From assembly GCF_018977255.1 (NCBI RefSeq), contig NW_024704769.1, positions 3,968,001 through 4,032,000 of the forward strand: a stretch of 64,000 nucleotides of DNA, in the 5' to 3' direction. The translations under genes and the position numbers were made by a program. Within the stretch, counting starts at the first letter, position 1. Each line of letters starts with the position of its first letter. This stretch comes from Callorhinchus milii (Eukaryota). A model generated the notes under the pieces. The model worked only from the letters and a program-made list of their open reading frames with translations, was not told the origin of the DNA and did not search any database. Shown here piece by piece: positions 1 to 64,000 of the stretch.

Positions 1-1295
1 CTCTGTGGGAATCTAATTCTACTCTCCTATTGTTGTTTTTTTTATATAATGTTGGTTCTGCAAGGTATCTGGCTGGCTCAGTAGGTGGCATTCTCACCTC
101 AGAGTCAGAAAGTTTTGGGGTCAAGACCCACATTAAGACTTTGAGCTTGTTGTCTTCAATGTAAGGCTGCGGGGTGGTGGTGGGGGTGGGGGTGGGGGGG
201 GGAGAGAGCGCGCTGCATTATCAGAGGCACCGTCCTTCATTTGAGACGTTAAACCGAGCTGCCTGTTCAGGTGGACGTTAAAGGTCCCATTGCGCTATCC
301 GAGAAGTGAAGGGAGTCTCTTCTGGCGTCCTGGCCAACAGACTGCCAGCTGTTTGCGGGACTTTGTTGCCCTGTGTTTGCCTACGAAACACACTCACTCA
401 CTGCACTTCACAGGAAAATTCTGTGAAGCACTTGGAAACATTTCGACAAAGAGCCAGAGGGAGGATGAGGAGAATTATTTTTTTTTTTTACCCAGAGAGC
501 CGTTACAGTTTGGAACGCACCGCCTGAAAGGGCGATGGGAGCAGATTCCATGGTAGCTTTCGAAAGGGAATTGGATGGGGACTTGAAAAGAAAAAAATTG
601 TGCAGGGCTGTGGGATAAGAGCGGAGGGAGTGGGACTAGTTGTTAGCTCTGTCACTAAGCCGGCACAGGCACGAAGGGCCAAATGACCTCCTTCTGTGCT
701 GTAAATTCCTATGATTCTATGAACACGACAAGGTACTGTATCAAAAGCAAGGACTTTTATTATCGTTGTAATAAATACTTGATCCTGTTTTTCTCACGGA
801 GTTGGGTTGGCTAAGTGTGCCGGTTCCATTTGGCGTTAGTTTAAAGACAAAACAACTGTACGTTATTTTGCAAAAACTTGGCAGCAGGCAGGACAAAGGC
901 TAACTTAATTAAACTGTTCAAAACGTTAATTGTTTTATGCTGTTTAACATCTGCAGTGTGGTCATTCCAAGACAAGTAAACAGATGTCAGTAACCCACTC
1001 ACACAGGGGTACTGTAAATATCGAGGCACATCTTTGTTCTGCCTAAACATTGCAATGATCATCACAGTTGATGAGTACAAAGTGGGTGAAAGAGCTTGTG
1101 TTAATCTAACTGTAGGAATGACGCCTTTTCTGAGCTAGCATCACCCATCTCCACGGCAGAGCGAGAGATGTCAAGGTTGACTTGTCAAAGCAGGACAGGC
1201 AACAGATCGTGTCCACTTGTGTATATACTCCCTTCGCAAACGCGGTTGCTGACGCCACCTCTTTCCTTCTGCGTGCTGCACGGCTTTCTCTGCAG

Positions 1296-8961
<7,666 letters not shown>

Positions 8962-11900
8962 ATCTCATGCCAGCTGGTCCATGGATCTACTGTGTGCGGT
9001 TGGTGGAAACTAAGATCGAGGACCGTTTTGTTTAGAACCTAAAGAAGGTGTCAGGTGAGGATTGTTAATCTTACAAAAAAGTGCTTGTGAGAAGCAGGAT
9101 GTGCAACAGTGTTAATAGCAGCGATGTGAATTGTCATTCATCATTGGGTTTTACTAGACAAGTAAAAGAGATTTATTTGTGTGCCAGCTATCTCCGTGAG
9201 CAGAGTCTGCTTTCTCTGATCTACAACTACTTGCTGTGAAACTTAAAACTATAATCACATTGATGCAAACCAGCAATATTTTCTGCTTTCTCCAAAGGAT
9301 TTGTGTTTTTCACAAATCATTTAATGGCTGTTTGTGGGGCACAAAATGGCTGCTTTGTTCACCTACAAAATATACACTCACTACACTTCACAGTAAATCC
9401 TATGACGTTCTATGTTAAGTCCTCCGACATGAAAGGCGCTGTATCAAATATAAGAATTAGTATTACTTATAAAACCATCCCTGAACTTATTTGGCAAAAG
9501 GAATAGACAGTCCTACAAACAGCTGTTTTCTGAGTTCCATAGCCTTTAACAATCATGTTTGAAAGCACATGGCATATAGCTGTTTAACTCTGAACCTTAA
9601 AAACATAGGGTATAATTACAGGTTTCATCAATCAGCAAAATGCTATGTATTTTTTTATGAAGCTGGTTTCTTTATTAAACACAGAAAGTGGGTCTTTGTA
9701 ACATACATATTTAGAGGTTATAGCTCCTCCAATAAATCCCTTCCCTGACAAATCTGTGGAATGTATATAATCATAGAATTTTACAGCACAGAAGGCCATC
9801 CAGCCCATCGTGCCTGTGCAGCTCTTTGACAGAGCTACCACCTAGTTCCACTCCCCCACTCTTACCCCGTAACCCTGCATTTTTTTCCTTTTCAAGTACC
9901 TATCCAATTCCCTTTTGAAACCTGCTATCGAATCTGTTTCCACCACCCTTTCAGGAAGTGCATTCCAGACCATAACAACTCCCCGGGTAAAAAAAAAAAA
10001 TGTCTCCTCGTCTCCCGTCTGGGTCTTTTTTCCAACTATCTTAAATCTGTGCCCTCTGGTTACCGACCCACCCATCTATCTCTACCTACTCCATCAAAAC
10101 CCCTCATAATGTTGAACACCTCTATTAAATCTCCTCTCAACCTTCTCTTCTCGAAGGAGAACAATCCCAAGGTTTGGCAAGCCATCAAGGAACAGCGCAG
10201 CTATCAGATGTGCTATGTGATATGCCATAAATAAAATACTCCAATACAGCAATTTATCCATGAATCCCGCAGGGAATGTTGATGTGTTATTTGCACCAGG
10301 TGAGAAGAAAGGATTATGTCTAACAAGATTTTAGTGCTTTCGTTGACTAGAGTTTTAAGATTGTGTTAAAAAGATTGCATGCAACTTAGCTGTGCCTCTC
10401 CCACACCCCCTCCACACTCATTCCAGATGTGCAGGGAGCGAATGCAACCGGAGAACATAGAAAACCAGTGATGTCTGAAATCATTCCAGGTTCCACAATA
10501 CAACCACAATTTACTTGCAGTTTTATCTGTCCGGTTGCTTAACATTTGCAGCTCTATGTCACTGCAAGTGAAATTTCGTTACTGGTTATTGTACAAAATC
10601 AAAACTCTGGAATATTCTCCCTGGGGCCCTCTGCCTTGTCCCCTTCCTTCCCATCTTCAGATCACGCCTGAACACCTGCCTCTTCAACCATACCTATAGT
10701 CATCTACCCCTTCCACCCGGCTCGGCGTCAGGCTCCAACACTGTCAAGCGTTCTGGGAAGCTCCCCTGCGTGAGGGACGCTATGAATGCAAATAAATAAA
10801 ATGCAAGTTGTTGTTGGTTTGGTAGCGAGAAGAACGTGGCACTTCGCCCCTGGAAAGGCATGTTTAAACTTACTGGGTAGGACAGGAATTTAAGCTTATT
10901 CTTTCTGGCAGATCCACACCAAGGAATCTGCTGCCAGTTCTTTTTACACAGATATTATATAACAAGTATTTTTTGGACCAAACGGCAATGAACATTCCGA
11001 AGGGTTGCTACTACATGTTTGCCCTGTACAAGAGTTCCTTTATGTTTTGCAAATGTATTCACACAAGTTATTTTTTACAGAATAAAAGGATATAATAAAA
11101 TAAGTCAGTTTTTAAAAGGTTTTTCAAACGATGGTTAACATTCATACATTGCGGTGTCCTTAGTGTAGTGGTTAGGGCACTCGCCTCGCAAGTGAGAGGA
11201 CCCGGGTTCGATTTCCAGGCAAGGACACAAGCATGTCCCATGGCTGACCCTCTCCAAGCATTGTACAAGCTGCCAAATGGATGTCTTTGTCAAGTGCCAG
11301 TTACACAGAACATTCATTCTGAACCTTATAGCAATAAAAAAAAAGGATTTTATTTAGAAAAAATTCTACATGATATAGGTTTCAAAAAAAAAAAACACAC
11401 GAACAGACATAGCTCACTTAGTCACCCTCCTATTCTGCAATACCAAGTACAAAAACACAAACAAACACAATCTGGGCGTTTTCAGATCACTTCCCAGCAC
11501 TTTGTTGGGCAGAGAGGAGAATTTAAAGTATTATACGATGATACGAGTACCAAAAGGTTAAAAGCCCAGAAGCCTGGTGAATAAATAAAAAATTCCAGCA
11601 TCAAAATATGTGACGTTGGACATTTTGCAGCTCCACCTTCTCCGCACTAGCTTAAAATGGTTGCTTCAGAGTGCCGTGAACTTTCAGTGCTCACACAGCA
11701 GACGTGAGGATGTTCAAACTGTGTATATACACCATGTCCTGTAACAGAGCAGCTATGAGCTCCATACGGGTGTGGAGCAGGGAAGTGAGAACTGAAAATC
11801 TAAAAAGTATATGAGGCTCCGGGTTTATACTCCTGAGGGTGGGAACGGGAACTTTCTGAATGTGTCAGTTTTATTTGCAGTGTCTTCCTTCCCCGGACGA

Positions 11901-12137
11901 AGGGAAAAATGGAGAAATTGACAGCAGGAAACTGTACAGCACAAAGAATTTCTCACAACACAACCGCCACCTAGCTGAGGACTGAGAACATCCTTGTAAG
12001 ATACTGAAATCCACAGTTAGGTCACTTCAAATGACTTAGGGCAACTTTTTTTCAGCTCACTCACTCACTCACTCGAATGGACAAACCTGCGGGGGTAAAA
12101 CACTGCAAATACACAGTAAGTGCCCGCACACGTCCGT

Positions 12138-15100
12138 TCAGTGACTGGTGTCCATTTGTACATCTTCGCCCTCCTCAGCACAGAAAGCTGAGAAGCTGAT
12201 TGGCTGGCACTCAAGCGTCCGCAGGTTCACCAGACACGCCTTCTGGGTGGTGGAGAATTCTGGCACCGCTATCAACAGCACTTGTTGTCCATCTACGCCT
12301 GAGAACAGAGAGTGTCCTTCATTACTCCACGGCTCAGAGTAAAAATTGCACACAAGCTGAAAGTGCAGCCAGGACAGGAGATTCCAATATTGGTTACAGT
12401 GCTTTCCCTATCCTCAAATCAGGAGGAAGCCCAGATGAGTATCAGACAAGCAAGAACATAAGAATTTGCTGGGCGAAAGAAGACCAACGTCCATCCAGTT
12501 CACCTTCCACTGTGCTGGCAGTTACATTCACAAGTTATACCCCAAACTATATACTCTATCCACAGATATTATTTCCTAACAGAAATCTAGCTCATTTGCT
12601 CCTGAAAGAATCAACACTTTTTGCTTCCACCATCTGACTCCTGGGGAACCTCTTCCATACGATTACTACTCGGTCACTGAAGCAGTGTCTCTGCAGATAC
12701 TTGAACTGAACTCGATTAAGGACTTGATCGCTGTCAATTGTAGAACATTCTTGTGCAGAAAGAACTAATCCAATCTGTGCATTTTATGGAAAGGCTCGTT
12801 TTGTTTTGACTCAACTCTACTTGGCGGTAACCAATCCAAAAATACCTTGGCTCTCATCGGTCAAACTCCATCCTAAAGGCACCAGAACAAGTGTCTCGGC
12901 CAAGAACATCCAACCCAATGAATTCATTGACATGCACCATAAACATCAACTGCCTCAAATTACAATAGCCAGCTGGTTTCAAATACAGCCTCAACCAACT
13001 CAATATCATTCTGTGATCCAAACTCAGCACAGTGCGCAACTACAAACTGAAAGATGAGATACTGCAGGAGATATTGGATTGAGAAATTCACCATGCTCCT
13101 TACTTTAGACATACAGTAAAAGTAGGGAGGGAACAGCAACCACAAACTGCACTTATAATAGACCTTTCACATCGGAAGGACGTCCCAAGGCGCTGGAAAG
13201 AATGAATGACTTGATTCTACTCTGAAATCGTGATTGGATTAATGGCTTGAGAAGTTAAATCAACTGGAAAGGCATCTACAATGATAGAAAGATCATTTAA
13301 GTTTTCCTTTAGTATTAAAAAGATTCATTAAAGATAGCACATTTGGCTTTCCACTGTGTAATGTTAGTATCTAATCCAAGTCCCACGTGCAAACCAGTTC
13401 CATTCAGTACTGTGCTGACTGAGCACTTGATCACTATCGCTGTAAGTTGTGGGAAGTAATGGAAACACACCATTTCTAGTTGCTCAAGTATCAATACCAC
13501 TGCAGGTTATATTCAGTGAGTGATCTCTGCTCCTCTGCGAGTAGATTACACCCCTTCCCCGTCTTGAACACAAAAGAATACCTTGGTTCTGCAGCATAGT
13601 CCCGCATATATCTGCTTCCCCAACACAACCCACCCCCCCCCATCACCACCCCCCCATTGTAACTGCGGCCCTCACCTTTGATGACCTTGGATTTGAAAGA
13701 AGGAGCGTTGCCACAGAAGTAAATGTGCGGGCACTCCTCCAGAATGAAGGGGTCTTTCAAGTAGAATGGGTAACATCCTAAAATAAAAACAGAAAGATCA
13801 AAGTCAATAGAAAGCTGACTGTCTTCAGCAACCTGTGCGCCTCCCTATAACCCATGCATATATCTATGGAACTCTCAGTCTGGTATGGAAACTCTTAAGC
13901 ATGGTAATGGGTTTCCGCATGTCAGACACTCGACTAACAAACAAAATGGACAGTGGATGCACTCTTGGGTGATTGTTCCTCAGGTACAGTACTTACCCAA
14001 CGTATCTGGGGCTGTGGGACTGATGTGGCCAATCCGGAGGGTCCACTCCAAGATCTCTAGGTAATCCTCCATACTGCTGTAGTGGTAAATGTCACTCACA
14101 TTCTGTCCAGCTGTGCCCAGGAACCTAACACAGGAATGTAGAACTCAAGTCACTCAGCATTGAGATAAGAACATAAGAATTGCGAGGTGACATGAGAAGG
14201 CATTAAATACCCAGTAACTCATTTTACAGTATATTCTGTGAAGCGCTTTGAGATGTCTAAATGACATGATAAGGTACCATATCAAATGCAAGGATTATTA
14301 TCATCATATCAAATGCAAGGATTATCTTATTATTTGAAGGCTTGTTCCTCCTTACCTGACTCCATCAATGTCGGCCTGATAGGGATTGGTGACCAGCTGC
14401 ATGGTAGGGTAGGTGGCCGCTTGTGGGAACATGCAATGGTGGAGGGGCTGCTGAGGGAGTGTGTAATTTGTGGGATCAAATTCCCCCGGCATACAGTCAA
14501 CAGGGACAGAAGCCTGCAGTCAGACAGAGAAGTAAAAATCCCAAACGTTATGGACTCAAACTGAACCATTGACTATTGATTTCCACGTGAAGCTTGTCGA
14601 GTTAAAGGACTGAAACTGATTGCAAAACCAATTGCTATGCTTTCGATCTATAAAATTAAACACCTCGACATTTAAGATCCCATGTCACTACTGGAAAACA
14701 GAGTTTATGCTTTAGGGTCAGAGGCACTACTTATAAATATTTGACAAGACTGACATGGTACATAAATCCACGACTGTTTGTAGGATACTCCTGTGCGCAA
14801 ATTGACAACCGCGTTTCACCCACCAAATACATTCTGTGAAGCGTTTTGAGACGACTCAACAACGTGAATAAGGCGCTATATCAAGTGCAAGGATTATTAT
14901 TCTTATTATAAAGAAAGCAATTCATCCCTTTACACAGCCAGAGTCATTCAAACCCAAGACATTTACAACAGCAGCAAAGGTAGATGAAGATTGTTTGACT
15001 ATCACCATAGAGAGATGGGTTTTATCACTAGATGATTGAGGGAGACTTACGCTTAGCTGAACCAGGATCTCATCCAGCATTTTAACGGCTTCAACAGTGG

Positions 15101-17924
15101 CTGCCTGTGTCTTCTTTGTCAGGTACTTTGCCTTAAATCCACCAGATAACAGAGAAAATAAGAGAGAGCAATGTAACAAAATATCCCACCGGCCCACAGT
15201 TAATCTGCGAGTCTGAATCATGTTCAGATGCCCTCTTCCCCTCATCCTAGACACAGTCACCTCCATCTATGATCGACAGCAAGTGAACTATTCAATACAA
15301 AGTTCTGAACATAAATAGTCTTGCCCCACAAAATACACAGTCACTACACTTTACAGTATATTCTGTGAAGTCCTACTCATTTCTTTCAAGCGCTCTGGGA
15401 CGCTACCATGCATGAGCGGCGCTATATAAATGCAAGTTGTTGTTTCTATCACTGCCCCCGCCAAGATCGAACTTTAAAGTCAGATCAAAACTTGACCACC
15501 GCTGAAGGTAATTGCCCTGTGCTCTGTGCAACCGTTCACTCATCTCACCCAGATGACTAGCGAGTCAGCCTGAGCCAAACTGGGCCTAATTACCTTGTTG
15601 AAGGAGTCTTTGTTCTGGGTGTTCCTGCTCAGAAGGTTCCCAGCTAAGATCACACGGGATATTTCCGCAGCACTGCTCTGCTCTCCCTCGTCTCCCAATT
15701 GACCAGTCACCATGTCAATCAGCAGCTGCATGCCGAGGAGACTATCTGCGTTTCTTCCGCCCAGGCCGAGACCAGAGGCTAACAGAACATACCTTCAAAC
15801 AAACAGTCATGTGGAATAAATTCTCTCAAAAACTATTCAACTAACCTTTCAATGGCATAAAGCACCAAACATTACTTGCTCTGCATTCCTGATCATCTAA
15901 GTGTAAAATGCAGAGAGTGACAAAGTAAGAGACATATAATGGGTAATATAATGGGAATGTCTACTCCTGATCTTGTGAGACAGCACAGTCCATTCATTCA
16001 TCAACATCTGCAACTGTGGCTGTGCTTTCAATGGCAAGCTGGTTAAAAATGTACACTATGGTGGCCCCAAGCCTTAGCTCTCGCTAGTCTATGCTGAATC
16101 AGGTAAGCAGAATGAGTCCATCCAGGGAGAGAATGCACATCCCAATACAATACATTTCCATGTGTATATTTCCATGTGTAGTATGGTGTTTCAAGCATGG
16201 TGATGGGTTTCTGCATGTATCAAACACTCTGCTGACCCCCAAAAAGTGTCTGGAAGCTATGTCAGACTACATCAAGTGACTGATACCCTGGCTGATGACT
16301 GATACCCCGCCTCTCACCCATCAGGATCGGGTTCAGTCTCTCACCTGTCAGTAGCAGGACCTGCCATTTGCTGCTGTGGTGGGAGGTCAGCGGTACAGAA
16401 ATCTTCCACGAGGAATTTACCGTCTCCCTGTTCCGTTCCCAACAATCCCAGAATTACTCCTGGCAAAGGAATGCACAGGCACATTAAATCCAACTCCAGA
16501 AACAACCTCACTCAATTTGCCTCAGGCAAATCAAATTGTCGAACCAACCTGTGACAAATTTCTGAACATCAATAGCTCCCTCCAATTTGATTCGCTGCAA
16601 TTCATCCTCGAGAATAAGCTCGTCCAACTGATCGGTGAATTTTGTTCGCAGCGGCTGAGGCAACAGGTTGTGCTGAAAGGACAAAGAAACAATGTTAAAT
16701 CTTTTTTTGTTGAGCGCATTCTTCAGTTGAAGTTCCAATTATGTCTAGAGTCCCTTAGACTCCTACCTCTTCACTGATCTCCCGCAGGATGGAGGGTTTC
16801 AGCTCCATGTGCTTGAAGAGCGTCCCGATCACACAGCACCTCTCCCCGAGCTGAAGTTCACAGAGCTTCTTCACTGGCACGTCAGCACCTGGAAGACAAC
16901 AGCCAGTGCGTGCTGAGCCCCATTCCAACAGCACATCTGCTCGGGAGCATAGGAACAGGAGGAGGCCATTCAGCCCCTCAAGCCCGTTCCTCCATTCTAT
17001 TTGATCATGGCTGAACTATACCTCAGCTCTAATTTAAATGTTTATTTTAAATTATTTTAAATATAAATGTTTACCTCAAAATGAAAGGCCTGCGGGGAAA
17101 TATGTGGTGTAGGCGACTTATACTACAGGACATGTATATGGTAGGACAATAATTTGCAACAAATTTCCCCCCAGTGTTGTCGGCAGAGGACAGCAATGGT
17201 TTCAGGATGCAACATGCGGCAACAGGCCAAGTGCACAGCCAAGCGGCAGGAAAGCATCACTACAGATGGTTCGCTGGGCATGCAGGCTTTAAGGGGGCTG
17301 TTTATTCCCCCTTCTGCACAGTCAACCAAAAGCGGTATTGACAGAGTAGAGAATGAGGGCACAGTGCCATCCTCTGAAAATGCAGCACTCCGTAACATGG
17401 CATTGGAGTGTCGAGTACTGTCTAAGATTAGAAGCTCAAATCCTGAACCCACACCATCTGACTCAAAGTCGAGAGTGCTACCAATTTAGCCAGGCAACGG
17501 TACCGTTGGAATAACAGACTCTATACGTGCACTTCTTTCCGCAGAGCGACTCATAGCACCTTGGGACATCCTCCTGACGTGAAACGCGCTATTTAAATGT
17601 AAATCTGTACACTAAAATTTGCATTGTATTTACATTGACAAACTTGAACTTTGGTTTGTTCACACAAACACACGCCTACATGCGCGCGCCCACCGAGGAC
17701 TTACCCCATTTGTTTTTGACTCTCTCGGCCAGAAAACTTTGCATCTGGATAAGACGAACGGCGTAGATGTGTGCATACTGCCGGTTAAAGTTGCGCTCTC
17801 CTAGCGTGAAGCGTTCCGAGCAGTTCTTGTAAGAGGAAGTGGGCACTCGGTCAAACGTGGGAGCATCTTCCATGGGGGCTGAGAGCAGAGTTTGAGTTTT
17901 CTGGGCAGCTTTGTCAGAGAACAT
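12138..17924 (-). CDS. POLD2: DNA polymerase delta subunit 2 (p50), complete CDS in 10 coding exons
   Basis: Exons 17705-17924 ([18 protein letters not shown]), 16767-16888, 16549-16672 ([14 protein letters not shown]), 16345-16459, 15594-15792, 15051-15131, 14356-14513 ([18 protein letters not shown]), 13997-14124, 13676-13777 (CPHIYFCGN), 12138-12298. Probable non-coding exon 1 ends at a donor near 19326. Confidence 0.96.
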
Positions 17925-18311
17925 TGTGCGACTCTGTGACAAAATGAAATTAGTGTGTTAACAACAACAACCAATTACATTTACACAGCGCCTTTCACGT
18001 CAGGGTGTCCCAAAGTGCTGGACAGTCAAGGATATGCACCCGAGCTGGAGTTTGGGATCGGGAGGGGTGGAGGGCAGGGGAAGGAGGGTGACCGACGATG
18101 TAGTCGAAGAGGAAGGTCTTGAGACAGGCCTTGAAGGAGGCAAGGGTGGCGCAAGGCAACGGGACTGTTATTATTAATTATGTTATGAGTGGCAAGAAGA
18201 TGAACTGGAGTGTATTGCAAAGAAAACAAAATTATGAACCGCTCCAGGAACTAACTTGAATATTTAAATATTATAGTATTCTGAGAACATACACATGCAG
18301 ATAAGGACTAC

Positions 18312-19165
18312 GTGTGTGTATACAGCCATGTACCTATGTGTGNNNNNNNNNNNNNNNNNNNNNNNNNNNNNNNNNNNNNNNNNNNNNNNNNNNNNNNNNN
18401 NNNNNNNNNNNNNNNNNNNNNNNNNNNNNNNNNNNNNNNNNNNNNNNNNNNNNNNNNNNNNNNNNNNNNNNNNNNNNNNNNNNNNNNNNNNNNNNNNNNN
18501 NNNNNNNNNNNNNNNNNNNNNNNNNNNNNNNNNNNNNNNNNNNNNNNNNNNNNNNNNNNNNNNNNNNNNNNNNNNNNNNNNNNNNNNNNNNNNNNNNNNN
18601 NNNNNNNNNNNNNNNNNNNNNNNNNNNNNNNNNNNNNNNNNNNNNNNNNNNNNNNNNNNNNNNNNNNNNNNNNNNNNNNNNNNNNNNNNNNNNNNNNNNN
18701 NNNNNNNNNNNNNNNNNNNNNNNNNNNNNNNNNNNNNNNNNNNNNNNNNNNNNNNNNNNNNNNNNNNNNNNNNNNNNNNNNNNNNNNNNNNNNNNNNNNN
18801 NNNNNNNNNNNNNNNNNNNNNNNNNNNNNNNNNNTGTGTGTACAGCCATGTACCTGTGTGTGTGTGTGTACAGCCATGTACCTGTGTGTGTGTGTGTGTA
18901 CCGCCATGTACCTGTGTGTGTGTGTGTACCGCCATGTACCTGTGTACATGGAGTTTGTTTACGACAACGTTTAATGGCAGATGTTAATACAGAGGCAGGT
19001 TCTGGTCTCACTTTAAACAGCGACACCGAGACTGAGAGGGAGACCAGAGCCCGAGTGAGGAGTGAGGGAGGGAGTGAGTGACTGAGGGAGTGAGAGAGAG
19101 AGAGTGAGGGAGTGAGTGACTGAGGGAGGGAGTGAGAGAGAGAGAGTGAGTGAGGGAGGGAGGGG
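18312..19165. repeat. Simple repeats around an N gap (18343-18834) in POLD2 intron 1
   Basis: GTGTACAGCCATGTACCTGTGT units flank the gap. GAGTGAGG/GA repeats at 19050-19165. Confidence 0.9.
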
Positions 19166-19229
19166 GGAGGGGGAGGGCAGGCGGAGAGCGCGGAGCTGTG
19201 GGCAGAGGCCCCCCACACACTCACAGCCG

Positions 19230-19900
19230 CTCAGGAGCCGCTGTGTTTCATTGCCAGCCTGTGGCGGCGGCGGCGGCGGCCTCGGCCTCTCCGCTCCGTG
19301 TCTCCCCCCCTCAGGGCCGCTGTACCTCAGGGCCGCCGCCGCCGCCACAGACGCCGCTGCGAGTCCTCCCCCTCTCGCGCTGCTCAGCCCGAGATTCCCG
19401 CCAACCGTCGCCCTCGCGACCCGGTCCAAACTGCGCATGCTCAGTGCTGCCGAGCAGGCGGAGGGCACGCCGCGCATGCTCAGTGCTGCCGAGCAGCAGG
19501 AGGGCACACCGCGCATGCTCAGTGCTGCCGAGCAGGAGGGCACGCCGCGCATGCTCAGTGCTGCCGAGCAGCAGGAGGGCACGCCGCGCATGCTCAGTGC
19601 TGCCGAGCAGGCGGCGGGCACACCGCGCATGCTCAGTGCTGCCGAGCAGGAGGAGGGCACACCGCGCATGCTCAGTGCTGGAGAGCAGGACAAACGTGCA
19701 CGTGGCAATGGTCAACCCCGAGCCTCACAAAGCACACAGTCACTACTGTGGGTCAGCCTGGCTCGGGCGGTCACCCTCTCGAGCCCCCACGTCAGGTCCT
19801 GAAGGGCGGGCAGTCAGGCTCGGGCGGCCTCCGTGTACGGTCACACCGGTGTTCCGCAGAACTACCAATTCCAAAATGATTACAGCACTACTTTCCGGGT
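19230..19900 (-). promoter_or_regulatory. POLD2 CpG-island promoter and first non-coding exon
   Basis: CpG-rich. Donor CTGAG|gtacag at 19326. Seven GCGCATGCTCAGT units. ZNF143/ACTACA-like ACTACCAATTCCAAAATG at 19861. Confidence 0.7.
19431..19690. repeat. 36/39-bp minisatellite, 7 copies, each with an NRF1-like motif
   Basis: GCGCATGCTCAGTGCTG starts at 19433, 19472, 19511, 19547, 19586, 19625 and 19664. Confidence 0.95.
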
Positions 19901-20422
19901 CCCAACTGAACTCACAAGGATTGTGGGCGTTCGCTCACTGACCGAGTCCGACACAAACAGCGTTAGCTGGACATGGACGTGAAGCTCTGTACACTCAAAT
20001 GTTTTATTGATGTGTTTAGTCAACAACAACTTGCATTTACACAGCGCCCCTCATTGCATAGCGTCCCAGAGCGCTTGCGGGAGCACGACACCGAGCCGGG
20101 TGTAGGGGGTAAGGTGACTATAGGTACGGTTGAAGAGGAAGGTCTTCAGGCGCGACCTGAAGATGGGGAAGGAGGGGCAAAGCAGAGGGGTAAAGGGAGT
20201 TTTGGGGTGTAGTGTAGTGGCTGAAAGCGTGGCCACCGAGGGTGGAACAGAGGGTGCGAGGTACAAGCAGAAGGCTGGAGCCAGTCGAGCGGAGGCAATG
20301 GGTACTAGGTTGGGGAGTAAGCAAGTCGGAGAGATAGAGAAGTGCTGTGACTTTGATAATAGATAGTAGGTCAGGATTAACCAGCACACTGAGTTAGTTT
20401 CCTCTCCCGGCCTCAGCCCCCT

Positions 20423-23233
20423 CTAGGAGTCTTCCTTCTCATCTCCATGGGTGATGATGTAACACAGTGACTTATAATCAAGGTTTCCGGCCACGTCAAT
20501 AGGAGTCACAGCAAGCACTTGCTCTACCTGCACCACAACAACAACAAATGACATTTACACAGTGCCATTTACAACAGGAGGACGTCCCAAGGCGCTGGAC
20601 AGTCAGGGATTTGGACCCAAGCTGGGGGTTGGGATCAGGAGGGTGGAGGGTAAGGGAGGGAAGATGACCGAAGGCATGATCAAGGAAGACTTTGTGATGG
20701 GCCTTGAAAGAGGTTTAAATCGTGCCAAGGCCACACACCCTGGACAAAGGCCAAAGTAAGGCTCACTCACCTCTTCTTCACTGAATTTATCAGCTTGAGT
20801 CAGCAGAAGTCTTTTAAATCTGTGGCCAACAGAGAAGGGAAAAGAGCTTTAAGTTGTGTTACTGTATATCTTCAATCCATGACTGTTTGCTGCCACGTTT
20901 TGCCCACTACTGACTGCTAGGTAAACAGAGCCGTGTGTGTGGAGTAAGGAAACTTGCCCAAGACTTCACCCCGCCCAGGAATCAAACCCAGGTCCTCTCG
21001 CACTAACCACTACACTACTGGACTCCAAGACACAGTTATGTTTCTGGCCAGCCAGTGCATTTTATGATGAGAAATTTGACCTTCAGAATGAGTGTGTGCC
21101 TGTCAGTCAGGGAATGTAAGTACTGTACATCTAAGAATATGTCCTTCAAGAACAAACCACGTCTCAGACACTGTCTGCCACTCACTCGTCTTTGTTCAGG
21201 TTCCCCGTTGATTGAGGATCAAACAACTTGAAGGCATTGAGGATGGTTTCTTCTGCATCAGCACCTTTGGGAAGAAGATAAGTAAGCAACAGCTAATTGC
21301 TTGTCCTGGCTACTAACATCATCAACAACAATTTACATTTATCTAGCACCCTTCACACAGGGCGGCATCTCGGAGCACTTAACAGTGCTCAACTCAATCC
21401 ACGACTGTTTGTGGGTCACTGCTGTGCGCAATTGTCTGCTGCGTTTCGCCCACAAAACATAGTGACTCCACTTTACAATATATTCTGTGAAACCCTTTGA
21501 GACGTTTCAACGACGTGATAAAGCTCTACAGGACTCCACTAGCTCCTCCATGCAGTAACTACTGTCTGTTTATTCCTCTGCACAGCATTACCACCTGCTG
21601 CTGTTGGCTCCTCAGTCCTTACCGTTCAGTTTCTCCCCGAAGAGAGTGAGGAAGATGGTGAAGTTCATTGGCCCCTTTCCCTCAGTCAACATTGCCTCCA
21701 ATTCCTCATCGTTTATATTGATCTTACCTGCAAAGACACACTGAAGGTTAATAATCACAGAATGAAGTGTAACGCATTCTTGTTTTGCGTTCCCACTGGT
21801 TATAACTTTTTGGGCAAACAACAACAACAATTTACATTTACACAGCGCCTTTCACATCGGGAGGATGTCCCAAGGTGCTGGACAGTCAGGGATTTGAACC
21901 CGAGCTGGGGGTTGGAATTGGGAGCGGGCGAGGAGCAGGGATGGTGGGGTTAGGAGGGTGACCGAAAGCACAGTTGAAGAAGAGGGTCTTGAAAGAGGAA
22001 AGGGAGAGCGGGAGCGAGGCGAAGGGACTGTGGGATGGATTTCCAAAGGGTGGGAAGCAGAGAGACTGAAGGCCTGACTGCCAATGATGGGGTGGGCCGG
22101 GCAGGGGACATGGAGCAGGCTGAAGCCTGCTGAGCGGAGGGTCAGGTCGAAATGGAGTTAACAGGACATATAGGTAGGCAGGCACTCACCCAGTTGACCG
22201 TAGGTCTCTTTCAGGTCCTGTTTGCTGATGATTCCATCACGGTTCTGATCGATGCAACTGAAAGCCTACAAAATACACAACTCAGGGTTAAATCGGTGTC
22301 TGTGTGAATCCCTCATTCCTGGGATTAGCTCCTGAGCATAATTTTTTACTACCAAGAGATCTGTTATTTTTGCATACAATTCTACCTTTTAATCTTGTGC
22401 AAATGAAATCATTGCCCTGCTGAGTAACTGGATCTCCATAGTTTACTCCATAGTAAATAATTATAAAATAAATATCCTTGCATTTGATGCGACAGTGGGA
22501 AGCTGGGGATACGGATTTTTGAGACTCACCTCTTTAAATTCCTGTATTTGGGACTGCTCAAACATGGAGAAGACATTGGATGAGCCTTTCTGTCTCAGTT
22601 TGGCTGCTTTGTCTTTGGTAGCTTTCCTGCTTGCCTAGAAGCAACATACAATATATTCAGTGCACTGCCACGCTGTAATAATAATAATCCTTGCATTTGA
22701 TACCAGAAAAATCTAGTGATCTGCACAATCTAATAGCCCAGTAACAAACGTATCAATAATTAGAATAATAATCCTTGCATTTTATACAGCGCCTTATCAC
22801 TTCTTCTAGACATCTCAAAGCGCTTCACAGAATATACTGTAAAGTGTAGTGACTGTATACGCTTTGCGGGCGAAATGCGGCAGCCAATTGCACACAGCAG
22901 TGTCCCACAAACAGTCGTTGATTGAGTGTCCATATTATTATATTTTTTGAAGGGTTTGTTACCTCTGGAAAGTGATCCACCAATTGACTAACAGCCGGAT
23001 TCCTATATACTGCCACGTAAACAGAGGCGTGTGGAGTAAGGAAACTTGCTTAAATACATGCCAAAGTTTCCAGCCTGTTTGACCTTGACAATTTGCACGA
23101 AGCAAACACACAGGATGATTAATACAATAATGATTATAACAATTATACCAAACACAGAGAGTAATGGTAGGAACGAAGAGCGAATAAAATAACATTAATG
23201 GGGATTAATGTAAAACATTGTGACACTTACCAT
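20423..23233 (-). CDS. MYL7: Myosin regulatory light chain 2, atrial type (EF-hand), complete, 7 exons
   Basis: ATG-only exon 23231-23233 followed by gtaagt, then 22530-22634 ([22 protein letters not shown]), 22190-22265 ([13 protein letters not shown]), 21623-21727, 21186-21264, 20771-20819, 20423-20527 ([19 protein letters not shown]). Lies between POLD2 and GCK as in human. Confidence 0.93.
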
Positions 23234-23274
23234 GTTGTGTGACAAAGATTGACTACAAGTGCAGAGGTTACGTC

Positions 23275-23450
23275 CAGGCTATATAGTCCTGTTTATCTCA
23301 CTCGGTCCTGGAAAGGATTATTCTAGGTGACAGACGGACTTTAAATGGAAGTTTTGAGTCCGGGTAACTGACTGCACGTCACACGGCTGTGATAAAGTGG
23401 ATTCTTTCACAACAGTTAAGATACTGTGAAGTGGGGCTAGGCATTCCAGA
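23275..23450 (-). promoter_or_regulatory. MYL7 proximal cardiac-type promoter
   Basis: TATATAG at about 23280-23286, GATA sites at 23292 and 23391, T-box AGGTGACA at 23325, MCAT/TEAD CATTCC at 23442. Confidence 0.55.
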
Positions 23451-23924
23451 ATAGCATTAAGCCTTTAACACAGTAATCATTTAATTGGTACCCTATTCGC
23501 ACTAGGAAGCTATTCGATCGGGGCTCCCTTTACATGCAGCAATAATAATAATAACCTTTGAATTTGAAATAATGCCTTATCACCTCGTTGAGACGTCTCA
23601 AAGCGCTTCACAGCATATACTGTAAAGTGAAGTGACCGTGTATTTCGTGGGCGAAACCCGTCAGCCAAATAAACATCTTTACTAACCACCAACATATTAC
23701 TTGTCAACATAAATCAGAGGATATCCAAAAGCTTTACCACGTTGCATTAATACGGTATTATGGTTTTCATACAGTGTGCAAGTCTTACAATAAATACAAA
23801 ATACACAAGCATTGAACGGTTGAAATGTCACACCTTTTCAGTTTTCTGTATTTCTAGACAAACCCAACAGCCAATTTGCACACAGCAATGTGCCACAACC
23901 AGCCAAGAGAGTGAACAATTTTAT

Positions 23925-24280
23925 AATAATAATGCTTGCATTTGAAAGAGCGCCTTATCATGTCTTCGAGACGTGTCAAAAAGCTTCACATGACCTACTG
24001 TAAAGTAAACTGTGTATTTTGTGGGTGAAACACGGCAGCCGATTGCATAGAGCAGGGTCCCACAAACAGTCGTTGATTGAGTGACCGCATTATTATTTAT
24101 TTCTTGATGGGATTATTACTCCCCGGAAAGCGATGCACCAATTGACTAACAACCGGATTCCTACTTACTGCTGGTAAACAGAGTGGAGTGTGTGGAGTAA
24201 GGTTTGGGCCTGCCCATGAATCGAACACAGGTCCTCTTGCTTGTGAGGCGAGTGCTCTAACCACTACACTACAGGATTCC
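23925..24280 (-). mobile_element. tRNA-derived SINE
   Basis: Same head, body and tail in reverse orientation. Confidence 0.82.
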
Positions 24281-25540
24281 ATCTGTCCTTATCCATTGCA
24301 GTCGTTCTTAAAGGGCCATTTATATCCTATTTGAACCAAGCACAGCATAGACAGACTTAAAATATGTTCCATCTCCTCCACACATCAATGCCACTGGCAT
24401 TGTAGCTTTTTATGCTCCCAATAATTCTACTTCTAAATAGTTAATAATGAATGATAAAGGTGTTAAGAGGAAAAGTGAACCCTAGGGAAAACAATGCTAC
24501 TGTAATTTCAATTGGTTACTCACCAAAACAATACTCCTGACTGGATTCATGTAAAATATATTTTAATATAGAGATTCAGATGTGAAAAGTTAAATCAATT
24601 TCATTTAGAAATTATGTATCTCAATACATTTGTTCCATTCACAAGGTTGAAATTACCGTATTCAGTTGCTTATATAATAAATGTCTGTATAATGTTCCCG
24701 CTCTATATCTGAGAAAGCTCTGATCACCAGAAACTTGGCAGGTTCTACACATGAGGTACAAGTTCATAGATTACAAGAATAATAGCAAGGATTGTTAAAC
24801 TCCTTGGGACATCTTCCCGATGTGAAAGGCGCTGTATACATTTAAATTTGTGTTGTATAATAACTGAAAGGTTGTAATAATCATAATCCTTGCGTTTGAT
24901 GTAGCGCCTTTTCAAGTCGTTGAGACTCTCAAAGGACTGCACAGGATATACTGTGAAGCGCTTTGAGGCGTCTCAACAACGTGATAAGTCGCAACATCAA
25001 ATGGTATACTATATCATTGACAGGATAAACAGGAAAAGTAAAGTGAATTGACTATATTTTGTGGGTTAAACATGGCAGCCAATTGCACACAGCAGCGTCC
25101 CACAAACAGTCGTGGAATGAGTGACCAAATTATTAATTTTTTTGAGGAGGGATTATTACCCCCAGAAAGAGTTCCGCCAATCGACTAACAACCGGGTTCC
25201 TACTGACAGCTAGGTAAACGGAGATGTGTGGAGTAAGGAAACGTGCCTAACATTTCACCCCGCCCAGGAATACTGACTGATGTGAGATCTGAAAGGACAG
25301 ATCATCGAGATAGGGTTCTGAGTTAGTTACCCATTCGACGTAAGGCTGCAAGATTGCAATCAGTCATTGGCTGAACAGTGTGTGTTGTGCTGTGAGCATC
25401 GAATGATGCGATCTGACCAGCGTTCTTCGGGGGAACAAGCTAGCTTGAGGCACAACGTGAAATGCTGTAGGAATGTCCAGATGTGAGATCCAGTCACTTA
25501 GCGACAGCTCAATTGGTAGCTTTACGAAGCCGGAGGTCAA

Positions 25541-35201
<9,661 letters not shown>

Positions 35202-35574
35202 CAGTGTTGGTTTGGTGTCAGCGTGGGGATCAGTCTTTGAAGTTTTTCCCTTTCGGGACGTGTGTCTCGCTCTCACAGAGTCGGGGGGTGTCTGCTCTTT
35301 CTCTGGGACTTTCCTCAGACTTTCTCCACGAGGACTGTTCCCTTCCCCACCCCTACCTCTCTCTCTCGGGTTAACTTGGCTCCTCGCTACGGCACACGGT
35401 TGATTCTTGGCTGCTGCTCTCTCTCTCTCTCTCTCTCTCAGTCTCTGCTCCAGTTCTTGGAAACGCTCTCCCTCTCTGCTATCCTTTCCGCCGTCTCCGT
35501 CTCGAGTGGCTCGTTTTGTCCTGTTTCTCTGTCGCTCTCTCTTCTCCTTCTCCCTCTCTCGCTCAAAAGCCTCT

Positions 35575-35700
35575 CCATCACCCCCGGCAACAGAGCCGGA
35601 TACCTGTTCATCCCGGCAATAGAGCCAGACCTCCCGTCACCTTGGCAACACACCCACCTCCCGTCACCTTGACAACGGTGTCAGTGTTACCTCTCCCTCT
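35575..35700 (-). promoter_or_regulatory. GCK upstream promoter with tandem RFX X-boxes
   Basis: GTCACCTTGGCAAC (35636-35649) and GTCACCTTGACAAC (35663-35676) in a 27-bp duplication. Further GGCAAC/GGCAAT half-sites at about 35586 and 35615. Confidence 0.6.
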
Positions 35701-36287
35701 CGGTCCAGGTTTCCCCCGCCCCACCGTCTGTGCGCTCAGGCTTTCAGCACACCTGTTTCTCTGGGGGCTTATTATCCTGGAAAGTGTTCCGCCCATCAAC
35801 TAACAACCGGCTTCCCACTGACTGCTCGGCAAACAGAGGTGCGTAGAGTCAGGAAACTTGCCTAACTTGACTGGGAATTCAACTCGAGCGCTCTGACCAA
35901 CACGCTACGGGTCTCCACCGACAGGAAAAGAAATCAACATTTGATATTTGCTGCGGACAGTCGTAACATTTATCTATATATGACCGATTTTTTAAAAATT
36001 CCATTTGATCCTGTAATTTGCGCGTTAGAAGCACAGGATGTCTTCATACACGTATTATAGTAGTAGTAATTATGGAATGTATGGTACAATAGTCATTAAT
36101 GTACCAAAATAACTTTACCGACAATTTATATATTTCACAGACAACTTGACGACACAAGAAAATATTAGACAAAAAGGGCCTTTACTGCATAAAGCTGATC
36201 TGTGTATTTGACCAGACACCAACCTATTCTGTACTTAGAAAGTGCTTAAAACAGAATGAGGTGCAATATTTAAAACAGCATGAACAT

Positions 36288-36421
36288 GAAACGTAGAAAA
36301 GATCATTCAAATAAATAACACGAAACGTAGAAAGGATCATTCAAATAAATAACACGAAACGTAGAAAGGATCATTCAAATAAATAACACGAAACGTAGAA
36401 AAGATCATTCAAATAAATAAC
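36288..36421. repeat. 34-bp tandem repeat, 4 copies, in the presumed ATP6V1B2 3' UTR
   Basis: GAAACGTAGAAA(A/G)GATCATTCAAATAAATAACAC repeated. Confidence 0.95.
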
Positions 36422-37720
36422 CAGGAAAACATAACAAGGCTTAACAAGGATTAACAGGGCTTGAAATAAGTGCTCTGGGATTACTACAGTGCAAATAAAT
36501 CTTCACATTGATCACCAATGCATTAAGATGCATATTGGTGAATGGATCACATTAAGCTCTTGTTGGATCAAAGATCCTGCGACTGACAATGCCTAAAAAG
36601 AGCCTAAAAAAAACAACTCAGAAATCTTCTTAACCCAAACACGATCTCACACACAGAACACAACACGTAAGGCAGGCAGATGGCTCGAGGATCACGCGTG
36701 AATGTTCTGTAACCCACGTAACATTTCAAACCCGGGCCTGACAAAACAAACCCGTCACTTGTTCAAAACTAGGAACACAAACAAATGAGACACGTGGTCT
36801 AAAAATTCAAGGCACAAGGAGAGCGAGCTGGAGTGGCAAATAGCCAAATGTTTAGTACTTACAGCCTCAAAGTCTGACAAGTCCGCTGGAGCTCAGAGTT
36901 CACATCACTGACAGAAAGCGACGAGGAGCCAGATTGTTCAAAATTCATTGTGCGAACATGTAGAACACTCACTGACAGGTCAAGCAATGGCCTTAGACGA
37001 CTAACATGGCAACGTCACCAACCCTCCTGAACGGTTTGTTGAGAAGTATTTTACTGCATCAACAACAACAACAAATTATTTACACGGCGCCTCTCGTGTC
37101 GGGAGGACCTCCCAAGGTACTGGGCGGTCAGGGATTTGGACCCCAGCTGGGGATTGGCATCAGTAGGGGTGGAGGGCAGCGAGGATGGGGGTAGGAGGGT
37201 GGCCAAAGACACAGTCAAACAGGAAGGTCTTGAGATGGGAGGCAACGGAGGGAGTGAGGCGATGAGTTCCAGAGGATGGGGACAGAGAGGTTGAAGGCCT
37301 GACCCCCCCGCCCCCCATTGGTGGTCCTAATAACGCACAAGTGAATCGTCACCTCAATAGCCAGAAGCAGTTTGTGTGACATTCCAAACGTAGGATTTTC
37401 AGTGCGTTTCACATTTCACATGAAAACACAGAGAGGCAGCGGCTCAGTCACTGGTGAGTGACGCTCTCCAATCCCTGCACGCAGCACAGGGAACGCCTTG
37501 ATCCTGTCTAACCTGGCCCCACACTGCCTAATGAGCAGGAACCCAACACGGCAGGCAACTCAACTCCCACTCAAGCTGAGGGACGTTGACAGGAATCGAC
37601 GGGCACAGAGTCCCACCACTGAACCACGTTACTCACGCACCAGCAGAAATAAAGGGGAAGGTGTTTCGGTAATGATACAGACAGCACACACCAGTGGGAA
37701 CGGCAGTGTTAGAGCTACAG

Positions 37721-46545
<8,825 letters not shown>

Positions 46546-46584
46546 CTTGGTTCTGGCGGCGGGAGGGAGGGAGGAGGCCAGGCG

Positions 46585-46895
46585 CTGTGTCACGTGGCGG
46601 GGGTGCGATCACGTGGGGTGGGATGGGATCACGTGGCGGGGTGTCGCCCTTTCGTCACCTCGGCGGAGATGGCCAGTCGCCACGTGGGTGGTCACGTGTG
46701 TGTGTGTGTGTGGGGGGGGGTCACGTGGCGGGGGTGTGCGTGTCTCTGATCACGTGGCGGGGGTGTGTGTCTCTGGTCACGTGGCGGGGGTGTGCGTGTC
46801 TCTGGTCACGTGGCGGGGGTGTGCGTGTCTCTGGTCACGTGGCGGGGTGGCGCGCCTCACGGAGCCGAGGGTCACGTGGTGACCGGAAGTTGACG
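46585..46895. promoter_or_regulatory. Bidirectional CpG-island promoter of ATP6V1B2 and TTI2 with 11 CACGTG (CLEAR-like) boxes and an ETS site
   Basis: CACGTG at 46591, 46610, 46630, 46681, 46693, 46722, 46751, 46778, 46807, 46836 and 46873, mostly as (G/A)TCACGTGG. CCGGAAGT at about 46883. Confidence 0.8.
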
Positions 46896-47089
46896 CCTGA
46901 GCGAGTGAAGGGAGTGAAGAGACGGAGGAAGAGAGAGGGAATGAATGAAGAGGTGAAGAGGAGAGAGAGAGTGAGTGAGAGTGAGAGGAGGAATTCCCTG
47001 TCTCAGTGCTGTGACATTCAGTGACTCAGTGAATAAACGGCGGCTCTGTTTAGCAGAGTCCAGAGGTAGAAGGAAGACACAGAGACAAA

Positions 47090-47550
47090 CCCTCCCCCCA
47101 ACACCCCCCACACCCTCAACACCCCCACAACACCCCCTCCTCCCCCCCACACCCCCTCCACAACACCCCCTCCCCCCCACACCCCCTCTCCCCCCACACC
47201 CTCAACACCCCCTCCTCCCCCCACCCACACCCCCTCCCCCCCCCACCCCCAACACCCCCCTCCCCCCACAACACCCCCTCCCACACACCCCCCACACACA
47301 CCCCCTCCCACTCCCCCCACACCACCCCCCCACACACACCCCCTCCCACTCCCCCCACACACACCCCCCACACACACCCCCTCCCACTCCCCCCCTCCCC
47401 CCCACACACCCCCTCCTCCACACCCCCCCCACTCCCACACACACCCCCACCCCAACACCCCCCCCCAACACCCCCCTCCCCCCACCCACACCCCCCCCTC
47501 ACCGCCCCCCCAAACACACACACACACACACACCCCCCCCCCCCCCCCCG
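47090..47550. repeat. Low-complexity C/A tract with G-quadruplex potential on the minus strand, 5' of the TTI2 ATG
   Basis: About 460 bp composed almost only of C, A and T with many C4-C8 runs. Confidence 0.9.
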
Positions 47551-47565
47551 AGCAAAGCAGCTTCA

Positions 47566-50500
47566 ATGGAGAGCCCGGATGACGCCCTGCGCCGACTCGG
47601 TGCGACAGCCACACCCGCCCGCGTGCAGCCGGACCGGCCCCGTCGGCCCTCCCCGCCCTGCGGGCAATCCAGCGGGCGCTGCAGAGCGAGAGGCCGGAGC
47701 GCGAGAGGCGGGAGGCGGTGGAGGCCGCCCGGTGCCTGCTGGAGACGGCCGAGGGGCGCTGGCTGTTCGCCGCCGGCTGCCCCGGCGAGCGAGAGGATGT
47801 GGTGCGGACCTACAGGGACGTGACCGTGTGCCTGACGCGGCGCTCGGCTCCGCCCGCAGGAGACCTCGGCGGCGGTGTCGGGGGTGAGACACCGCTGAGC
47901 GCCGCGGCCGAGAGCCCGAGCGCCGTGGCTCAGGTCCTCCAGCGGCTGGTCAGGAAGCTGCACGAGGAGAAGGGTCAGGACTCCCCCGCGGGTGCCATTC
48001 TGGACGCTATTTTGCCCCCACTGCTGCTGTTCTGCGCCGCCCACCAGCAGAACGCGCCCTGGAGCAGCCTCGCCTCGCGCCGGGCTGCCGGGGAGCTGCT
48101 GGCCGCATTGCTGCAGGCAACGGGCTGCGCGACCGCCACCGAACTGCTGAGCGGGACAGCGGAGGCCGGGCACGGAGCGCTGGGGGCCGTCCTGAGAGAA
48201 ATGCAACCGCAAGCCGACAAGTGAGTCCACGGCGGCGGCGGCGACGACGACGACGACACCACCACCACATTCACGCAGCGCACTTTCACATCGGGAGCAC
48301 ATCCCCAGGGCAACAGATCCATCAGGATTTGGGCGCTCCGTCCACAACTGACCGCGCGCGATTGGCTGACCCGTTCCGCCCACGAGACGCGCAGTCACTA
48401 CACTTCACAGTGTATCCCGCGCAGCGCTCGGAGACGTCTCGGAGGACGTCCCATCGGGACGCTATTATCCAACGCAAGGATTGTCACGAAAGGGTTTGCA
48501 CCCGAAAGGAGGAGAGGGTTGGCGCCCGGAGGGGGGGGTGGAGGGCGGGGAGGGGGGTGGAGGGCGGGGAGGGGGGGGGAGGGCGGGGAGGGGGTGGAGG
48601 GCGGGGAGGGCGGGGAGGGCGGGGAGGGGGTGGAGGGGGTGGCGTAAGCGCAAGTTGTTGTTGAGAATGTAACGGACGTGTGTGTCATTCTCCCCAGAGA
48701 GACCGGGAAGCTGAACCCTGCCTCAGGCCGTGTGCTGTGCTGGGTGTTAGAGCGAGCGAGGAGTCCTGCACTCTCTCTGCATCTGGACGCCGCTCTGCCC
48801 CCGGCCTTACTCCTCTCTGACGACTACAGGACAAACAATAAGGTTCTGGGCGTGAGGTGTCTCCAGCACATTATTGTGAATGTGGTAGGTACCAGGTGTG
48901 GGGGGTGGGGGGTGGGGGGGGACGGGACGATGGAGAGAGAAGGAATCTATCCCCGAGGGTGAAATCCACAGCCACTACACTTTACAGCATTCTTGAAGCG
49001 CTTTGACACATCTCAACGATGCGATAAGGCGCTATATCAAAGGCAGAGATTATTATTATTATTATTATTGCTGTATAGACCAAGGTCCATCCGGTTCACC
49101 TTCTACCTCGTGAGCGCTCGCCTCGCAAGCGAGAGGACCCGGGTTCGATTCCCGGGCAGGACCGAAACCTTAGGCAAGTTTCCTTACTCCACACACACAC
49201 ACACTCTGTTTACCAGCGGTCAGTAGGAACCCGGTTGTTAGCCAATTAGCGGTTAGAGAGAGAAAGGAGGGAATCAGTCTGTCTGGGGACGGGGAGTGGA
49301 GCTGCGAGGTTTGCGAGGCGCTGTTTACCTGAGAGTGTGTTGTTCTGTTCAGCCTCCCGCGGAACTCCTGCAATATAACCGAGCCCAGGTCCTGTACCAC
49401 GCTCTCTACAACCACCTGTACACACACGAGGTCTCGCTCGTACAGGTGAGGCCCGGCCAGGAGCCTGCGACACGGGAACCCGCTCACTCACCTCTTACCT
49501 ACACGTCGCACTCCCTCGCTCTGCGGCTGGTCCAGCCCTAAATCTTGTAGGGTCGGCCTCGCTCCTCTGTGACCTGCCGACTCCATACCCAACCTGTCCG
49601 CTCGGCAGGCCCCGGTCTGCTCCAGGTCCCCCTGCCCTGCCCACCCCACCATCGGGGTCGCCTTGCTCCCTCCCTTGCCTCCTTCAAGGTCCGGCTCAAG
49701 ACCCTCGGTCACCCTCCTGGTCCCAAACCCCAGCTCGGGTCCAAATCCTGTCCAGCGCCTCCTCCCGACGTGAACGGCGCCGTGAAAATGTAGCCTTGTG
49801 TGTTGTTATCTACCTCTCTCTGTCTCTGTCTGTGTGTCAGGCCGTACTGCCCTGTCTTCTCGCCCTCCTCCCTGTGCTGGAGGGACCGCCCGTTCCCGGG
49901 AAGCCACGCGCGCCCGGCCCCAGCGACGACACGCTCCGGCTGATCCTCACCCACATGGAGGCCGAAGACAAGATCCCACTGCGGAGAGTTTACGCCTCCC
50001 ACCTGCCCACCTTCACTGCCAGGTCAGCCACGACAGATAACGACGACGCGTGTATTTATTACAGGAGCCGTGAGGGTAGTGTCCCAGGTCTGCCAGAGGG
50101 CAAGTCAGGTCAGTGTGTGTAAAATGCAAGTATTAGTATTATTATTATATTATAACCTCTGTCTCCTCTGCTCTGTGCCCTGGCTACAGGCTGGGGATCA
50201 CTGTCCTCCGTCACTGGAAGAGGCTGCAGCGAGTTATACTGGGCTACCTGGAGGTGGATGATGGTAGTTCGGATGAGGCGGCCAGGCTTGGGGTTCTCCG
50301 CACGCTGGAGACCGTGATCCAGCAAGCCTGGCCCAGGTCAGTCAGCACAGACGCTGGGCTGGGGGCTGGTTGGGGAGGGAGGGAAGGGGAAACATAGGAA
50401 TTGCTGGACGAAAAAAAAGACCAAGGTCCGTCCAGTTGGCCTTCTACCATTCCGGAAGTTTCGCCCACAAAATATACAGTCACTACACTTTACAGTGTAT

Positions 50501-51170
50501 CCCGCGAAGCGCTTTGTGGTGTCTCAACGACGTGATAAGGCGCTGGATCAAATGCGAGGATTATTATTATTATTACAAATCGTATCAAAGAACCTTACAG
50601 CACAGAATAATGGAGATGTTGACAGCAGTTAATTCCGGACGGATTAGTCTACAACAGTGAGAAGCTTTGGGAACCTTAGGTCCAACGTTACCTGGGAGGC
50701 GGGAAAATGGGGAAAGGGATGAGGGAAAGAGGGGGAGCGAGAGGGAAGGAGAGGAGAGAAGATTGACGGAGGGTGTTTGGTGACAGGGCGAGGCTGTGGC
50801 TGGAGCCGTTGCTCAGGGCGTTGCTGAGGCTGGTGCTGGACGTGTGCGAGGGGGGGAGCGAGGCCGCGGGGAGCAGAGAGCAGCTACTACAGAGTGCTAC
50901 TCGCTGTGTGTGTCTCCTTCATCACTGCAGCAGCGATACCGTGCCGGTAAGTGCTGCCCCAGTCTGTCTGTCTCTCTCTCTCCATTCCTCCCTCCTTCTC
51001 CTCCAGCTGCTGACGGTGTGTGTGTGTGTGTGTGTGTGTGTTGCCTTCAGCTGGTGTTGACGAGGTTGGTGTCGAGCTGTGACAGCCGAGCAGTCAGGAC
51101 TTGGCTACAGGGAACACAACAAGAGATCAACAGCAGCAGCTCAGGACGGCAGCAACTGGCTCCAAGGTGA
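47566..51170 (+). CDS. TTI2: TELO2-interacting protein 2 (TTT complex), 7 coding exons; apparent 1-nt frameshift near 47598
   Basis: Exons 47566-48220, 48698-48884 (LLLSDDYRTNNKVLGVRCLQHII), 49353-49445 (LLQYNRAQVLYHAL), 49841-50022 (LILTHME), 50190-50336 (QQAWPR), 50787-50946, 51051-51170. Tail-to-tail with MAK16 as in human. Confidence 0.88.
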
Positions 51171-51624
51171 CATGTTTGACAACTGAATGTGGGAACCAAC
51201 CCCCCACCCTCCCACCCCAACCCATGAGGGTCTCCAGTCCGGTTCCTGAGCCAGGAGGGGCCGCAGTATCCCAGGCTCGGCCTGACAGGGGGGGACTTGA
51301 GGAGCTCAGACACAGACAGACGTGTCGCCGTTCGACGGGAGATATTTTTATGCACAAGTTTGTACAGTGTTGGCTGTGTCAGCCCGGGCTGGAGGGGCGG
51401 CACGATGGGAGGGCGCTCCGAAAACCAGGCGGGAATATTAATAACAACAATAATTACTCCCTGAAGACCCTGAAACACAACACGATGATGATAATAATAA
51501 TAATAAACTGACTGACTGACTTCAGCAAAGCTGATTTACTGTCCAGAGGAATGGTGTCTCTCTCTCTCGTGGTGTGACTTGGCTGTTGTGATGGAGTCTC
51601 GGTGTCTGCGCCGCCGCCGGCTCC

Positions 51625-54600
51625 TCACGTGCTCCGTGCCTTTGCCGCCGGCTCAGACTCCGTCTCTCGCTCGTACTCGATCTCCACAAAGCTGCGTTTG
51701 AAGCGGGCCCCGCCCTTCACCGGCGTCTTCCCCTTCGACGACCTCCTTCCGGCAACTTCCGTCTCCATCTCCTCCTCCTTCCCGTCCGCCCGCACTTTGT
51801 CCATTTCCTGAGGGGCACAAGTTTCCCCCCCGTCGTTAACCTCTGAGACGTGGCTCCGGCCGTAACACCGCGACATTCACAAGCGCCTTTCGCGTTGGGC
51901 GGACGTTCCAAGGTGCTGGACAGTCAGGAATCGCACAGTCCCTTCGCCTCGGCCCCTCCCTCAAGGTCCGTTTCAAGACCCTCCTCTTCAACCAGGGCTT
52001 CGGTCAACCTCCCCGGCCTCCACCCCCTACTGATCCCAACCCCCAACCCCCAACCCCCCTCGGGTCCAAATCCCTGACTGTCCAGGGCCCTGGGACGTTC
52101 TCCTGATGTGAGACACGACGTGTAAATGTAATGTGTTGTAGCTGTTGAGACGCGCCGAGCCCCCTCGGTAACGAGCGAGAGATGTACATGTTGGATGCAA
52201 CGTTAAACCTTCAGCGCTGGGAGGGGCGGACTGACGGACAAGGGCTCTTGCTTACCTCAAAGTCACTCAGGTCACTTTCCTCCAGCTCATCACCTTCTAC
52301 GTATTCCACTTGTCCAACATCCTGAGAGAGAGAGAGAGAGAGAGAAAGGGGGTTGGGGGGGGGGGGGAACAGTTTAGAAACAGCCACACAGAAAATACCT
52401 CCCTGTCACGCCTGCATATACATAACGTGTACACACAGGCAGACACGTATGCACACATACATACAGCCCACACCTTGTGTGTATGTGTTCACGTTCAGGG
52501 ACATCAGATTGTGCAGGACTTTACACACAAAGGCCAATGGGAGTCTGGAACTCTCTCTCCCTCACCCAAAAGGCTGTGGATTATGACTGGATCCATTCAC
52601 ATTGTCCAGATGTTTGTCAGCTCAGGGTATCAGGGGATACGGGGCAAAGGCGGGTCATTGGAGTTCAGGTACAGATCAGCCACGATCTAATAGAATGGCG
52701 GAATAGGCTCGAGGCGCTGAATGGCCTCGTACGGTTCCTATGACTGGTGTCCTGGCTCGTGACAAATCTCAAATTTTATTATTATTAAAACGTCGCTCAC
52801 CGCATCCTCCTCCTCCTCCTCTTCTTCCGAGTCTGTCTCGCTCTCCTCGTCCTGTTGCTGCAGAGCTTTGTCAAAGGCGTGAACCGGGAAGTTGTAAATA
52901 TCTCCATACTACAGAGAGAGAGAGAGAGAGAGAGACATTAGCAACAAGAATCCTTGTCCTCGCCTTTAAAGTCCTCCCACGAGTTTGCTCCTCCCGTCTC
53001 AAGACTTTCCCCTTTGACCGCGCCTTCGGTCGCCCTCCTACCCCCACCCTCCCTGCCCTGCCCTCCACCCCTCCTGATCCCAACTCCCAGCTCGGGTCCA
53101 AATCCCTGCCCGTCCAGTAAAAAAAAAACATGGTCACTCAATATAGACACTGCTCACAATTGGCTGCCGCGTTTTGTCCACAGAATGTACAGTCAATTCA
53201 CTGTCCGTGCTATTCTGTGAAGCGCTTTGAGACGTCTCAACTGTGTGATCAGGCACCCCCCCCCCCCTCCCCCCCCCCACTGCAGTTCAAGGTGTTGGGG
53301 TTCAGGTTCCTCACCGTTCCCTGTCTCAGTCTGTCCAGTAATTCCTTCTCAATGGCGTTGTCCAACTGAGCTGCGATCAGCGCCTTCTCCTGAAACAAAA
53401 CACCAGACACCAGGTCAGACATCAACCCTGAACCTCCACAATCCCCTCTCCGCCCCCCCCCCCCACCCAACACACACAGCCTCAGCTCACAGGCACTGCC
53501 AAGTCTCAGACCGTCCGTCCGTCCCCCCCCACCCCCCCCTCACAAATACACCCAAACAGACCTCTCTGCGCTGGTCACGTCGCTCCACCTTCTTGCTTAA
53601 AGGCACCAGTTTCCTCCTACAAAGAGAGACGCAAACAGTTAGTCCCCACTCTGCCCGGCTCTGCAGCCCCCCCCACACCTCCCCGTCAACCCCGAGAGTG
53701 AGTGCGAGTGCTCATTCCATCCCAGCAATCCATCTCTGGGATTTCCACGTGTGTGATGAGATGCCCGTTGGGGTTTGTGACTGTTAATCACGGAGCCGGG
53801 TTTCCGCGCGTGTCCGTCCGGCTGTGAAGCTTTGTCCTTACTGGCGTTTCAGGGTGAGTTTGCGGATGCGGATGAGGTATTGGGTGATCTTGGTGAAGCG
53901 CTGTTTGCACTTGTGTCGGAGGAAGCGAGGCCAGTAGATCAGGTTCTCGTCGATCTGCTCCAGAGCTTTCTCGTAGTTCTTGCTCAGCTTCACCTGCGGA
54001 ACATTCCGGCGCAGGATTAGCCGCGAAATAGCGGCCAATACGTGGCTTTACGGCGGCAAAAGAAGAGACGGGTTCCCAGACTCCAACCCCCCCCCCCACC
54101 CCCCCTCCAGGGTGAGCATTATGTCGTCAGGAGGTTGTGGGTTCAAACCCCCCCACATCGGGACTTGTAATCACACAGTCTAAGCTGACTGGTGCGCTGG
54201 GGGGTGTTGCATTGTCGGAGACGCCATCCTTTGGATGAGACGCGCGGGGGGGGGGGAGGGAGCGATGCTCCATACTCACTCTCTCCCACATCCGAGCTGG
54301 AAACGCGGCTCTCTCTATCACCTTCATGTACAGGAAGCACTGACCTGCGACACACACACACAACACATCAAATGTACACAGCGCCTTTCACGTCTGTCGG
54401 GAGGACATCTCAGGGCACTGACACACACACAGCACATTCGCTATTGTTCAACCACAACGCAAACCCGGTCAGTACACACACACAGTACACACACACAGTA
54501 CATACACAGTACCACCCCCCCCCCCCCCCTCGCCGCTGTCTCTCACCTTTCTCCTCCCTGACCGTGGCGTACTGGCTGTTTGCGAGGGGACAGGATGAGC

Positions 54601-56064
54601 GGTTACACATCCCCGTGAGATTGTACTCGTTCCGGCAGAAACTCTGCGTCTTTGTTCTGAAGGGAAAAAGGAAGTCCAGGGGTTGAACCCCAACCAACAA
54701 CAACTTGCACTTATATAGACCCCATACACATACACCTTCATATATTATTTACATTGTGCCCCTCACGCAGGGCAGCGTCCTGGAGCGCTTGACAGTGGTG
54801 GAGACCGACGCTGAGCCGGGAGGAGGCGACCGCGGGCTCGGTTAGAAGAGGGAAGTCTTCAGACGCGACCTGAAGATGCGATATATCCTAATAATCCTTG
54901 CATTTGATATAGCGCTTTTCACGTCGGGAGGACATCCCAAAGCGCTTCACAGAACACACTGTAAAGTGAATTGACTGTATATTTGTGGGCGAACGCGGCA
55001 GCCAATTGCGCACAGCAATGTCCCATAAACAGTCGTAGATTGAAAATGACCAATTTATTATTGTTTTGGTTTTGGAGGGATTATTATTAGGCTCTGTGTG
55101 GAGTAAGGAAACTTGCCCAAGGTTTCGCCCTCTGTCTGGAATTGAACTCAGGTCTCTCACTTGCAAAGCGAGTGCTCTAACCACTGAGCTACAGGACTCC
55201 TGTGAAGCGCTTTGAGGCGTCTCAACCACACGATAAGGCGCTGTATCACCTGTAAAGGTCACTATTATTTTATTATTAAACCACAGCTCCTTCCCGGGTC
55301 CCAGGAATACCACAACTTACTTCACTTTGTACGAACAGAACTGTCTGTTTCCGATAACNNNNNNNNNNNNNNNNNNNNNNNNNNNNNNNNNNNNNNNNNN
55401 NNNNNNNNNNNNNNNNNNNNNNNNNNNNNNNNNNNNNNNNNNNNNNNNNNNNNNNNNNNNNNNNNNNNNNNNNNNNNNNNNNNNNNNNNNNNNNNNNNNN
55501 NNNNNNNNNNNNNNNNNNNNNNNNNNNNNNNNNNNNNNNNNNNNNNNNNNNNNNNNNNNNNNNNNNNNNNNNNNNNNNNNNNNNACAGTCACAGATAACA
55601 GTCACAGGNNNNNNNNNNNNNNNNNNNNNNNNNNNNNNNNNNNNNNNNNNNNNNNNNNNNNNNNNNNNNNNNNNNNNNNNNNNNNNNNNNNNNNNNNNNN
55701 NNNNNNNNNNNNNNNNNNNNNNNNNNNNNNNNNNNNNNNNNNNNNNNNNNNNNNNNNNNNNNNNNNNNNNNNNNNNNNNNNNNNNNNNNNNNNNNNNNNN
55801 NNNNNNNNNNNNNNNNNNNNNNNNNNNNNNNNNNNNNNNNNNNNNNNNNNNNNNNNNNNNNNNNNNNNNNNNNNNNNNNNNNNNNNNNNNNNNNNNNNNN
55901 NNNNNNNNNNNNNNNNNNNNNNNNNNNNNNNNNNNNNNNNNNNNNNNNNNNNNNNNNNNNNNNNNNNNNNNNNNNNNNNNNNNNNNNNNNNNNNNNNNNN
56001 NNNNNNATCTGAACTGAGTGCACTCACACACACACACACACACACACATTCACTCTCTCACACA

Positions 56065-56101
<37 letters not shown>

Positions 56102-56188
56102 TCTGTGTCTCTTCACTCAAATGATTTACAATGAACTATAACATGAAGTATATTTAGGGTCGGACAGACTCACATCATCGTGTTGCAT
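51625..56188 (-). CDS. MAK16: MAK16 60S ribosome biogenesis factor, 10 exons; exon 2 partly in an N gap
   Basis: Exons 56174-56188 (MQHDD), 55321-55358 partial ([11 protein letters not shown]), 54547-54656 ([26 protein letters not shown]), 54280-54344, 53842-53993, 53562-53616, 53315-53389, 52801-52908 (YGDIYNF), 52256-52321, 51625-51807 (VEIEYE). Confidence 0.95.
54889..55200 (-). mobile_element. Full-length young tRNA-derived SINE, same subfamily as 57993-58313
   Basis: Near-identical sequence, intact A box. Confidence 0.88.
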
Positions 56189-57085
56189 GGCGGCTCCTCT
56201 CTGTGTCCCTCTCTGTCACTCTCTGTGTCCCTCTCTGTGTCCCTCTCTGTCACTCTCTGTGTCCCTCTCTGTCACTCTCTGTGTCACTCTCTCTGTCCCT
56301 CTCTCACTGCCCCACGTGCTGCCCGGAAGTGACGAGCCAACCTCTCGCGAGGGGCTGTGCCGGCAGTACCGCGGTCTGTCCGCCGGGCGGCGCTGCGCGC
56401 AACCGCCCTGCGGTACCGCGGCGCCTCCACCGGGCGGCGCTGCAAAACCCACCCCCTGGCGGATCAGGGTGCGATGCCGCGGCGCCTCCACAGGGCGGCG
56501 CTGCGAACTCACCACCGCGCCACACGGCGCTGTGTTCAACCCGCAGACACACGCGGCGCTGCACCCGGTGCCGCAGTACCGCAGTCCGCCCACAGGGCGG
56601 CGCTACCGTCACGTATAATCGATGAATGTCAATTCAATACATTGAATAAATCAGAGGGATAATTAATGGTGTAAAAGGGCAAAGAAAAGTGCAATTGGAG
56701 ACCNNNNNNNNNNNNNNNNNNNNNNNNNNNNNNNNNNNNNNNNNNNNNNNNNNNNNNNNNNNNNNNNNNNNNNNNNNNNNNNNNNNNNNNNNNNNNNNNN
56801 NNNNNNNNNNNNNNNNNNNNNNNNNNNNNNNNNNNNNNNNNNNNNNNNNNNNNNNNNNNNNNNNNNNNNNNNNNNNNNNNNNNNNNNNNNNNNNNNNNNN
56901 NNNNNNNNNNNNNNNNNNNNNNNNNNNNNNNNNNNNNNNNNNNNNNNNNNNNNNNNNNNNNNNNNNNNNNNNNNNNNNNNNNNNNNNNNNNNNNNNNNNN
57001 NNNNNNNNNNNNNNNNNNNNNNNNNNNNNNNNNNNNNNNNNNNNNNNNNNNNNNNNNNNNNNNNNNNNNNNNNNNNNNNNNNNNN
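55359..57085. other. Region containing three assembly gaps (55359-55584, 55609-56006, 56704-57085)
   Basis: N runs. The first hides the start of MAK16 exon 2. Confidence 0.98.
56190..56615 (-). promoter_or_regulatory. MAK16 CpG-island promoter and GA-rich repetitive 5' UTR
   Basis: CCGGAAGT (ETS) at about 56323, TCTCGCGA at 56343, repeated CC(A/G)C(A/C)GGGCGGCGCT. CTCTGTGTCC-type repeats at 56197-56307 lie directly 5' of the ATG. Confidence 0.6.
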
Positions 57086-57199
57086 CCGTTGCCATTGCGG
57101 GTACAGCATCAGCAGTTTTGCTGGAAATACAGTAACTACAATACCTTCAGCAAACAACAGAGGGAACCTGGAGCAGCGCCGCTTCCTGACTCGCTGCAG

Positions 57200-57480
57200 A
57201 TTTCCTGTGTGTGTGTTCCTGTAGTGTGTGTCTACAGGCGCACATACATGTATGGGGTATATATGTGTGTAGTGTATCTGTGTACGTACTGTGTGTATGG
57301 GGTGTAAATGTGTGTGCAGTGTGTGTGTGTTTAGTGTACATGTGTGTGGTGTATGTATTGTGTGGATTAGGATGTACATGTGTGTGTGTGTATTAGGATG
57401 TACATGTGTGTGGTCTATGTACCTGTGTGTGGTGTATGTACATGTGTGTGGTGTACGTGTGTACACACTGTGCACATGTG
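57200..57480. repeat. Degenerate (TG/TA)n low-complexity tract downstream of U13
   Basis: Imperfect GTGTAT/GTACAT repeats. Confidence 0.85.
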
Positions 57481-57487
57481 GTTCAGG

Positions 57488-57587
57488 TGTCAGACGGGTT
57501 CTGTGCCCAAGTCGTAACTTGAAGGGACGGCACATGTCACGCAGACGCGTGAGTGACCCACTCATCACGTGACTGAACCAGAAGGAT
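57488..57587 (-). ncRNA. SNORD13: U13 box C/D snoRNA, guide for 18S rRNA acetylation
   Basis: Minus strand reads ATCCTTCTGGTTCAGTCACGTGATGAGTGGG...GTTACGACTTGGGCACAGAACCCGTCTGACA. Box C GTGATGA at 57562-57568 and box D CTGA at 57490-57493. The 5' leader and GTTACGACTT are complementary to the 18S rRNA 3' end. The 3' end CCCGTCTGAC matches human U13, which also lies near TTI2/RNF122. Confidence 0.92.
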
Positions 57588-57630
57588 CGCTGCGCAGCCG
57601 CACTCACCACCGCTAAACCTGGTCACGGCC

Positions 57631-57860
57631 CCCCTTTAGGTCCCGGTGACTGCCACCTGGGTACCCGGTTTACCGATGTGACCGGATCGGACCCCTCCCT
57701 CCCAGTGGCCCTGAGGCTTAAATCGTTTCTTCTGATTCTCGTTTGGTCGTTTTTTGGCCTTTGGCGGCTCCGTCCCGGTCAGTGTATGCAAATGTGGGTG
57801 GGTGACGTCACCGCGCGGCGCATGCGCACTCAATCGCTTGTCGCCGAGAGCGCATGCGCG
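57631..57860 (-). promoter_or_regulatory. snRNA-type Pol II promoter of U13: PSE plus distal element
   Basis: PSE-like TCACCGGGACCTAAAGGGG starts at -62 (57649). Octamer ATGCAAAT at 57786-57793 (about -200), CRE TGACGTCA near 57803, two GCGCATGCGC NRF1 sites at about 57818-57859. No TATA box. Confidence 0.75.
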
Positions 57861-57992
57861 TGTCCCCCCCTCTCACACACACTCAGGTGGTGGCAATGGC
57901 CATGTGCACCACTGGGACTGTCTCAGTCTGATTTGGAGACTCTTAAACTAATGTCATGGACTCCCCCGTGTGTCAGACTGACCCGACCGATT

Positions 57993-58313
57993 AATAATAA
58001 TAATAATCCTCGCATTTGATATAGCGCTTTTCACGTCGGGAGGACGTCCCAAAGCGCTTCACAGAACACACTGTAAAGTGAAGTGACTGTATATTTGTGG
58101 GCGAACGCGGCAGCCAATTGCGCACAGCAATGTCCCACAAACAGTCGTGGATTGAAAATGACCAATTTATTATTGTTTTTGGTTTTGGAGGGATTATTAT
58201 TAGGCTCTGTGTGGAGTAAGGAAACTTGCCCGAGGTTTCGCCCTCTGCCTGGGATTGAACTCAGGTCTCTCACTTGCAAAGCGAGTGCTCTAACCACTGA
58301 GCTACAGGACTCC
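57993..58313 (-). mobile_element. Full-length young tRNA(Ala-like)-derived SINE
   Basis: Head GGAGTCCTGTAGCTCAGTGGTTAGAGCAC with A box and B box (GAGTTCAATCC), body, L2-like tail and (TTA)n. Nearly identical to 54889-55200. Confidence 0.88.
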
Positions 58314-60500
58314 ACAAATAAACAAATAAAAAAAATCTGGATCCCAAAGCCATCCCGCAGACCCTCCGCCCGTCTCCCTCCCTCCTCTTCAACCGCGCCT
58401 TCGGTCACCCTCCTACCCCCCACCCTCGGTGCCCTCCATCCCTCCAGGATCTTGTAGCAGGTTACGAGGACAGTGATAAAGCATACTGGAGGCATTTATT
58501 AAAAATGTATTTTACAACCAAAGAAATCCCCTCTACAAAGAAACCGGCAGCTGTGGGGATTCCTTCCAAATATACAAAGAACAGTCTAGTAACCGTGAAC
58601 AAAATACTATAAATATCTTGTATAATAATGGTATAACCGTGCAGTCTACCAGTAGCAAGGCACTGGTACATTTCTCTACATTGTCCAGCTAGGCACATTT
58701 AACCATTGCAGGATTTGTGACGTCTCTGCATCTCCCAATAATGAACCAGCAGGCTGGCCGTCAACACCAAATTATATTTGTATAACGCCTTTCACATGGG
58801 GAACACAGGAACTGGAGGAGGCCATTCAGACCCTTGAGCCTGTTCCACCATTCTATTAGATCATGGCTGATCTGTACCTCAACTCCAATTGCCTGTCTTT
58901 GCCCCATATCTCTCGATAACCTGACCTAGCAAACATCTCTCCATCTCAGTTTTGAAAATGTGAATGGATCCAGCCATAATCCCCAGCCTTTTTTGGGGGG
59001 GAGAGTTCTAGATTTCCACTAGAGTTTGCGTGAAAAAATACTTTCTGATTTCGATCCTAAATGGCCTAGCTCTAATTTTAAGATGATACCCCCTTGTTCT
59101 GGATTCCCCCCACCCACCAAAGGAAATAGTTTCTCTGCAGCTACCCTATTGAATGAATCACATTATCATTTCAAATACCTCAATTAGATCACCCCACAAT
59201 TCAAGGGAAGACGTCCTACAACCTTCAATCAACATCACTGATACTGTGGACCCACTTGGCTCCACCAGGATTGATATTGTCAAACATTTTAGTACTAATG
59301 AAACAGTGATTGAGGCACTGGGATCCCAAACCAGTACCTTCTTCTTCCAAGTCCAGCCTTCCACACCCTGAATGACCCAGCACAGCATGCAATATTTTAT
59401 ACAGGTCCAAGTCTGTGCAGGACTCCCAGGTCAGAGTCACCATTGATTTTCTAGACTGTAAATACAATATTCTGTTGCAACCTCCCCTAACCTCACGTGT
59501 ACTGTTTCCATTCCCCACAAGAACCAAAAGCAGAACTTTGTTCCGTCTGCTCTGAGTGAGACAATTTAATTCCTCAGGGGGATATTTTGCTCTTGTATTA
59601 CAATAGGGAGATATAACTATATTTAGATCACTTTTCAAATTGTGCCAGCACACTATTAGGCAAGAATTCCTCCCTAAAATGTATTAAAAATCGTTAGGGA
59701 GAGTGCGGAGTGGGAGTTTGTTAACATATTGGTGCTCACAAAGCATTTGGCTCTGGTGCTCCTGTGGGTAATGTATAAGTGCTGTAATTGGATATCAGAG
59801 GAACATGATCCATAACAGCATTCCATGCACTGCAGCCTCTCTCCTCGAAGTAGTTACTTAAAGCAGCTTCACCATTCACTGGCCTCTCTGAGATTTTGGT
59901 TAGCGTTTGACTGCATCAGCAGAGATCTATGTATGTGGTCTTTTCAGTCACTGAGTGTTCAGGAAGGATCATACAGTTTGTGTACAGGACTGTGTAGTTG
60001 TGTGTACATGTCAGTGGGTAAAAGGTGTAATACTCACATGTCCAGTTGGGTTTGGATACTGATGGGTTTCCGCATGTGTCAGACAACCGTCGGACCAAAA
60101 GAAGTGTGTGGGTATGTATGTGTACATGCAATGTGACGTGTGTATACCGTGTGTTTTGTGTCTGTGTGTTCAGGGCTCACATTATGTGCGGACAGTGGCC
60201 ACGTCAATGTTCTGTGACTTTTAAGTGTTGCTCATAATAAAAAGCTTAAGCAGAGACATACCATTGAACCCCAGCCACCCCAGTCACTGACTCTCGTTGG
60301 GAGGATGTGAAGGAAAGAGGTACATTGCTGGGTGTGCGTGCGTTGCTGCAGTGACAGACACACAGTCGATGCGGTGCCACAAAATGCTCACGGCTTCAGT
60401 CAGTCAGTCAGTCAGCTGACAAATCGCAAAGGTAAAAAAATAGAAAATCTTGGCTTCCCCCAAACCTCTTTTGTTTTCGCCTGTGTTTGTTTGTCTTGTG

Positions 60501-62561
60501 TCAAACCAATTCATCCAGGAGAGTGCCTATAGCCTGCTGCTGTTCAGCTCCTCCAGCGATCGGCTTATTGCACATGGGACACACACAGCGGATCTCCAGC
60601 CACTTCACCAGACACCTGTAGGCACAATGTGAACAGTAAGGCAGTGTTGTGTAGCATTGGGAAGAACCAGACAACTTTTGATCTAGAGGTTCCCCAAGCT
60701 TCCACACACTGTTGTAGACTAATCCGTACAGAATTAATTGCTATCAACATCTCCATTATTGTAGCATGTGACACTGTACAGAGCAACATCCTGAGTGCAG
60801 GCAATGTGTCCCTGTACAGTGAGATGCTGAGCACAGGCAACGTGACCCTGTACAGTGAGATGCTGAGCACAGGCAACGTGACCCTGTACAGTGAGATGCT
60901 GAGCACAGGCAACGTGACCCTGTACAGTGAGATGCTGAGCACAGGCAATGTGTCCCTGTACAGTGAGATGCTGAGCACAGGCAATGTGCCCTGTACAGAG
61001 ACAACAACAACAAATGACATTTACACGGTGCTTTTCATGTCAAGAGGATGTCCCGAGGCGCTGGACGGTCAGGAATTTGGACCCGAGCTGGAGGTTGGGA
61101 TCAGGAGGGGTGGAGGGCAGTGAGGGTGGGGGTAGGAGGGTGGCTGAAGGCACGTTTGGTCGAAGACGAGGCATTGAGACAAGGAAAGGGAGGGGGGCTA
61201 GGGGGAGGGACTGTGGGTTGGAGTTCCAAAGGGTGGGGGCAGAGATGCTGAAGGCCCAACCACCGATGTTGGGGCGGGCAAGTGGGGGACATTGAGCAGG
61301 CCAGCGCCCATTAAGTGGACAAATGTACACACCCACAGACACGAGGCTTGTTAGTCAGCCATAGGCTGAACACAGAGCAATGTATAAAGGCCACTACGAC
61401 AGCGGTGCTGAGCGAATGAAGGTTACTCACTTCCTGTGGAAGGCGTGTTTGCACGGTAACACCCCCAGCTCCTCCTTAGTCTTGAAATCTTCTAAGCAAA
61501 CGGCACAAGTCTGCTGCAGGGAGACACAAAAAGCAAATCCGATCTCGAACACAGCCGCACATCAAATAATAATAATCCTTGCATTTGATACAGTGCTTTA
61601 TCACGTCTTCGAGACGTCTCAAAGCACTTCACAGAATATATTGTAAAGTGTAGTGACTGTGTACTTTTCTGTGGGCGAAACCAAGGCTCAAGGTGTGAAA
61701 GGACTATCAAAGAGTGGTCACTTGTTGGGGTGCACAGGTGGTTGCTGAAGAGAGAAAAGCGATCCAGCAATCAACTAACAACTGGGTTCCTACTTACTGC
61801 AAACAGAGGCGTGTATGCCGAGTAAGGAAATTTCCCTAAGGTTGCGCTCTGCCCGGTGGTTTATTATGCAAAGTCTGTCTGGGCTGTTCCAGGATGAGAT
61901 TGCTACACTGATGGGAGGTGGTTAGTTGTCTAAAGGGGTTTGACTGTAGACCATGTCAGTAGCACTAAATTGTAGTGTGAATGTTGGGAATAAGGCTATG
62001 TTGCCTTAGCTGGTCTGTGAAGCTCATACAGTAACAGTGAGACTTACCCCATGCAAATTCAGCTTTTTAGCGTCTCCTCTGATTATAACCTGCAAGGAAA
62101 GGAAGGTTAGTGAGGAGGATAATAATAATAATCCTTGCATTTGATATAGCACCTCATCCCGTCTTCACAGGATATACTGTAAAGTGAATTGACTATATTT
62201 TGTGGGTGAAACGTGGCACCCAATTGCGCTCAGCAGTGTCCCACAAGCAGTCGTGGATTGAGTGATCAAATTATTATTACTTTTTGAAGGGATTATTACC
62301 TCCGGAAAAGCGATCCGTCAATCAACTAATAACCGGGTTCCTCCTTACTGCTGGGTATACAGAGGCGTGTGTGTAGAGTAAGGAAACTTGCCTAAAGTTT
62401 CGCTGTGCCTGGGAATTGAACCCAGGTCCTCTCGCTTGCGAGGCGAGCGCTATAACTACTGGGCTACAGGATTCCACAGTGACAAAGGTGACAAAAAGAT
62501 GCAGTTCTCTTTTACCTCTTTATATCCAAATCTCTCGTTCTGCGCTTGATGTCGCAGTTTA
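60501..62561 (-). CDS. RNF122: RING-H2 finger protein 122, last four coding exons; 5' exons outside window
   Basis: Exons 62516-62561 ([15 protein letters not shown]), 62048-62089 ([14 protein letters not shown]), 61431-61513 ([18 protein letters not shown]), 60501-60615 ([24 protein letters not shown]). Confidence 0.92.
60791..60998. repeat. 36-bp tandem repeat, about 5.7 copies, in the last RNF122 intron
   Basis: CTGAGCACAGGCAA(C/T)GTG(A/T)CCCTGTACAGTGAGATG repeated. Confidence 0.95.
62118..62476 (-). mobile_element. Full-length tRNA-derived SINE; further partial copies near 2365, 3420, 7040, 22765, 25040, 29165, 30705, 34270, 37905, 40255, 40920, 42140, 61565 and 63655
   Basis: Shared body and tail sequence recurs dozens of times in the window. 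Confidence 0.85.
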
Positions 62562-62734
62562 CTGCAAAGAGAAGAAACAGATGGTTAGTTACCCAACCGT
62601 GAGCAACTGAAATGGAACTTGCAACAACCTCCCTAAACCAGATGGCCCACAAGAGCTGACAACACTGGGAACTGACCACAGAGAGCGGCGATTGTGCGTC
62701 TCTGAGCGTCAGAAACTACACCCACACACATCTA

Positions 62735-63217
62735 ATAATAATAATCCTTGCATTGACATAGCACCTTATTACATTGCAGAGACATTTCAAAGCGCTTCAC
62801 AGGACACGCTGTAAAGCGCAGTTACTCTGTATATTGTGGATGAAACGCAGCAGTCAGTTGCACACAGCAGCGTCCACAAACAGCCGTGAAGTGAGTGACC
62901 AATTTTATCTGGGGCACTGTCAGCCAGGACACTGGGGGGGAGAGAGAGAGAGAGAGAGAGAGAGAAACGTTCTCGTTTCCAATAGCGTCGCAGGATCTTT
63001 AATGTCCACCTGAACAGAGCACAGACGGGGAGTGAGGTTTAACATTTCATCCGAAGGACGGCTGCGTCTCCGACAATGCAACACCCCTCAGCGCTACATT
63101 GGAGCGTCAGCTAAGACTGTGATTCCAAGTCCCGATGTGGGGGGCTCGAACCCACAATCTTCTGACTCAGAGGCGAGAGAGAGAGAGAGAGAGAGCGCTA
63201 CCACTGCGCCGGGCTGA
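62735..63217 (-). mobile_element. Full-length Deu-domain-type SINE
   Basis: Distinct head (..CCTCTGAGTCAGAAGATTGTGGGTTCGAG), central GTTCAGGTGGACATTAAAGATC block typical of Deu-SINEs, and the same 3' tail as the other SINE family. Confidence 0.75.
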
Positions 63218-64000
63218 CACACACACAAAGCCTCACAGACACACACAAGCACAAGTGTCATTACATTGAGCTATTTTCATTTTGGAACAGAATCTCATGT
63301 CGCTTTAAGCAAAGTGCCATTGATGAAGCCTCCCTCGCAGCGGCAGAATGAGTGTGAGGCAAATCCTTCCCTTATAACAGCCCAAAATAAACCTTCACAG
63401 TGTGACAGCAGCTTACAGTATCTAGCCATGATTGTTCACTGGAGGAAATTGTACTTAATCTACAGGATATGTTCAAATTTCCAGCACTCCAGAAGTCTGT
63501 ACAGCATGTTCCCCACCGCCAACACAGGATGTCCAATAATCCCACAGGAAAGGAATCAAAATCGTACCTTTAACTCTGTGAGGGCGGGAAACTACAGAGT
63601 ATCTGTGGCTTACCAACTGAGCCAAGCTGACATTTCACCTCCAGTGGCAACAACAATAGTAATAATCCTTGCATTTGAATCCATAGCGTCTTATCACGTC
63701 GTCGAGACGTCTCAAAGCGATTCACAGAATATACTGTAAAGTGTGGTGACTGTATATTTTGTGGGAGAAATGCGACAGCCAATTGCGCACAACAGGGTCC
63801 CACAAACTGTCTTGGATTGAGTGACCAAATTATTATTCTGTTTTTTGGAAGGGATTATTACCCCTCTATAACAGAGGTGCATAACTCTAGGAAGGAAACT
63901 CTCCTAAGGTTTTGCCTTGCCTGGGAATCGAACCCGGGTCCTCTCGCTTGCTAACCATTCCTGACGTGAAAGGCATCTACAAATGTAACTTGCTGTTGTT

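Follow-up and report, generated by a model that had tools for sequence, protein, structure and literature searches.

Several described systems resemble the locus treated here, and they are summarised below. CLEAR promoters are one of them. The element is defined, second-hand, in PMC8862610 as GTCACGTGAC, of which one or more copies lie about 200 bp from the start. CLEAR sites are occupied by USF2 and HDAC1 in fed cells, and on starvation TFEB competes for them; most USF2 peaks contain GTCACGTG (PMC11436898). MITF-family sites are set apart from MYC sites by a 5' T and/or a 3' A on CACGTG, with TCACGTGA as the best MITF binder and double sites giving more-than-additive peaks (PMC7427332). USF favours a 5' GT flank more than MYC-MAX does, and binding is stronger where sites form homotypic clusters (PMC8431614). 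MYC has also been reported at lysosomal promoters (PMC6689058). The insect counterpart, control of V-ATPase genes by dCLEAR and Mitf, likewise uses several E-boxes per gene, up to eight in Vha16-1 (PMC10452791, PMC4836007).

Repeat-borne sites are known from TYMS, whose TSER is a 28-bp VNTR with USF1 sites. It is located in the 5' UTR region, mostly with 2-3 copies, and an effect on transcription has been reported for it (PMC7712088). Divergent CpG-island promoters form a further group. Their opposite-strand starts lie about 1 kb or less apart, they carry GABP, YY1, NRF1 and Sp1 motifs, with GABP and YY1 enriched, and some of the pairs may be two overlapping promoters (PMC2077898).

The locus compared with these systems lies in a stretch of 64,000 nt from Callorhinchus milii, which is called the window throughout. 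This window contains 26 CACGTG boxes, 11 of which fall within 46591-46878, between ATP6V1B2 (V-ATPase B2) and TTI2. As in CLEAR promoters, CACGTG with a GT or T flank occurs in several copies near the start of a V-ATPase gene; the shark array differs in its eleven one-direction copies, apparently the product of tandem duplication, and in that its binding is predicted only (PMC8862610, PMC11436898). Its flanks are half-CLEAR, with a 3' G instead of A, except for box 1 of one allele. The insect sites differ more strongly, with the core TCATGTGA and an often intronic, positionally conserved placement (PMC10452791, PMC4836007). With TSER the array shares a tandem unit that carries a factor site, a unit length of about 28 bases, a USF-type E-box, a position at a housekeeping 5' end, a site number that seems to vary and a single base that alters site quality (PMC7712088). 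The shark unit contains the full CACGTG, unlike that of TSER, and its effect on transcription is putative. By analogy, the array most likely acts in the manner of promoters with several CLEAR elements and of the 28-bp USF repeat of TYMS (PMC7712088). The preferred reading, to which a probability of roughly 0.5 is given, is a multi-copy USF/MiT-TFE cluster that serves ATP6V1B2 within a divergent CpG-island promoter and that arose from a repeat growth general in this genome. The array consists of the following features.

46591, 46610, 46630, 46681, 46693, 46722, 46751, 46778, 46807, 46836 and 46873: CACGTG boxes 1 to 11
46589-46698, plus strand: older, diverged and polymorphic cluster with boxes 1-5 and one decayed unit at 46655
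46599-46641, plus strand: candidate relaxed G-quadruplex with four G-runs (regular-expression scan)
46719-46847, plus strand: young minisatellite with a 27-29 bp unit (period 29), 4.5 copies, 94%, boxes 6-10 (Tandem Repeats Finder)
46871-46895, plus strand: box 11, followed after a 4-base gap by an ETS (GABP-type) site and then a CRE half-site (motif scan)

The eleven-box cluster is real, and independent contigs confirm it in part. A recount agrees with the initial annotation, which had placed eleven boxes, ten of them TCACGTG, between the two genes; the exception is the box at 46681. Dinucleotide shuffling of 46549-46900 (n=5000) gave a mean of 0.66 boxes and a maximum of 4. Outside the clean repeat, 46549-46718 contains five boxes, against 0.22 expected from the same kind of shuffle. 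The region is CpG-island-like, with an o/e of 0.98 and a GC content of 0.65. Consecutive boxes are spaced by 19, 20, 51, 12, 29, 29, 27, 29, 29 and 37 bases. The regular spacing of 27-29 bp claimed for six boxes from 46693 to 46836 is therefore present (29, 29, 27, 29, 29), but the clean tandem unit holds only five of them, and the sixth (46693) is located inside a degenerate unit. Each box of the young repeat is followed by a G-rich run resembling a GC/GT box. A second decayed unit, at 46857, lies directly upstream of box 11. The array had also been placed between the ATP6V1B2 ATG and the TTI2 5' end; the TTI2 ATG, at 47566, is 688 bases beyond the last box.

Four of 23 listed sequencing runs were compared with the assembly over 46345-48300, with repeats skipped, including 47271-47560. 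Runs X1 and X2 are DNA-like, as their contigs cross exon-intron borders. Runs X5 and X6 are considered RNA-like by guess and by behaviour, since their contigs stop matching at donors, with further letters that fall outside the compared stretch, from which splicing was deduced. The X2 contig (46433-46746, depth 3.2) covers boxes 1-6 and has three substitutions, all outside the cores; four of its eight inserted letters are unplaced, the GT run being their most likely position. Five boxes are present in the X1 contig (46345-46687, depth 9.1) against four in the same part of the assembly. After re-alignment, the extra box is a single 15-base indel, and a base change at 46597 turns box 1 into an exact CLEAR palindrome. 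This one-box indel in the older cluster was found in one of the two DNA-like runs, with one contig behind each of the extra-box and assembly-like alleles. On these contigs, box number differs between the sequenced samples, in keeping with the repeat-length variation that had been suspected. Boxes 7-11 are covered by none of the four runs (46747-46916 is uncovered), and only the first young unit is spanned. The young part contains exact repeats of more than 31 bases, which would break short-read contigs, and repeats nearby were skipped, so the gap is uninformative either way.

The copies point to a common origin. All nine asymmetric TCACGTGG boxes face the same direction (p 0.004 if independent), the eleven boxes have common flanks in the alignment, and box 1 agrees with the tandem core at 17 of 17 bases. 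Both decayed units are in register with the array. On this alignment, the gap holds about 13 units of an old array, within which a 29-bp unit has expanded more recently. Given the shared orientation and flanks, the array was likely built through repeated local duplication of a single founder unit, and the proposed repeat amplification of the boxes is upheld. CACGTG is intact in 11 of the 13 recognisable units although spacer length varies between 12 and 51 bases, and the decay forms CATGTG and CACATG were not seen in the array. Among nine old units, which were chosen by half of the core, cores are kept at 23/27 positions and flanks at 30/45 (p 0.10), and the boxes show no helical phasing; these two measures thus give no significant evidence of selection on the copies.

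Repeat growth extends beyond the array. Apart from ATP6V1B2 and TTI2, the window includes POLD2, a hexokinase-family gene, MAK16, a RING gene and a carboxypeptidase-family gene; the neighbour names GCK, RNF122, AEBP1 and MYL7 are presumed from synteny. The following features are relevant here.

45299-46344: minisatellite of 28-30 bp with about 35 copies, in intron 1 of ATP6V1B2
47094-47549: C-rich low-complexity repeat that separates the array from the TTI2 ATG, a candidate for intron 1, a long UTR or TTI2's own promoter
Near 17924, minus strand: first coding exon of POLD2
19433-19690: minisatellite with a 39-bp unit, 6.7 copies and seven NRF1-like words, in the CpG island upstream of POLD2
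56362-56609: GC-rich 38-bp unit in four diverged copies, upstream of MAK16 (ATG near 56189, minus strand)

The words in the POLD2 repeat are assigned to NRF1 by its consensus. Counting as minisatellites all loci with a period of at least 10, at least 3 copies and at least 80 bases, 9 of 11 are no more than 1.5 kb away from one of four housekeeping 5' ends, zones that make up 16% of the window (binomial about 2e-6, counted post hoc in one window and with a deduced POLD2 5' end). Promoter motif arrays are common here. Since motif-bearing repeats occur at adjacent housekeeping promoters too, the array by itself is no sign of a special device, and its portrayal as a specially selected one is not supported. 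Were the array non-functional, it would be one more case of the repeat growth of this genome multiplying promoter motifs.

The two flanking genes and their transcripts are represented by the following features.

37724-46545, minus strand: coding span of ATP6V1B2, with 14 exon matches and the full protein (tblastn with sawshark B2)
46395-46561, minus strand: exon 1 of ATP6V1B2, with the ATG at 46545, a donor after 46395 and at least 16 bases of 5' UTR (X6 contig)
46540-46548, plus strand: YY1-like motif overlapping the ATP6V1B2 start codon (motif scan, 2 matches in the window)
46917-47091, listed on the plus strand, transcript strand undefined: candidate TTI2 leader region (X5 contig, depth 2.5)
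47566-48220, plus strand: first coding exon of TTI2, lacking one G after 47641 in the assembly, with a donor after 48220
About 48690-48884, 49353-49448, 49830-50023, 50176-50337 and, weakly, 50875-50949, plus strand: later coding exons of TTI2 (tblastn, 8 homologues)

Exon 1 of ATP6V1B2 is a 100% match to XP_007905618.2, the brain isoform of the V-ATPase B subunit of Callorhinchus milii. The protein encoded in the window scores 771 bits against mammalian B2 and 720 against pig kidney B. Two trees, with 24 and 14 rows selected out of 120 listed, both place it next to sawshark B2 as its sister, at moderate support (91/87 and 87/89), and the alternative grouping with shark B1 is rejected at the borderline (p-AU 0.0485). 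Bit scores and trees together disfavour an identity as kidney-type B1. ATP6V1B2 appears to be expressed and spliced, as the RNA-like X6 contig stops matching at the donor; the end of this contig at 46561 need not be the true start. The YY1-like motif was assigned by the YY1 consensus.

For TTI2, the assembled frame from the ATG at 47566 meets a stop at codon 86. An extra G after 47641 is present in both DNA-like runs (X1 and X2); TTI2 is therefore intact and the assembly wrong at this point. With the G added, the exon is open for 219 codons, compared with 208-225 in four homologues. The same G, found in two of two DNA-like runs, rules out a pseudogene. The gene was identified through PDB matches at E 1e-9 and exon-by-exon tblastn. 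A profile search returned 26 relatives, none of them from Callorhinchus milii by sequence, with a best identity of 37% bar one short match at 45%. Searches with the first coding exon found no longer TTI2 relatives and no Pfam match, and the protein searches found no full-length TTI2 of Callorhinchus milii. TTI2 appears to be expressed and spliced; in both X5 and X6, agreement of the contigs with the assembly breaks off at the donor after 48220.

The 5' end of TTI2 is less sharply defined. Within the candidate leader, the best donor-like site is at 46971, upstream ATGs are found at 46941 and 46945, and an AATAAA at 47032; the X5 leader contig runs unspliced through the donor-like site. The X5 TTI2 contig starts at 47642 with a depth of 23.7, against 2.5 for the contig upstream. 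Neither of the two RNA-like runs contains RNA that joins the array end to the TTI2 coding exon. The ETS site on the TTI2 side of the array is tentatively regarded as the likely start of TTI2 transcription. Human TTI2 presumably has a non-coding first exon. Its coding exons number eight (PMC6830114).

The ATGs of ATP6V1B2 (46545, minus) and TTI2 (47566, plus) are 1021 bases apart. As ATP6V1B2 RNA reaches 46561, the opposite-strand starts are separated by at most about 1005 bases, and the distance drops below the 1 kb that limits divergent promoters once the TTI2 5' UTR exceeds 5 bases. This bears out the divergent, head-to-head geometry. GABP-type and YY1-like motifs lie on either side of the array, in agreement with divergent CpG-island promoters. 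The human ATP6V1B2 gene is at a separate position. Human TTI2 has been placed at 8p12 (PMC6830114). Chicken chromosome 22 has DUSP26, MAK16, LZTS1, ATP6V1B2, RNF122, TTI2 and SLC18A1 in one 100-kb window (PMC6062655; also PMC6678660). The linkage of ATP6V1B2 and TTI2 is thus old, and the pair was not newly brought together from distant places. The comparison of gene arrangement proposed at the outset is answered in part, as both genes share this chicken window in a gene list without order or orientation. The interval 46545-47566 is without SLC18A1, though chicken keeps this gene within the 100 kb.

The flanks of the boxes indicate which factors may bind them. Though the initial annotation speaks of CLEAR/E-boxes, no exact CLEAR site is present among the 11 boxes of the assembly, and box 1 is exact only in the X1 allele; five boxes have one mismatch to GTCACGTGAC, and nine have at most two. 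The best MITF 8-mer, TCACGTGA, is absent from all 11 boxes of the assembly, and the USF2 motif GTCACGTG is present in seven. A 5' T and/or 3' A, as in MiT/TFE-type sites, was found in 10 of 11. Only the box at 46681 lacks the 5' T or GT flank, as expected for MYC-MAX, while each of the others has a T on one half-site; MYC is accordingly disfavoured as the main binder. The suggestion of a TFEB or USF/MYC element stands for USF or MiT/TFE, by the 10 T flanks and the seven copies of GTCACGTG, and falls for MYC. The array is predicted from its flanks to bind USF1/2 and the TFEB family. Seven of the boxes are no more than 200 bases from 46561, where the RNA-like ATP6V1B2 contig has its 5' end, which stands in for the true start. 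The window has only two instances of an E-box followed by 4 bases, an ETS site and a CRE half-site, one at 46873-46895 and one in the MAK16 promoter at 56313-56334. The ETS-CRE 11-mer (PMC3464117) is exact at MAK16, and the site at the TTI2 end is one base longer. MAK16 and TTI2, which share this composite element, are neighbours arranged tail to tail.

Several other readings of the array have been weighed. The array could belong to ATP6V1B2 only, in which case TTI2 would be driven by a promoter of its own at 47.1-48.5 kb, within the C-rich repeat and CpG island, and the plus-strand RNA at 46.9-47.1 kb would be upstream antisense. CpG-rich bins at 47501-48500, the AATAAA and the two upstream ATGs in the leader candidate, and the start and greater depth of the X5 TTI2 contig, which has no joint to the contig upstream, favour this arrangement. 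It is nevertheless considered unlikely, because the composite at 46873-46895 resembles a promoter-proximal element and because a non-coding first exon would be consistent with the donor-like site at 46971 together with the acceptor AGs at 47552-47560; the contigs, moreover, cannot show starts, and 47271-47560 was skipped. A larger role for TTI2 was proposed initially, in the form of a selected TFEB amplifier. The polymorphic CLEAR array would then be bidirectional and the TFEB family would co-induce the V-ATPase subunit and TTI2, so that low mTORC1 would yield more mTOR assembly factor, with a loop gain that varies by box number and flank. The divergent geometry, the symmetric filling of the gap by boxes if TTI2 starts near 46890-46917, and the variation in box number and CLEAR quality between samples agree with such a device. 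MTOR protein is lower in patient cells with a TTI2 mutation, which makes the feedback logic possible (PMC6830114). The proposal is very doubtful all the same. TTI2 RNA is not linked to the array end in the two RNA-like runs, unrelated promoters next door carry motif arrays too, TTI2 is one of three TTT subunits, and its end shares the E-box and ETS composite with the promoter of MAK16, a growth-type gene. Energy depletion, furthermore, is reported to disassemble TTT-RUVBL, so that control at the protein level would run the opposite way (PMC11789495). Co-induction of this kind was not described in any paper found by literature searches combining the name TTI2 (not its alias C8orf41) with TFEB or ATP6V1B2, or bidirectional promoters with CLEAR. 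Co-induction of TTI2 by TFEB is possible but unsupported. Loops from TFEB to mTORC1 through RagD and the V-ATPase are already known. If TTI2 followed TFEB, lysosomal stress would gain a transcriptional link to PIKK assembly, none having been found in the searches.

The number of boxes allows further explanations. Near-neutral repeat slippage could account for the extra copies, with one or two proximal boxes at work and the output saturated. This would agree with the growth of repeats near each of the four housekeeping 5' ends, with a whole box being present or absent between alleles, and with the insignificant excess of core conservation and lack of phasing. The retention of CACGTG in most units despite irregular spacers, without CATGTG or CACATG decay, makes it quite improbable, as does the more-than-additive effect of double MITF sites (PMC7427332). 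Over-assembly of the young 29-bp part, with a lower true count, is hardly credible. Boxes 7-11 are spanned by no contig of the four runs and a one-base assembly error lies 770 bases away, but the units differ in length (27 vs 29 bases) and in the A or G before the box, the exact repeats would break short-read contigs in any case, and six boxes are confirmed regardless.

Under the preferred reading, a USF/MiT-TFE cluster serving ATP6V1B2, the eleven same-direction E-boxes that occupy the CpG-island gap would likely set the expression of this gene. TTI2 would be an ordinary divergent housekeeping partner, likely starting at the far-end ETS site. By analogy with mammalian work, USF2 would hold the sites in fed cells and would be displaced by TFEB, TFE3 or MITF on starvation. 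Paired sites may bind more than additively. Because of this exchange and the more-than-additive pairs seen in mammals, the pump gene could combine strong basal occupancy with inducibility on starvation. A functional array would constitute a natural allelic series on whether the number and flank quality of CLEAR/USF sites tune lysosomal output. It would also be a natural test of bidirectional action by a cluster of this kind.

Some gene models and contigs of the flanking genes deviate from the exons given above. The RefSeq isoform X2 of ATP6V1B2 has a shorter exon at 38974-39083 with an out-of-frame end and loses the C-terminal domain; the genome has the full exon. In one fish gene model, V-ATPase B2 is fused with a dual-specificity phosphatase domain, probably through merged predictions of neighbouring genes. 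On the TTI2 side, an X6 contig (depth 3.4) is missing 24 in-frame bases of the first coding exon at 47879-47902, which represents either an allele or an error.
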